Source: Chloroflexota bacterium
Lineage (GTDB): Bacteria; Chloroflexota; UBA11872; VXOZ01
Assembly: GCA_964291655.2 (NCBI GenBank)
Contig: OZ219802.1
Location: forward strand, 2,272,001 to 2,336,000
DNA: 64,000 nucleotides
Direction of reading: 5' to 3'
Of this stretch, positions 1 through 64,000 are shown piece by piece. The notes below the pieces were generated by a model, which saw nothing but the letters and a program-made list of their open reading frames with translations, was not told the DNA's origin and ran no database searches. The translations under genes and the position numbers were made by a program. Position 1 is the first letter of the stretch, and each line of letters opens with the position of its first letter.

Positions 1-290
1 TGCGGCAATAAGAAGTGGCGCACACCAAGGGAGTGGCAGCGCTCGATTGCCGCTTGCACCGGTGCAATCAACCCCCTGACCCGTTCTCCCGCCAGCGGCC
101 CTTTGTGGCAGAAGCCATTTACCATGTCTACGACGAACACCGCGACGTTTTCTGCTGTGACTCCTTTAGCGGCCCAATCGCTTGCCAAATCAAGCGGCGC
201 GAGACCAGCGTGCCAGCCGGTCAAGTATGCCAAGAACGCATCACTGCCCTGCATTAGTGCTTGAGAACGCTCGGGTATTTGCGTGCTCAC
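1..290 (-). CDS. isochorismatase/nicotinamidase-family cysteine hydrolase, 5' part (runs off the window)
   Basis: Translated by hand: GTG at 290 with AAGGAGG RBS gives MSTQIPERS...VAVFVVDMVNGFCHKGPLAGERVRGLIAPV, the typical VVDMxNGF motif. Absent from the ORF track because it is truncated. Confidence 0.8.
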   Translation of the reverse strand, partial: MSTQIPERSQALMQGSDAFLAYLTGWHAGLAPLDLASDWAAKGVTAENVAVFVVDMVNGFCHKGPLAGERVRGLIAPVQAAIERCHSLGVRHFLLP

Positions 291-559
291 GTGTTGCCTC
301 CTTTATCATGTCCGCCTGACCGCCGCGCTCCGGCATTGTGCCTCAAGCTCTTATTGTGCTTGAAACCGCTAGGTCTGTAAGAAGCTGCAGTAGGGATGTA
401 AATAACAAGCAGCCTCCCAATTATCGCCCACGTCCCCATTCTCACTCCCCCATAGAAACTGGGTGTAGTGCGGGGGATAGGCCCACGCTTGCGATGTCGC
501 TTGCGTGGCAACGGATTTCTTGTGGCACGGAGAAGATGGAGTCCCGCGTGCGCGGGAAT

Positions 560-813
560 TGTAAGTGTTGAGTAATTCGCTGACAGAATTCTCTCCCAAA
601 TTGGCAGTGTTGACAGATCATGTCATTCCGAACGGAGCGCAGCGAAGAGTCGCTCGGAGCGCGGAATCTAAGATGTTGAGCCTATTGGGCGACACGTTGC
701 ATGGGCCCTAGATTCCTCGCTCCGCTCGGAATGACATGTGTACTGTTCATGTAGAGTACTGCGTTCAGCTGCTCTTGTTCTCAAATCTGTCGACGAATTA
801 CCTGGCACTTACA
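560..813. mobile_element. non-autonomous MITE-like element with TGT...ACA ends and a REP-doublet core
   Basis: Imperfect 28-bp TIRs (TGTAAGTGTTGAGTAATTCGCTGACAGA / TCTGTCGACGAATTACCTGGCACTTACA) flanked by a 5-bp direct repeat GGAAT (555-559, 814-818). Related copies at 14928 and 19289. Confidence 0.8.
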
Positions 814-843
814 GGAATGACGGACCAGGGCGCTGTCTCTCTT

Positions 844-1617
844 TTATAGAATAGCGCGAATTGTTTCACCGACGCCGATGTCAAGCGCATGTGCCGCGCC
901 GGCACGGGGCAAGGCGATTTCAATACGCCCGCCGCTATTCACCACTGCCACAATGCCATCGCCCGCTGCATAGTGGGGTGTGATGCCGAGAATGGAGCGC
1001 CCACCAATTTCAAAACGAGTGCGCTGAGGTTCTGGGCCAAGGTCTTCCAGCCGCAGGTTGGTAATCAGGTTTCCAAAAACATCAACGTGAATTACTTCGC
1101 CCCGGATGTCACTTCCGCACCGCTGGGGGAGCGGCCAGGGCAGCCGCGCCATACCGGGTACTAGTGTTCCGAGAACTTCAGGCCGGACACCATGCGCTAG
1201 ACGGGCGGCGACCGGGGCAAAGATGTCACGCCCATGGAAGGTTGCGCTCACATGCGACCGCCAGTATTCCGGTCTATCCAGAACGTAGACCCGGGCAGCG
1301 GCCGGATCCGATACCATGCTCGTAAGCACACCGTTATCCGGCGCGACGAACAGGCCTTGCGCAGTTTCGGCGAGTATGGCGGCACGCTCGCTGCCCACAC
1401 CGGGGTCCACAACCACGACATGGATGCAATGCGGTGGGAAATGCGGTACAGCCGTTTCCAACGCGAACGTGCCTGCACGAATATCGTGCGGCGGTATCTC
1501 GTGTGTAATGTCCACGATGGATGCGTGGGGCGCCAGGCGTAGAATTACGCCCTTCATTGCGCCCGTGAACCCGTCCGCGGTGCCAAAGTCAGTAGTGAGG
1601 GTGATGACAGTCGACAT
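844..1617 (-). CDS. SAM hydroxide adenosyltransferase / SAM-dependent chlorinase-fluorinase family (DUF62)
   Basis: Motifs ITLTTDFG, VVVDPGVG, APDNG, SATFHGRDIFAP, DVFGNLITN. Confidence 0.92.
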   Translation of the reverse strand: MSTVITLTTDFGTADGFTGAMKGVILRLAPHASIVDITHEIPPHDIRAGTFALETAVPHFPPHCIHVVVVDPGVGSERAAILAETAQGLFVAPDNGVLTSMVSDPAAARVYVLDRPEYWRSHVSATFHGRDIFAPVAARLAHGVRPEVLGTLVPGMARLPWPLPQRCGSDIRGEVIHVDVFGNLITNLRLEDLGPEPQRTRFEIGGRSILGITPHYAAGDGIVAVVNSGGRIEIALPRAGAAHALDIGVGETIRAIL

Positions 1618-1824
1618 AAGACAGACCGTGGGGCAGAATCTATGACGGTCTCACACTGCTCCTCGCGGCAAGACGTGGCGAGAGACTATGGAGGACCCGA
1701 CCGGGACAAGGTATCTGCCACGCAGGCCGCCGAGTTCACTGCAGTCGGCCGCAAACGTCCGTCTTCCTGCCGGTCGGCGATACGGTTCGGCCGTCGCCAA
1801 AGCAAGCCCCCGACGTGTACAGAG

Positions 1825-2541
1825 CTACTTTGCTTCCCCTTCAGGCTTGCGGGTAGTGCGCGAGCGGGAAGGCGACCGCTGCGACCGACCGGTGGTAGCT
1901 GGGCGACGTCCGCCGCTGCGAGAGCGAGTGGCCGACGATTGCCTGCCGCGCGCTTGTCTCCCTCGCTGGACCGGCCGCGGCCACAAGTCTGCCGGCGTAA
2001 GCAGCGCCTTGAGCTTCTCTTCCACCTGTTTCGCGTCAAGCTCCTCCGACTCCCCGGCCAGCGACACTGCTTGCTTCGCCACCGTGCGTGACGCGCGCTT
2101 CTTCCACACTTTTAGCAGCGTTCCTACCAACTGTTCTTCATACTGTTGCTTCCACTCCCGTTGATAGGAATAGTCGTCCGGCCAGGCCATGGCGACCGTC
2201 TGTGCAAGGCAGCGCACAATGACGGCATCGGCAAGCTCATTCCATCCTTTTTCTCTGGCAGCCGCAGCGAGCGTAAACAGGGCCTGGGGGTGCTTGGCTA
2301 AGGCCTCGGCGGCATCCTTCACGATTTGCTCGTCGTCCAAGGCCGTCAGGGCTGCGGCGAAGGTTTGAAAGGGGGCAAGATCGCACTCAACCGGATCAAC
2401 GGCGGTCGCAGCCCCGATGGCGGCACGCGCCCAACTCAGCGTCTCCTCTTTTTCAGGCGCTGCATCCGCCAGGCTTTGCGCTTTCTGCGAAGCCATCATC
2501 AATTGCGTAGCCGGGATATCATTCCATACCAAAGTAATCAT
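1825..2541 (-). CDS. hypothetical protein, helical with an Arg/Ser-rich C-terminal tail
   Basis: 238-aa ORF with protein-like composition filling an intergenic gap; no recognised motif. Confidence 0.65.
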   Translation of the reverse strand: MITLVWNDIPATQLMMASQKAQSLADAAPEKEETLSWARAAIGAATAVDPVECDLAPFQTFAAALTALDDEQIVKDAAEALAKHPQALFTLAAAAREKGWNELADAVIVRCLAQTVAMAWPDDYSYQREWKQQYEEQLVGTLLKVWKKRASRTVAKQAVSLAGESEELDAKQVEEKLKALLTPADLWPRPVQRGRQARGRQSSATRSRSGGRRPATTGRSQRSPSRSRTTRKPEGEAK

Positions 2542-2810
2542 CGATCAGTGTCATCCTCTCGTGTCTGTCGGAAGTAATTGTTGCTCTTGCATTCGTCTCT
2601 TGGACGCTAGAAATGCACCGGTTGCTCCGCTGCGTATCCTCCGGCTCATGCAATGTCTCTGAGATTTGCAGGCTGCGACGACGGTACATGCCAAGAACCT
2701 CTGCCTACCATTCAGAATTATCGCAGGCTGCACGGAGAAAGGCTACCTGTCATGTGCCCGTGAGTAACAGTAGTACACTCATTCCAATGGGGACGTGCTC
2801 AACTTATTCG

Positions 2811-2975
2811 GCCTGAGCTTGCCTGTCTTCAGTACTCCGACAAGCTCAGCACAGGCCCGTCGAAGGGCCGGAGACCGGGAACGGGAGCCGGATTTGTTGG
2901 AAGGGCCAATTCTCTTGCCGTACCTACTTCGACCCTTCGGCAGGCTCAGGACAGGCAAGCTCAGCATGAACGGCA
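2811..2975. repeat. nested CTGAGCTTGTCGAAG-type palindromic repeat doublet
   Basis: gcctgagcttgcc...cgacaagctcagc...cttcggcaggctcaggacaggcaagctcagcatgaacgg; same motif at about 12320, 16420, 19580-19700, 58850, 59016-59065 and 61187. Confidence 0.7.
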
Positions 2976-3021
2976 AGGACGTCCTGAATGATGGGGGCAT
3001 GCTGAGTCTGGTATCTCTCCC

Positions 3022-5718
<2,697 letters not shown>

Positions 5719-5775
5719 CCTCGGGTTGTCCTTTCCGGTCTCTGCTTTTCCCTGACCCAAGTCTCGCGTTCACAG

Positions 5776-5811
5776 CAACAAAAACCCGCTCTCATCGCCA
5801 GACGAGAGCGG
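5776..5811 (-). terminator. intrinsic terminator in the valS 5' leader (possible attenuator)
   Basis: Minus strand CCGCTCTCGTC-TGGC-GATGAGAGCGG followed by GTTTTTGTTG. Confidence 0.7.
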
Positions 5812-6013
5812 CCGAACTACACCTACGACGGTTAGCAAAGCCGTTGTCGCGTTTGCAGCCAAGCGCGGCAACGCTAACCAATTAGCTTCCTTGTAATGGT
5901 CTTTCCGATACCCCACTGTCCATAAGGACCCTCTCAGCAAGCTATGCGGTAATAAGCCCTGCATGAAAATAGACTCCACAACAAGCCAGCTACCTGTTGT
6001 GAAGCCCAAAACT

Positions 6014-6090
6014 TGGTAGCGCATACGGGATTCGAACCCGTGATCTCCGCCTTGAGAGGGCGGTGTCCTCGGCCACTAGACGAATGCGCC
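6014..6090 (-). tRNA. tRNA-Glu (CTC)
   Basis: GGCGCATTCGTCTAGTGGCCGAGGACACCGCCCTCTCAAGGCGGAGATCACGGGTTCGAATCCCGTATGCGCTACCA; cloverleaf with encoded CCA. Confidence 0.97.
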
Positions 6091-6124
6091 ACGCCAGCCT
6101 TTGTGACACAGGCTTCTTCTCTTG

Positions 6125-6153
6125 AGTATAGGCGAAAATAGAGTGTCGGTCAA
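6125..6153 (-). promoter_or_regulatory. sigma70-type promoter of tRNA-Glu
   Basis: TTGACC-17 nt-TATACT on the minus strand. Confidence 0.8.
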
Positions 6154-6241
6154 GGGGAAAAGGCAGTCGGCGCCTGTGCGCGAGGAGGCTGGACGGATAT
6201 GGAATGGCGGGATCGTCATGCTGCCGCACCGGCTCATCTGT

Positions 6242-6781
6242 TTATCCTTGCCTCGCTTCCGCAAGCTGGAGCAGGGCATCGCCGTGGACGCGAAAGAGAC
6301 GCCACTCGGGCAGCATTTCCGCTCCTAGGCCCTCATAGAAGCGGTGGGAGTCCGTGTTCCAGTCCAGAGCCATCCAATCGAATCGCACGCAGCCGCGTTC
6401 TACGGCAATGGCCGCCACGCGTCGCAGGAGGAGTGTGCCTAACCCGCGGCGCCGGAATTCAGGGGACACGTAGAGGTCCTCCAGATACATGCTCCGCCCG
6501 GCAAGGAATGTGGAATACGTGTGGAAATAAACGGCGTATCCCGCCGGCTCGTCGTCCGCAAACCCAAGAAGCGCCTCGGCCGCCGGCGGGTCACCAAATA
6601 GCGACGCTCGCAAAGCTTCCTCCGTCGCCGTCACCAGATGTGTCAGATGTTCGTACTCCGCCATGCCGTGAATTAAGGCCAAGAGCCGGGGCACGTCATC
6701 TGCCGTCGCACGACGTATCGTGAGCCGGGGCACGTCATCTGCCGTCGCACGACGTATCGTGAGCCGGGGCTGTTTGGTCAT
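6242..6781 (-). CDS. GNAT family N-acetyltransferase (diamine acetyltransferase-like)
   Basis: YSTFLAGRSMYLEDLYVSPEFRRRGLG, ALDWN..FYEGLGA; start at ATG 6781 (MTKQPRL). Confidence 0.92.
   Translation of the reverse strand: MTKQPRLTIRRATADDVPRLTIRRATADDVPRLLALIHGMAEYEHLTHLVTATEEALRASLFGDPPAAEALLGFADDEPAGYAVYFHTYSTFLAGRSMYLEDLYVSPEFRRRGLGTLLLRRVAAIAVERGCVRFDWMALDWNTDSHRFYEGLGAEMLPEWRLFRVHGDALLQLAEARQG
6683..6770. repeat. exact 39-bp tandem duplication inside the GNAT gene
   Basis: gagccggggcacgtcatctgccgtcgcacgacgtatcgt twice plus a 10-bp partial unit; encodes PRLTIRRATADDV twice. Confidence 0.95.
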
Positions 6782-6906
6782 CGCTGTCACCGTCCTTCTG
6801 GGTTGCGGGGCTCCAATGGCGCGGTATCCAAGCCCTAAAGCCAACGTATCTCGAAGTAGGTCTCTGCAGAGTCTCGCTGCGACACCCTAAGAGGTATCTC
6901 AATCCC

Positions 6907-7506
6907 CTATTGCGGGCCGGGAGCGCACCAGGGCTCGACAACGACGCCGGGCCAGGTCCGTTTCCAGCGGCTGGCTTTCTCCTCGTACCGCCCAGGCAAG
7001 CCGTACGAATAGTTGGGGCGGACGACCATCCGGAAGACATCGTCAAAGCCGAAGGGGGCGTAAACGTCGTAGCCCTCTGGCGTCTTGCGCAGTCCCAGGG
7101 CGGTGCAGCAGTGGAGGAAACTGTCGATGCCTTCTTTCGTACTGTGGAGAGGCTGGTGGGGAATGCCGAACTTTGCGGGATACCAGAGGTGAACGCGGGC
7201 CTGATTGCGGACTTCGACATTGACGCCTAGGTCCGCGAAAGCCGCCGCGCAACTCCGGATTGCCCGGTCCTCTCCCTCCCAACTGAGGTCGTCGAGGTCG
7301 CAGTAAAGGACATCGTAGTCTATGATGCCGAAGTCCGGAGGGAACCCGCTTACTTTGTTCCAGACAGTCTGACAGAGGCAGCCTGCGGCTAGGTAGGCGT
7401 CCGGCAGCTCAAGCTCTGCCAACCGGTCCGTCAGCGTCCGAATGTTCTCATTTCCGAGAACGATGTCGAGGAACTGCGCGTGGGGGTCCGATTGCATATG
7501 CGCCAT
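6907..7506 (-). CDS. nucleotidyltransferase family protein (DUF925-like)
   Basis: YLAAGCLCQTVWN, IIDYDVLY, EVRNQARVHLWY, YAPFGFDD; start uncertain (7506 or 7530). Confidence 0.85.
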   Translation of the reverse strand: MAHMQSDPHAQFLDIVLGNENIRTLTDRLAELELPDAYLAAGCLCQTVWNKVSGFPPDFGIIDYDVLYCDLDDLSWEGEDRAIRSCAAAFADLGVNVEVRNQARVHLWYPAKFGIPHQPLHSTKEGIDSFLHCCTALGLRKTPEGYDVYAPFGFDDVFRMVVRPNYSYGLPGRYEEKASRWKRTWPGVVVEPWCAPGPQ

Positions 7507-7857
7507 GCTTCCCGGAATTCTCGTCTCCACGAGGGGCCTTCACTATGAGCTCTGCGTCACTCTATTCGCCGTCCTTATAGTGGTCCGCCGTCCGTCTGGC
7601 GGGCAGCGACGTTTCATGGGAACTCTACCACAGCCATGCTGGGCGATCTTCAGGCGATCCACCGGACCTGGGACTGCCTACAGGTGCAGAATTATCCGCA
7701 TGCTTAAGTTTCATGCTTCAGTGAAACCTGGTGGGCGCAGCTTGAATTGCAGGGCAACCGATCATGTGGGGCGTACGCGTTTTCTTCAGCTAATGATTGA
7801 CATACAATAGAACCGAAGCGGTTTCCAGGACTTGCTGTTTATGACCCTTCGTAAGGA

Positions 7858-8991
7858 ATGCTAATCTGCCCAATGCGCGTGCTACGTTCACTTATTCTTC
7901 TGATTCTGGTCGCTAGCTTGTTGGCAACGAGTTGTCTGAGCGCGTCCCAAGAGCGTGCGATTTTCAAGTCGGCGTTGCTGCTCACTGAGGTGTTGCCGCA
8001 GATTCCCATCAAGCCGCTCAGCTTCGCGGGCAATCCCATTCGACAGGAGCGTACCGACTACGGCGGGTCAGACTCGGCGCTCGTTGGCGATCTCTACCTG
8101 CCTGACGGTGACGGGCCGTTTGGGGCAATTCTTATCTACCTGGGCATTGCGTCGCCGGCAGACGATCCCTACGCCCAAGCGCTGGTGCGCGGCCTGGCAC
8201 AGCAAGGGATTGTGGTGCTCATCCACCAGTCGCGCCGCATGGAAGCCGGCATCATCGATCCCGCGGAAGTCGAAGGCATCGTTCAAGCAGTGCGTTATCT
8301 GCGGGAACGCCCGGTGGTAGACCGCGAGCGCGTGGGCATTCTGGGGTTCTCAGTCGGTTCCGGCCTTGCGCTGCGGGCGGCGGCGGATCCGCGCATCCGC
8401 GATGACATCGCGTTTGTGCACAGTTTTGGTGGTTACTTTGACGCGGCGAATGTGCTCAGCGCCGTGACCACGCAGCAGGTCATTGTCGACGGCAAAGATG
8501 TCCCCTGGACGCCAGATCCTCTCGCCGCCAGCCTGTTTCAGCATGCGCTGCTGGCTACGGTTACGAACGAAACGGAGCGCGTACGGCTCCAGGCAGCGCT
8601 TGCAGGTGAGGCTGAGCCTCCCGCGGAACTGTCACAACGAGGGCGAACGCTGCTCGCTCTGTACGAAAACACGGACCCGCACCGTACCCGCGAGATTCTG
8701 GCGCGTGATCCCACCCTGGTGGGTTGGCTGCAGGAGATTTCGCCCGCAACCGATATGCGGAACGTGCACGCACGGCTCTACATCGCTCACGACCACGCCG
8801 ATGCCTTTCTGCCCTACAGCGAGTCGCTGCTCCTTGCGGAAGCTGCCCGTGAACACACAACCGTGGTGTTTCGGTCGTTTGTCCTCTTTGCCCACCTCTA
8901 CCCGACGAACGACGCCGGCCAACTCATCTTTTTCCGCGAGGTGTGGAATCTCTATTGGCACGTGGTCGCGGTGCTTGCGGAGGTGGCCTAA
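7858..8991 (+). CDS. alpha/beta-fold hydrolase with an N-terminal signal/membrane anchor
   Basis: RVGILGFSVGS nucleophile elbow; hydrophobic N-terminus. Confidence 0.8.
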   Translation: MLICPMRVLRSLILLILVASLLATSCLSASQERAIFKSALLLTEVLPQIPIKPLSFAGNPIRQERTDYGGSDSALVGDLYLPDGDGPFGAILIYLGIASPADDPYAQALVRGLAQQGIVVLIHQSRRMEAGIIDPAEVEGIVQAVRYLRERPVVDRERVGILGFSVGSGLALRAAADPRIRDDIAFVHSFGGYFDAANVLSAVTTQQVIVDGKDVPWTPDPLAASLFQHALLATVTNETERVRLQAALAGEAEPPAELSQRGRTLLALYENTDPHRTREILARDPTLVGWLQEISPATDMRNVHARLYIAHDHADAFLPYSESLLLAEAAREHTTVVFRSFVLFAHLYPTNDAGQLIFFREVWNLYWHVVAVLAEVA

Positions 8992-9150
8992 GGTCAAGCC
9001 TGGGATGGTGTTTAGGCTAAGGCCAAGAGGCGGGGGACAAGCCCCCGCGCTACGACTGGAGGTCGCGGAGCTTGCGGAGGCGGCCAAAGGTCAAGCCTGG
9101 GATGGTGTTTAGGCTTGGGCTAGGAGGCGGGGGACAAGCCCCCGCGTTAC
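8964..9150. repeat. 97-bp tandem duplication (gene end plus REP)
   Basis: Units start at 8964 and 9061, each ending in GCGGGGGACAAGCCCCCGCG(C/T)TAC. Confidence 0.85.
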
Positions 9151-9347
9151 GGCAGGAGTTCGCCTCACCGCTGCCGGAGGTAGCCTTTGGGCTGTGGTTC
9201 CGAATGGCCGCAGGTTTCAAACCTGCGCTACCGGAGAGCGTGGTGTTCGTCTGAAGAAACCCCGCAGTGAACACGGTTAACGCTGTTCGCCGCCCGGCAC
9301 TGAGCAGAAGGCTAGACCTGCGATCCGTATCCTTGAGCTGGCCTCGC

Positions 9348-11015
9348 TTACATGTGTTCCGGCGCGGACATGCCCATCAGGCTGAGGCAGCGGGCCAACA
9401 CGAGTTTGGCCGCTTGCACGAGTTGCAGGCGGGCGCGTGAGAGCGCGAGGTTGTCGGAGTCTATCACGCGGCAGTCGCGGTAGAAGGCATGGAAGAGCGA
9501 CGCCAATTCCTGGGCATAGAAGGCGAGCCGGTGCGGCGCATGCTGCAGCGCCACGTCTTCGACGAGTTCCGGCAATCGCAGCATCATACGCAAGAGAGAA
9601 AGCTCGGCGGGATGTTGCAAGAGGTCGAGATCGGTATCGCCTGAGCCGACGCCCTCCTGTTGCGCGCGTTCCAAAATGCTCGCCGTGCGCGCGTGGGCAT
9701 ATTGGATGTAATACACCGGATTCTCGTCCGACTGCTCCTGCGCCAGGTCCAGGTCGAACGTCATGGCGCTATCCGGCGACCGCGCCACCAGGAAGTAGCG
9801 GCTTGCGTCAACGCCGACTTCCTCCACTACTTCACGCACGGTTACGACGTCACCGGTGCGCTTGGACATGCGCACCTCTTCACCGCCCCGCAGCACGCGC
9901 ACAAGCTGGTAGAGGAGAATCGTTAGCTGTTCGGGGTCGTGCCCGAGGGCTGCCAGTGAGGCTTTCACCCGCGGCACATGACCGTGATGGTCCGCGCCCC
10001 AGACATCGATGAGGCTCGTGAAGCCCCGTTCCAGCTTATAGGCATGGTAGGCAATATCGGCGGCAAAATACGTCGGTTCGCCGTTGCTCCGCACCAGGAC
10101 GTTGTCTTTATCATCCTCAACGTCGCTCGAGACGAACCAGGTTGCCCCTTCTCGCTCGGCCACGCGGCCGCGCTCGCGCAAGGTGTGTATGGCGGCCTGC
10201 ACGCGGCCTTCATCTTCCAGCCAGGCCTGAGAAAGCCACTCGTCAAACGCTACGCCCAATAGCGCACAGTCCTCACGGATAGAATCCAGCATCAGGGCAA
10301 GGCCGCGCTTGTGGAGCTTGTGCAGTGCCTCGCTTTCCGGGATGTACAGCAGTGTATCGCCATCTTCCTGCTTAACCTGCTTGGCAAGCTCAATCATATA
10401 CTCCCCGGCGTAGCCGTCCGCCGGCACGTGAGCGTCCATAGCGTGCAGTTGCTGGTAGCGTGCCAGCAGCGTGCGGGCAAAGGTATCCATCTGGCCGCCT
10501 ACGTCGTTGACGTAGTACTCCCGCTGCACGGCGAAGTTTGCGGCTTCCAACACCCGCGCCAGCGTGTCACCGAGCACGATATTGCGTCCGCTGCCGATGG
10601 TGAGCGGGCCGGTGGGATTTGCGCTGCAAAACTCGATTTGGAGCGCAGCCCCGCCGCCCACGTCGCAGTTGCCGTACGCTTCACCTTGGGCGACAACGTC
10701 GCCTACCTGCCGCGCTAGCCATGTCTCGTCCAAATGGAAGTTGATGAACCCCGGTGGGGCCGCGGCGACCTGAGCAAGGTATGGGCTCTCCGGCAGCGCC
10801 GCCACAATCACCTCGGCAACCTGCATGGGCGGCATGCGCACGGCGCGCGACAACCGCAAAGCCAGATTAGAGGCGTAGTCGGCTTTCTCCGGCGGGGCGT
10901 ACTCTACGGTCACGTCGGTATTCGCCAGCGGCGGGAGCTTATTCTCCTGCTGCGCCACGCCGAGTGCCTGCACCAGGAGTCCGCGAATGTGCGTGCGTGC
11001 CGATTCTCTGTTCAT
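9348..11015 (-). CDS. argS: arginyl-tRNA synthetase
   Basis: EFCSANPTGPLTIGSGR, WGADHHGH, RMSKRTG, NPVYYIQYAHAR; start at ATG 11015. Confidence 0.97.
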   Translation of the reverse strand: MNRESARTHIRGLLVQALGVAQQENKLPPLANTDVTVEYAPPEKADYASNLALRLSRAVRMPPMQVAEVIVAALPESPYLAQVAAAPPGFINFHLDETWLARQVGDVVAQGEAYGNCDVGGGAALQIEFCSANPTGPLTIGSGRNIVLGDTLARVLEAANFAVQREYYVNDVGGQMDTFARTLLARYQQLHAMDAHVPADGYAGEYMIELAKQVKQEDGDTLLYIPESEALHKLHKRGLALMLDSIREDCALLGVAFDEWLSQAWLEDEGRVQAAIHTLRERGRVAEREGATWFVSSDVEDDKDNVLVRSNGEPTYFAADIAYHAYKLERGFTSLIDVWGADHHGHVPRVKASLAALGHDPEQLTILLYQLVRVLRGGEEVRMSKRTGDVVTVREVVEEVGVDASRYFLVARSPDSAMTFDLDLAQEQSDENPVYYIQYAHARTASILERAQQEGVGSGDTDLDLLQHPAELSLLRMMLRLPELVEDVALQHAPHRLAFYAQELASLFHAFYRDCRVIDSDNLALSRARLQLVQAAKLVLARCLSLMGMSAPEHM

Positions 11016-11108
11016 GAGTTTAATTCGTTCCTGCTCTTTGACACTCGACGGCCTGGTAACGACTCTCTCATGCGGTAGCATTACCGTTCGTTTAGAGTCG
11101 ACAGTTCT

Positions 11109-11139
11109 AAATAAAGAAAGCGACCGCTTGGTGGCCGCT
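11109..11139 (-). terminator. intrinsic terminator in the argS upstream leader
   Basis: Minus strand AGCGGCCACCAAGCGGTCGCT followed by TTCTTTATTT. Confidence 0.6.
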
Positions 11140-11302
11140 ATCTGTAATCTCCATACTACGTTGTAGCGCCCTCGATTTCAAGCCTTGGCTTCGATTAGCC
11201 AGGTTCTCCTTCCTGCGTACCGCTGCCCAGCGCGTGGTATTCTAGTGCTACGTAAGCAGCAGCAAAGAACGCGCGTCGCCGCACTTGAGAATGGTAGGTA
11301 GC

Positions 11303-12145
11303 ATGATTGTAGACGTACACTCGCACATGGCAGATTCGACGCTTCATCTTAGTGATGAGTTCAAGGCCGATCTCGATGCATCGTGGAAAGACCACACCAT
11401 TCACGCGCCGCCTGAGGTGCACCGGCAAGAAGCAGTCGCCGACGTGGACGCTGTCATCGTCTTTCCGCTCAACGCGCCGCACAGCGGCATTGTGGTGCCC
11501 AACGAATACGTGGCCGACTATGTGCGCGGGGCCGGTGAGAACGTTATCGGCTTTGCGAGTGTCGACGCCAACGATGCGGATGCCCCCGACCGGCTTGAAC
11601 ATGCGGTCAAGCAACTCGGTCTGCGCGGCCTCAAGATCGGCCCAATCTACCAGGGCTACGATCCACTTTCCGCTGGGGCGCTCGCCATGTTCGCGAAAGC
11701 CGAGGCGCTCAGCACTCCCGTGATGTGGCACCATGGCACGACCTTTGTGCGCAAAGCGCCGCTGAGGTTCGCCCAACCCTGGCAGGTGGACGAGGTTGCC
11801 ATTCGCTTTCCCGACCTCAAGATCATCGTGGCGCACATGGGACATCCCGGTATCGGAGAGACCGTCTCTGTCGTGCGCAAGCAGCCGAACGTCTACACCG
11901 ACATCAGCGGACTCTATCCCCGCCCCTGGCAGTACTATAACGCGCTCATGACTTCCATCGAATACGGCGCTGCACACAAGTTGCTCTTCGGCACGGACTT
12001 CCCACTTTTCTCCGCCGCTGACACGATGGCCGGGCTACGCAATGTCAACGCGCTGGTAGAAGGCACCGCGCTCCCGCGGGTGCCGGAGGACGTGATCGAG
12101 GGGATTATCCACCGCGAGAGCCTGGCGCTGCTGGGACTGGAGTAG
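11303..12145 (+). CDS. amidohydrolase_2 family metal-dependent hydrolase
   Basis: MIVDVHSH, GLKIGP, AHMGHP, FGTDFP. Confidence 0.9.
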   Translation: MIVDVHSHMADSTLHLSDEFKADLDASWKDHTIHAPPEVHRQEAVADVDAVIVFPLNAPHSGIVVPNEYVADYVRGAGENVIGFASVDANDADAPDRLEHAVKQLGLRGLKIGPIYQGYDPLSAGALAMFAKAEALSTPVMWHHGTTFVRKAPLRFAQPWQVDEVAIRFPDLKIIVAHMGHPGIGETVSVVRKQPNVYTDISGLYPRPWQYYNALMTSIEYGAAHKLLFGTDFPLFSAADTMAGLRNVNALVEGTALPRVPEDVIEGIIHRESLALLGLE

Positions 12146-12506
12146 GTAATCTCTTATTCGGCACGAAAGTGGGCCAGTGCCAGGTTGCTTGCACGTGCGC
12201 GCTCATCCTGTTCGCTGAAGGCCGAATGCTTTGAACATTCGTGTTGAGGGCCGCGCAAAGCTCCTGCCAAAGCATGAGCGGGAGACCGTGGAAATTAGTG
12301 GGCAGCGCTTACCAGACACCGTTCACCCTTCGACAAGCTCAGGGCGAACGGGGTCTGGTGTGTTGGCTAACGGGCTATTCGCACAAGGCGAGTCTCGTGC
12401 GAGAACCGGGCTATCGGCTCTCTTGCTCAAGGCGAATGGAAACAACACTTGAGCCCTATGCGCGACGGATATTGCGCGCAGCGTAATTCTGCGCTTTCGG
12501 AGTTCG

Positions 12507-12962
12507 CTAGGTGAGAGGTTCTTCTTCCGGGACCTCTTCCTCGTGCTCCGCAGGCTCTTTGCCAAAGAAGCGCTGCATGATCCAGTCGTTGACGCCCCAC
12601 GCGCGAATGGCCGAGTAGAGCACCCAGAGACTGAACACCCGCTGTAGCGTGGATTGCGAAAGCTGCTGGGCAATCAAAGCGGCCACCAGGCCGGCGGCAA
12701 CCGCGCCAATGGCGATAAGAAATACCGGCTTGAGCTTCAGATTCTTCATGCGGTAGTGCGTGAAGGCACCGGCCAACGTGGTGGGGATCATTACCACGAG
12801 TGAAATGCCCTGGCCGATGTGCTGGCCGTACCCCAGAATGAGCACCGCGGCCGGTACCATGATGATGCCGCCGCCGACGCCCATCGTACCGCTGAGCAGC
12901 CCCACGCTAAAGCCGATAGCGAGACTCAAGAGAAATACGCTAAGTTCGGGATCGAGCGTCAT
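12507..12962 (-). CDS. sulfite exporter TauE/SafE (TSUP) family, half-size protein
   Basis: GLLSGTMGVGGGIIMVP; ATG 12962 overlaps the upstream stop as ATGA. Confidence 0.85.
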   Translation of the reverse strand: MTLDPELSVFLLSLAIGFSVGLLSGTMGVGGGIIMVPAAVLILGYGQHIGQGISLVVMIPTTLAGAFTHYRMKNLKLKPVFLIAIGAVAAGLVAALIAQQLSQSTLQRVFSLWVLYSAIRAWGVNDWIMQRFFGKEPAEHEEEVPEEEPLT

Positions 12963-13441
12963 GGCGCTTCCTCCCGGTGGAACACGAGACTCCAAATCGC
13001 CATGACTGCCAACAACACAAAACCGGCAATGAGGATGGCATTGCCCAGCACGGGATGCTGCAAAAGCATGCGCAGGCCGACGGCGGTGAGCAATACGGCA
13101 AAGAGGCGCTTGAGTTGCTTTTGATTAATGCGGTGCGAGATGCGCACGCCGATGGGCGCCGCGAGCACGGCGCTGATCATGAAGCCGGCGCCCGCGATGT
13201 ACGCCGGCACGTCATTCCCCGGCGGTTCGTCACGAGGCCATAAGGCATAGACCAGCGCCGCGGCTATGGCCGTGGGCACGATAGCGCCCAGGCTCACGGC
13301 GTGGGCTTCGCGTTGCGACAGCGCCAGGTAGGCAGTAATCAGCGGGACGATGACGACACCGCCGCCGACACCGGCGAGACCGGACAAGGTACCGCCGGCA
13401 ATGCCCACGGCAATGTAGCGCCACAGGGGGATGGAGTTCAT
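12959..13441 (-). CDS. sulfite exporter TauE/SafE (TSUP) family, half-size protein
   Basis: GTLSGLAGVGGGVVIVP, AHAVSLGAIVP, LKRLFAVLL. Confidence 0.85.
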   Translation of the reverse strand: MNSIPLWRYIAVGIAGGTLSGLAGVGGGVVIVPLITAYLALSQREAHAVSLGAIVPTAIAAALVYALWPRDEPPGNDVPAYIAGAGFMISAVLAAPIGVRISHRINQKQLKRLFAVLLTAVGLRMLLQHPVLGNAILIAGFVLLAVMAIWSLVFHREEAP

Positions 13442-13514
13442 GGCCTCAAAATACTAGCACGGATAGGACTGTCCTACAACGAATAGACCACGAAGCGATA
13501 GCGTAGGACAGCGC

Positions 13515-13542
13515 GTAGGGGCACGACATGTCGTGCCCCTAC
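13515..13542. repeat. GTAG-type REP palindrome
   Basis: GTAGGGGCACGACATGTCGTGCCCCTAC; variant near 20980. Confidence 0.8.
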
Positions 13543-13549
13543 GCCCATC

Positions 13550-13728
13550 GCGCTGACAGGGGTATGTATTCTATATTCGACTTCACGTGTCATTCCGAAC
13601 GGAGTGCAGTGGAGTGTCGCTAAGAGCGCGGAATCTAAAGCACAGCCCTGCAAAATCAGCATCTTTAGATTCCGCGAACCCTGTTCGACGCTGCGCTCGG
13701 AATGACATTTACATACCCCTGTCAGCGC
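13550..13728. mobile_element. MITE-like element with perfect 19-bp TIRs enclosing a GTCATTCCG...CGGAATGAC doublet
   Basis: GCGCTGACAGGGGTATGTA ... TACATACCCCTGTCAGCGC. Confidence 0.65.
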
Positions 13729-13843
13729 CCTTCGCGTGAGTGTTCCGGCTGTGCCTGAGGAAGATCTCTGGGTCGGCAGCCAGCACTGCCAGGCTGCTGG
13801 ACTCCGGCGTCCGCCGGAGTGACGGAGAGATTCCACGCTGGTT

Positions 13844-14848
13844 CTAGCCGGGGCAAAAGACTTCGCGCGGCAGGATGCTGAGGCGGAGATCGTGGGCGCC
13901 GTCGGCGCGGGCGCATTCGTAGTAAAAGTAGAGCTCATCACCCACCGGCACCACGTCCACATAGCGCACGGAGCGCGTGCCGCCCTGCGACTGCACCACC
14001 GGCCCGCTGACGCTCAAGCGCGTGAAGGTGCGTAAGTCAGCAGAGAGCGCCAGGCCGCACTGCTCCTCGTAGTTCTCCGAGACATCGGCGGAGCCGTCGT
14101 AGAACGCCAGCCACTGCTGCCCGACCCGCACGAGCGAAGAGATGCGGCTGCAGTAGCTATCCCAGCCGCTATCGCGAGGCGCGAAGATGTCGCCCTGCCA
14201 ATCCCAGTTGCGTCCGTCGCCGCTTAGCGCTAGACCCGTACTCGACTTGGCGATGCCGGTATTGTAGACGTCGGCGGTGGCATGCATAGCTGCGCGCGCC
14301 GGGTCATCTACCAGCGCGGGAGTGGGCGCATAGCTTGCTATCATATGCCATAGCCCGCCCACGTTGCAGACGTAGGGGTCTTTGACACCCTCAGCGTGGA
14401 TGTCCGCCGCCGTGAACACCGGCCGGCGGGAGGCGGGATCGAACTGGTCTGGCGTGTCGGCTTCCAACATATCGATGCGCCAGCGGTTGTCGGCGCTATC
14501 CACGAACGACATGAAAAGCAGAAAGCGCCCGCTAGCATCTCTGACGAGACTGCTCTTCTCTACTGAAGGCGAGTTGCCGAAAGCGGTCTTTTCAGCCGAC
14601 CAGACGGACTCAAAATTCCTGCCGTCCTCGCTCCGTGCCACGTAGCAGGCAAAACCGCGGTCGGGCTCCTGTCCGCGCGGGCGCCGCCGCCGGTAGTAGA
14701 GATAGAAAGCCTTCTCATCCGGCAGGTAGAGCACACACGGCGCGCCGACCCAATGGCCGTTCCCAGCCTCCAGCGGTTCCTGCACCACGTGTGCAGTTTC
14801 AGGATCGAACAGCGTAATGGGTAGATGGTAGGTTTTCGCGTCACGCAT
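13844..14848 (-). CDS. five-bladed beta-propeller glycoside hydrolase-like protein
   Basis: Repeated SxDGxxW/F motifs (SEDGRNF, SGDGRNW, SADLRTF) and GVKDPYV. Confidence 0.7.
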   Translation of the reverse strand: MRDAKTYHLPITLFDPETAHVVQEPLEAGNGHWVGAPCVLYLPDEKAFYLYYRRRRPRGQEPDRGFACYVARSEDGRNFESVWSAEKTAFGNSPSVEKSSLVRDASGRFLLFMSFVDSADNRWRIDMLEADTPDQFDPASRRPVFTAADIHAEGVKDPYVCNVGGLWHMIASYAPTPALVDDPARAAMHATADVYNTGIAKSSTGLALSGDGRNWDWQGDIFAPRDSGWDSYCSRISSLVRVGQQWLAFYDGSADVSENYEEQCGLALSADLRTFTRLSVSGPVVQSQGGTRSVRYVDVVPVGDELYFYYECARADGAHDLRLSILPREVFCPG

Positions 14849-14927
14849 CGAGTGTGCTTGCTTACGTTGCGTTTCTCAAACGGGAGACTCTATTCAAAGG
14901 TTCTTCTCCTGCTCTATCCGTCACTCC

Positions 14928-15165
14928 TGTAAATGCCAGGCAATTCGTTGACAGACTTGAGAACAAAAGCAACTGAACGCAGTGCTCTAAGTGAATAGTA
15001 CACATGTCATTATGAACGGAGCGCGGCGAAGAGGGGAATCTAAGATGTTGAGCCTATTGGACGACACGTTGTATGGGCCCTAGATTCCTCGCTCCGCTCG
15101 GAATGACATGATCTGTCAACACTGCCAATTGAGGAGAGAACCCTTTCAACGAATTGCACAACTCC
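14928..15165. mobile_element. second copy of the TGT...ACA MITE (shell in opposite orientation, right end degenerate)
   Basis: Begins TGTAAATGCCAGGCAATTCGTTGACAGA; arms are the reverse complement of those in 560-813. Confidence 0.75.
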
Positions 15166-15282
15166 CACTTATCCCGGGCACTCCCGCACCCGTGGGGGCG
15201 CAGAAGCCAGCTTTACGCGCCCTGGGCCGTCTCAAGCGGGGGACAAGCCCCCGCGCTACTTGCCGTCGTGGACGTGGCAGCC

Positions 15283-16281
15283 CTACGCAAAGATCTCATC
15301 TTCGATCTCTGCTGGGGTAACCGGTCTATTCTCGGCGGTGGAGCGATTGAAGGCGAGCGTGAGCGCAAGAGTCTTAAGGGCATCATCCAACGGCGACCGT
15401 ATCAGTGATTCGTCGACTTCTTCAACCGCGGCCAGAAACGCCTGCGCCATGCGCACCTCCGACGACGGTTCTTCTACAGGGTGTATCTCGGTCCCGCGCG
15501 GCGTGATCTGTTGCAGATCTCGTCCGGAGAAGCGCAGCAGTTGCTCTTCACTGACGAGATCGAGCCCCGAACTCTGCGGCAGGCCTACGAAGAGCGCATA
15601 CGTCGTCGCCACGCTGCCCACAGCGCCGGTTTTGAAGGCAAATGCACCCGAATAGACATCCCAATTCTGAAATGACTCATCGTCTTTCCACGCGCTGCGG
15701 CCGAACTGTGCGTAAACTTCGTCCACCTCGCCGCCGAAGACCCGGCACAAGTCGAGCAGGTGCGTGGCCTGTTCCACGATCTGGCCGCCGCCCTGGGCAG
15801 AATCCAGGTTCCAGGGGACTCTCGGCACGCCTTGATACCACCAGATGCGGGCCAGTCCGAGTTCACGTCCGGCCAAGAGTTCCTGGGCACGGGCAGCCTG
15901 ACTACCGTACCGGTGTTGGTAGCCGACGCAACAAAGCACACCGCCCTGCTCCACCGCCATGCGAATGCGGCGCGCGTCCAGCACGCTGAGCGCCACCGGC
16001 TTTTCCACGAAGATGGCGGCCTTCTGCGTGGCGGCATACTCAACTTGCTCGGCGTGCAAGTTCGGCGGGGTCACAATATACACGGCATCGGGCTGCTCGG
16101 TGTCGAGCATGTCGCGATAGTCTGTATATGTCTCCGCATCAAAGGGTGCGGCGGCTTCTTGAGCGCGCTCTGCGTCCACGTCGCAGATCGCCACAACTTC
16201 AGCGTTTTCGACCTGTGCAAGCGCGCGATAGTGCGCCTGCGCGCGGCGTCCCGCGCCGATACCTGCTACCCGCAATTTCAT
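15283..16281 (-). CDS. Gfo/Idh/MocA family oxidoreductase
   Basis: GIGAGRRA, FVEKPVA, VGYQHRY, GGGQIVEQATHLLD. Confidence 0.92.
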   Translation of the reverse strand: MKLRVAGIGAGRRAQAHYRALAQVENAEVVAICDVDAERAQEAAAPFDAETYTDYRDMLDTEQPDAVYIVTPPNLHAEQVEYAATQKAAIFVEKPVALSVLDARRIRMAVEQGGVLCCVGYQHRYGSQAARAQELLAGRELGLARIWWYQGVPRVPWNLDSAQGGGQIVEQATHLLDLCRVFGGEVDEVYAQFGRSAWKDDESFQNWDVYSGAFAFKTGAVGSVATTYALFVGLPQSSGLDLVSEEQLLRFSGRDLQQITPRGTEIHPVEEPSSEVRMAQAFLAAVEEVDESLIRSPLDDALKTLALTLAFNRSTAENRPVTPAEIEDEIFA

Positions 16282-16343
16282 TTGATCACCTTAGTCTCGT
16301 CATCATTTACTTCATGTACATCTGCCCGCAGCAATTCAATAAC

Positions 16344-16391
16344 GCGGAGCAAAGCCTAGCGCGGAGCAAAGCCTAGGGCGGAGCAAAGCCT
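16344..16391. repeat. 17-bp tandem repeat, about 2.8 copies
   Basis: gcggagcaaagcctag(c/g) repeated. Confidence 0.85.
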
Positions 16392-16539
16392 TCAAAAAGT
16401 GAGGCGCGACAAGCATCCGTTCGTGCTGAGCCTGTCGAAGTACGTACGGATGCACATCGCTTACCCAACGTACGTTACGCCCTGTCCGTGCGGCGCATGG
16501 AGGTTCCCAATGCGGGGTACGCACTCAATCCGAAAAGGC

Positions 16540-17835
16540 TCACGCCACCGCCGTGCCGCGCAGAGAGTACGCCGTCGTCTCGTCAATGTGCACGGGCAGA
16601 ATCTCGCCCACCAGGTTCTCACGGGGATCGGTGAAGAACGTGATACGGTCGGTGCGAATGCGCCCCCACCACTTGCCGTTCTTCTGGCCTTCCACCAGCA
16701 CGTCGAGCGTGCGGCCGTGCAGGCGCGCATTCTTGGCCGAGACAATCCGCTCCTGCAGGGCTTCGACGGCCAGCAATCGCTGATGCTTCTCGTCACGGGG
16801 CACGTTGTCTTGCATCTCTTCATCCGCCTTCGTGCCCGGCCGCGGCGAGTACATAGCCGTGTGCACTACGTCGAGTTCGAGTTGCTCCAGCATCGCCAGC
16901 GTATTCTGGAATTGCGATTCCGTTTCGCCGGGGAAACCGACGATGATGTCCGTCGCGATGGAAGCGTGCGGGATGATGTCGCGAATGCGCGCTACCAGGT
17001 CCACGTACCGGCTGGCGGGGTAGCCGCGCTTCATGCGCCGCAGGACCAGGTCGTCGCCACTCTGCACGGCGATGTTGAAGTGCTCGCAGACATTGGGCAA
17101 GCTGCCGACCGCTTCGATGATGCGGTCGCTCATGAAGAGCGGATGTGAGGTAAGGAAGCGAATGCGGTCCAAGCCTGGCACTTCGCTGCACGCCGTCAGC
17201 AGGTCCGCCAGGTCGGGCCGGCCCTCCAGGTCGCGGCCGTAGTCGTCAACCGTCTGTCCGAGTAGCGTAACTTCCCGCGTGCCATGCCGCACCAACCAGC
17301 GCAGCTCACGCACAACCTCCGGGATCGGGCGGCTGCGTTCCGGGCCCCGCCGGATCGGCACGATACAGAAGGCGCAACGCATGTTGCAGCCGTATATCAC
17401 TGGCACCCAGCGGCACGGACCGCCCAGCGCCAGCGGCGAACCCTCCAAACAGCCTTCGTCAAGCATGCCCCGGTTGCCGGCCTTCTGCTGGGCGAATTCC
17501 AATATGGGTTCGTACTCCACCGGCTTGGTAAAGACGTCCACCTGCGGCAAGCGGGCCTGCAAGCGCTCCAGGCTGTCGTCGCCCACCATACAGCCCATCA
17601 TCGCGATTCCAAGATCGGGGTTTTTCTTTTTCATGCCGGTAAGCCAGCCGAGCTGACCCAGCGCCCGGTCCTCGGCGCTCTGTCGTACGGCGCAGGTGTT
17701 CACCACGACCAGGTCGGCCTGCGTCGGCTCATCCGCCCACGAGTACCCGAGCGCTTCCAACGAGCCGCCGAGCCGCTCGGAATCGGCCTTGTTCATTTGG
17801 CAGCCGTATGTGATTAGGTGATAACGCAGGTCCAT
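16540..17835 (-). CDS. miaB: tRNA-2-methylthio-N6-dimethylallyladenosine synthase
   Basis: TYGCQMN, NTCAVR, radical SAM CNMRCAFC, TDIIVGFPGET, C-terminal TRAM domain. Confidence 0.95.
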   Translation of the reverse strand: MDLRYHLITYGCQMNKADSERLGGSLEALGYSWADEPTQADLVVVNTCAVRQSAEDRALGQLGWLTGMKKKNPDLGIAMMGCMVGDDSLERLQARLPQVDVFTKPVEYEPILEFAQQKAGNRGMLDEGCLEGSPLALGGPCRWVPVIYGCNMRCAFCIVPIRRGPERSRPIPEVVRELRWLVRHGTREVTLLGQTVDDYGRDLEGRPDLADLLTACSEVPGLDRIRFLTSHPLFMSDRIIEAVGSLPNVCEHFNIAVQSGDDLVLRRMKRGYPASRYVDLVARIRDIIPHASIATDIIVGFPGETESQFQNTLAMLEQLELDVVHTAMYSPRPGTKADEEMQDNVPRDEKHQRLLAVEALQERIVSAKNARLHGRTLDVLVEGQKNGKWWGRIRTDRITFFTDPRENLVGEILPVHIDETTAYSLRGTAVA

Positions 17836-18009
17836 GTTTCTCAGCAATCCAATCGTCTTCTCGTTAGACTGCGGCCCTGGCCGCGCCTTCCCATTGTAAC
17901 AAGCCCCGCTTGAGCCGTGAAGAAAGCGCGTTTTGGCGTTTGCCCGGCCTGCGCAGATTTCCCTATACTAGGGCTTTGGTAAAGCTGATCTTAGTCTCGT
18001 GAGGCGCCA

Positions 18010-19239
18010 TTGATGTCTCCGCTGGCACAGCCCAAAGTGCGCCCGCTCATTTCAGAGTGGGTACAGGCGAACGGCGATCTTCGTCTCGCGCTGCGCGATC
18101 CCGACGAACTGATTGAAGGGACCGTTTTCGTTTCACCTGCCCTCGCACCCGTGCTCGAACTCTGCGACGGCACGCATTCGCTTGCCGCCATTCAGGCGGC
18201 ATTGACGCTGCGCTACGGCCTGTCCTTGCCGACTGCCAGGCTGGAATCCCTCATTCAGCAGCTTGATGAGGCCTTGCTCCTGGAGAGCGAACGTGCGGAG
18301 ACCGCCCGCCGCGACGCCCGCACAGCCTACCGGAAGGCGCCGTGCCGCCCGCCGGCGCTCGCCGGCGCTTCGTACCCCACCGACCCGGACGAGCTTTCGG
18401 CAATGTTGGAGGGCTACATCAACGCCGTTGAGCCGCCTGCATGCTTCGATCCGCCTGCCGTTCGGGGGCTTGTTAGTCCCCACATTGACTACGACCGGGG
18501 CGGACCAGTCTACGCGCGCACGTGGCAACACGCGCGGGTAGCCGTGCGGGAGGCGGAGGTTGTTGTCATTCTCGGCACTGATCATGCGGGCAGCCCGGGC
18601 ATGCTCACGCCGACGCGGCAGAACTACGCCACACCCTGGGGCACGTTGCCCACCGACCAAGACGCGCTAGACCGGTTTGAAGCGGCCTGGGGCGATGACT
18701 CTCTCTACGACGAGGAACTCCACCACCGCAGGGAACACTCCATCGAGCTGGCCGCCGTGTGGCTGCACTTCATGCGTGATGGTGAACCTGTGACGCTGGT
18801 GCCGATCCTTTGCGGGTCCTTCTTGCCGTTCACTTCAGGCGACACGAGCCCCAAGGACAACTCCAGATTCACCAAGAGCATTGCCGCGCTCGGAGATGCG
18901 CTCGCAGGCAGGAGCGTGCTCGTCGTCGCCGCGGCCGATCTGGCCCACATGGGACCGGCGTTTGGCGACCCGCAGCCGCTGGACCGGGAGGACAAGGACA
19001 TTCTGAAGCATTTCGACCGCACGCTCCTCGCTGCCATGTGCCAAGGGGAGGCTGAGAGCATTCTGGGACTCTTGCAGCAGAGCAGGGACAAACAAAAGGT
19101 GTGCGGTCTCCCGCCCATCTACGCGGCGCTACAGATGCTTGGGCCCGTAGCGGGACGTGTTGTGGACTACGCGCAGTGTCCGGCTGACGGCTTGGCGGGC
19201 TCGGTAGTTTCGGTGGCGGGAGTAGTCTGGACGGACTGA
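18010..19239 (+). CDS. AmmeMemoRadiSam system protein B (MEMO1 family) with an N-terminal extension
   Basis: AGASYP, SPHIDY, EHSIEL, ADLAHMG, VCGLPPI. Confidence 0.88.
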   Translation: MMSPLAQPKVRPLISEWVQANGDLRLALRDPDELIEGTVFVSPALAPVLELCDGTHSLAAIQAALTLRYGLSLPTARLESLIQQLDEALLLESERAETARRDARTAYRKAPCRPPALAGASYPTDPDELSAMLEGYINAVEPPACFDPPAVRGLVSPHIDYDRGGPVYARTWQHARVAVREAEVVVILGTDHAGSPGMLTPTRQNYATPWGTLPTDQDALDRFEAAWGDDSLYDEELHHRREHSIELAAVWLHFMRDGEPVTLVPILCGSFLPFTSGDTSPKDNSRFTKSIAALGDALAGRSVLVVAAADLAHMGPAFGDPQPLDREDKDILKHFDRTLLAAMCQGEAESILGLLQQSRDKQKVCGLPPIYAALQMLGPVAGRVVDYAQCPADGLAGSVVSVAGVVWTD

Positions 19240-19288
19240 GGCCTGCGAATACCGTATCCGAGGAGGCGAGCCAGCTCAATGTCATTCC

Positions 19289-19455
19289 TGTAAATGTCAG
19301 GTAATTCGTTGACAGAGTTGAGAACAAGAGCAACCTTTCGCAGTGTTAGACATGACTAGTACACATGTCATTCCGAGCGAAGCGTCGAACCCTGTACGCG
19401 GAATCTCGGGTCCATGCCCTGTGAACCGCGTCAACGAAATGTCCCGTGATTGGGC
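19289..19455. mobile_element. third, partial or degenerate copy of the TGT...ACA MITE
   Basis: ATTCC|TGTAAATGTCAGGTAATTCGTTGACAGAGTTGAGAACAAGAGC matches the arm of the other copies. Confidence 0.65.
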
Positions 19456-19499
19456 TTAACGCGGGATGGCCCCGGTTGCTACCTGGCCTTGCATTAAGA

Positions 19500-19980
19500 T
19501 GGATTCCCGCGCAAGCGGGAATCACCATGGTCTTGTCGAGGCCGTACAAGGGAGTGAAAGTGAACGTCACTCTTCCCGTTCGTGCTGAGCTTGCCTGTCC
19601 TGAGCCTGTCGAAGGGTCGAAGCATGTACGGAGAGAGTAGGTCGAAATCTGTTAGTCGCCTCCGCCGTTCACCCTTCGACGATGCTCAGGGCGAACGGCA
19701 AGGTCGCCTATTTTCATGGTGATGACGGACGACCCGCCCCTCGCGTTTCCTACGTACATTCGCTCATTTGTACGCCTCTTTCAACATACAAATGACGGCG
19801 GCTACGGCATTCTGGCCCGCATCTCGATCCGTCACTCCGGCGAAAGCCGGAGTCCAGGGAGGGCTAGGGTGACAAGCTTCACTAGCCTGTGAACCGCCTA
19901 AGCCAGCTATTCAAGGAGAAGATGGATTCCCGCATTCGCGGGAATGACGGAGTCTCTCGTGCTGTTTTCATGATTGTGAC
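19500..19980. repeat. cluster of palindromic repeats (GGATTCCCGC...GCGGGAAT, GTCACTCCGGC...GCCGGAGTCC and CTGAGC..GTCGAAG types)
   Basis: Palindromes at about 19500, 19580, 19675, 19831 and 19923. Confidence 0.7.
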
Positions 19981-20057
19981 GGAGCGAGGTCAACTTCGCA
20001 GAGATCGTAAGAGGCAAACCTTCTGGCACACAAGAATCACCGAGTATGACGCGTTGC

Positions 20058-20822
20058 CTACCGCGCCAGCCAACCGCCGTCGATGGGCACGATCGAGCCG
20101 TGCATGAAGTCCGATTCTGGTGAGGCAAGATAGACAATCAGCTTGCCAATGTCCTCTGCCGTGCCCCAGCGGCCGGCGGGCGTGCGCAGCCGGATTTCCG
20201 GCGCCCGCGCGGGATTCTGCTGCAGCGCTGCCGTCATGTCGGTGTCGATATAGCCCGGCGCGATCGCGTTCACGTTGACCCCGTGGGGCGCCCAATCCGT
20301 CGCCAGAGCGCGGGTGATGCCGGCCACGCCGTGCTTGCTCGCGACATACGGCGCGATGTGCACGCCACCCTGAAACGACATGAGCGAGGCGATGTTGACA
20401 ACCTTGCCCCGGCCTTGGGGCACGAAGTAGCGTCCCGCCGCCTGGCAGAGGAAAAAGACGGCATGGAGATTTACCTGCATCACGGCGTTCCAGTCTTCTT
20501 CGGTTAGCTCCAAGGCAGGCTTGCGGCACGTGACGCCGGCGTTATTAACCAGGATGTCGATGCGGCCAAAGTGCGCCGCCGATTGGTCCACGAGCCCATT
20601 CAGGTCGGCAACCGTGGCCGCCGCCAAATCAGCTTGCAATGACAGGTAGCGCCGGCCCGCGGCCTCTACCTGAGCCTGCGTTTCAGTTGAAGCGGAGCGA
20701 GAAACGCCCGCCACGTCCGCGCCCGCCTCCGCGAGCGCCTTGGCAATGCCCCGCCCGATGCCCCGGCTCGCGCCCGTGACCAAGGCGACGTTGTCCTTTA
20801 GGCAGAATGCTGACGTTGTCAT
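20058..20822 (-). CDS. kduD: SDR oxidoreductase, 2-dehydro-3-deoxy-D-gluconate 5-dehydrogenase-like
   Basis: TGASRGIG, NNAG, NIASLMSFQGG..YVASKHG, NAIAPGY. Confidence 0.75.
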   Translation of the reverse strand: MTTSAFCLKDNVALVTGASRGIGRGIAKALAEAGADVAGVSRSASTETQAQVEAAGRRYLSLQADLAAATVADLNGLVDQSAAHFGRIDILVNNAGVTCRKPALELTEEDWNAVMQVNLHAVFFLCQAAGRYFVPQGRGKVVNIASLMSFQGGVHIAPYVASKHGVAGITRALATDWAPHGVNVNAIAPGYIDTDMTAALQQNPARAPEIRLRTPAGRWGTAEDIGKLIVYLASPESDFMHGSIVPIDGGWLAR

Positions 20823-21439
20823 AGAAATTGCCCTCTCTTGGCGGCAACCACACTGCAGTTGGTCGCGCATCCGTTTCTCGTCACTGCACTACAAGAATAT
20901 ACCCTAGTCAGTCCAAACATACCCACACACGCGAACTCGCCTGCACGAGGGAATGGCGGGAGACTTGCGCATTGGCCCGGAGGGGCACGACATGTCGTGC
21001 CTCTGCCTCGGTTCCCAGTACCCGCACTGGAGAGACGGGAAACCCACATTCGGGCACGTCCGCGACCCCTGCCCGGGCACACGGGTTACATGTGTTCGGG
21101 GACATAGGTTACACGTTGCCCGGAGTGTGGTGCGTGCCCGCGTTGGATTGCACGCGGCGAGAAGCCGACGCGCCACGTGCGATTCACAACGCGGGAATCC
21201 CCTCTAGCTTGACGTGCGGCGTTCGTCCGTGACAAAATGCGATGCGTAGAAGAGCAATTGCACGCCCATGTAGCACAGTGCGATTGCCGTCTCTTGGCTT
21301 TACGCAGTCGCCTGCGTTACGCCTTTCCCAAAAACAACAGTACCCAAAGACAACTTCTGAATTGTAAAGTGCTCAAAGCGTTGCAAGCAGCCATTGCGCG
21401 TTTGCACACCACAGAGCAATGCCAGTGAGGAGGCGCCAG

Positions 21440-24400
21440 TTGGCCGGGTTCAAGGAAGTCAGTAGAGATCTCGACTTTCCCAGTATGGAGCATCGGATCC
21501 TCAAGTTCTGGGAGGATACCGCTGCTTTTGAGAAGCTTGTCGCGAAGAATAAAGACAATCCCCGCTGGTCTTTCATTGACGGCCCCATTACGGCCAATAA
21601 TCCCATGGGCGTCCACCACGCGTGGGGACGCACCTATAAGGACATCTATCAACGCTACAAGGCCATGCAGGGCTATGCCCAGCGCTATCAAAACGGCTTT
21701 GACTGCCAGGGGCTGTGGTTGGAAGTCGAGGTCGAACGCGACCTCGGTTTCGATTCGAAGCACGAGATCGAGGAATTCGGCCTCGACAACTTCTCCCGCG
21801 AGTGCCGCAAGCGCGTGGAACACTTCTCCTCGGTGCAGACGAACCAGTCCATCCGGCTCGGCCAGTGGATGGATTGGGACAACTCGTACTACACCATGGA
21901 CGATAGCAACATCGAGCACATCTGGTACTTCCTGAAGCGCTGCCACGAGAAGGCCTGGCTCTACAAGGGCTGGCGCTCCATGCCGTGGTGTATTCGCTGC
22001 GGCACCAGCCTTTCGCAGCATGAGCTGGTCGGCACGGACACGTACCGCGAGGTCACGCATCCGAGTATCACGTTGCGGCTGCCGGTAAAGGGACGTGACA
22101 ACGAGTACTTCATGGTGTGGACCACCACGCCGTGGACGTTGGCCGCCAACACCGCGCTGGCCGTGCATCCTGACCTCACCTACGTCGCTGCCGAAGCCGA
22201 TGGCAATACCTACTACCTCTCCAAGGGGACTCTTGAGAGCGTTGGCCGCGGCAAACTCAACGCCGTGCGCGAATTCCGAGGCGAAGAGCTGGTGGGCCTG
22301 GAATATGTCGGCCCTTGGCACGAGTTGCCCGCCCAGCAAGGCTTCTCTACCAAAGTCGTGGGGTGGGACATCGTCGGCGAGGAAGAGGGTACCGGCATCG
22401 TCCACATCGCGCCGGGCTGCGGCGCGGAAGACTATGAGCTTTCGCAGGAGCACGGGCTCCACGTTATCGTGCCCATCGACGGCGACGGCAACTACGGCGA
22501 CGGCTTCGGCCCGCTCGCCGGGCGCAATATCACCGAGACCAACGAGCCGATCTTCGCCGCCCTGGAAGAAGCCGGCATCGTCTACCGCATTGAGGACTAC
22601 ACGCACCGCTATCCCGTGTGTTGGCGCTGTGGGGAAGAGGTCGCCTTTCGTCTGGTAGAAGAGTGGTTCATCTCCGCCGAAGAGATTCGCCCACGCATGC
22701 TGGCGGAAAACCAGACCGTCGACTGGGTTCCTGAATACGGCGGGAAGCGCATGGACGACTGGCTGAATAACATGGGGGATTGGTGCATCTCGCGCAAGCG
22801 CTTCTGGGGTCTGCCGCTGCCGTTCTACCACTGCGAGGACTGCGACCACGTCACGATTGTCGGCACCGTGCAGGAGTTGGAAGACAGAGCTATCGATGCA
22901 GCCAAAGTGCGGGCGCTGCCGGAGCTACATCGTCCGTGGATCGATGAGATAACTATTCGTTGCGAGAAGTGCAACGGCGAGACGGCTCGTATCCCGGAGG
23001 TCGGTGATTGCTGGCTGGATGCCGGCATCGTGCCGTTCTCCACACTCGGCTACCTGGAAGGCAGCGCTGAGTGGGGCAAGTGGTACCCTGCTGACTTCAT
23101 CAGCGAGATGCGCGAGCAGATTCGCCTGTGGTTCTACGCGCTTGCCTTCATGAGCGTCACCCTGGAAGACGTCCGCGCTTACCGTAACGTGCTCATCTAC
23201 GAAAAAGTCAATGACGAGCATGGTAGACCAATGCACAAGAGCCACGGCAACGCCATCTGGTTCGACGACGCCGTTGAGAAGATGGGCGCTGACGTCATGC
23301 GCTGGCTGTATTGCGAAAGCAACACCCAGCAGAACTTGAACTTCGGTTACGGCGTGGCCCAAGACGTGAAGCGACGCCTGCTGCTCTTCTGGAATGTCTA
23401 TAATTTCTTCGTAACGTATGCCCGCTTGGAGGACTTCGATCCCACCAGTGTCAGTGTGCCCCTCGAAGTGCGGTCAATCCTGGACCGCTGGATCATTGCG
23501 CTGCTCCACAAGCTGGTGCGGGACGTGACCGACGACCTGGAAAAATACGACGCCTACAGCGTTTCCCGTCGTGTGAACGATTTCATCGAGCAGTTGTCCA
23601 CGTGGTACGTGCGGCGCGGCCGCCGCCGCTATTGGAAGTCCGGCCAGGACCGCGACACCCTCTCGGCATACCAGACGCTCTACGAAGTGCTGACCACCTT
23701 CACGCGCACGATTGCGCCCATCATGCCGTTCCTCAGTGAAGAGGTGTACCAGAACCTTGTCCGCGCGGTAGATAGCGATGCGCCGGAGAGCGTGCACCAC
23801 ACCGAGTGGCCGCGCTACAACGCGTCGCTGATCGATGAAGAACTCCTCGCCCACATGGAACTGGCCCAGCGTGTCGTCAGCCTCGGCCGCGCGGCACGCA
23901 GCACGAGCAAGATCAAGGTACGCCAACCTTTGCCGGAAATACTGGTGCACGTGAAAACCGCTGACGAGCAAGCGGGGCTCGAACGCTTGCAGGAGCACAT
24001 CCTCAGCGAACTGAATGTAAAGGCGCTGCGTTTCGTTGGACCGGAAGAGGAGCTGGTGACATACGAACTCAAACCGCGCTTCAAACTGCTCGGCCCCAAG
24101 TATGGCAGGCAGGTCAAGGCCATCGCGGCGGCGTTGGGCCGGAGCGACGCCCAGGCCGGCGCGCGGCTCGTTGCCCACGGCAAGCCCGTCACGGTAGAGG
24201 TTGAGGGAGAGCAAATCGAGCTCCAGCCGGAAGAAGTGGACGTGCAGGCCCGTGAGCGGGCAGACTACAGCGTGGCCACTGAAGAAGGGTACTTGGTGGC
24301 GCTCCACACGGAGATATCACTCGATCTCGAACGGGAAGGTATGGCGCGAGAACTCATCCATCACGTCCAGAACTTGCGGCGCGCGGCGAACTTCGACCTC

Positions 24401-24610
24401 TCCGATCGCATCGTGACGTACGTGGGAGTAAGCGACGGGGAGGCGGATCAAGCGAATGTGTCAGCCATGCTGGACGCCCACAGCGATGCCGTGGCCCAGG
24501 AGACGCTCTCCATGCGCGTCGAATCAACGCATGGGCCGGATGAGGCGCATCAAGAGACCGTTGACCTTAACGGCATATCTGTGAAGCTTGGTGTGGTACG
24601 TGCATCATAA
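21440..24610 (+). CDS. ileS: isoleucyl-tRNA synthetase (long, type 2-like)
   Basis: DGPITANNPMGVHH, WTTTPWTL, DWCISRKRFWG, PMHKS; TTG start at 21440 after GAGGAGG. Confidence 0.95.
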   Translation: MAGFKEVSRDLDFPSMEHRILKFWEDTAAFEKLVAKNKDNPRWSFIDGPITANNPMGVHHAWGRTYKDIYQRYKAMQGYAQRYQNGFDCQGLWLEVEVERDLGFDSKHEIEEFGLDNFSRECRKRVEHFSSVQTNQSIRLGQWMDWDNSYYTMDDSNIEHIWYFLKRCHEKAWLYKGWRSMPWCIRCGTSLSQHELVGTDTYREVTHPSITLRLPVKGRDNEYFMVWTTTPWTLAANTALAVHPDLTYVAAEADGNTYYLSKGTLESVGRGKLNAVREFRGEELVGLEYVGPWHELPAQQGFSTKVVGWDIVGEEEGTGIVHIAPGCGAEDYELSQEHGLHVIVPIDGDGNYGDGFGPLAGRNITETNEPIFAALEEAGIVYRIEDYTHRYPVCWRCGEEVAFRLVEEWFISAEEIRPRMLAENQTVDWVPEYGGKRMDDWLNNMGDWCISRKRFWGLPLPFYHCEDCDHVTIVGTVQELEDRAIDAAKVRALPELHRPWIDEITIRCEKCNGETARIPEVGDCWLDAGIVPFSTLGYLEGSAEWGKWYPADFISEMREQIRLWFYALAFMSVTLEDVRAYRNVLIYEKVNDEHGRPMHKSHGNAIWFDDAVEKMGADVMRWLYCESNTQQNLNFGYGVAQDVKRRLLLFWNVYNFFVTYARLEDFDPTSVSVPLEVRSILDRWIIALLHKLVRDVTDDLEKYDAYSVSRRVNDFIEQLSTWYVRRGRRRYWKSGQDRDTLSAYQTLYEVLTTFTRTIAPIMPFLSEEVYQNLVRAVDSDAPESVHHTEWPRYNASLIDEELLAHMELAQRVVSLGRAARSTSKIKVRQPLPEILVHVKTADEQAGLERLQEHILSELNVKALRFVGPEEELVTYELKPRFKLLGPKYGRQVKAIAAALGRSDAQAGARLVAHGKPVTVEVEGEQIELQPEEVDVQARERADYSVATEEGYLVALHTEISLDLEREGMARELIHHVQNLRRAANFDLSDRIVTYVGVSDGEADQANVSAMLDAHSDAVAQETLSMRVESTHGPDEAHQETVDLNGISVKLGVVRAS

Positions 24611-24782
24611 CCGGGCGCGGTTAACGGGCGTTCTAGAGGGCGCCGCTCTCAAACCGGATTGAGACTTCCCGCAAGATAATGGGTCCAAGAAAACCAGCGT
24701 GGGTTGAGACTTAAGCAAGCAGGACATCTGAAGGAGCCTTTGCACATTCACCACCAAAGCGGGAATGCTCCCTCTCCCTTTG

Positions 24783-25017
24783 GAGACTTTTGCGTAACCC
24801 TAGCGGAAGCGAGAGAGTTCCCTCTCCCTCGACGGGAGAGGGCTAGGGTGAGGGTGAATCTCCTGCATTCGCTACATATGTATGCCTATTTTTAGGTGAT
24901 ATATCTTGACACCACACATGTTATGAGGCCATTGCAGCCAAGAGACCCCCTCACCCCAACCTTCTCCCCAGGGAGAGGGAGTGCCCCTGCCTGAAGGTGG
25001 GGTTATGCAAAGGTCTC
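24783..25017. mobile_element. MITE-like element with GAGAC(C/T)TTTGC-type TIRs inserted in a CCCTCTCCC repeat
   Basis: GAGACTTTTGCGTAACCC ... GGGTTATGCAAAGGTCTC enclosing an inverted pair of CCCTCACCC/CCCTCTCCC repeats; related copy at 56625. Confidence 0.7.
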
Positions 25018-25119
25018 CTGAGGGAGAGGGCCAGGGTGAGGGAGAGTCGGCGCGGGCCAGTCCGAATTTACGACAAAGTTACTTTATGTGACGAGTTTCA
25101 AAGAGAAAGGAAGTAGATC

Positions 25120-25581
25120 ATGGCTGAGAGTGCGCAGACGCTGCCACGAATCTTCAAGTGGTTTGGGGAGGGCAAATTCGCCGCCTCCGGCTTCCCCGAG
25201 ACTGAGGAAGAGCTATCCGCGGTGGCGGGGCAAGGCATCAAGCACATCGTCGCCGCCTCGCGCAAGGGGCCGGATACGGCGACCATCGAGCGACTCGGCA
25301 TGACCGTGGACAACTTTAGCGGCGTCAGCAGCGATGTGGCGACTCTCGATGCCGCGGTGGAGTCCCTGCACGCGGCTGCCCTGCGCGACGACAAAGCCCT
25401 CATTCACTGAGGCTCCGGTTTCGGCGGGGCCGGTACGGTCCTGGCAGGATACTTGGTGAAGTACGAAGGCTACGCTCCGGCGGACGCAGTGCAAGCGCTG
25501 CGTGACTTCCGCCCGGGCGATTTGAAAGGCGGCGAGGTGGTTGAATTCATCGCAGAGTACGCGGAGAGTCTGAACTCTTAG
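25120..25581 (+). CDS. candidate selenoprotein with a dual-specificity/protein-tyrosine phosphatase fold (TGA at 25408-25410 read as Sec)
   Basis: Reading through the TGA gives ALIH-U-GSGFGGAGTVLAGYLVKYEGYAPADAVQALRDFRPG...LNS*, matching the DSP pattern VHCxxGxGRTGTxxAxYL...AxxAxxxxRxxRPG. AAAGGAAG RBS upstream, SECIS-like hairpin after the TGA, terminator after the TAG. Confidence 0.78.
25425..25443 (+). promoter_or_regulatory. putative bacterial SECIS element
   Basis: CGGGGCCG-GUA-CGGUCCUG, an 8-bp stem whose loop GU lies at +23/+24 after the UGA. Confidence 0.65.
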
Positions 25582-25608
25582 GTGATCTACGCGCCCAATT
25601 TGAGAAGG

Positions 25609-25647
25609 AGAGAAGCCCGCTACTCTGCATATAGCGGGCTTCTCTCA
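25609..25647. terminator. hairpin terminator between convergent genes
   Basis: GAGAAGCCCGCTA...TAGCGGGCTTCTC. Confidence 0.7.
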
Positions 25648-25703
25648 TGAAATCTGTTCGACCGATTTTGGTTAGTATAGGGCACATGTGTGAAGGACTC
25701 GCC

Positions 25704-25979
25704 CTATCTCGGAATGAGTTCCAGTGCCGCCAGCACACCTGCCAAGGCTACAAACAGCAGCACAAGTTGAATCGTCAATTGGTTAAAGCGTTTCTCCAAT
25801 TGGCTAAAGCGCTTCTCAATCCGCAACTCCAGTGCTTGCAGTTCCGTCCTCAAGCCTGCCTTCGTTACGAGTTCACCGTGCTCCGCACTTACTAGGCCAA
25901 CAAGCACTTCAGCTTGGGCCTCTTCGAAGCCGGCCCCCGTAAGATTCTTCACTGCCTTGTGGGTGTCAAGCACTGCCAT
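25704..25979 (-). CDS. DUF1640/CCDC90-like small coiled-coil protein with a C-terminal TM helix
   Basis: LDTHKAVKNLTGAGFEEAQAE...LVTKAGL, coiled coil, hydrophobic C-terminus. Confidence 0.8.
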   Translation of the reverse strand: MAVLDTHKAVKNLTGAGFEEAQAEVLVGLVSAEHGELVTKAGLRTELQALELRIEKRFSQLEKRFNQLTIQLVLLFVALAGVLAALELIPR

Positions 25980-26106
25980 TTGTCGCTCTCTTCAGCGATT
26001 TCCATGTGCCGGATATGCCATCAGTATAGCACACGCTATTGGGCCAGCAGTTTGAACAAGACAGCTCAATTGCATGTCAATTAGCATGAATGGCACAAGT
26101 CGCATC

Positions 26107-27459
26107 TCAGTCACTCGGCACATCGGGATTGGGCTCCGGCCGGATGTGCTGCGCGAGAAACGCCACGAGTTCCCCAACCGGCACGCGTTCCTGCTCCATG
26201 CTGTCGCGGTGGCGCACGGTCACCGTGTTGTCGTCTTTGGTATCAAAGTCCACGGTAATGCCGAACGGCGTGCCGACCTCATCCTGCCGCCGGTAGCGGC
26301 GGCCGATGCTGCCGCTCTCGTCGTAGAAGACGTCCCAGTGCAATTGCAGCTCCGCCACGATCTCTTTGGCGATGTCCGGCAGCCCGCCCTTCTTCACCAG
26401 CGGCAAAATCGCCGCCTTGATAGGCGCGAGATAGGGATGGAACCGCAGTACAACCCGTGAATCACCCTTGGCGTCAACGTCCTGGTCGTAGGCGTCGAGC
26501 AGGAACGTAAGGAGCGCGCGATCAGCCCCGGCGGCGGGCTCGATGACGTAGGGGGAGACGTGCTCCTTCTGCTGTTCATCATAGAAGGTAAGGTCTTGTC
26601 CGGTGGCCTTGCTGTGACTGCGCAGGTCGTAGTCGGTGCGGTTGGAAATGCCTTCCAACTCACCCCAGCCGAACGGAAACTGATACTCGATGTCCCAGCA
26701 GTATTTGGCGTAGAATGCCAGCTCGTCATCTCCGTGCTGGCGCAAGCGCAGGTTCTCCTCTTTCACCCCGTAGGCGACGTACCATTGGCGCCGCGCTTCC
26801 AGCCAGTAGGCGTGCCAGTGGTCGTCGGTGCCCGGCTCGCAGAAGAACTCCAGCTCCATCTGCTCGAATTCACGCTGGCGGAAAATGAAGTTGCCAGTGG
26901 TTATCTCGTTGCGGTATGACTTGCCGATCTGGGCAATGCCGAAGGGCAGCCGCTGCCGCGACGAATTAAGCACGTTCTTGAAGTTGACGAACATGCCCTG
27001 CGCGGTTTCCGGACGCATGAAGGCAACGGCAGAGTCATCCTCCACAGGACCGACGTGCGTCTTGAACATGGTGAGGAAGCGGCGTGGGTCCGTGAACTCG
27101 CCGCCGCAATTCGGGCACGAGTCACCTTCGAGATGATCGACACGGAAGCGCTGGTGGCAACTCGTACATTCCACCAAGGTGTCGGCGAAGTGGGAGGCGT
27201 GGCCAGTGGTCTGCCACACGCTGGGGTTCATGATGACCCCGGTCTCCACGCCGACGACGTTCTCGCGGGTGCGCACGGTATTGTGCCACCACGCTTCGCG
27301 CACGTTGCGTTTCAAGGCGATGCCCAGTGGCCCGTAGTCCCAAAAGCTCTCGAAGCCGCCGTAGATCTCACTGGAGGGATACACGAATCCCCGGCGCTTG
27401 CATAGGCTTACAATCTCTTCCATGGTGTCGGATTTCTTTGCCAACGTGATTCCCTTCAC
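26107..27459 (-). CDS. glyQS: glycyl-tRNA synthetase (alpha2, GlyQS type)
   Basis: CKRRGFVYPSSEIYGG, RPETAQG, RNEITTGNFIFRQREFEQME, SIGRRYRRQDEVGTP. Confidence 0.96.
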   Translation of the reverse strand: MKGITLAKKSDTMEEIVSLCKRRGFVYPSSEIYGGFESFWDYGPLGIALKRNVREAWWHNTVRTRENVVGVETGVIMNPSVWQTTGHASHFADTLVECTSCHQRFRVDHLEGDSCPNCGGEFTDPRRFLTMFKTHVGPVEDDSAVAFMRPETAQGMFVNFKNVLNSSRQRLPFGIAQIGKSYRNEITTGNFIFRQREFEQMELEFFCEPGTDDHWHAYWLEARRQWYVAYGVKEENLRLRQHGDDELAFYAKYCWDIEYQFPFGWGELEGISNRTDYDLRSHSKATGQDLTFYDEQQKEHVSPYVIEPAAGADRALLTFLLDAYDQDVDAKGDSRVVLRFHPYLAPIKAAILPLVKKGGLPDIAKEIVAELQLHWDVFYDESGSIGRRYRRQDEVGTPFGITVDFDTKDDNTVTVRHRDSMEQERVPVGELVAFLAQHIRPEPNPDVPSD

Positions 27460-28238
27460 GACTGTGTTTTCAACGCGCGCATACGCTCCAGAAAGGGCGT
27501 TGTCTTCAGGTCCTGTTCGGCGACATAGCGCACAAAGGCATCTGCGGTCTGTTCCAGTTGGGTGGTGGTAGCTGAGTCTGCCTGCAGGCGCTCAACGGTG
27601 TGCAGCGGCTCTTGTGCCAACCAGCGGAGGCACTTGATAGCACGAACCGTTAGCGGCGACCCGGAGGCGCCGCCACACGCAGCGCACACGACCCCACCGC
27701 TATCCGGGCGCACCTGGATACGCGCAGCCACAGACGCCCCCGCCGCTGAGAGCGGATTGCCGCACCGCGCGCAGTCTTGAAACTGGGCCTGATACCCAAG
27801 GGTCGCCAGTAGTTGTAGTTTATAGGCTACCAAGACCAGCGGCAATGCGGCCGTAACCGCCAGGGCGCCCAGCGCCTTGATGAGCAAGATGAACTCCCCA
27901 TGCGCTTCCACTTCCTCTTCGACCAGAATGTGCGCGGCCTCGACGGCTTGGTAGGCGTAGGGCAAACGTGCGAGATCGGTGCGCAGTTGTGGGAACGTCT
28001 GCACGGTTTCCGCCTGCACCACCAGGTCCAGACTGCGACGGCGTACCACGAAGACCTTGGCCAACGTAAAGAGTTCCAGGTGCCCCGCCATGCGGCTGGT
28101 CGGGCGGCGCACACCTTTGGCAACTACGTTGAGGCGTCCCCGATCAGGCGTAAGGAGGGTCAGCCGTCTATCGGCCTCGTGAAAGTCCGTCCGGCGCAGG
28201 ACGAGCGCTTCCGCGATGTACGTTCGTTCATTTGCCAT
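27456..28238 (-). CDS. recO: DNA repair protein RecO
   Basis: VLRRTDFHEADR, AKGVRRPTSR, zinc finger CARC...CAAC. Confidence 0.92.
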   Translation of the reverse strand: MANERTYIAEALVLRRTDFHEADRRLTLLTPDRGRLNVVAKGVRRPTSRMAGHLELFTLAKVFVVRRRSLDLVVQAETVQTFPQLRTDLARLPYAYQAVEAAHILVEEEVEAHGEFILLIKALGALAVTAALPLVLVAYKLQLLATLGYQAQFQDCARCGNPLSAAGASVAARIQVRPDSGGVVCAACGGASGSPLTVRAIKCLRWLAQEPLHTVERLQADSATTTQLEQTADAFVRYVAEQDLKTTPFLERMRALKTQS

Positions 28239-28548
28239 GAAATCTCAACGTCTTTCACCGCAAGGGAGTACTGCCTAGGTGTACGTACCGCAGGGAGATG
28301 CTGCAAGGTATCGGTCGCTCATTCTTCTCAAAACGACACAATCCCCACCACAAATCGACGCTAGAATTGTGCAAGGCTGCGAGTTGCGTCACTCACAGCC
28401 TTGTTTGAACTCCCCCGTGAAATGGCGTATCCGGTTAGTCCCGTCTCCGCTTCAATAGCCGAAAATAAAATTGGACACACTGCCTCATCCACATCTCGCG
28501 TTGCCTGGGGAAGCATCCGCCACAATTGAAACATCGCTTGGCAATCGG

Positions 28549-29874
28549 CTACACTCGTTCTTCGCCATTACTTGCCTCAGTCCCATCTTCTGCCGGCCCT
28601 GGATGCGGCTCCTTGCGCACAAGCACCTTCTTGATGCGCGTGCCTTCGACGGCCAGCACCGAAACCGTAATGCCGTCAAGGTCCACCGTATCGCCTTCAT
28701 CGGGCATGCGGCCAAGCTGGGCGTAGATCGCACCGCCCAAAGTATCTACCTCTTCATTTTCGAGACTGGTGCCGAGCATGTCATTGAGGTCGTTCATGCT
28801 TACTGCCGGGTCCACCACAGCCTCCAACTCATTCACCATTTCTACCCGAGGTTCCTCTACATCGTGTTCATCCTGAATTTCGCCTACGATCTCTTCCAGC
28901 ACGTCTTCAATGGTGACGAGGCCGGCAACACCACCAAACTCATCCACACAGATGGCCGCGTGCACACGCTTCTGCCGCATCTCCTGCAAGAATTCGCTGA
29001 GCTTTTTCGACTCCGGCACGAAATAGGGCTCGCGCATCACGTCGCGCACCAGCGTATCGAGCTTGTCAGCTTCCACATACGGGAGCATGTCCTTGACATA
29101 GACAACGCCCTTGATGTTGTCAATTGTTTCTTCGTAGACTGGGATGCGCGAGTATCCATGTTCAGAAGATGTGTGGATAGCGTCAGCCAGGGTGCTGTCA
29201 CCTTCCAGCGTCACAATGTCAACGCGGGGAGACATAATTTCGCCGACAGTCAACTCGCCCAGCTCAAACACGCCGTGGATCATCTCGCGCTCGCCTTCCT
29301 CGATCACCCCCTCTTTGCCGCCGGTGTCCACCATGAGCTTGATCTCTTCTTCGGTAACCGTCGGGACCGTGGTGAGCGCCTCTTTGCCAAAGCGATGCGT
29401 GATGAGATTACTCGAGTGAGATATTAGCCACACGAGCGGATGGAAAGCCGTTTGGGTGACCAGAATTACACGTGCCGAAAGCAGGGCAAAGCGCTCGGCG
29501 TGGGTAATGGCCATGGTCTTGGGCACGATTTCGCCGAGGACAATACTGACAAAGGCGATTGCGAGCGTGATCAATATGACGGCGATTACCTCATTGCCGA
29601 TCACGCCGCCCAGGTCGTCTGAGAAGCTTACCGCGCCAATCGCGGACGCGAGGAACCCGACCGTCGTGATCGCGATCTGAATGGTCGTGAGGAACCGCTC
29701 GATGTTCTGGTGAAAGCCCCGCACGATACGGGCGTTGGAAACACCATCGTCCGCTAGTTGTTGAATACGCGCGCGGCTTACGGAGATTACCGAGGTTTCT
29801 GTCGCGGCGAAGAACCCGTTGAACAACGTTAGGATGAGAATGCCAAGAATCTGACCCCAACTTGACGGATCCAA
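28549..29874 (-). CDS. hemolysin-family CNNM/CBS/CorC-HlyC membrane protein
   Basis: NGFFAATE, LGEIVPK, YSRIPVY, VDEFGGVAGLVTIED. Confidence 0.93.
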   Translation of the reverse strand: MDPSSWGQILGILILTLFNGFFAATETSVISVSRARIQQLADDGVSNARIVRGFHQNIERFLTTIQIAITTVGFLASAIGAVSFSDDLGGVIGNEVIAVILITLAIAFVSIVLGEIVPKTMAITHAERFALLSARVILVTQTAFHPLVWLISHSSNLITHRFGKEALTTVPTVTEEEIKLMVDTGGKEGVIEEGEREMIHGVFELGELTVGEIMSPRVDIVTLEGDSTLADAIHTSSEHGYSRIPVYEETIDNIKGVVYVKDMLPYVEADKLDTLVRDVMREPYFVPESKKLSEFLQEMRQKRVHAAICVDEFGGVAGLVTIEDVLEEIVGEIQDEHDVEEPRVEMVNELEAVVDPAVSMNDLNDMLGTSLENEEVDTLGGAIYAQLGRMPDEGDTVDLDGITVSVLAVEGTRIKKVLVRKEPHPGPAEDGTEASNGEERV

Positions 29875-30002
29875 AATAGGTCACTCCTTACTAATGAACG
29901 CCCTTCCTGCCGCCACACACGTCTTTCTTCGTGAACTGTTTCATGTGAGAGGTTCAATCTTCCCCAAGAGTCTGCCAATCACGTGCCTCGCCCCTCGCCG
30001 GA

Positions 30003-31379
30003 TCAATCCTGCTCGGACTTTGCGGGCGACCCACGCACCCCCCGCACCCGCGCGGGCACGCCGTATGCCTTAGCCTGCGCAGGCACATCCCGTGTCACCA
30101 CGGAGCCTGCGCCTGTTAATGCATTGCTCCCAACCCGCACCGGCGCCACCAGCAATGTACCGCTACCGATGAATGCGCCGTCGCCAATCTCGGTTCTATG
30201 CTTGTCTGCGCCATCAAAGTTGCACGTGACTGTGCCGGCGCCGACATTCACATCGTTTCCGACTACAGTATCACCTAAGTAGCCCACATGGTGAATCTTG
30301 GCGCCAGAACTTACCTGTGTGTTCTTGAGTTCGGCGTAGTTTCCAATCTCCACGTCGTCTGCCACGACGGTCCCCGGCCGCAAGTGTGCGAATGGGCCAA
30401 TGCGCACGTTCTCACCGACCTCCGCGCCCTCAAGTACCGATTCCATTACCGTAACATTTGACGCAAGCCGCGTGTCATGCAGCCGTGTGCCCGAGCCAAT
30501 CGTACAGTTGTCTCCCACCGCTGTGTTGCCGTACAGGTAGCAGTTCGGCCACAGCGTAACATCTCGACCGAACGTCACCGTGTCATCGAGCCACACCGTC
30601 GCCGGGTCGACGAGGGTGACGCCGCCTTGCAATGCCCGCCCGCGTACTCGCTCACGCAGCGTGCTCTCCGCCAGCGCCAAGTCTGCGCGATCCTCTACTT
30701 GAAGCAGTTCGACATCGGCGCCCGCGTGTCGCACCGTCGCAATCTTGGCAGCTTCGGCAAGCGCAAACGCGGCAAGCGACACGAGACACTCTTCCTGCCC
30801 CGGGGCGGCATCTCGGTGTTCCCAAAGCCACTCGCGTGAAAAACACATAACACCGGTGCTAAAGGATTCCACCGGCGAGCCCGCCGGAGTCGTGTCGTTC
30901 TCGGTCAGGATGCACTCGATCCGTCCGGCAGAGTCACGGACGATGCTGGCGCAATGCGGGGAGCCTGCATGGTGAGAAGTGAGCAGCACTAGCGGACAAG
31001 AAGTCTCATGCTGGCGCTGCATGAGACGAGACATAGTTTTCTGGGAGAGCAGCGGCATCGTGCCGGCGACAATCAAGACCGTACTGACGGTTTCCGGTAC
31101 CGCGGCAACCATTGTGTCAAGCCAGCTACCATCATCCTGGTAATGGCATGCGGTTGCAAAACCTACGTAGTCCTGCAATTGGGCAGTCTTTGCGGTGCAA
31201 GCGATGACCAGGGGCGAACAGCCGATGCTTTGAGCGGTATGCGTGGGATAGACCGCCATGGGCCGACCCGCCAGCGGATGCAAGACCGTAGCGCGTTGAG
31301 ACCGCATCCGCCCAGTCCGGCCGGTGGCCAAGATGATGGCGGCAGTAGATTGATGGGGGTCTGGGTCGCTCTCTGTCAT
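30003..31379 (-). CDS. glmU: GlmU homolog; acetyltransferase domain intact, uridyltransferase domain divergent
   Basis: IGPFAHLRPGT, GNYAELK, HVGYLGD, GAGTVTCNFDG. Confidence 0.85.
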   Translation of the reverse strand: MTESDPDPHQSTAAIILATGRTGRMRSQRATVLHPLAGRPMAVYPTHTAQSIGCSPLVIACTAKTAQLQDYVGFATACHYQDDGSWLDTMVAAVPETVSTVLIVAGTMPLLSQKTMSRLMQRQHETSCPLVLLTSHHAGSPHCASIVRDSAGRIECILTENDTTPAGSPVESFSTGVMCFSREWLWEHRDAAPGQEECLVSLAAFALAEAAKIATVRHAGADVELLQVEDRADLALAESTLRERVRGRALQGGVTLVDPATVWLDDTVTFGRDVTLWPNCYLYGNTAVGDNCTIGSGTRLHDTRLASNVTVMESVLEGAEVGENVRIGPFAHLRPGTVVADDVEIGNYAELKNTQVSSGAKIHHVGYLGDTVVGNDVNVGAGTVTCNFDGADKHRTEIGDGAFIGSGTLLVAPVRVGSNALTGAGSVVTRDVPAQAKAYGVPARVRGVRGSPAKSEQD

Positions 31380-31530
31380 GGGCTACTAGGCAGAGCAGTC
31401 CAAGCAACGGCATTGCGTGCCAACTCAGTATTGCTGAGCGTTCCTGACAACCTTTGGAACGCAGTCCGCCGTCCTACGGACGAAGTCTGCCTACACCCTT
31501 CCTCCTTGTGCGCCGCTCGCATTCCCGCGG

Positions 31531-31602
31531 CTGGGGCGGTAGGATTCGAACCTACGAATGCGGGCTCCAAAGGCCCGTGCCTTACCGCTTGGCGACGCCC
31601 CA
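31531..31602 (-). tRNA. tRNA-Gln (TTG), CCA not encoded
   Basis: TGGGGCGTCGCCAAGCGGTAAGGCACGGGCCTTTGGAGCCCGCATTCGTAGGTTCGAATCCTACCGCCCCAG, followed by CCG. Confidence 0.96.
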
Positions 31603-31610
31603 CCTGATTC

Positions 31611-31639
31611 ATCATATCCGCGCCCCCAGGGAGCGTCAA
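31611..31639 (-). promoter_or_regulatory. sigma70-type promoter of tRNA-Gln (and possibly glmU)
   Basis: TTGACG-17 nt-TATGAT on the minus strand. Confidence 0.8.
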
Positions 31640-31780
31640 GTACATCAAAAGGGCCGCACTCCGGCCGTGCCGGGACCTACTTACCTCCGAGCCTTACACT
31701 CTACAATTTCGCTCGATTCCAACGCTGTCGAAGAAGAGAACGCTTCAGATGGCAGAGTGGGTAAATGCCATTTTCTACTG

Positions 31781-33607
31781 TTACGCTCTTGCCAGGGACT
31801 TCGCCTCTTGCACCATGTCGTGGATGATGTCCAGGCCGCCGTGCCAGAAGGCGGGATCGGCCGTATCGATGTTGGCGCGTTGCATGAGCTGGGCGGGAGA
31901 TTCGCTGCCGCCAGCCGCCAGCATGCCGCGATACACCTCAACAAAAGGCGCGCCCTGCTGCTGATAGGCGCGGTAGAGCGAGAGCGAGAGCAGTTCGCCG
32001 AAGGGGTAGGCATAGACGTAGAACGGCACGTGGATGAAGTGCGGAATATACGCCCACCAATGGCGGTAGTTTTCCGTCATCACCACCGAATCGCCGAACA
32101 TGGCTGACTGCTGTTCCAGCCAGATCTCCCCGATGGTTTCCGTCGTAAGTTCGCCTTCGCTGCGGCGGCGCGTGTGCAGCCCATACTCGAACTGGTGCAT
32201 CGCCGCCTGGCGAAAGACCGTGGCAAACGAATCCTCGATCTTCTGCGCCAGCAGCGTCAAGCGGACGCGAGGATCCTCGGTGCGCTCCATGAGCGCGTGG
32301 AACGTGAGCATCTCCCCGAACGTACTCGCGAGCTCCGCTATAACCAGAGACGTATCGAATTCAAGATACGACTGTTGGCGGGAGAGGCGAGCATGGATGC
32401 CGTGGCCGAGTTCGTGGGCCAGGGTCATCACGTCGCGCTGGTTGCCTGTGTAGTTCAGGAAGACGTACGGGTGCAGGCTGGGCAGGCAGGGCTGGCAGTA
32501 AGCGCCACCCCGTTTGTTGGGCAAAACGGCGGCATCGATCCACTGCTTCTCGAAGAATTCTCCGGCCAATTTGCCCACCTCAGGGGAGAAGGCGTGGTAG
32601 GCATCCAGCACCAGCGACTTGGCCTCGGCGAAGTCGACGCCGCCGTCCGGCGGGGGGAATACCGGCGCGTAGCGATCGTAGTCGTAGAGTTTGCGGTAGC
32701 CGAGCATGCGGCGCTTGAGGGTGTAGTAGTCTGCGACGATGTCGTAGCGTTGCGTCACCGCGTCAAGCATGGCGTGGGCGGTGGCATCGTCAACCTCGTT
32801 CGCTAGATTGCGCGACGACATCGGATCAGGGAATTCCCGCAGGCGGTCCTCGATGGCTTTCTCTTGCGCCGCCACGTTGAAGATGAAGGTCAGGATGTGG
32901 GCGTCGCCTTGGAGCGCCTTCGTCATGGCAACCTGAGCGCGCCGCCGCACATTGCGGTCACCATGGTAGAGCAGCGCCAGCAGTTCGGTCTCGTTCATCT
33001 CTTTGCGCTCGCCGTCCAGCGTTATCGTCTGGCGCAAGCGGCTGGTGCGTTCGTCGAAGAGCCGTTGGAATGCGCTGATGCCGGTGAGCCGCTTCTCGGC
33101 ATCGAGCTTCTCCTCGGCTTCCGTGAGTGTATGTGGCGCAAAGACCCGCTCGTGTGCCAGCGAGTGCGCGTAGCGCGCGAGCGGCGGATGCGCCAGAATA
33201 CGTTCGGCAAAGCCATCGTCCGCCTGCCGCCACTCCACGTCGAAGAAGAGCAGCGTGTTCTGCACCGCGGTGACCTGTTCCTCCGTGCGCTGCAGCAAGG
33301 CCCCGTGCGCCGGGTCGGCCGTATCCACCGAGAAGACCAGATGCGCGAACATTGTGGCCTTGTGGCCGCCCATGAATATCCGCTCGATCTCTTCAACCGC
33401 CGCCAAGAACTCGTCCGGCGCAATGTCTCCTGAGGCAATGCGACCTTTGAAGCGTGCCTGGAACGCCTCAGCCTGCGCCAACGCCGCTTTGAAATCCGAC
33501 TCTATCGCGGGATCATCCGGCGCGGCGTAGAGGTCCGCCAGATCCCAACGCACAGACTCCGCGCCGGATTCATGTGACTCAGACGTCACCGATTGTGTTT
33601 CAGCCAC
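31781..33607 (-). CDS. M3 family oligoendopeptidase F
   Basis: WDLADLY, KRGGAYC, TLAHELGH, AELASTFGE, PHFIHVPFYVYAY. Confidence 0.93.
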   Translation of the reverse strand: MAETQSVTSESHESGAESVRWDLADLYAAPDDPAIESDFKAALAQAEAFQARFKGRIASGDIAPDEFLAAVEEIERIFMGGHKATMFAHLVFSVDTADPAHGALLQRTEEQVTAVQNTLLFFDVEWRQADDGFAERILAHPPLARYAHSLAHERVFAPHTLTEAEEKLDAEKRLTGISAFQRLFDERTSRLRQTITLDGERKEMNETELLALLYHGDRNVRRRAQVAMTKALQGDAHILTFIFNVAAQEKAIEDRLREFPDPMSSRNLANEVDDATAHAMLDAVTQRYDIVADYYTLKRRMLGYRKLYDYDRYAPVFPPPDGGVDFAEAKSLVLDAYHAFSPEVGKLAGEFFEKQWIDAAVLPNKRGGAYCQPCLPSLHPYVFLNYTGNQRDVMTLAHELGHGIHARLSRQQSYLEFDTSLVIAELASTFGEMLTFHALMERTEDPRVRLTLLAQKIEDSFATVFRQAAMHQFEYGLHTRRRSEGELTTETIGEIWLEQQSAMFGDSVVMTENYRHWWAYIPHFIHVPFYVYAYPFGELLSLSLYRAYQQQGAPFVEVYRGMLAAGGSESPAQLMQRANIDTADPAFWHGGLDIIHDMVQEAKSLARA

Positions 33608-33660
33608 TCTTAAATTGCTCCTATTGAATTGGATTTCACATTGCCACTAGTCAAACGACT

Positions 33661-35451
33661 CTACACCTTCAGCAGCGCCAGGAACGCCTCTTGCGGTATC
33701 TCCACCTGGCCGACCCGTTTCATGCGCTTCTTGCCCTCTTTCTGTCTTTCCAGCAGTTTGCGCTTGCGCGTGACGTCGCCGCCGTAGCACTTAGCGAGCA
33801 CGTTCTTGCGCAGCGCCGGAATCGTCTCCCGGCTGATGATGCGGCCGCTGATGGCGGCCTGCAAGGGCACCTCGAAGAGCTGGCGCGGGATTTGCCGGCG
33901 CAGTTCCATTACCAGTGCCCGTCCCACCTGTTGCGAGCGTTCGCGGGGGATGATGCTCGAGAGCGCGTCCACGGGCTGGCCGTTCACGAGGATTTCCAGC
34001 TTCACCAGGTCGCCGGGCCGCATGCCGGTTACGGTGTAGTCCATGCTGGCGTAGCCCTGGGTGCGGGTCTTCAGTTGGTCGTAGAAGTCGGTGAGAATTT
34101 CCGCGAACGGCACCTCGTAGCGCAGGATCGCGCGCCGTTCGTCCAGGTACTCAAGCTCCTTGAAGGCGCCGCGACGGTTCTCGCACAGTTCCATGATGGC
34201 GCCGATGTAACCGGCGGGCGTGATGAGACTGAGCTCAACCCAGGGCTCCTCGATGCGGTCGAGTTCCGATGGTTCGGGTAGCCGCGCCGGGGTATCCACC
34301 TCCACACTCTTACCGGCAGTCGTGACCGCCCGGTATTCGGTATTGGGCAGCGTGGTGAGGATTTCCAGGCCGTATTCGCGCTCCAGCCGCTGTTGCACGA
34401 TGTCCAAGTGCAGCAACCCTAAACAGCCGCAGCGAAAGCCGAAACCCAGCGCCGGGCTGGTCTCCGGCACAAACGTCAGCGCCGCGTCATTGAGCTTGAG
34501 CTTTTCCAACGCATTGCGCAGTGGCTCGTAGTCCTCGCTTTCCACCGGATAGAATCCCGCGAATACCATCGGCTTTGCCGGTTGATAGCCGGGGAGCGGC
34601 TGTGCCGCGGCCGCAGACGCCGCCGTGATTGTATCGCCAACCTGGCACTCCCGCAGCGTCTTGAGGCCGCTCGCAACGTAGCCCACCTCGCCGGTGGCAA
34701 GGCGCGTCTCCTTGACGAGCTGCGGCCGAAAGGTGCCGATCTCCATGGCTTCGGAGCGCGCCCCGGACTGCATCAGCAGTATCTCCTGGCCTGCCTCCAC
34801 GGCGCCTTCCACCACGCGCACGTAAGCGACAACCCCTTTGTGCAGATCATAGTGAGAGTCGAAAATCAGCGCGCGGGTAGCCGCCTCCTCAGCACCGGAC
34901 GGCGGCCCGATGCGCTCCACGATTGCTGCGAGCACTTCGTCGGTGCCCAGACCGGTCTTGGCGGACGCATAGATCATCTCTTCCCGCGTGAAGCCGAGAT
35001 TCTCCAATTCTGCCGCCACCATCTCGGGCTGGGCGCTGGGGAGATCGATCTTATTGATCACCGGGACGATGGCGAGGTCGTGATTGAGCGCTTGGTATAG
35101 ATTCGTTAGTGTTTGCGCCTCAATGCCCTGTGAGGCGTCGACAACGAGCAGCGCGCCTTCGCACGCCACCAGCGCCCGCGACACCTCGTAGGCAAAGTCC
35201 ACGTGCCCCGGCGTGTCGATCAGGTTGAGTTCGTACGTGGGGCTATTTTCTTCCGCATAGAGCATGCGCACGGCTTTGGCCTTGATCGTAATACCGCGCT
35301 CGCGCTCCAGCTCCATGGAGTCGAGCGCCTGCTCCACCACCTTGCGTGTGTCGATAGCACCGGTCTTCTCCAAGAGCCGGTCCGCCAGGGTGGACTTGCC
35401 ATGGTCGATGTGCGCGATGATGCAGAAGTTGCGTATGTACTGCTGATTCAC
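33661..35451 (-). CDS. lepA: translation elongation factor 4
   Basis: IRNFCIIAHIDHGKSTLADR, KCYGGDVTRKRKLL. Confidence 0.98.
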   Translation of the reverse strand: MNQQYIRNFCIIAHIDHGKSTLADRLLEKTGAIDTRKVVEQALDSMELERERGITIKAKAVRMLYAEENSPTYELNLIDTPGHVDFAYEVSRALVACEGALLVVDASQGIEAQTLTNLYQALNHDLAIVPVINKIDLPSAQPEMVAAELENLGFTREEMIYASAKTGLGTDEVLAAIVERIGPPSGAEEAATRALIFDSHYDLHKGVVAYVRVVEGAVEAGQEILLMQSGARSEAMEIGTFRPQLVKETRLATGEVGYVASGLKTLRECQVGDTITAASAAAAQPLPGYQPAKPMVFAGFYPVESEDYEPLRNALEKLKLNDAALTFVPETSPALGFGFRCGCLGLLHLDIVQQRLEREYGLEILTTLPNTEYRAVTTAGKSVEVDTPARLPEPSELDRIEEPWVELSLITPAGYIGAIMELCENRRGAFKELEYLDERRAILRYEVPFAEILTDFYDQLKTRTQGYASMDYTVTGMRPGDLVKLEILVNGQPVDALSSIIPRERSQQVGRALVMELRRQIPRQLFEVPLQAAISGRIISRETIPALRKNVLAKCYGGDVTRKRKLLERQKEGKKRMKRVGQVEIPQEAFLALLKV

Positions 35452-35783
35452 TAAATGCGTGCTCGTCGTTATGCCATATACGGTTGGATTTCGGTTACAA
35501 ACGGGGCCCCAAGAGCCTGGTCTCCGCCGGTTCAGTGCTGCTTGAACGCGTGAGACCGCTCAGGTGCCATCGTTCATTGTATCAAATGACGAATTGAGAC
35601 CATCAAGCGATCCCGCCGCGGTGGCTGCCCGCCTGGTATCCGATCGCTATTGCCACGATGTGCGAAATGTTGCTCTCTTACCTGGGGCGCAAAAGTAATA
35701 TGGGCATATTTAGAACGTGCGCCGTGCAAGAGCGTATCGGGGGGCTTTGTGCCCACTGGGAGGCTGTAGGCGATAAGGCAGCG

Positions 35784-36851
35784 CTATCCTACGCTCCTGC
35801 TTGCCGTCGGTACCGCTGCACCATGCAGCAGATCGCGCTGGATGAGCAATTCGGCTGTGCGCACCGCATTGGTGGCTGCACCGCAACGGAGGTTATCGGC
35901 CACTATCCACATGGCCACGCCGTTCTCGTGGGAAACGTCGCTGCGGATGCGGCCAACGAGTACGTCGTCAGTGCCGGCTGCGTCGGTGGCAACCGGGTAA
36001 AGCCCTTGGCTAGGATCATCCACCACGCGCACGTCCGGTGTCCCTGACAGCACGTCGCGTACCTCAGCGGCCGTCATGGGTCGGGTGAGCTCCAGGTGCA
36101 CTGCCTCAGAGTGGCTGACCGCCACCGGAACGCGAACCGCGGTGCACGTAATCTTCATCTCCGGTTCGTGCATGATCCTGCGGGTCTCGTGCATGACCTT
36201 CCACTCTTCCTTGGTATAGCCGTCGTCGAGAAATGAATCGACTTCAGGCAGCACGTTACCCAGAATGTCGTGGCGGAAGATTTCCCGCGGCAGACTATCG
36301 CCATTGCCGGCGGCCTTGGCCTTGATTTGCTCATCCAACTCCACCACGGCATCACGGCCCCAGCCGGATACGGCCTGATAGGTATCGACCACCATGCGCC
36401 GGATGGGATTTACCTGATGAATAGGGTTGATGGCAATGACAAGCTGCATGGTGGTGCAGTTCGGCCCGGCGACAATGCCGTTGTGCCATGCCAGGTCGTC
36501 GTCGTTCACGCCCGCGATGACCAAAGGCACGTCGGGGTCCATGCGAAACGCGGAGGAATCGTCGATCACGGTTACGCCTGCGCGGGCAGCGATTGGCGAA
36601 AAGTGCCGGTTCGCGCCGGTGGCGGCGGAGGCGAAGAGGATATCCAGGTCGTCAAAAGAGTCCTCTGTGGTCTCTACTACGCCGATCTCCTTGCCGGCAA
36701 AGGCAACTGTCTTGCCTTTCGAGTTCGCCGAGGCGAGCGGGCGCAACTCCTTCACAGGGAATGCCCGCTCTTCAAGAATGTCGAGCAAGAGACGCCCCAC
36801 CACACCGGTGGCGCCAAGAACACCTACGTTGTAACCGTCGCTGTTTGCCAT
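35784..36851 (-). CDS. asd: aspartate-semialdehyde dehydrogenase
   Basis: GATGVVG, SSAFRM, PNCTT, TYQAVSG, VRVPV, ADNLR.GAA. Confidence 0.95.
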   Translation of the reverse strand: MANSDGYNVGVLGATGVVGRLLLDILEERAFPVKELRPLASANSKGKTVAFAGKEIGVVETTEDSFDDLDILFASAATGANRHFSPIAARAGVTVIDDSSAFRMDPDVPLVIAGVNDDDLAWHNGIVAGPNCTTMQLVIAINPIHQVNPIRRMVVDTYQAVSGWGRDAVVELDEQIKAKAAGNGDSLPREIFRHDILGNVLPEVDSFLDDGYTKEEWKVMHETRRIMHEPEMKITCTAVRVPVAVSHSEAVHLELTRPMTAAEVRDVLSGTPDVRVVDDPSQGLYPVATDAAGTDDVLVGRIRSDVSHENGVAMWIVADNLRCGAATNAVRTAELLIQRDLLHGAAVPTASRSVG

Positions 36852-37094
36852 GCCTTTGTCCTACGTCCTACTAACCGTTACTCGTTTCTGCCCAATTGGA
36901 TGACCCTCTTTCCATGATACCAATAGAGGGTAGAATTCGCGCGGCTTTCGGTTTGAACATGGTGAACTTGCCCAAGTCGCTGGCCCGTGAGGACGCGAAT
37001 GTGCAATTCGATTCTTATGGACGCTGCGCCGGGGTTTGCGCACAAGGAGATGCTTCCGCACACGAGATCACACGGTGAAGGCCAGCATCGACTG

Positions 37095-37709
37095 TTAGCC
37101 GCGATCTGGCGTTCGGAGCACGTCCTTGACTGCAAAGGAGCAGTCGGGGAACTGTATGGGATGAACGATATCCTGTGCTGAGTGATGCAGGCGCTGTCGG
37201 TAGTACGCCGCGCCCTCTACCGGAATCGTCGGCTCACGGTATATTTCGATCTGGTCTTCAACCAGATTTACAATCCAAAACTCAACAATTCCAGCCGCTG
37301 CATAGAGTGGTATCTTTAGCCGTCGATCTTCTTCAAGACTGGTAGCAGCAACCTCTATCACGAGGAAAACCTCAGATGGCACTGGGTGACGTTCAGAGTA
37401 CGTGTCCTCCCGCTTTTCAGCAAGGGCGAGATCGGGTTCCGGTTCGGAGTTGCTATCAGGCAACCGGAGAGGATGCTGTGCACGCACCTGCGTGTGGCTG
37501 CCAAGCGCACCGAAAAACAACCCAAGCAGGCGATCGATGACCGCCACGTGACGCGGCCCCTCAGGACTCATACTGTGAAGCACTCCTTGAACAAGCTCGA
37601 CGTGCTCATCTTCGGCAAAGAATCCCTGCTCAATCAGCCAGTGGTATTCGTCTAAGCTCAAGGGTCTTACCGTCATCTGGCTGACGGTTGGTTCAACAAG
37701 CGTCGCCAC
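37095..37709 (-). CDS. Uma2 family (PD-(D/E)xK) endonuclease-like protein
   Basis: VELVQG..MSP, SEPEPDL, LVIEVA, DRRLKIPLYAAAGIVEFWIVNL. Confidence 0.92.
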   Translation of the reverse strand: MATLVEPTVSQMTVRPLSLDEYHWLIEQGFFAEDEHVELVQGVLHSMSPEGPRHVAVIDRLLGLFFGALGSHTQVRAQHPLRLPDSNSEPEPDLALAEKREDTYSERHPVPSEVFLVIEVAATSLEEDRRLKIPLYAAAGIVEFWIVNLVEDQIEIYREPTIPVEGAAYYRQRLHHSAQDIVHPIQFPDCSFAVKDVLRTPDRG

Positions 37710-37860
37710 GTGTTCTCTCCTTACGATCCCCAGTTAGCGCCAACCTCTCACCTCAGCAGCAGACTACCTAAGCGGGCCTAGAGTCAGCGCCGGCTCTTGC
37801 ACATTCAAACGCAATTGCGGCTGAGGGAGGCCCAGGAAACATCCTGCTGTCAATGCAAGA

Positions 37861-37887
37861 GTAGCACAGGTTTACTACCTGTGCTAC
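37861..37887. repeat. GTAG-type REP palindrome
   Basis: GTAGCACAGGTTTACTACCTGTGCTAC; related GCAGGTTT..AACCTGCGCTAC at about 9210, 41580 and 44251. Confidence 0.7.
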
Positions 37888-37910
37888 GAAGAACGCATCC
37901 TGAGGTTTCC

Positions 37911-38723
37911 TTACGTCAGTCCCAGCAACGCGTCCAATCCGTGGGTAAGGCCTTTCAACTCCGGCACCGCGCGCACGGCCATGAGTACACCTGGCACAAA
38001 TGATTCGGTGCTCGTCGAGTCCTGGCGGATGGTGAGGGTCTGCCCCAGACCGCCGAACACGATCTGTTGATGCGCTACCATCCCCGGCAGCCGCACGGCA
38101 TGGACGTTTATGCCGCCGTGCACGCCGCCGCGTGTGCCAATGAGAGTCTCTTTCTCAGTCGGCACGGAGATGAAATCGCTGCCTCGCGCCTCCCGGATGT
38201 CAATGGCACTTTGCAGGGCCGTGCCGGAAGGGGCATCGATTTTGTGCTCGTGGTGATACTCCACGATGTCGCAGTAGTCCATGTGCTTGCCGATGAGCTT
38301 GCTGACATGCATCATGAGCACGGCGCTGAGGGCAAAGTTCGGCGCCACGACAAGCCCAACGTGGTTGGCTGCTGCCAACTCACCCAACTTCTCAATCTCG
38401 GAGATCTCCATGCCGGTGGTGCCGACCACGGCGTTGACACCGTGCTCGAGCGCCGTGCGCACGTTTACCCGCGCGGCATCCGCGCGGGTAAAATCTACAA
38501 TTACTTCAGGCTTAGCTCGCGCCAACATGGCCGGCATGTCCGTGTCGGTAGCGATAGTCTGACCGGAAGCGGTGGTAAGACCGTCATCCGCGGCGATGAC
38601 GTCCACGCCACCGACCAACGCAAGGTCGTCCTCGCGGGACACCGCGTTTGCAACGGTTGTCCCCACACGCCCGAAGATGCCGCACACGGCAACTCTTTGG
38701 GGCTCAGGACTCTTGGCTGCCAT
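37911..38723 (-). CDS. dapB: 4-hydroxy-tetrahydrodipicolinate reductase
   Basis: VDFT, VVGTTG, APNFALS, EYHHEHKIDAPSGTA, VRLPGMVAHQ. Confidence 0.95.
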   Translation of the reverse strand: MAAKSPEPQRVAVCGIFGRVGTTVANAVSREDDLALVGGVDVIAADDGLTTASGQTIATDTDMPAMLARAKPEVIVDFTRADAARVNVRTALEHGVNAVVGTTGMEISEIEKLGELAAANHVGLVVAPNFALSAVLMMHVSKLIGKHMDYCDIVEYHHEHKIDAPSGTALQSAIDIREARGSDFISVPTEKETLIGTRGGVHGGINVHAVRLPGMVAHQQIVFGGLGQTLTIRQDSTSTESFVPGVLMAVRAVPELKGLTHGLDALLGLT

Positions 38724-38729
38724 GACTCT

Positions 38730-41075
38730 CTACCACTTTCTCCCCGAGCTTCCCGATGAACCGTCGTTGCCCTCGTTTTGGGACGTATCGGGTTCACCGC
38801 CGCGGTCACGATCTCGCTCGGCTCCCGCGGGCGCGCGGTCTCGGTCTGCACCTGCAGTCGGGCGCTCGCGGTCAAAGCGTCGCGGGCCTCGGCCGCCGCG
38901 AGGCGGGCCGCGCCGATCGGATGATTGACCTCGTCCTCTATCTCCGCCGCCCCGTTCGCCACGGCTTGAAGGCGGGCGATCGGAGGGATGGCTTCCTTCC
39001 AACACCGCGCGGCGCGAAAGGTTCACGCGGCCCTGGTAATCAATCTCAACCACCATCACCATGACTTCGTCGCCGATGTCGGCAATGTCTTCGGCGCGTT
39101 CCACGTAGTCCTCAGCCAGTTCGCTCATGCGCACCAGGCCTTCGCGCCGGCCGTCGGGTAGCTTCACAAAAACGCCGGCATTCATGATGCGCGATACCGT
39201 GCCGGTAAAGATTGCGCCGACCTCGAGTTCGGTGGTCATATTGCGGATGGTCTCTACCGCCTTTTCGACACCATCCTTGGACTCGCCGGTCACGACGATG
39301 GTGCCGTCATCGGCAATGTCTATCTTCGACTCGGTCTCTTCTTGGATCTTTCGGATTATCTTGCCGCCGGGGCCGATTACGTCGCCAATCTTTTCCGGAT
39401 TAATTTTCAGCGACTCGAGCCGCGGCGCATAATCGGAGAGCTCGGTACGAGGTTCCGGCAGAGCTTCCGTCATCACGTTGAGCACCTCTAGGCGAGCGTC
39501 GCGCGCCTGCCCCAATGCCTGCTCCATGATGGCGAAAGTGATGCCCGTCACCTTGATATCCATCTGCAGCGCGGTGACACCCTTCGCGGTGCCCGCCACT
39601 TTGAAGTCCATGTCGCCGAGGGCATCCTCGATGCCCTGGATATCGGTGAGAATTGCGTATTCTCCTTCATCCCCCAATACCAGACCCATCGCGATGCCGC
39701 CTACCGGTGCTGAAATGGGAACCCCGGCATCCATCAGCGCCAGCGAACTGCCGCAGGTAGAAGCCATGCTGGTTGAACCGTTCGACGAAAGCACTTCGGA
39801 GACTACGCGAATGGTATAAGGAAACTCCTCCTGCGAGGGCAGCACCTGTGCGATCGCACGCTCGGCGAGCCGGCCGTGGCCGATCTCACGCCTGCGCGGC
39901 GATCCCAAACGTCCGGTTTCACCGGTGCTGAAGGGCGGAAAGTTGTAGTGGTGCATGAACGGCCTGGAATCTGCGATTTCGAGACCGTAGAGCGGCTGGG
40001 CGTCGCCAATCGAGCCGAGCGTTGTAATGCTCAGCGCTTGGGTCTGACCGCGCTGGAAAAGTCCGGTGCCATGGGTGCGGGGCAGCACGCCAACCTCGGC
40101 GGACAGCGGCCGGATCTCCGCCGGGCCGCGTCCGTCGGGACGCTTGCCCTCATGCAAGATTTCGTTGCGTACGTGCTTCTTGACGGCAGACTGCACCGCG
40201 TCGGCCACGTGCTCTTGGCCGTGCTCCTCGCCCAGGGCTGCCACGGTGTCGGCGGTGATTGCCGAAAGCTGCTCCTCGCGCTCCGCCTTGTCCGGTCGCC
40301 CAAATGCCGCGGCGATCTTGTCCGCTACCTGCGCCTGCACCTGCGCGACGAGTTCGTCCGATGGGCCGTGAGGAACATACTCGTGCTTGGCCTTGCTGAT
40401 CTTGCTGATGAGCTCTTCCTGCATGGCGATGGTCTCTTGTAACGCCTCATGCCCGCGCTCCAACGCCGCGAGCATCTCGGTCTCGGGCAACTGGCCGGCC
40501 TCGGCTTCCACCATCATCACGGCGTCGCGGGTGCCCGCGATGACGAGATCGAGGTCGCTTTCTTCAAATTGGGACATCAGCGGATTGATGACGAATTCAC
40601 CATTGATGCGACCCACGCGTACCGCGCCTATTGGTCCGCCAAAGGGGATATCCGAAATGCAGAGCGCCGCGGACGCGCCGACAATGCCCATGACGTCCGT
40701 GGCATTTTCCTGGTCCGCGCTGAGGATGGTGATAATCACCTGCACCTCGTTGCGGTAGTCCTTCGGGAAAAGGGGCCGCAACGGGCGGTCGCACAGTCGC
40801 GCCGCCAGCACGCAATCGTCGCTGGGGCGCCCCTCACGCCGCAAGTACCCGCCGGGAATCCTGCCTACGGCGTAGTATTTCTCTTCCACATCTACGGAGA
40901 GAGGAAAGAAATCGATCCCCTCGCGGGGCTTAGAGCCCGTGACCGTGACCAGAAGTATCGTGTCGCCGCAACGGATAGTGACGCTGCCGCTCGCCTGCTC
41001 GGCAAACCGCCCGGTCTCGATGCTAAGCTCACGACCGGCGTGGTCTGCCTCTACCTTGTGAATCATACGATTCAA
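38730..41075 (-). CDS. pnp: polyribonucleotide nucleotidyltransferase (PNPase)
   Basis: DFFPLSV, RREIGHG, SNGSTSMAS, GDMDFKVAGT, KH and S1 domains. Confidence 0.97.
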   Translation of the reverse strand: MNRMIHKVEADHAGRELSIETGRFAEQASGSVTIRCGDTILLVTVTGSKPREGIDFFPLSVDVEEKYYAVGRIPGGYLRREGRPSDDCVLAARLCDRPLRPLFPKDYRNEVQVIITILSADQENATDVMGIVGASAALCISDIPFGGPIGAVRVGRINGEFVINPLMSQFEESDLDLVIAGTRDAVMMVEAEAGQLPETEMLAALERGHEALQETIAMQEELISKISKAKHEYVPHGPSDELVAQVQAQVADKIAAAFGRPDKAEREEQLSAITADTVAALGEEHGQEHVADAVQSAVKKHVRNEILHEGKRPDGRGPAEIRPLSAEVGVLPRTHGTGLFQRGQTQALSITTLGSIGDAQPLYGLEIADSRPFMHHYNFPPFSTGETGRLGSPRRREIGHGRLAERAIAQVLPSQEEFPYTIRVVSEVLSSNGSTSMASTCGSSLALMDAGVPISAPVGGIAMGLVLGDEGEYAILTDIQGIEDALGDMDFKVAGTAKGVTALQMDIKVTGITFAIMEQALGQARDARLEVLNVMTEALPEPRTELSDYAPRLESLKINPEKIGDVIGPGGKIIRKIQEETESKIDIADDGTIVVTGESKDGVEKAVETIRNMTTELEVGAIFTGTVSRIMNAGVFVKLPDGRREGLVRMSELAEDYVERAEDIADIGDEVMVMVVEIDYQGRVNLSRRAVLEGSHPSDRPPSSRGERGGGDRGRGQSSDRRGPPRGGRGPRRFDRERPTAGADRDRAPAGAERDRDRGGEPDTSQNEGNDGSSGSSGRKW

Positions 41076-41116
41076 AAAACCCTTCCCGTGCCCCGCCTCA
41101 GCCCCAGATGTGGTTA

Positions 41117-41284
41117 GTGACTAGCAGATGCTGCTTCGCAAAGCTGCTGCTTCGCAAAGTCGCTGCTTCCTTGAAACGAAGCCGTTGTTGCGCACAGCCG
41201 CCGTTTCTCCAAGTCTCCGCTACGTTGCGTGCGGACTTTGTCTTGCAAAAACGCCGTTTCCCTGAAGCAGCATGTGCTAGTCAC
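41117..41284 (-). promoter_or_regulatory. long inverted repeat in the pnp leader (possible RNase III processing stem)
   Basis: GTGACTAGCAGATGCTGCTTC (41117-41137) pairs with GAAGCAGCATGTGCTAGTCAC (41264-41284), one mismatch in 21 bp. Confidence 0.55.
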
Positions 41285-41954
41285 CAAATACTAACCCTGT
41301 CCCGCACGTGTCATTTGGACAAGCTGGTGGCCGGTGTTTGGCACGTAACTGAGAAAAATGTATTGGAGAAGATCACGTTTTCTTCCATTCTTCACTATAG
41401 CGGAGCGCGGGATGCCATTTCAAGGATGTGGTTCAAGTGAGGAGCCTACCTAGGACTCGGTGCAGGCCACGGGCACTTGCAGACAGAATGGTGGTATTGG
41501 CGCCAAGCCAAGGGTCACGCGCTACAAATCACCGTTCTCAAACCGGACGATCGGCGCAGGCTAACCACCACAGCAAGCCGCAGGTTACAAACCTGCGCTA
41601 CCGGCCGCGGGAGGAGCAACGTGCCTCGCGCTCGCCTCAGCAGTAGCGTGGAGATTTGGTTCCGGCAGAATTGAGTAGTGACAAACCAGAGACTTCCACA
41701 TGGTTCGGCTCGCAAAGTCGGCCCACGCTGCGGCAAGGGGTCCGCACAGCCCTCAGCAGCAACAGGTTTTCACCGCCTCCGTGCGCCCCCGTATTGTTTA
41801 CTGGGCAGGACCTGAGCTTGTCGAATAGTCAAAGCACACCCGGTTTTGTAGATTAAGACGTATACTGTTGGTGTAGATTCCTGCCTACTGTTGTGTCTCA
41901 ATGTGTAGGCTTCCTCCAATGGTGAACCAGGAGAAGGGAGTACTTTGACCTATC

Positions 41955-44156
41955 ATGCCACCGGAATATGATGCAGCGACATTACGTGAGTACTGCGGGA
42001 CGGTCGCGTTGGAGCCGACCGCCGATGTGGTGGCCGGGTCGTGGGGCACGTGGACGTTCACCTTCACCGTGGGCACGTACGGTATGGACGACCGCTCCAA
42101 CCTGCGTTTGGTGATGCGGGGCGTCTGTGACTGGGGCGCGCCGGACTTCGACGATCCCACCGCGCCGAATTACTGCCGCATCCATACCGACGGCAACGCC
42201 AAACTGCAGGTGCACTTCGACCGCGAGAACCACGTGCGCCCCTGGCGGCGCACCATCCACGTGCACGTGCACGACGGCACGCTGGCGGCGGGAGAAAAAA
42301 TCTGGATCGTGCTTGGCGACCCCACGGGGGGCAGTCCCGGCAGCCAGGCGCAGACATTCGTGGAGAGCACGTTCGAGTTCAAGTTCTTTGCCGACAACTT
42401 CGGCACCCTGCAGTTCCGCGAACTGCCGGACGCGCCGGTGGTGCGCATCGTGGCGGGCCCGACGGCGAGTTTGGTGGCGCAAGCGCCGAGCATGGTGGCC
42501 GCGGGCGAGGAAGTCGACGTGCTCGTGCGCGCCGACGATGCCTGGGGCAATACGGCGAGCAGTTTTTGCGGTGAGGTCGGCCTGTACTGGCCGCACCAAG
42601 CCGAGCCGCTGGCGAGCCACTCCTTCAGCCAAGACGATGGTGGGATTTATTGCTTCACCGGCCTAGAGCTTAGCGAGACCGGGATTGCACGCTTGGAGGC
42701 CCGCAGTGAAAGTCCGGCGTTCTCTGTCCTCAGCAATCCCATCCACGTGCAGAACGATCCACCCGACCTCCGCCTCTACTGGGGCGATATGCACGCGCAG
42801 ACCGAAGAGACCGTAGGCACGGGCAGCCCCGACGAATACTTCACCTACGCCCGCGACCACGCGGGAGTCGACTTCCTGGGCATCCAGGGCAACGACTTTC
42901 AGATTACGGCTGAGTTCTGGTATGAGCTGCAAGAGATCGTGATGCGCTACAACGAGCCCGGACGCTTTCTCACGCTGCTCGGCTACGAGTGGTCAGGCAA
43001 CCATCCGGCAGGCGGCGACCACAACGTGCACTTTCTCGGCGATGAAGGCCCGCTGCATCGTTCGTCCCACTGGCAGGTGCCGGGCGACCCCGGGCCGTGG
43101 GAGGACAAGTGCCCGGTCTCGACGCTCGTGGACCTTTACCGCGGCCTGGACGATGTCTTCATGATTCCCCACATCGGCGGACGGCGCGCGAACCTTGACT
43201 ATTTTGATTCGGAAGTCATGCCCTTGATCGAGATCGCCTCGGCCCACGGCTGGTTCGAGTGGGTCTGGCAGGAGGCGCTGGAGCGCGGCTACATCACTGG
43301 TTTTGCCGCCGGCAGCGACGACCACACCGGACGTCCCGGCACCAGCCGTCCCACCAACGGCGGCATGTTCGGCGTGCGCGGCGGACTGCTCGGCGCCTAT
43401 GCGCCCGATCTGCTACGCCGCTCGATTTGGGACGCCATCCGCGCTCGGCATACCTTTGCCTCAACCGGCGCGCGCATGATCGTCCACATGACCGCCGACG
43501 GGCACCTGCAGGGTGATATTTTTGAATCAACTAATCCGCCCTCGCTGCAGGTCAGGGTGGCCGGCTCCGCTCCCTTGGAGAAAGTGGAGGTGCTGCGCGG
43601 CACAGAGCCGGTCTACTCCCATTCCCTGGTGGAGCCGGAGAGCGGTATCCCCCGAAGAGTCCGCGTCGGCTGGCGCGGCTCCCGCGTGAAAGACCGCACC
43701 CGCCGCCTGCGCTGGGACGGCAGCCTGCGCGTGGGAAAAGGCCGCATTGCCGCGGCCAAGGGCTGGGCCTTTGACGATCCGACGGAAGGCGTTGTGGATT
43801 GGAACGAAGAAAGCGTGCGCTGGGTCTCGCAGACCTCCGGCGACTGGGACGGCGTGGCACTGGAACTCGTGGGCGATGCCGATACGACGCTGCAGTTCAC
43901 CTCTGCGCCGGCCACGTTTTCGGTGCGACTTGATGAACTGGCCAATTGCAGCGAAATCGTACGACCCGGAAACACCGGCGTGGGCAGCGAGGTGCGCATC
44001 AGCCGCGACGATGAGGAGCGCGCACCCCTAGATGCGGCTTTCACCTTCCAGGACCCGGAACCGCTGCAGCAAGACCTTACGCCCTATTTCGTCCGCGTCA
44101 CCCAATACGACGGCGAAATGGCCTGGTGCAGTCCGGTATTCGTGCAAAAGGCGTGA
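41955..44156 (+). CDS. DUF3604-like PHP-fold metallohydrolase
   Basis: YWGDMHAQT, LGYEWS, GDHNV, IPHIGG, GSDDHTGRPG, AWCSP. Confidence 0.8.
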   Translation: MPPEYDAATLREYCGTVALEPTADVVAGSWGTWTFTFTVGTYGMDDRSNLRLVMRGVCDWGAPDFDDPTAPNYCRIHTDGNAKLQVHFDRENHVRPWRRTIHVHVHDGTLAAGEKIWIVLGDPTGGSPGSQAQTFVESTFEFKFFADNFGTLQFRELPDAPVVRIVAGPTASLVAQAPSMVAAGEEVDVLVRADDAWGNTASSFCGEVGLYWPHQAEPLASHSFSQDDGGIYCFTGLELSETGIARLEARSESPAFSVLSNPIHVQNDPPDLRLYWGDMHAQTEETVGTGSPDEYFTYARDHAGVDFLGIQGNDFQITAEFWYELQEIVMRYNEPGRFLTLLGYEWSGNHPAGGDHNVHFLGDEGPLHRSSHWQVPGDPGPWEDKCPVSTLVDLYRGLDDVFMIPHIGGRRANLDYFDSEVMPLIEIASAHGWFEWVWQEALERGYITGFAAGSDDHTGRPGTSRPTNGGMFGVRGGLLGAYAPDLLRRSIWDAIRARHTFASTGARMIVHMTADGHLQGDIFESTNPPSLQVRVAGSAPLEKVEVLRGTEPVYSHSLVEPESGIPRRVRVGWRGSRVKDRTRRLRWDGSLRVGKGRIAAAKGWAFDDPTEGVVDWNEESVRWVSQTSGDWDGVALELVGDADTTLQFTSAPATFSVRLDELANCSEIVRPGNTGVGSEVRISRDDEERAPLDAAFTFQDPEPLQQDLTPYFVRVTQYDGEMAWCSPVFVQKA

Positions 44157-44463
44157 TCCTGCAATGCATCCTTGCCAGCATGTGTGATTTCTTGCCTCGC
44201 CTGCGGGTGTCGGCAGGGGGCAAGCCCTCGCGATACGTCAAACCTCCCTGGTAGCGCAGGTTTGTAACCTGCGTCCTGTTGCGCCAACTGGATTAGACTG
44301 TGAGGAACCCCTGGAATCCGAGGCATTGAGGGGGGCCACAGTTCCTCGCGGTAGCAACGCTCCTCATGTGAGACCGCCGCAGGACGTGCGCAATGCCGTG
44401 TACCCAAGCGGGGGACAAGCCCCCGCGCTACGTAATCAGGACTTTGACAGATAGTTGAAACTC

Positions 44464-45249
44464 ATGCCGTATCCAAATTTCCCTAATAAGCACCGCGAGG
44501 AGGCGTTTATTACGCCGGAAGCCTCGTTGGAATACTTTCACAGCCATAGGAGCGAGTCAGCGTTGCCGCCACCGGAATCGGTTATTCTCTGTTACCAGAG
44601 TTCCTTATTGGCGCACATCCTCGAACAGCACGAGACCACGAGCACCGAGCGAGGTGCGATGGTGAGCCTGCATTCGCTGAACGAGACGGAGAACCGGGTT
44701 GCCGTCAAAGGCGGCTTCGGCATCGGCGCTCCGGCGGCGATTGTGGTTCTGGAAGAGCTCATTGTTCAGGGCATACGGCGCTTTCTCTCAATCGGCACCG
44801 CCGGCAGTCTGCAGCGGCACGTAGCCATTGGCGACATTGTCGTTTGCGACCGCGCGATTCGGGATGAAGGCACGTCACACCACTACCTGCCGCCGGAGAC
44901 GTACGCCCATGCCTCTCCCGCCATGACCAGTCGGCTGGTAGCGGCGCTACAGGCCACAGACATTGCGCATAGCGTCGGCACAAGTTGGACTGTAGACGCG
45001 CCATACCGCGAGACCGTTGCGGAGGTACAGCACAACCAAGCTGAAGGCGTGCTCACGGTAGAGATGGAGGCTGCGGCGCTCTTTGCCGTGGCGGCGTACC
45101 GGGGCGTCGAGATGGGCTCGCTGTTGACGATTAGCGATTCTCTTGCCGATCTGACCTGGGACCCGCACTTCCGCTCCGACACCACGCGGGTGGGTCTGGA
45201 AACGCTCTATCAAGTGGCGCTGGAGGCGTTGCAGGCTAATTCCGACTAG
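44464..45249 (+). CDS. nucleoside (uridine-like) phosphorylase
   Basis: GIGAP, IGTAGSL, AIRDEGTSHHY, WTVDAPYRET, VEMEAAALF. Confidence 0.9.
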   Translation: MPYPNFPNKHREEAFITPEASLEYFHSHRSESALPPPESVILCYQSSLLAHILEQHETTSTERGAMVSLHSLNETENRVAVKGGFGIGAPAAIVVLEELIVQGIRRFLSIGTAGSLQRHVAIGDIVVCDRAIRDEGTSHHYLPPETYAHASPAMTSRLVAALQATDIAHSVGTSWTVDAPYRETVAEVQHNQAEGVLTVEMEAAALFAVAAYRGVEMGSLLTISDSLADLTWDPHFRSDTTRVGLETLYQVALEALQANSD

Positions 45250-45263
45250 GGCTGGGGCGGCGG

Positions 45264-46754
45264 TCACGTTACCGCCCACGCACGGGCGCGTTCCACCGCG
45301 CGTTGCCAGGTGGCATAGCGGGATTCGCGCTCGTCGGCGCTGATTTGGGGCTCGTAGCGTCGCGCGACTCGCCACTGCGCTGCCACGGCTACGGTATCCG
45401 GCCAGAAGCCCACGCCCAGTCCCGCCAAGTACGCCGCGCCCAGCGCCGTGGTCTCCGTCACCGCAGGCACGACCACGGGGATGCCGAGCAGATCGGCTTG
45501 GGTCTGCATCAGGAGCGTGTTCGCCACTGCGCCGCCGTCGGCCCGGAGTTCCTGCAGCGCAACGCCCGATTCCTGCTGCATCGTTGCCACTACGTCGCGG
45601 GTCTGAAACGCGATGGCATCCAAAGTGGCGCGGACAACATGCGCCTTGGTAGAGCCGAGGGTGAGGCCGAGGATGGTCCCCCGTGCCTCGGGGTCCCAAT
45701 ATGGCGTACCGAGACCGGTGAATGCGGGCACTACGACCACGCCGCCGGAGTCCGGTACTTGCCGCGCCAGACCCTCGCTCTCTCCCGCCGTGGCAATGAC
45801 GCCTAGCTTGTCACGCAGCCACTGAATTGCGGCTCCGGCCACGAAAACCGACCCTTCCAGCGCATAGGCAGGGGCGTCCGCAGAGGCTGCCACCGTCGTA
45901 AGCAGTCCGGTTTCCGAAGGCGTGGCCTCGTTGCCGGTGTGCGAGAGCAGAAAGCAGCCGGTGCCGTACGTGTTCTTAGCGTGGCCGGGTTGCCAGCAGG
46001 TCTGACCGAAAAGCGCCGCCTGCTGATCGCCCGCAATGCCGGCAATCGGAGTGGCAGCGCCAAACACCGCCGGATCTGTGTGCCCCACTACGCCCGATGA
46101 AGGTACCACCTGCGGCATGGCTTCGCGCGAAATGCCAAAGAGCGCCAGCAAACCGGCATCCCAGTCACGGGCGCGGATGTCGTAGAGCATGGTGCGGGAG
46201 GCGTTGGTGGGATCGGTCACGTGCTGGGCGTGACCCGTCAGGTTTGCAATGAGCCAAGAGTCCACCGTGCCCAGGCAGAGGTCGTTCTGCGCCGCCAGTT
46301 CGCTGGCGCGGGGCACGTTACGCAGGATCCACTCGAACTTGGGGCCCGAAAAGTAGGCATCGAGCACCAGGCCGGTCTTCTGCCGAACAGCGCTGGCCAG
46401 GCCCTGCGCCTCCAGCTCCTGGCAGCGCCCCGCCGTGCGACGGCATTGCCAGACGATCGCGTTGCCCAGCGGCTCACCCGTGGACCGTTGCCAGGCGAGG
46501 CTCGTCTCCCGCTGGTTGGTGATGCCGACGGCCGCAATCCGCTCGGGCGCGACAGCCGTCACTTTCAGTACGGCTTGGATGCACGCATACTGCGATTGCC
46601 AGATGGCGCTAGGGTCGTGCTCCACCCAGCCTGTCTGCGGGTAGACTTGCGGCAGCTCTTGGCCTGCGCTGGCGACGATCTGCCCTTCGACATCAAATAG
46701 GATGGCGCGGGAGGAGGTGGTGCCTTGGTCAAGGGCGAGTATGTAGTCGTTCAC
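45264..46754 (-). CDS. glpK: glycerol kinase
   Basis: DQGTTSSR, GITNQRET, TNASRTML, GDQQAALFG, KNTYGTGCF. Confidence 0.96.
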   Translation of the reverse strand: MNDYILALDQGTTSSRAILFDVEGQIVASAGQELPQVYPQTGWVEHDPSAIWQSQYACIQAVLKVTAVAPERIAAVGITNQRETSLAWQRSTGEPLGNAIVWQCRRTAGRCQELEAQGLASAVRQKTGLVLDAYFSGPKFEWILRNVPRASELAAQNDLCLGTVDSWLIANLTGHAQHVTDPTNASRTMLYDIRARDWDAGLLALFGISREAMPQVVPSSGVVGHTDPAVFGAATPIAGIAGDQQAALFGQTCWQPGHAKNTYGTGCFLLSHTGNEATPSETGLLTTVAASADAPAYALEGSVFVAGAAIQWLRDKLGVIATAGESEGLARQVPDSGGVVVVPAFTGLGTPYWDPEARGTILGLTLGSTKAHVVRATLDAIAFQTRDVVATMQQESGVALQELRADGGAVANTLLMQTQADLLGIPVVVPAVTETTALGAAYLAGLGVGFWPDTVAVAAQWRVARRYEPQISADERESRYATWQRAVERARAWAVT

Positions 46755-46872
46755 GCTAGTGCCACTTCTCGTTCAGATTCTGGGGCGCCAGTCGCCGTCA
46801 CTCCGGCGCAAGCCGGAGTCCAGGGGGTCTGTGAGGCCGAAGTTCGCAAGTCAATTGAAGAATCACGAGTGC

Positions 46873-47883
46873 TCACACGGCAGCCGGGCGCTCAATCCGT
46901 AGTTGCTGGCCGTCGAGCACAGGCAACGTAAACCGAATACGGCCTGCTGCTATCGCCGTTACGTCGTTCACCGATTCGCCATTGCTCGTAATCAGCGCAC
47001 TCTGCCAGGCAGGAGGCACCTCCGCTGTGAGAGTGAGTTCCCTATTCTGCACGCGCTCCGGTATTCTGGGCGCTTCCATGTAGAAATTGATTGCGTCGTC
47101 AGCGGCGCAGTACCCGCGCGGATGGGCGGTACGGCGTAGCAAGATGTAGTCAATTACCTCGTCCGGCGTCGCCCGCCACACGTCCCCGACTTCCGCAACT
47201 TTCGCAAAGCGTTCGCCAAGCAAAGCGGGCGTAATGTCGCGTTCAGGGTCAGCCGGATCATCGGCTACAAACTGGGCGCTATCCACCAGCCAGCCCTCCG
47301 TATCCCGTGCCTGGTGCAGCCGCCAGTAGGGATCGTAGGTCCGCGCGGGCAGCGGGAGACCCTCTACCGTGTAGAGCGCTGACCGGCCCAGCGCATACAG
47401 GTCCTCGTCGACGTGGTTGTAGTTCAGGCGGTCTTCCAGCGTTAGAACTGCCTGGTAGCCGGCGGCTTGCACCTCTGCCGGCAGAATCCCATGGTGATGG
47501 TCTATAGTCGATACCACGAGCATCGTAACCGGCGCATCCACAAGTTTCTCGAGAGCTTCCCGCGATTCCCGCGTAGGGGCGTCCCTTGTGGGCGCCCATT
47601 CTCCTTGTTGCTTTCGTGTCGAGCCGCTGCCGGCAACGCTCCAGCCCTCCCGCTGGAGTTCCCGCAAGTCGTCATTGCTCAGAGCAGGTACATGTTTCCG
47701 GCTGCCCGATTCACTCTGGCCGCTGCCGCTTGATAGTCCCTCCGCGTCGAGGGCTATGGTCCCGGGTATCGCATGCCGGCGGTGCAACGGTAGGGCCGAC
47801 TCCAATAGGGAGTGCACTGCTGCGTCGTACGTGATGGAATACACCCAGCGCCAACCGTGCTTCCAAGTTTCTACGCGCAGCAT
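46873..47883 (-). CDS. hypothetical protein, degenerate polysaccharide-deacetylase-like fold
   Basis: YSITYD...GT..., LRELQREGWSV; the usual metal-ligand motifs look altered. Confidence 0.55.
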   Translation of the reverse strand: MLRVETWKHGWRWVYSITYDAAVHSLLESALPLHRRHAIPGTIALDAEGLSSGSGQSESGSRKHVPALSNDDLRELQREGWSVAGSGSTRKQQGEWAPTRDAPTRESREALEKLVDAPVTMLVVSTIDHHHGILPAEVQAAGYQAVLTLEDRLNYNHVDEDLYALGRSALYTVEGLPLPARTYDPYWRLHQARDTEGWLVDSAQFVADDPADPERDITPALLGERFAKVAEVGDVWRATPDEVIDYILLRRTAHPRGYCAADDAINFYMEAPRIPERVQNRELTLTAEVPPAWQSALITSNGESVNDVTAIAAGRIRFTLPVLDGQQLRIERPAAV

Positions 47884-48131
47884 GCGGCTTCTCCTAAGCG
47901 ACTAATGGCGCAATCTTGCCACAAGACCAAACAGAATTTTAGTCCGTAATTCCCAAGAAAGCTGAAAGGCATCTCTTGCGTGATTCGTGGACACCCGCCT
48001 TCGCGGCAGTGACCGGTGAGACCACACGTCTCACTTCAGCGTTGACCTTAACTATAAAGGAATGTCCTGCTTTTTTCGCACCACCTAGAATAGAGGAGTG
48101 ATGCGTTCCTCAAGACTGAAGGAGACCCTGG

Positions 48132-48938
48132 ATGCCGAACCTGGAATTGCGTACCCGCTTCCTCATCCACGAACCGCGCACTATCGACTTGCCCTACCGG
48201 GAAGAGCACTTTGGCTTCAAGCACGCCTCCGTGAGTATTCCGCCATCCCAGGCTGCCATCGTGCTGGTGGACTGCTGGGACGAGCCGACCATCGAGAGCC
48301 ACGGCGAGCGCTCCGCTCAGATTTGCCAAGACCTCATCCGGCCGCTGCTTGATGCGTGCCGCGCGTTGGGAGTTGCTGTGGTGCACGCGCCGTCGCCGCC
48401 GGTGGCACGGAAGTTCCCGCAGTGGTTGCGCTACGCGGGCGATAGCGAACTCAATCCGCCGCCAAAGGCCGTCGCCGACTGGCCGCCGCCGGACTTCGCG
48501 CTACGGCAAGGCGCGTGGGCAAACCTGGAAGCGCACTACGGCGAGGAGTGGCAGCCTTTGCGCCGTCAACATGAGGAAGCTCGGTCCATTGATCAAGCCG
48601 TGTGGCCCACGGCAGAAGACTTCGTAATCGCCACCGGCGAGCAACTGCACCGCCTGTGCCGGGACAAGCAGATCCGCTATCTCTTCTACGCAGGCTTTGC
48701 CGCCAACTACTGTGTGCCCCACCGCGACTATGGCGTCTTCGCCATGCGCGAGCGTGGCTACTGCATAATCCTACTGCGGGACTGCACGACGAGCATCGGC
48801 ACACCCGGCCTGCCGCACAGTCTCTGTACGGAAGAGGTGTTTCATCACCTTGAATCGCGCAGTCTTGCCGGGTCGATTACGGCGAAGGAGTTCACGGCAG
48901 CGGCGGAATCCGTGACGGCAGCAACCATGGCTGACTAG
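48132..48938 (+). CDS. isochorismatase family cysteine hydrolase
   Basis: VLVDCWD, VVHAPS, YAGFAANYCV..R.YG, LLRDCT. Confidence 0.85.
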   Translation: MPNLELRTRFLIHEPRTIDLPYREEHFGFKHASVSIPPSQAAIVLVDCWDEPTIESHGERSAQICQDLIRPLLDACRALGVAVVHAPSPPVARKFPQWLRYAGDSELNPPPKAVADWPPPDFALRQGAWANLEAHYGEEWQPLRRQHEEARSIDQAVWPTAEDFVIATGEQLHRLCRDKQIRYLFYAGFAANYCVPHRDYGVFAMRERGYCIILLRDCTTSIGTPGLPHSLCTEEVFHHLESRSLAGSITAKEFTAAAESVTAATMAD

Positions 48939-48944
48939 AGAAAA

Positions 48945-49355
48945 GAAGAGGGAGGCAACGCCCCCGTGCCTCCCTCTTCGGAAGAATTCTAGCCTACGTG
49001 TGTTCCCAGGTAACCGTCCACGCGTAGGGGCGGTTCGCGAACCGCCCCTACAGCCCGCACAGTCGGAATCCTCTCTGCGCTCGGAATGACATTTCGGAAG
49101 AATTTTAGCTAACGTGTCCTCTCGTAACAGTTTCCGCATTGGGGCGGTTCGCGAACCGCACTTACTTCGCGGCAGCGGCGCGGCAGGTCGCAGGTGCAAC
49201 GAAGGCGGGATGACGCGAAGAAGGGAGGCCACGCCCCGTGCCTCCCTTCTCAGTGGATGTATTGCCTACGGGTCTGAATGTTACAGGTCATACGTAGGGG
49301 CGGTTCACGAACCGCCCCTACTGCTAGATTCCTCGCTATGCTCGGAATGACATTC
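48945..49355. repeat. duplicated terminator-plus-REP module, period about 270 bp
   Basis: AGGGAGGC..GCCTCCCT hairpin, GTAGGGGCGGTTC.CGAACCGCCCCTAC (49024, 49294) and ..CTCGGAATGAC, each present twice. Confidence 0.75.
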
Positions 49356-49418
49356 GCGTTCGGATTGACACTTGCGCTCGGAAGAATAGCGACTGTCAAC
49401 TGAAACCGGCTTGAGAAC

Positions 49419-50789
49419 CTAAGCGTTCTCCTTCTTCCAGTCCTCGATGGCCTGCTCGAGCGCCGCGAAGGAGTTATCGACCGCCTCTTCCGACGTCAGA
49501 TTGTCTTCCTCGCGGAAGTGGGGCCGCAGGTGCGTATTGAGGGCACCGGTGAAGCTCCGGTACGCTGGGTGAGGCCAGAACGGCGTGGCATAGCCCGCGC
49601 TGCGAGCGAATGACAACTGGTTGGCCGGGTGCGGGTTGTCTTCCGGCGGGCCGAAGGCATGTTGCGAAGGGATGTGCACGGGAATGGCGTGACCCCGCTG
49701 CCCCATCCACTCTTGATGGGAGGATTTGACAAACCAGACCACAAGCGTCTCCGCATCCGGATTCGTGCTGCTGTCTAGGACAAAGTGCTCTTCCTGACCC
49801 ATGAACGCGCCGCGGGTGCGTCCGCCGCCAATTTCGAGGTAGGGCGGCTCGATGGAATCGAATCCGAATTGGGCTTGCTCGCGTGTGGGCGTGATGCCCC
49901 ACGTGCCGAAGATCACCTGGCTGAGCTGCTGGTTGTTGAAGGCGTTGATAGCAAAGCCGCTCAAATCGATGTCTTCGTTGTTCGGGCCTGGGGCCGCGCC
50001 GCGCCTGGTCCACGCATCCTTGATCATGCGCACCATGTGCAGTGCGATTTCGCGGTCGGCGGCCAACTCGCCGTCTTCGTCGAGCATGCCCGCATAGACG
50101 AACGGCAAATACTGGGGGATATAGGAACTGGTGCTAATGCCCCAAGCGGTCGTCTTCTCCTGCCCCTGGTTGAGGTGTGCTGTCAGGTCTTCGGCATCGC
50201 TTAGCACTTGCTCCCACGTGGTGTCGTCAGTCGGTGGATTGAGGCCGGCGGCAGCGAATTGATCTTTGTTGTAGAAGATGCTCGTGGTGTTCAAGCCGTA
50301 CGGCACGCCGAGCAGTTTGCCCTGCCAGGTATTGCCCTTGATCACCGGTTCGACGATATCGTCGATATTTACGCCGTGTGCCGCCAGCATCGGGCGGTGG
50401 TCCCGGACGATGTCGGCCACCTGATGCGGCGCCACGCCCCACCAGCACACGTCCGGCGGTGAACCGGCTGCCAAGAGCGCCGGCAGTTCTCCCGGCGGAT
50501 AGCCCAGCTTCCAGGCAATGTCGACTTCGGGATGTTCCGTATCGAAGAGCTCCAACGTGGCCGCCGTCTTGGCGATCGTGTCCTCACGCTGGCTGATGAG
50601 CAACGCGACGACGGGTGCGTGCTCCATCATCTGCGGCTGCTCTGCCTCTTCCTGCGGGGCATCTGCCGCCTGCTCCATGGGCTCACCCGTCATCTGCACC
50701 TGGCCGCAGGCAGCCAAGACGAGTCCGGCGGAGCCGATAGTCGACGCGCCGAGTAAACTGCGCCGTGAAAGTCTTTGGGCATCTCTCAT
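49419..50789 (-). CDS. ABC transporter sugar-type extracellular solute-binding lipoprotein (Tat signal)
   Basis: LSRRSLL Tat motif, LAAC lipobox, GVPY...FYNKDQF..AGL, TWEQ. Confidence 0.88.
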   Translation of the reverse strand: MRDAQRLSRRSLLGASTIGSAGLVLAACGQVQMTGEPMEQAADAPQEEAEQPQMMEHAPVVALLISQREDTIAKTAATLELFDTEHPEVDIAWKLGYPPGELPALLAAGSPPDVCWWGVAPHQVADIVRDHRPMLAAHGVNIDDIVEPVIKGNTWQGKLLGVPYGLNTTSIFYNKDQFAAAGLNPPTDDTTWEQVLSDAEDLTAHLNQGQEKTTAWGISTSSYIPQYLPFVYAGMLDEDGELAADREIALHMVRMIKDAWTRRGAAPGPNNEDIDLSGFAINAFNNQQLSQVIFGTWGITPTREQAQFGFDSIEPPYLEIGGGRTRGAFMGQEEHFVLDSSTNPDAETLVVWFVKSSHQEWMGQRGHAIPVHIPSQHAFGPPEDNPHPANQLSFARSAGYATPFWPHPAYRSFTGALNTHLRPHFREEDNLTSEEAVDNSFAALEQAIEDWKKENA

Positions 50790-51330
50790 CGTTGCTCTCC
50801 TTTGTACCACTGCTCACTCTGCGGGAACGGCTTTGGGTGTTTCCCTGCCACTACCCGTTGTGGCAGGAAGTGTACCCCTGGATAACATACACTGTCAAGG
50901 CAGTACTGGAGTTCAGGCACGGCCTCGCAACTCTTTCCGCCATGAGCTTCCCGCATTTCCCGCGGCAAGAGCATGAAGCAAAAACCTGCAAGTTTGAGGA
51001 TTAAACAGACCTAATGAACTGAATGTCGAGCCCCGCCGATAAGGGACCTTGCCTGTCATTTCGAGCGAAGCGAGAATTCTAGAGTCCTGAAATTGCTCGT
51101 TTTCTCGTCGCGGGGTTTCTCCCTGAGCCTTTCGGCAGGCTCAAGACGGGCTTGGCGACGGGCTCACTTGAACGACAGGCTAACGAAAAGGGCTGCGCAT
51201 TGCATAGCAAATCCGCCCGGTATCTTGGCCGCGACTGAGTCTAGGGCCGCTCGTAGGCGTGCTATGGGCTGTGTCGGCGCGCCACACACAACGTCGGAGC
51301 AGGGCGACGTGGATTGCGGAAGTCCTCAGG

Positions 51331-52104
51331 CTAGGCCTTGCGCATTGCCAGAATGCGCGCCATGTTGCCGCCCATGATGAGGGCGCGCTGTTCCTCTGTC
51401 AGGGGCGCCGCCCGCAGCTTGCCGATCCCGGCGGTGAACGAGGTATCGCACCCAAAGAGCACACGCTCTGCGCCAACGACCCGCACGGCCGTCTGCACCA
51501 TGTCGCTATCGAAGACGCTGCCACTTGTATCGAGGTAGATGTTTGGTGTAGCGCGGGCTGCCTTGATCGTCCACTCCCAGTCGCCGCCGCCTCCGATGTG
51601 GGCGCAGATCAGCACGGCCTCGGGGTAACGTGCGGCCAATGCGGCGAGGTCCCCGCTATCGGAGATGTTGGGCTGGCTGGGTATCGGGCGGTGCGGATGC
51701 CCGGCGTGATGCAGAATTGGCACGCCGAGTTCTATTGTCAGTTCAACAATGGGAAAGAGGATGGGATCGGTGCACTTGTATTCGTTGTAGAGCTTGACGC
51801 CCATGAAGTCGTGCTCTTCCACGTAGTGCCGGATCTCCCACAACGCCTCTCGCGTAAAGCCGGGGTTCACGTAGCAGTAGCCGCGCACCTTGCCGGGGAA
51901 TTGGCGAGCCGCGGCGGCCATTTGCCGGTTGCACTCCTGGAAGTCCGCCAGCGGGGCGGGCATAGCCGTGGTCAGAATTGAGGCGCAGCTCAAGTCGATG
52001 CCCACGCGGTCGGCGGCAGCAAGCAGCGCGGCGTCACTGGAGCCCCAAATGCGCGTGATGCCGGTGTGGTCCCCGCTCAGATGCGCATGACAGTCAATGA
52101 CCAT
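51331..52104 (-). CDS. amidohydrolase_2 family protein
   Basis: IDCHAH, GVKL, CAHIGGG, YLDTSGS, LFGCD. Confidence 0.9.
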   Translation of the reverse strand: MVIDCHAHLSGDHTGITRIWGSSDAALLAAADRVGIDLSCASILTTAMPAPLADFQECNRQMAAAARQFPGKVRGYCYVNPGFTREALWEIRHYVEEHDFMGVKLYNEYKCTDPILFPIVELTIELGVPILHHAGHPHRPIPSQPNISDSGDLAALAARYPEAVLICAHIGGGGDWEWTIKAARATPNIYLDTSGSVFDSDMVQTAVRVVGAERVLFGCDTSFTAGIGKLRAAPLTEEQRALIMGGNMARILAMRKA

Positions 52105-52394
52105 GATGAATTCCTTGGCGCTGTGGCGGCTGCAGATCCTTCATCCGTTGGGAGCGCGACCTAATCTAGTTTCTTGAACAGGAAGGCTACGTCAAGAACG
52201 ACCGGTCTCTGTTGTCGTAATCGTCGCATGCACCTCCATTGTCACCTCTCCGCGAGTGGGTGTCCAGGCACAGCAAGGACAAGCAGCTTGGTTTGCCGGC
52301 AAACGAGGCGCGGCGCAGCCACAAGGCGCAATAATAGCATGGGTTTCAACACTCTAGTCTACAAATCCGCAAGTCCACAGTATACTCAGGGTGG

Positions 52395-52970
52395 ATGCCA
52401 AACTTCGCTCAGAGGATTCCCTTGGCGGAACGTCCTCCCGGTGCCATTCACAAGGACGCGCTTTTGAATGCTTTGAAGGACTCAACTGAAGATAACTCAA
52501 GAAGCGGCGCGCCAGGCGATTCCGCGAACGCGCACGATGACATGCTGGAAGTGTCGCTGCGGATTGCAGCCTCACCGCAGCGCGTATTTGCACTGCTGAC
52601 CGATCCCAATGCCATCAGCCTTTGGTTTGCGCAGGTATCCGGCATCGAGCCGCATCCGGGTGGCGCGGTGGAGTTCGTGTTTTTCAACGAGAACGGCTCG
52701 GTTAGCGTATTCTCAGGGGAGGTCACGGCGTTTGAAGCTAACGCCCGCTTTGGATTCACGTGGCATAACCGGCAATGGACGTTTCCGCCGCTCCACGTGC
52801 TCTTTACCCTGGAACGCGTCGGCAGTGATACGGCATTGCGCTTGCAACAGACCGGTTTCGCGCAGGCGCCGCCTCTCGAACGCGACATTCATGACGAAGG
52901 CTGGGCGCGCTATTTGGAACGGCTGGCGGCGGTTGCCGACGGTTCGCGACCGGAAGGATGGCAGGCATGA
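52395..52970 (+). CDS. SRPBCC (AHSA1/START-like) domain protein
   Basis: IAASPQRVFALLTDP..WF, GEV, FTW, GWARYLERL. Confidence 0.85.
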   Translation: MPNFAQRIPLAERPPGAIHKDALLNALKDSTEDNSRSGAPGDSANAHDDMLEVSLRIAASPQRVFALLTDPNAISLWFAQVSGIEPHPGGAVEFVFFNENGSVSVFSGEVTAFEANARFGFTWHNRQWTFPPLHVLFTLERVGSDTALRLQQTGFAQAPPLERDIHDEGWARYLERLAAVADGSRPEGWQA

Positions 52971-53413
52971 CGGATAAGTGGGGCAAGCTGGTTGAGGAAC
53001 GACTGCAGGCGGCCTTTGCAGAGGGCAAGTTTGCAGACTTGCCCGGCAAGGGCAAGCCCCTGAACTTGGAGGAAGACCCGCTGGCGGATCCTGCGTTGTG
53101 GATGGCTCGTCACATTTTGCGCAACAGCGGCATGAGCCTACCGTGGGTTGAAGATCGCCGGCGGATTGAAAAGCTCTGCGCTGAGGCCGCTGCAGAGTTG
53201 GCGCGGGCATGGTCTATGCACGGTGCCTGCGAGAAAGCAGAACACCGAGGCTCTGCGGCAAAATCACGCTGGCAGGAAGCAATGGCGGAATATCGCGAGC
53301 GAGTTTCCGCGCTCAACAAGCGCATTCGCACCTACAACCTTTCCGTCCCTCACGTGCGCTTTCAACGCAGCCTCATCGAGGCGGAGCGCGAGATTGCGCG
53401 GGTGCGTCGATAA
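52967..53413 (+). CDS. DUF1992 (DnaJC28-like) domain protein
   Basis: EERLQAAFAEGKFADLPGKGKPL, LPWVE, LNKRIRTYNL; ATG at 52967 overlaps the upstream stop. Confidence 0.85.
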   Translation: MTDKWGKLVEERLQAAFAEGKFADLPGKGKPLNLEEDPLADPALWMARHILRNSGMSLPWVEDRRRIEKLCAEAAAELARAWSMHGACEKAEHRGSAAKSRWQEAMAEYRERVSALNKRIRTYNLSVPHVRFQRSLIEAEREIARVRR

Positions 53414-53519
53414 ACATCGTACAACGTGTAATCATTTATGTACTACTTAACTAAGTTATGATACAATATAAAGTGCATTCATGGTGTAATTGGACAGGAT
53501 TAGTGCTAGGGGGCTCGGT

Positions 53520-53900
53520 TTGGCTAGGCAAGTCAACGGCAGAAATCGCAATGTGGAAGTATACGTGCGAATCAGCCGTCAATTCATGCGCCAAGCGGAT
53601 GAGGAATTCGCCAAGGGCGATAGACTTCAAGCCTCAGAGAAGGCCTGGGGCGCGGCGGCGCATGCGGTAAAGGCCGTAGCTCAAAAACGAGGCTGGCGGC
53701 ACGACGGTCATCGCTATCTCTTTGAAGCAGTTGACAGCATTTACCGTGAAACGGGCGACCCCGAGTTGCGAGGCCTATTCGGCAGGGCCAATTCCTTGCA
53801 CATGAATTTCTACGAGGACTGGCAATCCGATGAATTCGTGCAAGATGGAATCGAGCGGGTGAAGGTTCTGCTAGAGAAACTGGAGCCGCTGGTAGCGTGA
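53520..53900 (+). CDS. PaREP1 family (HEPN-like) protein, copy 1
   Basis: GDRLQASEKAWGAAA, LHMNFYE; TTG start inferred by alignment with the paralogs. Confidence 0.85.
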   Translation: MARQVNGRNRNVEVYVRISRQFMRQADEEFAKGDRLQASEKAWGAAAHAVKAVAQKRGWRHDGHRYLFEAVDSIYRETGDPELRGLFGRANSLHMNFYEDWQSDEFVQDGIERVKVLLEKLEPLVA

Positions 53901-53984
53901 CATGCTGAAGGCGATAGGCGTGCTGTAGTGCAACGCGTAGCTATTCACGACGAAAAGAACAGCAGTCAGAACACGGGGTACATA

Positions 53985-54365
53985 GTGGCGAGAGAAGTCA
54001 ATTACAGAGATCCCAAGGTAGAAGAGCACCTGCGCATCAGCCGCCAATTCCTGCGCCAAGCGGAAGAAGAATTCGCCACAGGCGACCGGCTCCAAGCCTC
54101 AGAGAAGGCCTGGGGCGCGGCTGCGCACGCGGTGAAAGCCGTGGCTCAGCACCGTGGCTGGCAGCACGACGGGCATCGCTTTCTCTTCGAGGCAATCGAC
54201 AAGATCTATTGCGAGACGAGGGACTCGGAATATCTTGCTCTTTTTGGATTGGCCAATTCGTTGCACACGAACTTCTATGAGAATTGGCAAACGGACAATC
54301 AAGTCCAAGACGGGATCAAGCGTGTAGAGGTGCTGTTGGAGAAGCTGGAGCCACTGGTAACGTGA
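53985..54365 (+). CDS. PaREP1 family protein, copy 2
   Basis: QASEKAWGAAA, LHTNFYE; GTG start. Confidence 0.85.
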   Translation: MAREVNYRDPKVEEHLRISRQFLRQAEEEFATGDRLQASEKAWGAAAHAVKAVAQHRGWQHDGHRFLFEAIDKIYCETRDSEYLALFGLANSLHTNFYENWQTDNQVQDGIKRVEVLLEKLEPLVT

Positions 54366-54444
54366 AACCATCCAAGGGCGTGCTGTAGTGCCACGTGTAG
54401 CTAGTCACGACGAATAGAAGAGCAGCAGCCAGAATACGGAGAAC

Positions 54445-54828
54445 ATGGTGGCGAGAGAAGTCAATTACAGAGATTGCAAGGTAGAAGAACACCTGCGCAT
54501 CAGCCGCCAATTCCTGTGCCAAGCTGAGGGAGAGTTTGCGCAAGGCGACAGGCTTCAGGCCTCGGAGAAGGCCTGGGGCGCCGCCGCACATGCGGTGAAA
54601 GCCGTGGCTCAGCACCGTGGCTGGCAGCACGACGGACACCGGTATCTCTTTGATGCGGTCGATAGAATATACCGCGAGACGGAAGACGCTGAGCTTCGTG
54701 ACCTATTCAGAATTGCCAATTCGCTGCATACGAACTTCTACGAGAATTGGCAATCGGAAGACTTAGTCCAGGACGGGATCAAGCGCGTAGAGGTACTGCT
54801 GAAAAGGCTGGAGCCGCTGGTAGCTTGA
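54445..54828 (+). CDS. PaREP1 family protein, copy 3
   Basis: QASEKAWGAAA, LHTNFYE. Confidence 0.85.
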   Translation: MVAREVNYRDCKVEEHLRISRQFLCQAEGEFAQGDRLQASEKAWGAAAHAVKAVAQHRGWQHDGHRYLFDAVDRIYRETEDAELRDLFRIANSLHTNFYENWQSEDLVQDGIKRVEVLLKRLEPLVA

Positions 54829-54913
54829 ACTTGCGCAAACTATTCGTGGGGCAGATTGACTTCCCGCCCTCACGGCTCGCCGGCTGTCGACGAGCCCTCA
54901 TCGAGTATGCGCA

Positions 54914-56284
54914 CTACATTAGCACCCCCGGCAAGGCGTTGGCGACGGCGCGGGTGGCGCGTTCGGTAGCGGCGGCGACGTCGAGTTCATCGGTGTAGAG
55001 CGGCTCGATGAGGTTTCTGGTGAGCAGCGTGCCTACCTCCGTCCAGGGCAACGTCGTCGTACCCAGCCCATTGCGCAGCGCCTCCAAGACCACCGGCACG
55101 CGATCTTCGACCATCGCGAGCTCCGGCCGTTCGCCGGAGGGGTTTTCAACGTGTTTAAGGGCGGGAATCCAAGCCGGCACCATCGAGCGCAACGCCACGT
55201 AGGGCGCGAGCGCCTTGATGGCCTCGTAGGCCAACTCGGTTTGCACCGACTTGCCGTGAATGCCCATGACGTCCATCACGTAGAGCGAGCTGTTAGCGTT
55301 GCCGGCAAAGGACGGCGAGTGCTGCACTTTCCAGCCGCCGCCGATATTTTCGCCGGAATAGACCATGGCGTGATGTAATGCTGCCCGCTTGCGCGGCGCC
55401 AAGCGCGTCATGTCAAAGAAGGACATGTCCGCGCCCGTCGGCATAATGCGGTGCGTGTAGGCTAGATCCCGCCACCACTGGAGCGCCGCACGGGTCTTAT
55501 CGGAATTGAGGCTCAGCCGACCCTCCTCCATGTTCAGCACGCCCCCGCCGGACTGGGCCATGAGGTGCGCCCACAGTGCCGAGTGAAGGCCCTCGCCAAT
55601 GGCCCACCAGTCGTCCTTGTTGCGCGCACGCGCCGCGGTCATGAAATCTTGTCCCAGCGCTACGAGGTCATTCCAGGTCCATTTCTCGGGAGGTGGCGGC
55701 AGGTCGGTATCGTCAAACCGGTCCGGCCTCCAGGCCATCACGCCGGCGCCCAACACCGTTGGCACCGCTTGGATGCGCCCCCCGAATGTCGTGGCGTCCA
55801 CGGCTGGGGGCACAAACTCGTTAAGAAAGCCCGGGTCGCGCTGTATATAATCGTTGAGCGGTGCAAAGAACGGGCTGGCAATGCCGGGCAGTGTGAAGAT
55901 GCCGCCGGTGAGCATGGCAACGTCCGCCGGACGTCCGGCAGCGGCCTCGGCGTCTATGCCGCGGCGAAAATACGTCCACGTCGGCGGGCTGCCACTGGCC
56001 GTGACGCCGCCGTCTTCGCGTACCTTAACTATCTGCAAAGAGATGCGAAATCGCTCACTAGGGCCGGCAGGATCGATTTCGCCGCCGTTCCAGGCCTGGA
56101 TGGCACGGATGAGGTTGGTGGCAGAGATGAGGGTAATATTCGGCGCGACCACGTGTACCGTCGGCACGTTGGCCTCGCCGCCAGGTCGGATGGAATCCGG
56201 CAGACTGTTGCCACATGCCGCCAGCAGCGGTACTGCCGGCAGCGATATTACCGCCTTCAGAAACCTCCGACGTGATACGTTCAT
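54914..56284 (-). CDS. extracellular solute-binding lipoprotein (Tat signal)
   Basis: SRRRFLK Tat motif, LAAC lipobox, WTWNDL. Confidence 0.82.
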   Translation of the reverse strand: MNVSRRRFLKAVISLPAVPLLAACGNSLPDSIRPGGEANVPTVHVVAPNITLISATNLIRAIQAWNGGEIDPAGPSERFRISLQIVKVREDGGVTASGSPPTWTYFRRGIDAEAAAGRPADVAMLTGGIFTLPGIASPFFAPLNDYIQRDPGFLNEFVPPAVDATTFGGRIQAVPTVLGAGVMAWRPDRFDDTDLPPPPEKWTWNDLVALGQDFMTAARARNKDDWWAIGEGLHSALWAHLMAQSGGGVLNMEEGRLSLNSDKTRAALQWWRDLAYTHRIMPTGADMSFFDMTRLAPRKRAALHHAMVYSGENIGGGWKVQHSPSFAGNANSSLYVMDVMGIHGKSVQTELAYEAIKALAPYVALRSMVPAWIPALKHVENPSGERPELAMVEDRVPVVLEALRNGLGTTTLPWTEVGTLLTRNLIEPLYTDELDVAAATERATRAVANALPGVLM

Positions 56285-56624
56285 CGCGTTTCAACCAGCA
56301 CTATGTTGGCACTCCCCACTCATCTCTATTCTAAACCTTACTAAGGCACTAAGAAACACGCCTCTTCCAACCCGTTGCTCCCGGCGAACGGAGCAGGATG
56401 CGTGCGCCATCGTACAGTAGATCACCGGGTCTGTGCCGTTGAAGATGGCGGTGATGTGCGGCAGGTAACCCATAGCTGAAAAAATGCCCGCGCGTTGGAT
56501 CACGAGCGACAGTTTGACCGCCGGATTCCTCAAGGTGGCGTCCAGGTTGTAGCCCGGGGAGCTTGCATCCTTCTCACCCTAAAGAGACCCTTGCCGCCAA
56601 CCGATTAGACCCACTCTCCCTGGG

Positions 56625-56876
56625 GAGACCCTTGCATAGCCCTTACCGAGGCGAGAAATTCACCTCCCGGCGCAAGAGGGTAAGGGCCTGCCCCGTACTC
56701 GATACGGGGGTGAGGGGACTCCCCGCAATCCGGGCTAATTTCACTGATCGTACACACAAACATATAGGTATTTGAGCCTTAAAGGACAGGATAGGCAGGA
56801 ATCCCCTCACCCCAGCCCACTCCCCAAGGCGAGGGGGTAGTTCTAGCGCCGCTGGCCGAGGTTCGGCAAAGTTCTC
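56625..56876. mobile_element. second GAGACC-TIR MITE-like element
   Basis: GAGACCCTTGCATAGCCC ... AGGTTCGGCAAAGTTCTC inside a CTCTCCC..GGGAGAG repeat, enclosing a CCCTCACCC doublet. Confidence 0.6.
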
Positions 56877-56958
56877 CTGGGAGAGAGGGGAATTTGTGCC
56901 GAGAACCAGATTAAGCAATTGTTCACTTGGTGAAACACTGCGTGCTTTAACGGAACGG

Positions 56959-57783
56959 CTACATTTGCACGACCAAGCCATCGTACGCGGGCTCGATGCC
57001 GTGCGGCGCAAAGAACTCCACACACTCCAGATAGGGTGGCGTGCGGTTGTGGGAGAAGTGCGTGGCGAAACGGCGTGCCCCGGGACGCAGCAAGCCCTCA
57101 TCTTCCAGCCTTTGATGGTGTTCGGCGCACTGCTGCATAGAGAGATGGTGCGTGCCCGGCGGTCCGATGCCCATAGTCGATTCGATGACTGCGCAGTCGA
57201 AACGGAATGCTTGGAGTTGCCGCCAAGTTTCATCGGGGAAAGGGCCGGTGTCAGATGCGTAGAGTAGCGTGCGGTCACCCTCTTCGATGGCAAAGAACAC
57301 CGGTATGAGTTCCTCTGCGTGTGCCGCCGGAAAAGCCGTGACCCGGTAGCGCCCGGTCTGCCAGGAATCACCGGGTTGGATGGTGTTGAGCCGCAGGTGA
57401 AACTCCTCTTCGGAGAGATTGCGCGCTGAGGCCTCAGCTTTCGTCGCTTCCGTCGTGGGAAGAGTGCCAAAGACTTCCATCTGCGCGGGTGTCGTAGCAC
57501 AGAAGTTGCTCCGACGCATGTAGAGATTGGGCAGGTGAAAGTGGTCGCCGTGGGCATGGGTGATGAGCAAGGTGGCAACGCGGCCGAAGTTCGCGCCGGT
57601 AGCGTGCATACCGGCCAAGAAATCGGGGCCGATATCTATCAGGAGGTCGTCATTCACCATAAGCGCCGAGCGCCGCCGCAGGTTACGTCCGCCGCGCGCC
57701 CGCGCGGCAGTACAATGCGCGCATTCGCAAAAAAGCGCCGGATAGCCTTCAGCAGCTCCTGTACCGAGGAAGAGTATGCGCAT
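56959..57783 (-). CDS. MBL-fold metallohydrolase (PhnP-like phosphodiesterase)
   Basis: FLGTGAAEGYP..CECAHC, THAHGDH, YASDTG, THFSH. Confidence 0.88.
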   Translation of the reverse strand: MRILFLGTGAAEGYPALFCECAHCTAARARGGRNLRRRSALMVNDDLLIDIGPDFLAGMHATGANFGRVATLLITHAHGDHFHLPNLYMRRSNFCATTPAQMEVFGTLPTTEATKAEASARNLSEEEFHLRLNTIQPGDSWQTGRYRVTAFPAAHAEELIPVFFAIEEGDRTLLYASDTGPFPDETWRQLQAFRFDCAVIESTMGIGPPGTHHLSMQQCAEHHQRLEDEGLLRPGARRFATHFSHNRTPPYLECVEFFAPHGIEPAYDGLVVQM

Positions 57784-57792
57784 TTGGTTGCC

Positions 57793-58596
57793 TCACCGGT
57801 TCATTTCACGGAGAATGTGCGCCAGTTCGGGAATGAGTATCTCGTTCAGCGCCAGACGCACGGCGCCGGACGAGCCGGGACAGCAGACGACGAATTTGTT
57901 GCCGATACGGCCGGCAGTGGCACGGCTGAGAATGGTCGCGGCGCCGATTTCCTCGTAACTCAAGATGCGGAAGAGCTCGCCGAAGCCGGTGAGTTCCTTC
58001 TCCAGCAGCGACTGCACGGTCTCGACCGTGATATCCCGCGTGCCCGGACCTGTGCCGCCGGTGAGCATCACGAAGCGCGCCCGGCTTGCCAGCATGTGGG
58101 TGAGCGCCTGCGTAATCTGCTGGGCATTATTCTTGACCAACCGGTAACCGACAATCTCGTGGCCGGCCTCCTGCAGCATGGATTGGATGATCGCGCCGGA
58201 CTTGTCGTCGAGCTCCGTGCGCGTGTCGCTGACCGTGATTACCGCGCACTCTATGGTGGGAAACTGCTGCGCGCCGGCCTGGCGATGCTCATCGGGGGAC
58301 GACGTTGCAGCGGCCGCGCCGTGTTCGTGGGCGTCATGGGCGTGCTCTTCTGCTTTAGCCCCATGCTGGCGCTCGTCGTGGGCGTGGGCCTCGCCTTCTC
58401 CGGCATGGCCGTGGTCGTCGGCATGGCCACCCTCACCCGTTTGGGCGTGTGCCTCATCTTGCAGGCGTGCCGCTGCTTCCGCCTCATTGTCATCGGCCTC
58501 GCACGGCGGCGGTCGATGCGGCTGCCGGGAGATTATCGAGCGCCCCTGATGATGCTCGTGGTCATGGTCGTGTTCGTGAGTCTGCTCATTGTTCAT
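57793..58596 (-). CDS. MoaB/MogA molybdopterin adenylyltransferase with a His-rich N-terminal extension
   Basis: ITVSDTR..DDKSG, TGGTGPGTRDIT, GFGELFR, LSRATAG, PGS. Confidence 0.88.
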   Translation of the reverse strand: MNNEQTHEHDHDHEHHQGRSIISRQPHRPPPCEADDNEAEAAARLQDEAHAQTGEGGHADDHGHAGEGEAHAHDERQHGAKAEEHAHDAHEHGAAAATSSPDEHRQAGAQQFPTIECAVITVSDTRTELDDKSGAIIQSMLQEAGHEIVGYRLVKNNAQQITQALTHMLASRARFVMLTGGTGPGTRDITVETVQSLLEKELTGFGELFRILSYEEIGAATILSRATAGRIGNKFVVCCPGSSGAVRLALNEILIPELAHILREMNR

Positions 58597-59163
58597 GTTG
58601 CTAGACCTCCAATTTCCCCGGTGGTGCCGTGATCACTCTTCGTCGGTGCGCGGGAGTTTGCGCCAATTCATTGAACGTGCAGCCTGCCCAACATTAGTGA
58701 GGGGGCGACTGTCTCAAAGATTGGCCTTCAACCTGTGAATTTGCTTTTCGCCAGCACATACTATTGTACCGCGAATACCGTGCCTTGCAGGAGTGCTTGG
58801 AAGCGTTCCCCGCATGAAGTTCAGAAGCTCGTATGGCAATGCTTGACCGTTCGTGCTGAGCTTGTCGAAGTACGAACGGTCAAGCTCCTCACTGGTTCTG
58901 ATGGTTGTTCTAATGTCTTCAATCGGCGCAGTAATAGTCGTCAAACGTAGTATAGCCAGGTGCCGCAAGAAGCATTCCGCATAGAACCCAGATTCAACCA
59001 AGTCTTCCGCTCAGCCTTCGACAAGCTCAGGCCGAACGGAATTCGACAAGCTCAGGCCGAACGGAAAGAGTGCCAATCTTACGGACGGACGAGTGTGCGC
59101 ACCGTGCGGGCAAGGAAAACCCACATTGATCCGCCTGCCCGTGCAGCCTCTGCCTGGAAAAGT

Positions 59164-59760
59164 CTACCCCACAAACCCCTGTAGGAAGGGATTGCCGGCA
59201 CGCTCTGCGCCGACGGTTGTGGGGTCGCCGTGGCCGGGGAGTACGCGGGTCGCGTCCGGCAGCGGCAGGATCTTTTCTGCAATGACCTTTAGCAGCAGTT
59301 CACCGTCGCTATCCTCGAAGTCGCTCCTGCCTACCGAGCCGGCAAACAGCGTATCGCCCGCAAATAGGTGGTCCTCCACCAGGAAGCACATCCCGCCTGC
59401 GGAATGGCCGGGCGTGTGCAGTGTCCGGATGGTAAGGCCGCCCAACGCCAATTCCTCGCCGCCCTGCAGCAGCACGTCAGGTTCAATCCCTAGCTGGTCT
59501 TTGAGCAGGGCCGCGTCGGCCTGGTGCAATACGATGGGCGCGCCGGTCTGCTCACGGTAGAATTCATCGCTATCGACGTGGTCGAAGTGGCGATGAGTGT
59601 TGAGAACATAGCGCAGGTTTAGTTGCAGGTCCTGGATGTTCTGTAGCAGATCGTCGCTCTGGATGCCGGGATTGATGATTGCCGCTTCGTTGCTGTGCTC
59701 GTCCCAGAGGAGGTAGACGTTGTTTAGCAGCGGACCCCGGACGAAAGTCTCCACCCTCAT
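59164..59760 (-). CDS. MBL-fold metallohydrolase (glyoxalase II/YcbL-like)
   Basis: NTHRHFDH, TPGHSAG, GDTLFAGSVGRSD, PGHG. Confidence 0.92.
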   Translation of the reverse strand: MRVETFVRGPLLNNVYLLWDEHSNEAAIINPGIQSDDLLQNIQDLQLNLRYVLNTHRHFDHVDSDEFYREQTGAPIVLHQADAALLKDQLGIEPDVLLQGGEELALGGLTIRTLHTPGHSAGGMCFLVEDHLFAGDTLFAGSVGRSDFEDSDGELLLKVIAEKILPLPDATRVLPGHGDPTTVGAERAGNPFLQGFVG

Positions 59761-61043
59761 TGGGCGGCCTCATTCTTGCCGGAGTCGGCTCTGCCGGGGG
59801 TCTCGGTAGGGGAATCTGCATCGGCATCCACCGACGTTTCAGCAGCCACTGGATCCACCGCGGACGCCTGCTCACTATCGTCGTTCTGGACCGCTAGCTT
59901 GGCCTCATCAACCGCTGCCGCGTCCGGAGCGTCTGTAGCAGCGGGCTCCGGGGAATCCGCATCCTCTGCAGTGGTGCGAAATGCCTGTGCCAAAGTGCTG
60001 AATTCCGATCCTGCAGAGACAGGGTCGACTGCGCTCGCCGCCGCAGCCTGCGGCTCGACGGTCTGCGTAGCGTCTTCGGTAGCAACCACAGCATCCCCGT
60101 TGACCGTGGCGGTGGGTTCTTCTTCCGGCGCCTCTTCAGTGGGCTCCGGCTTGGGCGGTGGCGGTGGTTTGGCAAACACCAACTCGCACCAGGGATCGCC
60201 TGCCGTCAGGTGCGACTCCCACTTCACCTCAGCCGTGCGTTCCTCCAGATATGCCAGGTCATACGCGCCGCACGACCGGCACAGTTCCACGTCATCAGAT
60301 TCAGTAAAGCTAAAGGGACATTGGCGCATGCGCACGCGATAGTCTCTGCCGGTCTCAATAATCTGCAAGCTGCCCTCCGGCAGCGAGTTGCGGTGCATGT
60401 CCGCCCACGTGCGCACCAGCGCCGCAACGTCCTGTTCCTTTTCTGCGTTCCTTTCGGCGGCGCGCGTGCCGAGATCACGGTAGATCGCTGCCTGTTCCAC
60501 CAGCCAGTCTTCGCCAAGCCGCGCCTTAAGGCTGCGCATCAATCCCGCAAAGAGGTCTTGCTGCAGCGGCGAACCGCCGCCGGACTGGCTTCCCTGGGGC
60601 GTCCAGGCAGCGCCGCGTTCGCTCAGGTTGGGGCGTGAGGAGGTCTCGGTGGGAACAGCCGCTGGCGGCGCATTGGCTTCGGCGCCGACCTGGTCCGGTC
60701 GCGTCGCGGCAGCCTCCTTCGCCGTTTCATCGAGATCGCGCTTTATATCGGCACCGGCAGTCTTGACCTCACTCTCAACTTCCTTTACGTCTTTCTCCAC
60801 GTCCTCCGCGGTAGAGCGCACTTCACCTTGAATAGAGGAGATTTCACCACGGATGGCGTCAATGTCTTCCTGCACGTCGCCGAGCTGGTCCTTGAAAGTA
60901 GCGATTGCTTCGCCATAGCTCGAGCGCAGCATGCGGACAACCCCCGAAATTTGACGAATTACCCCCGGCAGGCGGTCCGGTCCCAGGAGGACCAGGCCCA
61001 GCAGGAGGATGATCATAAGTTCCGGCAGGCCGATGTCAAACAT
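59757..61043 (-). CDS. TatB/TatA-like protein fused to a Cys-rich domain and an acidic tail
   Basis: N-terminal MFDIGLPELMIILLLGLVLLGPDRLP; central CPF..LCRSC..HLTAGDPWC. Confidence 0.75.
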   Translation of the reverse strand: MFDIGLPELMIILLLGLVLLGPDRLPGVIRQISGVVRMLRSSYGEAIATFKDQLGDVQEDIDAIRGEISSIQGEVRSTAEDVEKDVKEVESEVKTAGADIKRDLDETAKEAAATRPDQVGAEANAPPAAVPTETSSRPNLSERGAAWTPQGSQSGGGSPLQQDLFAGLMRSLKARLGEDWLVEQAAIYRDLGTRAAERNAEKEQDVAALVRTWADMHRNSLPEGSLQIIETGRDYRVRMRQCPFSFTESDDVELCRSCGAYDLAYLEERTAEVKWESHLTAGDPWCELVFAKPPPPPKPEPTEEAPEEEPTATVNGDAVVATEDATQTVEPQAAAASAVDPVSAGSEFSTLAQAFRTTAEDADSPEPAATDAPDAAAVDEAKLAVQNDDSEQASAVDPVAAETSVDADADSPTETPGRADSGKNEAAQ

Positions 61044-61319
61044 ATTTGCTCATTTTCTGCGGCGATTGCTTGTGAATCTGCACAGGGCGCGCACTGCATA
61101 GCGCAGGCCGCGCACCGCTGCTTTGCTTTATTCTATCCCGCACAGCGTGCAGGAGCAAAAGCTGTGCGTAATCCGGCGGTGTGTTCCCTTCGACAGGCTC
61201 AGCACAGGCCTGCCGAAGTGCTCAGGACACGTTTGCTAGCTGCGCCTGGCAGAGGCTGTACGTGCAAACTGTCACACAGTATCATGTGCATTGAGTATAA
61301 AACCAAGGGAGCGTGAACG

Positions 61320-61610
61320 ATGGCAGTGCGACAGAGAATATGGCAACCTGAGTTGTCATGGCGCGTGTTTCGCAAGGAACTGCCCAATGATTGGTGCCTG
61401 CGCATCAACGAGCGGTACACGGTGCCGTTCGCGAACGGGTACGTCCTCCAGATCACACGCGCCGAGCATAACGACGATGGCTGGGAATGCGCGCTCGAAC
61501 GGCGCGGCCGCTTTGCAAAGCACGCCGACTTTCCCCACGGACCGCAGTTGATCATGGAAGAAGCCGCGGTGGACGCGCTGGTGGAGAAGGTGGCCGGCTA
61601 TCCCGGCTAG
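61320..61610 (+). CDS. hypothetical protein
   Basis: 96-aa ORF with a GGGAG RBS and typical codon usage. Confidence 0.6.
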   Translation: MAVRQRIWQPELSWRVFRKELPNDWCLRINERYTVPFANGYVLQITRAEHNDDGWECALERRGRFAKHADFPHGPQLIMEEAAVDALVEKVAGYPG

Positions 61611-61790
61611 TAAAGATAAGCTGCAGCGTGGCGCGGGGGGCTTGTCCCCCGCTTGAGAAGGCGTTGCCCGCAACGACACTTGGCAAGGCAATCTATTTCC
61701 CATCCTCATAGAATCGCCGTTTAACTCGAATGTATCCCAACGGTAGTACCTGCTCAGATACGACGTGTGTTGTGCCCAAAGGAGCCGTTC

Positions 61791-62852
61791 GTGCCGACCA
61801 TCACCGCTGACGCCCTGCGCCGCATCGGCCAAGCATTCTTCATCGCACTCGGCTGTCGTCCCGATGATGCGCAGATTGTGGCCGACCACCTGGTGCAATC
61901 GAGCCTCTACGGCCATGACTCCCATGGCATTTTGCGCATGTATGAGTATGCGCGCGCCGTGGACGAAGGGCGCGTCCAACCCCAGGGAACGCCCAAAATC
62001 GTGAGTGAACGCGCCTGCACGGCAGTGATTGACGCCAACGACGGGTTTGGGCAGGTCGGCGCGACTCTTGCCACAAAGTTGGCCATAGAGAAGGCGCGGC
62101 AGTACGGCCTGGCGAGTGTCGCACTGCGCAGAGCGAGCCACATCGGCAGAGCGGGAGCCTACCCCATCATGATTGCCCAGGCCGGCCTCATTGGCGTGGC
62201 CTACGTCAATTACGGTCGTTTAGGCATCCAAGTTGCGCCGTTCGGCGGCATAGACGGCCGTCTGGCGACGAATCCATTGGCTTTTGCCGCGCCGCGCCGT
62301 TCCCAGCCGCCCATCATGGTGGACATGACAACGAGCACGGTCGCCGACGGCAAGATTCGCCTGGCTACCAATCTCGGCAAGCCGCTGCCGGAAGGGTGGA
62401 TCATCGATGGAGAAGGCAATCCGAGCACCGATCCGCAGGACTATTGGGACGAACCGCGGGGCGCAATCTTGCCGCTGGGCGGTCCACTCGGCCACAAAGG
62501 CTATGCGCTGGCCATGATGATGGAACTTTGCGCCGGAGGCCTGAGCGGTCAGGGCATGGCCTCCGGGGACAGACGTTCGTCCGCAAACGCCTTCCTGCTT
62601 ACTGCCTACGACATCGGACACTTCACCGACATGGACTTCTTCTACGACGAGGTGGAAGCCCTGGTGAGCCACGTCACGTCGAGCCGCACCGCTCCCGGCG
62701 TCGCGGAGATTTTGATTCCCGGCGAACCCGAATTCCGCAGCGAGCGCGAGCGGGAACGAACGGGCATCCCCATCGACGACACTACCTGGGAAAGAGTCTG
62801 CGCCTCAGCGCGTGACATCGGCCTCGATCCAACCGCCTGGGAGCTTAAGTGA
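61791..62852 (+). CDS. Ldh_2 (malate/L-lactate/sulfolactate dehydrogenase) family oxidoreductase
   Basis: GHDSHG, SHIGR, TNPLAFAAP, DMTTS, GHKGYAL, IPGEPE; GTG start after AAGGAG. Confidence 0.92.
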   Translation: MPTITADALRRIGQAFFIALGCRPDDAQIVADHLVQSSLYGHDSHGILRMYEYARAVDEGRVQPQGTPKIVSERACTAVIDANDGFGQVGATLATKLAIEKARQYGLASVALRRASHIGRAGAYPIMIAQAGLIGVAYVNYGRLGIQVAPFGGIDGRLATNPLAFAAPRRSQPPIMVDMTTSTVADGKIRLATNLGKPLPEGWIIDGEGNPSTDPQDYWDEPRGAILPLGGPLGHKGYALAMMMELCAGGLSGQGMASGDRRSSANAFLLTAYDIGHFTDMDFFYDEVEALVSHVTSSRTAPGVAEILIPGEPEFRSERERERTGIPIDDTTWERVCASARDIGLDPTAWELK

Positions 62853-62870
62853 TGACATTAGGAGCCCTTT

Positions 62871-63953
62871 GTGCCAACCGTTTCTGCTGAGGCTCTGCGC
62901 CGCATTGGATACGACTTTTTCGCCGCCGTGGGTTGCCGTCCCGCTGACGGCCAGACTGTAACCGATCACCTGGTGCAGTCCAACCTCTTCGGCCATGATT
63001 CCCACGGCGTGGTGCACATGGAAAGGTATGGGCGCGCCGTCTGGGAGGAACAACGTGTTGACCCGCGAGCGGTACCGGAAATCGTGCGTGAATATCCCTG
63101 CACCGCGGTGGTGGATGCCAATGGTGGGTTCGGTCAGGTGGGTGCGACCTTCGCCACCAAACTCTTGATACAAAAGGCGCAACAGCACGGCGTGGCCAGT
63201 GTCTCACTGCGCAATACGAGCCACATTGGCAGGTTGAGCGCGTATCCACTCATGGTGGCGCAGGCCGGCATGATCGGCCTGGTCTTCGTCAATGCCGGTC
63301 GGATGGGCTTTCAGGTGGCGCCCTTTGGGGGCATTGACGGTCGCCTGGGCACGAATCCGCTGGCTTTTGCGGCGCCCCGGCGCGCCGAGGCACCGCTTTT
63401 TGTGGACATGAGCACCTCCACGGTCGCCGACGGCAAGATTTACATCGCCGCCAACCAGGGAAAGCCGGTGCCTGAGGGATGGTTTGTCGATGCGGAGGGC
63501 AACCCCAGCACGAACCCGCATGACTATTTCGATGAACCGCGCGGGGCTGTGCTTCCGCTGGGCGGTCCCCTGGGGCACAAGGGCTTTGCCCTCAGCTTGA
63601 TGATGGAGATTTGCGGGGGAGGACTAAGCGGTCAGGGCATGTCCCAAGGCGACATGCGCTTTAGTAGTAACGGCGTTCTCATTACGGCCTACGACATCGC
63701 GCAGTTCACCAATCTGGAGGAATTCTACGCTGAGGTGGAAGCACTGGTCAGCCACGTCAAGTCGAGCCGCACCGCGCCCGGCGTGGATGAGATTCTGGTA
63801 CCCGGCGAACCGGAATTCCGCACGGAGCGCGAACGCGGGCAGACGGGAATCCCCATCGACGACACCACCTGGGAAAAGCTCTGCGCCGCGGCCCGAGAAA
63901 TGGGCTTGGAACCAGACACTTGGGAACTCACCTCGCGTGACGCCGCAGACTGA
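62871..63953 (+). CDS. Ldh_2 family oxidoreductase, tandem paralog
   Basis: Same motifs; clearly homologous to the upstream gene along its full length. Confidence 0.92.
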   Translation: MPTVSAEALRRIGYDFFAAVGCRPADGQTVTDHLVQSNLFGHDSHGVVHMERYGRAVWEEQRVDPRAVPEIVREYPCTAVVDANGGFGQVGATFATKLLIQKAQQHGVASVSLRNTSHIGRLSAYPLMVAQAGMIGLVFVNAGRMGFQVAPFGGIDGRLGTNPLAFAAPRRAEAPLFVDMSTSTVADGKIYIAANQGKPVPEGWFVDAEGNPSTNPHDYFDEPRGAVLPLGGPLGHKGFALSLMMEICGGGLSGQGMSQGDMRFSSNGVLITAYDIAQFTNLEEFYAEVEALVSHVKSSRTAPGVDEILVPGEPEFRTERERGQTGIPIDDTTWEKLCAAAREMGLEPDTWELTSRDAAD

Positions 63954-64000
63954 ACGCGGCAACACTTCGGACGGCTGCAGCACTCCACGTGTGACAGTCT

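Follow-up and report, generated by a model that had tools for sequence, protein, structure and literature searches.

Within the window, i.e. the whole 64,000-nt stretch of Chloroflexota DNA that was analysed, an open reading frame of 96 aa (table 11, 25120..25410, plus strand) ends as ...KALIH at a TGA (25408-25410), and the question raised by this locus is whether that codon terminates the protein or is read as an amino acid. Past the TGA the same frame carries 56 further sense codons (25411-25578), which translate to GSGFGGAGTVLAGYLVKYEGYAPADAVQALRDFRPGDLKGGEVVEFIAEYAESLNS, before a TAG is encountered at 25579-25581; the read-through product is 153 aa long, with selenocysteine (Sec, U) as residue 97. 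An earlier note made from the letters alone had described this arrangement and proposed a selenoprotein with a phosphatase fold. Its account of the frame (end of the ORF after ALIH, TGA at 25408, 56 open codons, TAG at 25579) is exact to the base. The ATG at 25120 is the first possible start because an in-frame TAG lies at 25114-25116. As to the terminator hairpin that the note placed after the TAG, a hairpin is indeed present (arms 25608-25622 and 25632-25646, centroid of -28.7 kcal/mol, z of -3.7, 1 of 200 shuffles as good), but it has no U-tract and was not called by the terminator scan. The coordinates of the features are collected in Table 1.

Table 1. Features at the locus, with positions counted from the first letter of the window
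Feature	Position	Strand	Basis or remark
Shine-Dalgarno-like AAGGAAG	25107..25113	+	read from sequence; 6 nt 5' of the start codon
Putative full selenoprotein CDS, 153 aa, DUSP23/VHZ-like DSP fold	25120..25581	+	includes TAG 25579-25581; full-length orthologues, dN/dS
UGA very probably read as Sec (U97), catalytic-Cys column of the PTP P-loop	25408..25410	+	conserved TGA; Cys in 81/81 Cys forms
Altered P-loop H96-U-G-S-G-F-G-G103-A104-G-T106	25405..25437	+	canonical homologues H-C-x-A-G-x-G-R-T-G-T
Predicted SECIS core hairpin CGGGGCCG-GUA-CGGUCCUG	25425..25443	+	8-bp stem, 3-nt loop, 22 nt from UGA
Post-stop 15-bp stem-loop, terminator-like without U-tract	25608..25646	+	folding versus shuffles

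The distribution of the TGA was analysed in the genus of the window's genome (g1, 17 genomes, the window's own included) and in a second genus (g5, 9 genomes). A single in-frame TGA is found at the same column in the window's genome and in all 16 others of g1 (17/17), the orthologues of these 16 being 83-97% identical over their full length; it is also present at that column in 9/9 g5 genomes, at 45-49% identity. In all, 26 of the 98 species genomes of the class, belonging to 2 of 20 genera, bear the gene with its TGA. Two metagenome contigs carry it as well: L100 has a g1-type gene on a contig that ends about 37 codons past the TGA, and L101 has a complete 152-aa gene that represents a third, metagenomic clade. 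The homologue search that the earlier note had called for therefore gives a TGA that is not unique to this assembly, and in all 28 Sec-clade genes examined it occupies the nucleophile codon. Its recurrence, together with an open and conserved downstream frame, in 26 species genomes and two contigs is beyond chance. When metagenome contigs were searched with profiles for more distant stub clades, one search gave no matches and another returned L100 and L101 only; four further stub clades (P0032, P0038, P0054 and P0151) are assumed to have a TGA and a P-loop beyond their His. The database variant P0026 (114 aa) goes out of frame about 10 codons before the TGA, either through misassembly or because the copy has decayed.

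The two sides of the TGA are under comparable constraint. Between g1 and g5, amino-acid identity is 0.49 upstream and 0.50 downstream of it. Within g1, codons +13 to +54 downstream have a pS of 0.51 and a dN/dS of 0.082 (0.112 upstream), and within g5 the dN/dS values are 0.155 downstream and 0.215 upstream. The segment beyond the TGA is thus conserved by purifying selection. In public annotation, every member is a stub of 93-99 aa, called 'hypothetical protein' or left unnamed. This would suit a true stop, arisen by nonsense mutation, sequencing error or decay of the gene, which would leave the 96-aa fragment as sole product and the downstream frame as a relic: public gene calls do end there, and 31 database entries of 93-99 aa stop at the His. 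Such a reading is barely credible in view of the same TGA in 26 species and two metagenome contigs, and of a downstream dN/dS as low as 0.08 at a pS of 0.51; the 96-aa product would furthermore, according to the structural model, lack the P-loop together with three of the helices. On the conservation of the TGA and the downstream dN/dS, a sequencing error or a nonsense mutation was rejected. A split gene with a separately made C-terminal part was also rejected: the only downstream in-frame start is TTG 25453 (42 aa), which omits the P-loop, yet codons +1 to +12 match the P-loop of the family residue by residue.

How the codon is read was addressed first at the level of the genome. TGA is not globally reassigned, because it terminates 315 of the 1048 long stop-to-stop frames of the same genome. 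A check of that genome for selA, selB, selC and selD, proposed in the note, found all four, each above its cut-off (selA 562 bits, selB 357, selD 383, and 67 for the tRNA-Sec that selC encodes). There, selD carries a TGA of its own, and further selenoprotein genes are present, i.e. an FdhA-like gene, four Prx-like genes and Rdx. None of the three conditions that the note had named as refuting its reading holds for this gene.

At the level of the gene, a hairpin inside the coding sequence resembles a bacterial SECIS element. The model given in the legend to Figure 2 of PMC13188914 has a loop of 3-9 nt with a G in its first two positions, a stem of 4-16 bp, a spacing of 16-37 nt from the UGA and an MFE of at most -7.5 kcal/mol. 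The hairpin at 25425-25443 lies within all the constraints published there, with a GUA loop (starting with G-U), an 8-bp stem, 22 nt between UGA and loop, and an MFE of -11.1 kcal/mol. Over this region synonymous change is frozen: pS is 0.075 in codons +1 to +12 versus 0.51 elsewhere, and codons +5 to +12 are each represented by a single codon in 17/17 g1 species; 3 of 100000 shuffles gave a codon-invariant run as long as this one of 8, the longest. Genus g5 and contig L101 have the same core, GGGGCCGGTACGG. Other SECIS elements of the same genome are likewise made of a stem and a G-U-N triloop (selD, GUA at 33 nt; the Prx-like gene Prx1, GUU at 22 nt; Rdx, GUU at 22 nt). When the whole genome was scanned for in-frame TGAs with a downstream stem of at least 6 bp closed on G[GUA]C, this gene and selD alone came up. 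No compensatory covariation was seen in the SECIS stem because the stem is invariant, the sole change being one-sided, from G-U to G-C. Folded alone, the 81 nt from 25400 to 25480 are no more stable than shuffles (z of -0.69, 49 of 200 shuffles as stable). The Rfam scan of the window matched two tRNAs only and nothing at the selenoprotein gene; bacterial SECIS elements are, to our knowledge, covered by no general Rfam model, and this null therefore says little about the hairpin.

On the evidence above, TGA 25408-25410 very probably encodes selenocysteine. The UGA might instead be read without Sec-tRNA, by a near-cognate Trp, Cys or Arg tRNA or by local recoding, to give a full-length protein devoid of selenium. 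The evidence for translation downstream fits any read-through, and Sec insertion is the step that we infer; even so, this alternative is very improbable. The hairpin conforms to the bSECIS model and has the design of its counterparts in selD, Prx and Rdx of this genome, which also encodes the complete Sec machinery and otherwise uses TGA as an ordinary stop; in addition, the codon stands opposite a catalytic Cys in the alignment, the classic Sec/Cys pair.

The phosphatase fold proposed for the protein is well borne out. The Pfam family PF22784 is matched at 53.1 bits (cut-off 27), PF22785 at 27.4 (cut-off 27), and PF00782 (DSPc) falls just under its cut-off (33.4 versus 33.5); NCBIfam has no model for the 153-aa protein, its best score being 14.8 bits against a cut-off of 505. 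Among PDB sequences DUSP23 is matched with an E-value of 5e-14, the U being aligned on the DUSP23 Cys, and HMMER pairs the H-U-G-S-G-F-G-G-A motif with HCALGFGRTGT of the human enzyme. The AF2 model (pLDDT 90.9, pTM 0.85) was compared with known structures by Foldseek, which gave 288 PDB matches at E <= 0.001 with DSPs and PTPs on top. First came 2img (TM 0.84, 146 aligned columns, 27% identity), followed by VHZ, Tk-PTP, SsoPTP, PTPMT1 and Cdc14. The nearest known counterparts are DUSP23/VHZ, a human atypical dual-specificity phosphatase (2img, 4erc), and the small bacterial and archaeal homologues of PF22784 (PTP-SAK) and PF00782, which share the fold from end to end. Shared with DUSP23/VHZ are the nucleophile after a His, the P-loop glycines, Thr106, the A/YL helix and the R..RP motif. 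The differences are Sec in place of Cys, Gly of Arg and Ala of Thr, the deletion of the general-acid Asp, and D-L-x-G..V instead of S-I-E-T..Q; the HCx5R(S/T) signature is absent.

These differences were counted in an alignment of 12 Sec rows and 81 Cys-form rows, the latter coming from paralogues or remote homologues that have kept the Arg. The TGA falls on the nucleophilic Cys, as the note had it: the column is U in 12/12 Sec rows and C in 81/81 Cys rows. The altered motif with Gly for the phosphate-binding Arg (position 103) is a property of the whole clade, G in 12/12 versus R in 81/81, and the next position (104) is A in 12/12 versus T in 73/81. No general-acid Asp had been recognized either, and the column that holds D in 65/81 Cys rows is covered by a gap of 3 residues in 12/12 Sec rows; HMMER, aligning the two proteins pairwise, sets the Asp of DUSP23 opposite Asn65, a position that varies within the Sec clade. 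Further along, the segment S-I-E-T-x-x-Q of the Cys forms has become D-L-x-G-x-x-V, with D in 12/12 versus S in 74/81 rows at position 134, and V in 10/12 versus Q in 79/81 at position 140. In a tree obtained by a quick search, with SH-aLRT support only and a midpoint root, the Sec rows all group together (SH-aLRT 100) behind a long stem branch of 0.96 changes per column. No Cys form of the Sec clade was found: among 175 database proteins 142 have Cx5R, and the remaining 33 comprise 31 stubs whose last residue is the His, a variant with a frameshift and a fragment of the C-terminal part. When 5.8 billion proteins were searched by words from residues 95-153, none of 84-268 aa matched.

One candidate explanation for the loss of Arg and Thr lies in the RNA. 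The Gly103 and Ala104 codons (GGG and GCC) sit in the 5' arm of the hairpin, where they pair G-U with the 3' arm. That the SECIS forced the replacement was rejected, for Arg AGG and Thr ACC codons would pair there as A-U. The hairpin permits the canonical codons, and the loss of Arg and Thr therefore does not appear to be an RNA artefact.

To account for all these features, we propose the following. The UGA would be decoded as Sec, the SelB-Sec-tRNA(Sec) complex being recruited by the GUA-loop hairpin 22 nt downstream, inside the coding sequence. Sec97 would then be held in a glycine-rich P-loop cradle, at the place of the nucleophilic Cys in a DUSP23/VHZ-type fold. The phosphate-ester machinery is otherwise dismantled, with Arg changed to Gly, Ser/Thr to Ala, the general-acid Asp lost by the 3-residue deletion and the S-I-E-T-x-x-Q segment replaced; the protein therefore most likely no longer hydrolyses phosphate esters. 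Could it be an oxyanion-ester hydrolase or transferase nonetheless (phosphatase, arsenate-type reductase or sulfatase-like enzyme), with Sec and either Lys13 or Asp134 compensating for what is missing? Judged from the residues, this is distinctly unlikely. The fold, the His-nucleophile pair, three P-loop glycines, Thr106, Arg128 and Arg131 are kept, and every Sec row (12/12) has Lys13, at a position occupied mostly by Ser in the Cys forms (48/81). Yet the Arg present in 81/81 Cys rows occurs in 0/12 Sec rows, and the following Thr, the general-acid Asp and the Gln of ETxxQ were lost together with it; in PTP enzymology it is established that removing the P-loop Arg by itself lowers kcat by several orders of magnitude. 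A change of function is also indicated by the long stem branch (0.96).

In the redox mechanism that we favour, the selenolate activated by the P-loop would be a one-residue redox centre. Oxidation would turn it into a selenenic acid or, by ring closure onto the next backbone N, a cyclic selenenyl-amide; reaction with an external thiol would then give a selenenyl-sulfide, from which the selenolate would be regenerated. The enzyme would be peroxidase- or reductase-like and would need a separate thiol reductant because the protein is without a partner Cys: no second Cys is conserved among 26 proteins, 17 of which (that of the window included) have none at all while 9 have one at the variable position 33. 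Classical GPx provides a working analogy, as its single Sec has no resolving Cys within its own chain and an external thiol serves as the reductant. The two are unrelated in fold, GPx having a thioredoxin fold and a Sec/Gln/Trp/Asn catalytic tetrad, and the Sec protein is not a GPx member. The next structural matches, SsoPTP, Tk-PTP and the designed ShufPTP (TM 0.77-0.80), include entry 9e9m of ShufPTP, a PTP whose catalytic Cys is a cyclic sulfenamide; it was taken as a model for the selenenyl-amide. These three are Cys enzymes with an intact Cx5R, in which oxidation is a matter of inactivation or regulation, outside the catalytic cycle. Formation of a sulfenic acid and a sulfenyl-amide by the PTP active-site Cys is described in a passage of PMC10298544.

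By such analogies, and with the protein taken as a selenoprotein, a redox mechanism stands at about even. The explanation as a whole, i.e. a 153-aa DSP-fold selenoprotein which has lost the phosphatase machinery and uses Sec97 as a redox centre, has a slightly better than even chance. We infer that the function is most likely thiol-dependent redox catalysis and not phosphatase activity. Two further readings would do without a redox enzyme. The protein may be a non-catalytic 'pseudophosphatase' that binds a ligand or a protein, with Sec97 as a redox-sensitive switch. Pseudophosphatases typically have lost several catalytic residues and retained the fold, as is the case here, and no operon partner points to a metabolic pathway. 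The reading is nevertheless quite improbable. A costly Sec codon and its SECIS persist throughout both genera and in the third clade, which favours a chemically active residue, and the dN/dS of 0.08-0.2 reveals strong constraint over the whole protein. The other reading is that of a sulfur or selenium carrier with a rhodanese-like role, Sec97 bearing an Se-S persulfide or an Se-Se perselenide. An anion-cradling glycine-rich loop is kept with the cationic Arg lost, the single chalcogen residue has no resolving Cys, and rhodanese-type selenoproteins figure among the known families listed in a passage of PMC9312934. We consider this unlikely, the fold being that of a DSP and not of a rhodanese, and no gene of S or Se metabolism adjoining in g1 or g5. 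None of the present data separates the carrier from the redox-enzyme reading.

The genes adjoining the locus differ between the two genera. In g1, IleRS and a class II aaRS adjoin in 13/13 loci, and a conserved 91-aa ORF, RecO, CorC and a GlmU-like gene are further neighbours; in g5, DUF2961 and Gfo/Idh/MocA adjoin in 7/7 loci, with a retropepsin-like ORF and GmrSD beyond. No neighbour gene is common to g1 and g5, and the neighbourhood therefore indicates no partner or reductant. Four RNA runs from a single study yielded contigs, about 90% alike, that extend across the TGA (X1, 25204-25457; X2, 25249-25475; X3, 25321-25502; X4, 25357-25511), for which no difference is listed between 25390 and 25448. 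Relatives thus occur in RNA libraries that carry the label sponge metagenome; since such libraries can contain DNA, this is no proof of transcription.

The note knew of no Sec-containing DSP-fold family, and literature searches agree: the reviews and catalogues of prokaryotic selenoproteins that were consulted list none, and in the article texts searched no natural Sec member of the PTP/DSP superfamily was found reported; targeted full-text searches gave no relevant paper. The word 'phosphatase' is absent from those reviews and catalogues, from the deep-Sep methods paper and from the Haft 'eight families' bioRxiv preprint, and the GOS survey names a phosphatase only for a PP2C domain fused to selenoprotein Prx. 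The nearest precedents on phosphatase-related or oxyanion-binding scaffolds, as presented in PMC9312934 and PMC2398784, are the ArsC-like (COG1393, UxxS/UxxC) and rhodanese-like selenoproteins, where Sec also replaces an active-site Cys, Cys homologues exist, and identification followed the same logic of Sec/Cys pair and SECIS; they differ in fold, being of the ArsC/Spx and rhodanese types. According to the review PMC9312934, redox reactions are the presumed role of most prokaryotic selenoprotein families, in keeping with the redox reading. Two things set the clade apart from other selenoproteins: no Cys-form counterpart was found for it, and the arrival of Sec coincided with a coordinated loss of every other phosphatase catalytic residue. 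Sec in place of the catalytic Cys, on a phosphatase fold whose phosphate-handling residues are gone, suggests a family of selenium enzymes not yet listed, with a chemistry other than that of phosphatases.

A bolder version, possible but doubtful, is that the family is Sec-obligate, its P-loop having been turned into a selenium redox centre in which the amide cradle stabilizes the selenolate and a cycle through selenenic acid and five-membered selenenyl-amide makes it a 'protein-built ebselen'. Such a chemistry would be unsustainable by cysteine, hence the lack of any Cys-form counterpart in 5.8 billion predicted proteins. Because close relatives occur in sponge metatranscriptome libraries, peroxides from the host or halogenated metabolites of tyrosine are conceivable substrates; with the latter, the protein could be a deiodinase-like reductive dehalogenase working in a pocket that evolved for the tyrosine ring. 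The gene is small and its product soluble-looking and Cys-free, which should make it easy to test in the laboratory. The stub records of the Sec clade need correction. The PTP/DSP superfamily is among the best-studied enzyme scaffolds; if the Sec-obligate version is true, the protein would be its first natural selenoenzyme and the first member whose catalytic residue serves a non-phosphoryl chemistry. With its lack of a Cys form and its coordinated losses, the clade is in any event a clean natural case for asking why Sec is used over Cys, and how an old scaffold gains a new chemistry.

The reading given in the earlier note, an ORF of 96 aa closed by a TGA right after ALIH and followed by 56 codons up to a TAG, matches the sequence exactly; the product is 153 aa when the TGA is taken as U. 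Relatives were sought by a six-frame search reading through stops. The gene has exactly one TGA in the window's own genome (G000) and in each of the other species genomes of genus g1, to which G000 belongs (16/16; 83-97% identical along the full 153 residues), and likewise in every genome of another genus, g5 (9/9; 45-49% identity). The TGA form is carried by 26 of the 98 genomes of the class, in 2 of its 20 genera; among the matches listed for 401 genomes sampled across the phylum, only 11, all from g1, have the TGA form. The loci with named records (13 g1-type and 7 g5-type) are, in 20/20 cases, from Chloroflexota bacterium MAGs. Two metagenome contigs add a g1-type copy, which ends with its contig (L100) about 37 codons past the TGA, and a third clade (L101; 152 aa, VLVH-U-GSGHGGAGT, 43% identical to the window protein). 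The context of the UGA is [LIV]-H-U-G-[SGA]-G-[FYH]-G-G-A-G-T in 28/28 genes. These homologues, with a TGA at the same column and conservation on both sides of it, are what the earlier note had proposed to look for, and they indicate that the TGA is real and conserved. P0026, a public 114-aa variant of the g1 gene, drops out of frame some 10 codons ahead of the TGA, with an Arg/Gly-rich tail; the cause is an indel from assembly or else decay of the copy in one population.

Features of the gene, its surroundings and other loci (window positions unless a contig or locus is named)
Feature	Position	Strand	Remark
Two tRNA genes	6017-6090, 31531-31602	-	only Rfam matches in the window
IleRS-type class I aaRS with C-terminal DUF5915	21419-24610	+	directly upstream in 13/13 g1-type loci
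G/C-rich palindromic repeat element	24940-25060		just upstream of the selenoprotein gene
Start codon ATG	25120	+	preceded by AAGGAAG and an in-frame TAG
96-codon ORF ending ...KALIH, then TGA	25120-25410 (TGA 25408-25410)	+	read from the sequence
Predicted SECIS hairpin, CGGGGCCG-GUA-CGGUCCUG	25425-25443	+	starts 14 nt after the UGA; 8 pairs
Frame beyond the TGA	up to TAG 25579-25581	+	56 sense codons; read from the sequence
15-bp hairpin after the stop codon	25608-25646	+	folding z -3.7
91-aa ORF, convergent with the selenoprotein gene	25704-25979	-	71-96% identity in 10/13 g1-type loci
GmrSD-type restriction endonuclease gene	L092 (g5 genome) 5630-7378	+	two genes downstream of the g5 selenoprotein gene
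selD (locus L013)	G000 C2:2457313-2458242	-	selenoprotein itself, SCAG-U-AGK; outside the window
FdhA-like, four AhpC/TSA-like, Rdx/SelW-like	G000 C1:50248, C1:187866, C2:821556, C2:822342, C2:1286806, C2:979281		outside the window

The segment after the TGA is, as judged from the substitution pattern, translated. The dN/dS values (Nei-Gojobori counts, all pairs) were 0.112 upstream of the TGA and 0.082 at codons +13 to +54 in g1 (pS 0.51 for both), and 0.215 upstream and 0.155 downstream in g5. Protein identity between g1 and g5 is equal on the two sides (0.49 and 0.50). Genome-wide reassignment of TGA was rejected, since this codon is an ordinary stop elsewhere in G000, where it terminates 315 of 1048 long stop-to-stop frames. 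In a single study, four RNA libraries labelled as sponge metagenome contain contigs that are about 90% alike and span the TGA, and no difference is listed across 25390-25448; these contigs show that relatives occur in the libraries, which does not prove transcription.

Insertion of Sec at the UGA through the downstream hairpin, by the standard bacterial route, is very probable. The hairpin (3-nt loop starting with G-U, 22 nt from UGA to loop, MFE -11.1 kcal/mol) satisfies all four constraints of the bacterial model set out in the Figure 2 legend of PMC13188914. Because the stem is invariant there is no covariation to count, its sole change being a one-sided G-U to G-C in g5, and folding the surrounding 81 nt as a single sequence gives nothing remarkable (z -0.69). 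The backing for a SECIS comes, at the level of sequence, from frozen synonymous sites. At each position from +5 to +12, one and the same codon is used in 17/17 g1 species, and most of the other conserved codons do vary; pS is 0.075 over codons +1 to +12 versus 0.51 elsewhere, and 3 of 100000 shuffles reached a run of eight codon-invariant columns. Although protein identity is about 45%, g5 and L101 have the core GGGGCCGGTACGG unchanged. Controls from the same genome (selD, a Prx-like and an Rdx gene) show a stem of 6-7 bp capped by a GUA or GUU triloop, 22-33 nt past the UGA; that of selD, with a 7-bp stem and its GUA loop at 33 nt, has the same apex as the studied gene. A strict scan of G000 (in-frame TGA plus a stem closed on G[GUA]C) gave two sites, one in the studied gene and one in selD.

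The Sec machinery, which the earlier note had wanted checked, is complete in G000: selA (562 bits), selB (357), selD (383, with its own TGA) and tRNA-Sec (67) are all above cut-offs. One FdhA-like, four AhpC/TSA-like and one Rdx/SelW-like gene also have a single TGA on a Cys-type motif, which brings the selenoproteome to at least 8 genes; two of the AhpC/TSA-like genes form a divergent neighbouring pair with T-U-PVC. Since selA was found in 53 of the 61 class genomes searched, the Sec trait is far wider than the studied gene.

The phosphatase fold is supported. Residues 9-122 match PF22784 (PTP-SAK, 53.1 bits), DSPc scores 33.4, just below its 33.5 cut-off, and NCBIfam has no model for the product. 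Among solved structures the best match is human DUSP23/VHZ (E 5e-14), whose HCALGFGRTGT is paired by HMMER with H-U-GSGFGGAGT. The AF2 model (93-row alignment; pLDDT 90.9, pTM 0.85) has a TM of 0.84 to 2img, followed by VHZ, Tk-PTP, SsoPTP, PTPMT1 and Cdc14. Comparison of 12 Sec rows from three clades with 81 Cys-form rows in one alignment bears out the remaining claims of the earlier note: the TGA falls on the catalytic Cys, Gly replaces the P-loop Arg and the general-acid Asp is missing.

Residues that distinguish the Sec rows from the Cys-form rows
Column	Sec rows	Cys-form rows
Nucleophile	U 12/12	C 81/81
103 (P-loop Arg)	G 12/12	R 81/81
104	A 12/12	T 73/81
General-acid Asp	3-residue gap 12/12	D 65/81
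134	D 12/12	S 74/81
137	G 12/12	T 53/81
140	V 10/12	Q 79/81
13	K 12/12	S 48/81

Common to both are the His, three P-loop glycines, Thr106, Arg128 and Arg131. In a quick ML tree (midpoint root only) the Sec rows group as a single cluster, whose stem branch measures 0.96 changes per column (SH-aLRT 100). The codons of Gly103 and Ala104 lie within the 5' arm of the SECIS, as G-U pairs; AGG and ACC would also pair there, and we infer that the RNA does not impose the loss of Arg and Thr.

HMMER, run exhaustively over 1.84 billion representatives, gave 670 matches. Among the 175 proteins examined, no Cys form of the Sec clade was found: 142 have Cx5R, and the remaining 33 comprise 31 stubs that stop at the His after 93-99 aa, the frameshifted P0026 and a C-terminal fragment (P0040). 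The stubs carry either no name or the title 'hypothetical protein'; six of them (P0028, P0032, P0034, P0038, P0054 and P0151) are distinct clusters at 35-55% identity, which suggests further clades known as stubs ending at the His. When residues 95-153 served as query in a word search of 5.8 billion proteins, nothing of 84-268 aa came up. The g5 genomes also hold a canonical Cys paralogue (VHCAAGLGRTGT, 31-35% identity); with the same query, no second copy was found in g1 genomes.

The neighbours give no functional hint, being conserved inside each genus and different between g1 and g5. The convergent 91-aa ORF, with a weak CCDC90-like Pfam match below cut-off, is probably a real small gene; the GmrSD-type gene was seen in L092 only, within the loci checked. 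The hairpin that the earlier note places after the TAG as a terminator is present, with 15 bp; it has no U-tract, and the terminator scan made no call there. The element upstream of the gene looks like a dispersed intergenic repeat family; a 16-mer of it occurs 46 times in the genome, and in the four RNA libraries many contigs, unrelated in other respects, match the window at 24944-25042 only.

To judge by the alignment, all residues that bind or activate the phosphate ester are gone from the product, and the amide cradle and the His beside the nucleophile are kept. Their loss makes continued phosphatase activity quite unlikely. According to PMC10298544, a Cys in the PTP cradle is known to be oxidised to sulfenic acid and also to a cyclic sulfenyl-amide, a precedent backed by PDB 9e9m, which is among the fold matches. 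No conserved second Cys is present: 17 of 26 proteins, the window protein included, have none, and 9 have one at variable position 33. Given a selenoprotein, the simplest reading of a single Sec that lacks a resolving Cys and sits in a cradle in which Cys undergoes such oxidation is a thiol-dependent redox cycle on Sec97, to which we give about an even chance. Sec97 would be oxidised to a selenenic acid or selenenyl-amide, and then converted to a selenenyl-sulfide. A role as sulfur or selenium carrier is unlikely, and one as a redox-sensing pseudophosphatase very unlikely.

The word 'phosphatase' is absent from the main text of two reviews (PMC13188914, 2026; PMC9312934, 2022), of deep-Sep (PMC12013277) and BSepDB (PMC13326102), and of Haft's eight-families preprint (10.1101/2022.07.06.499078). 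In the GOS paper its only mention is a PP2C domain fused to Prx, and a full-text literature search gave no relevant paper joining tyrosine phosphatase or DUSP23 with selenocysteine. To conclude, we regard this as a new selenoprotein family within a known fold superfamily, whose active site no longer fits the superfamily signature.
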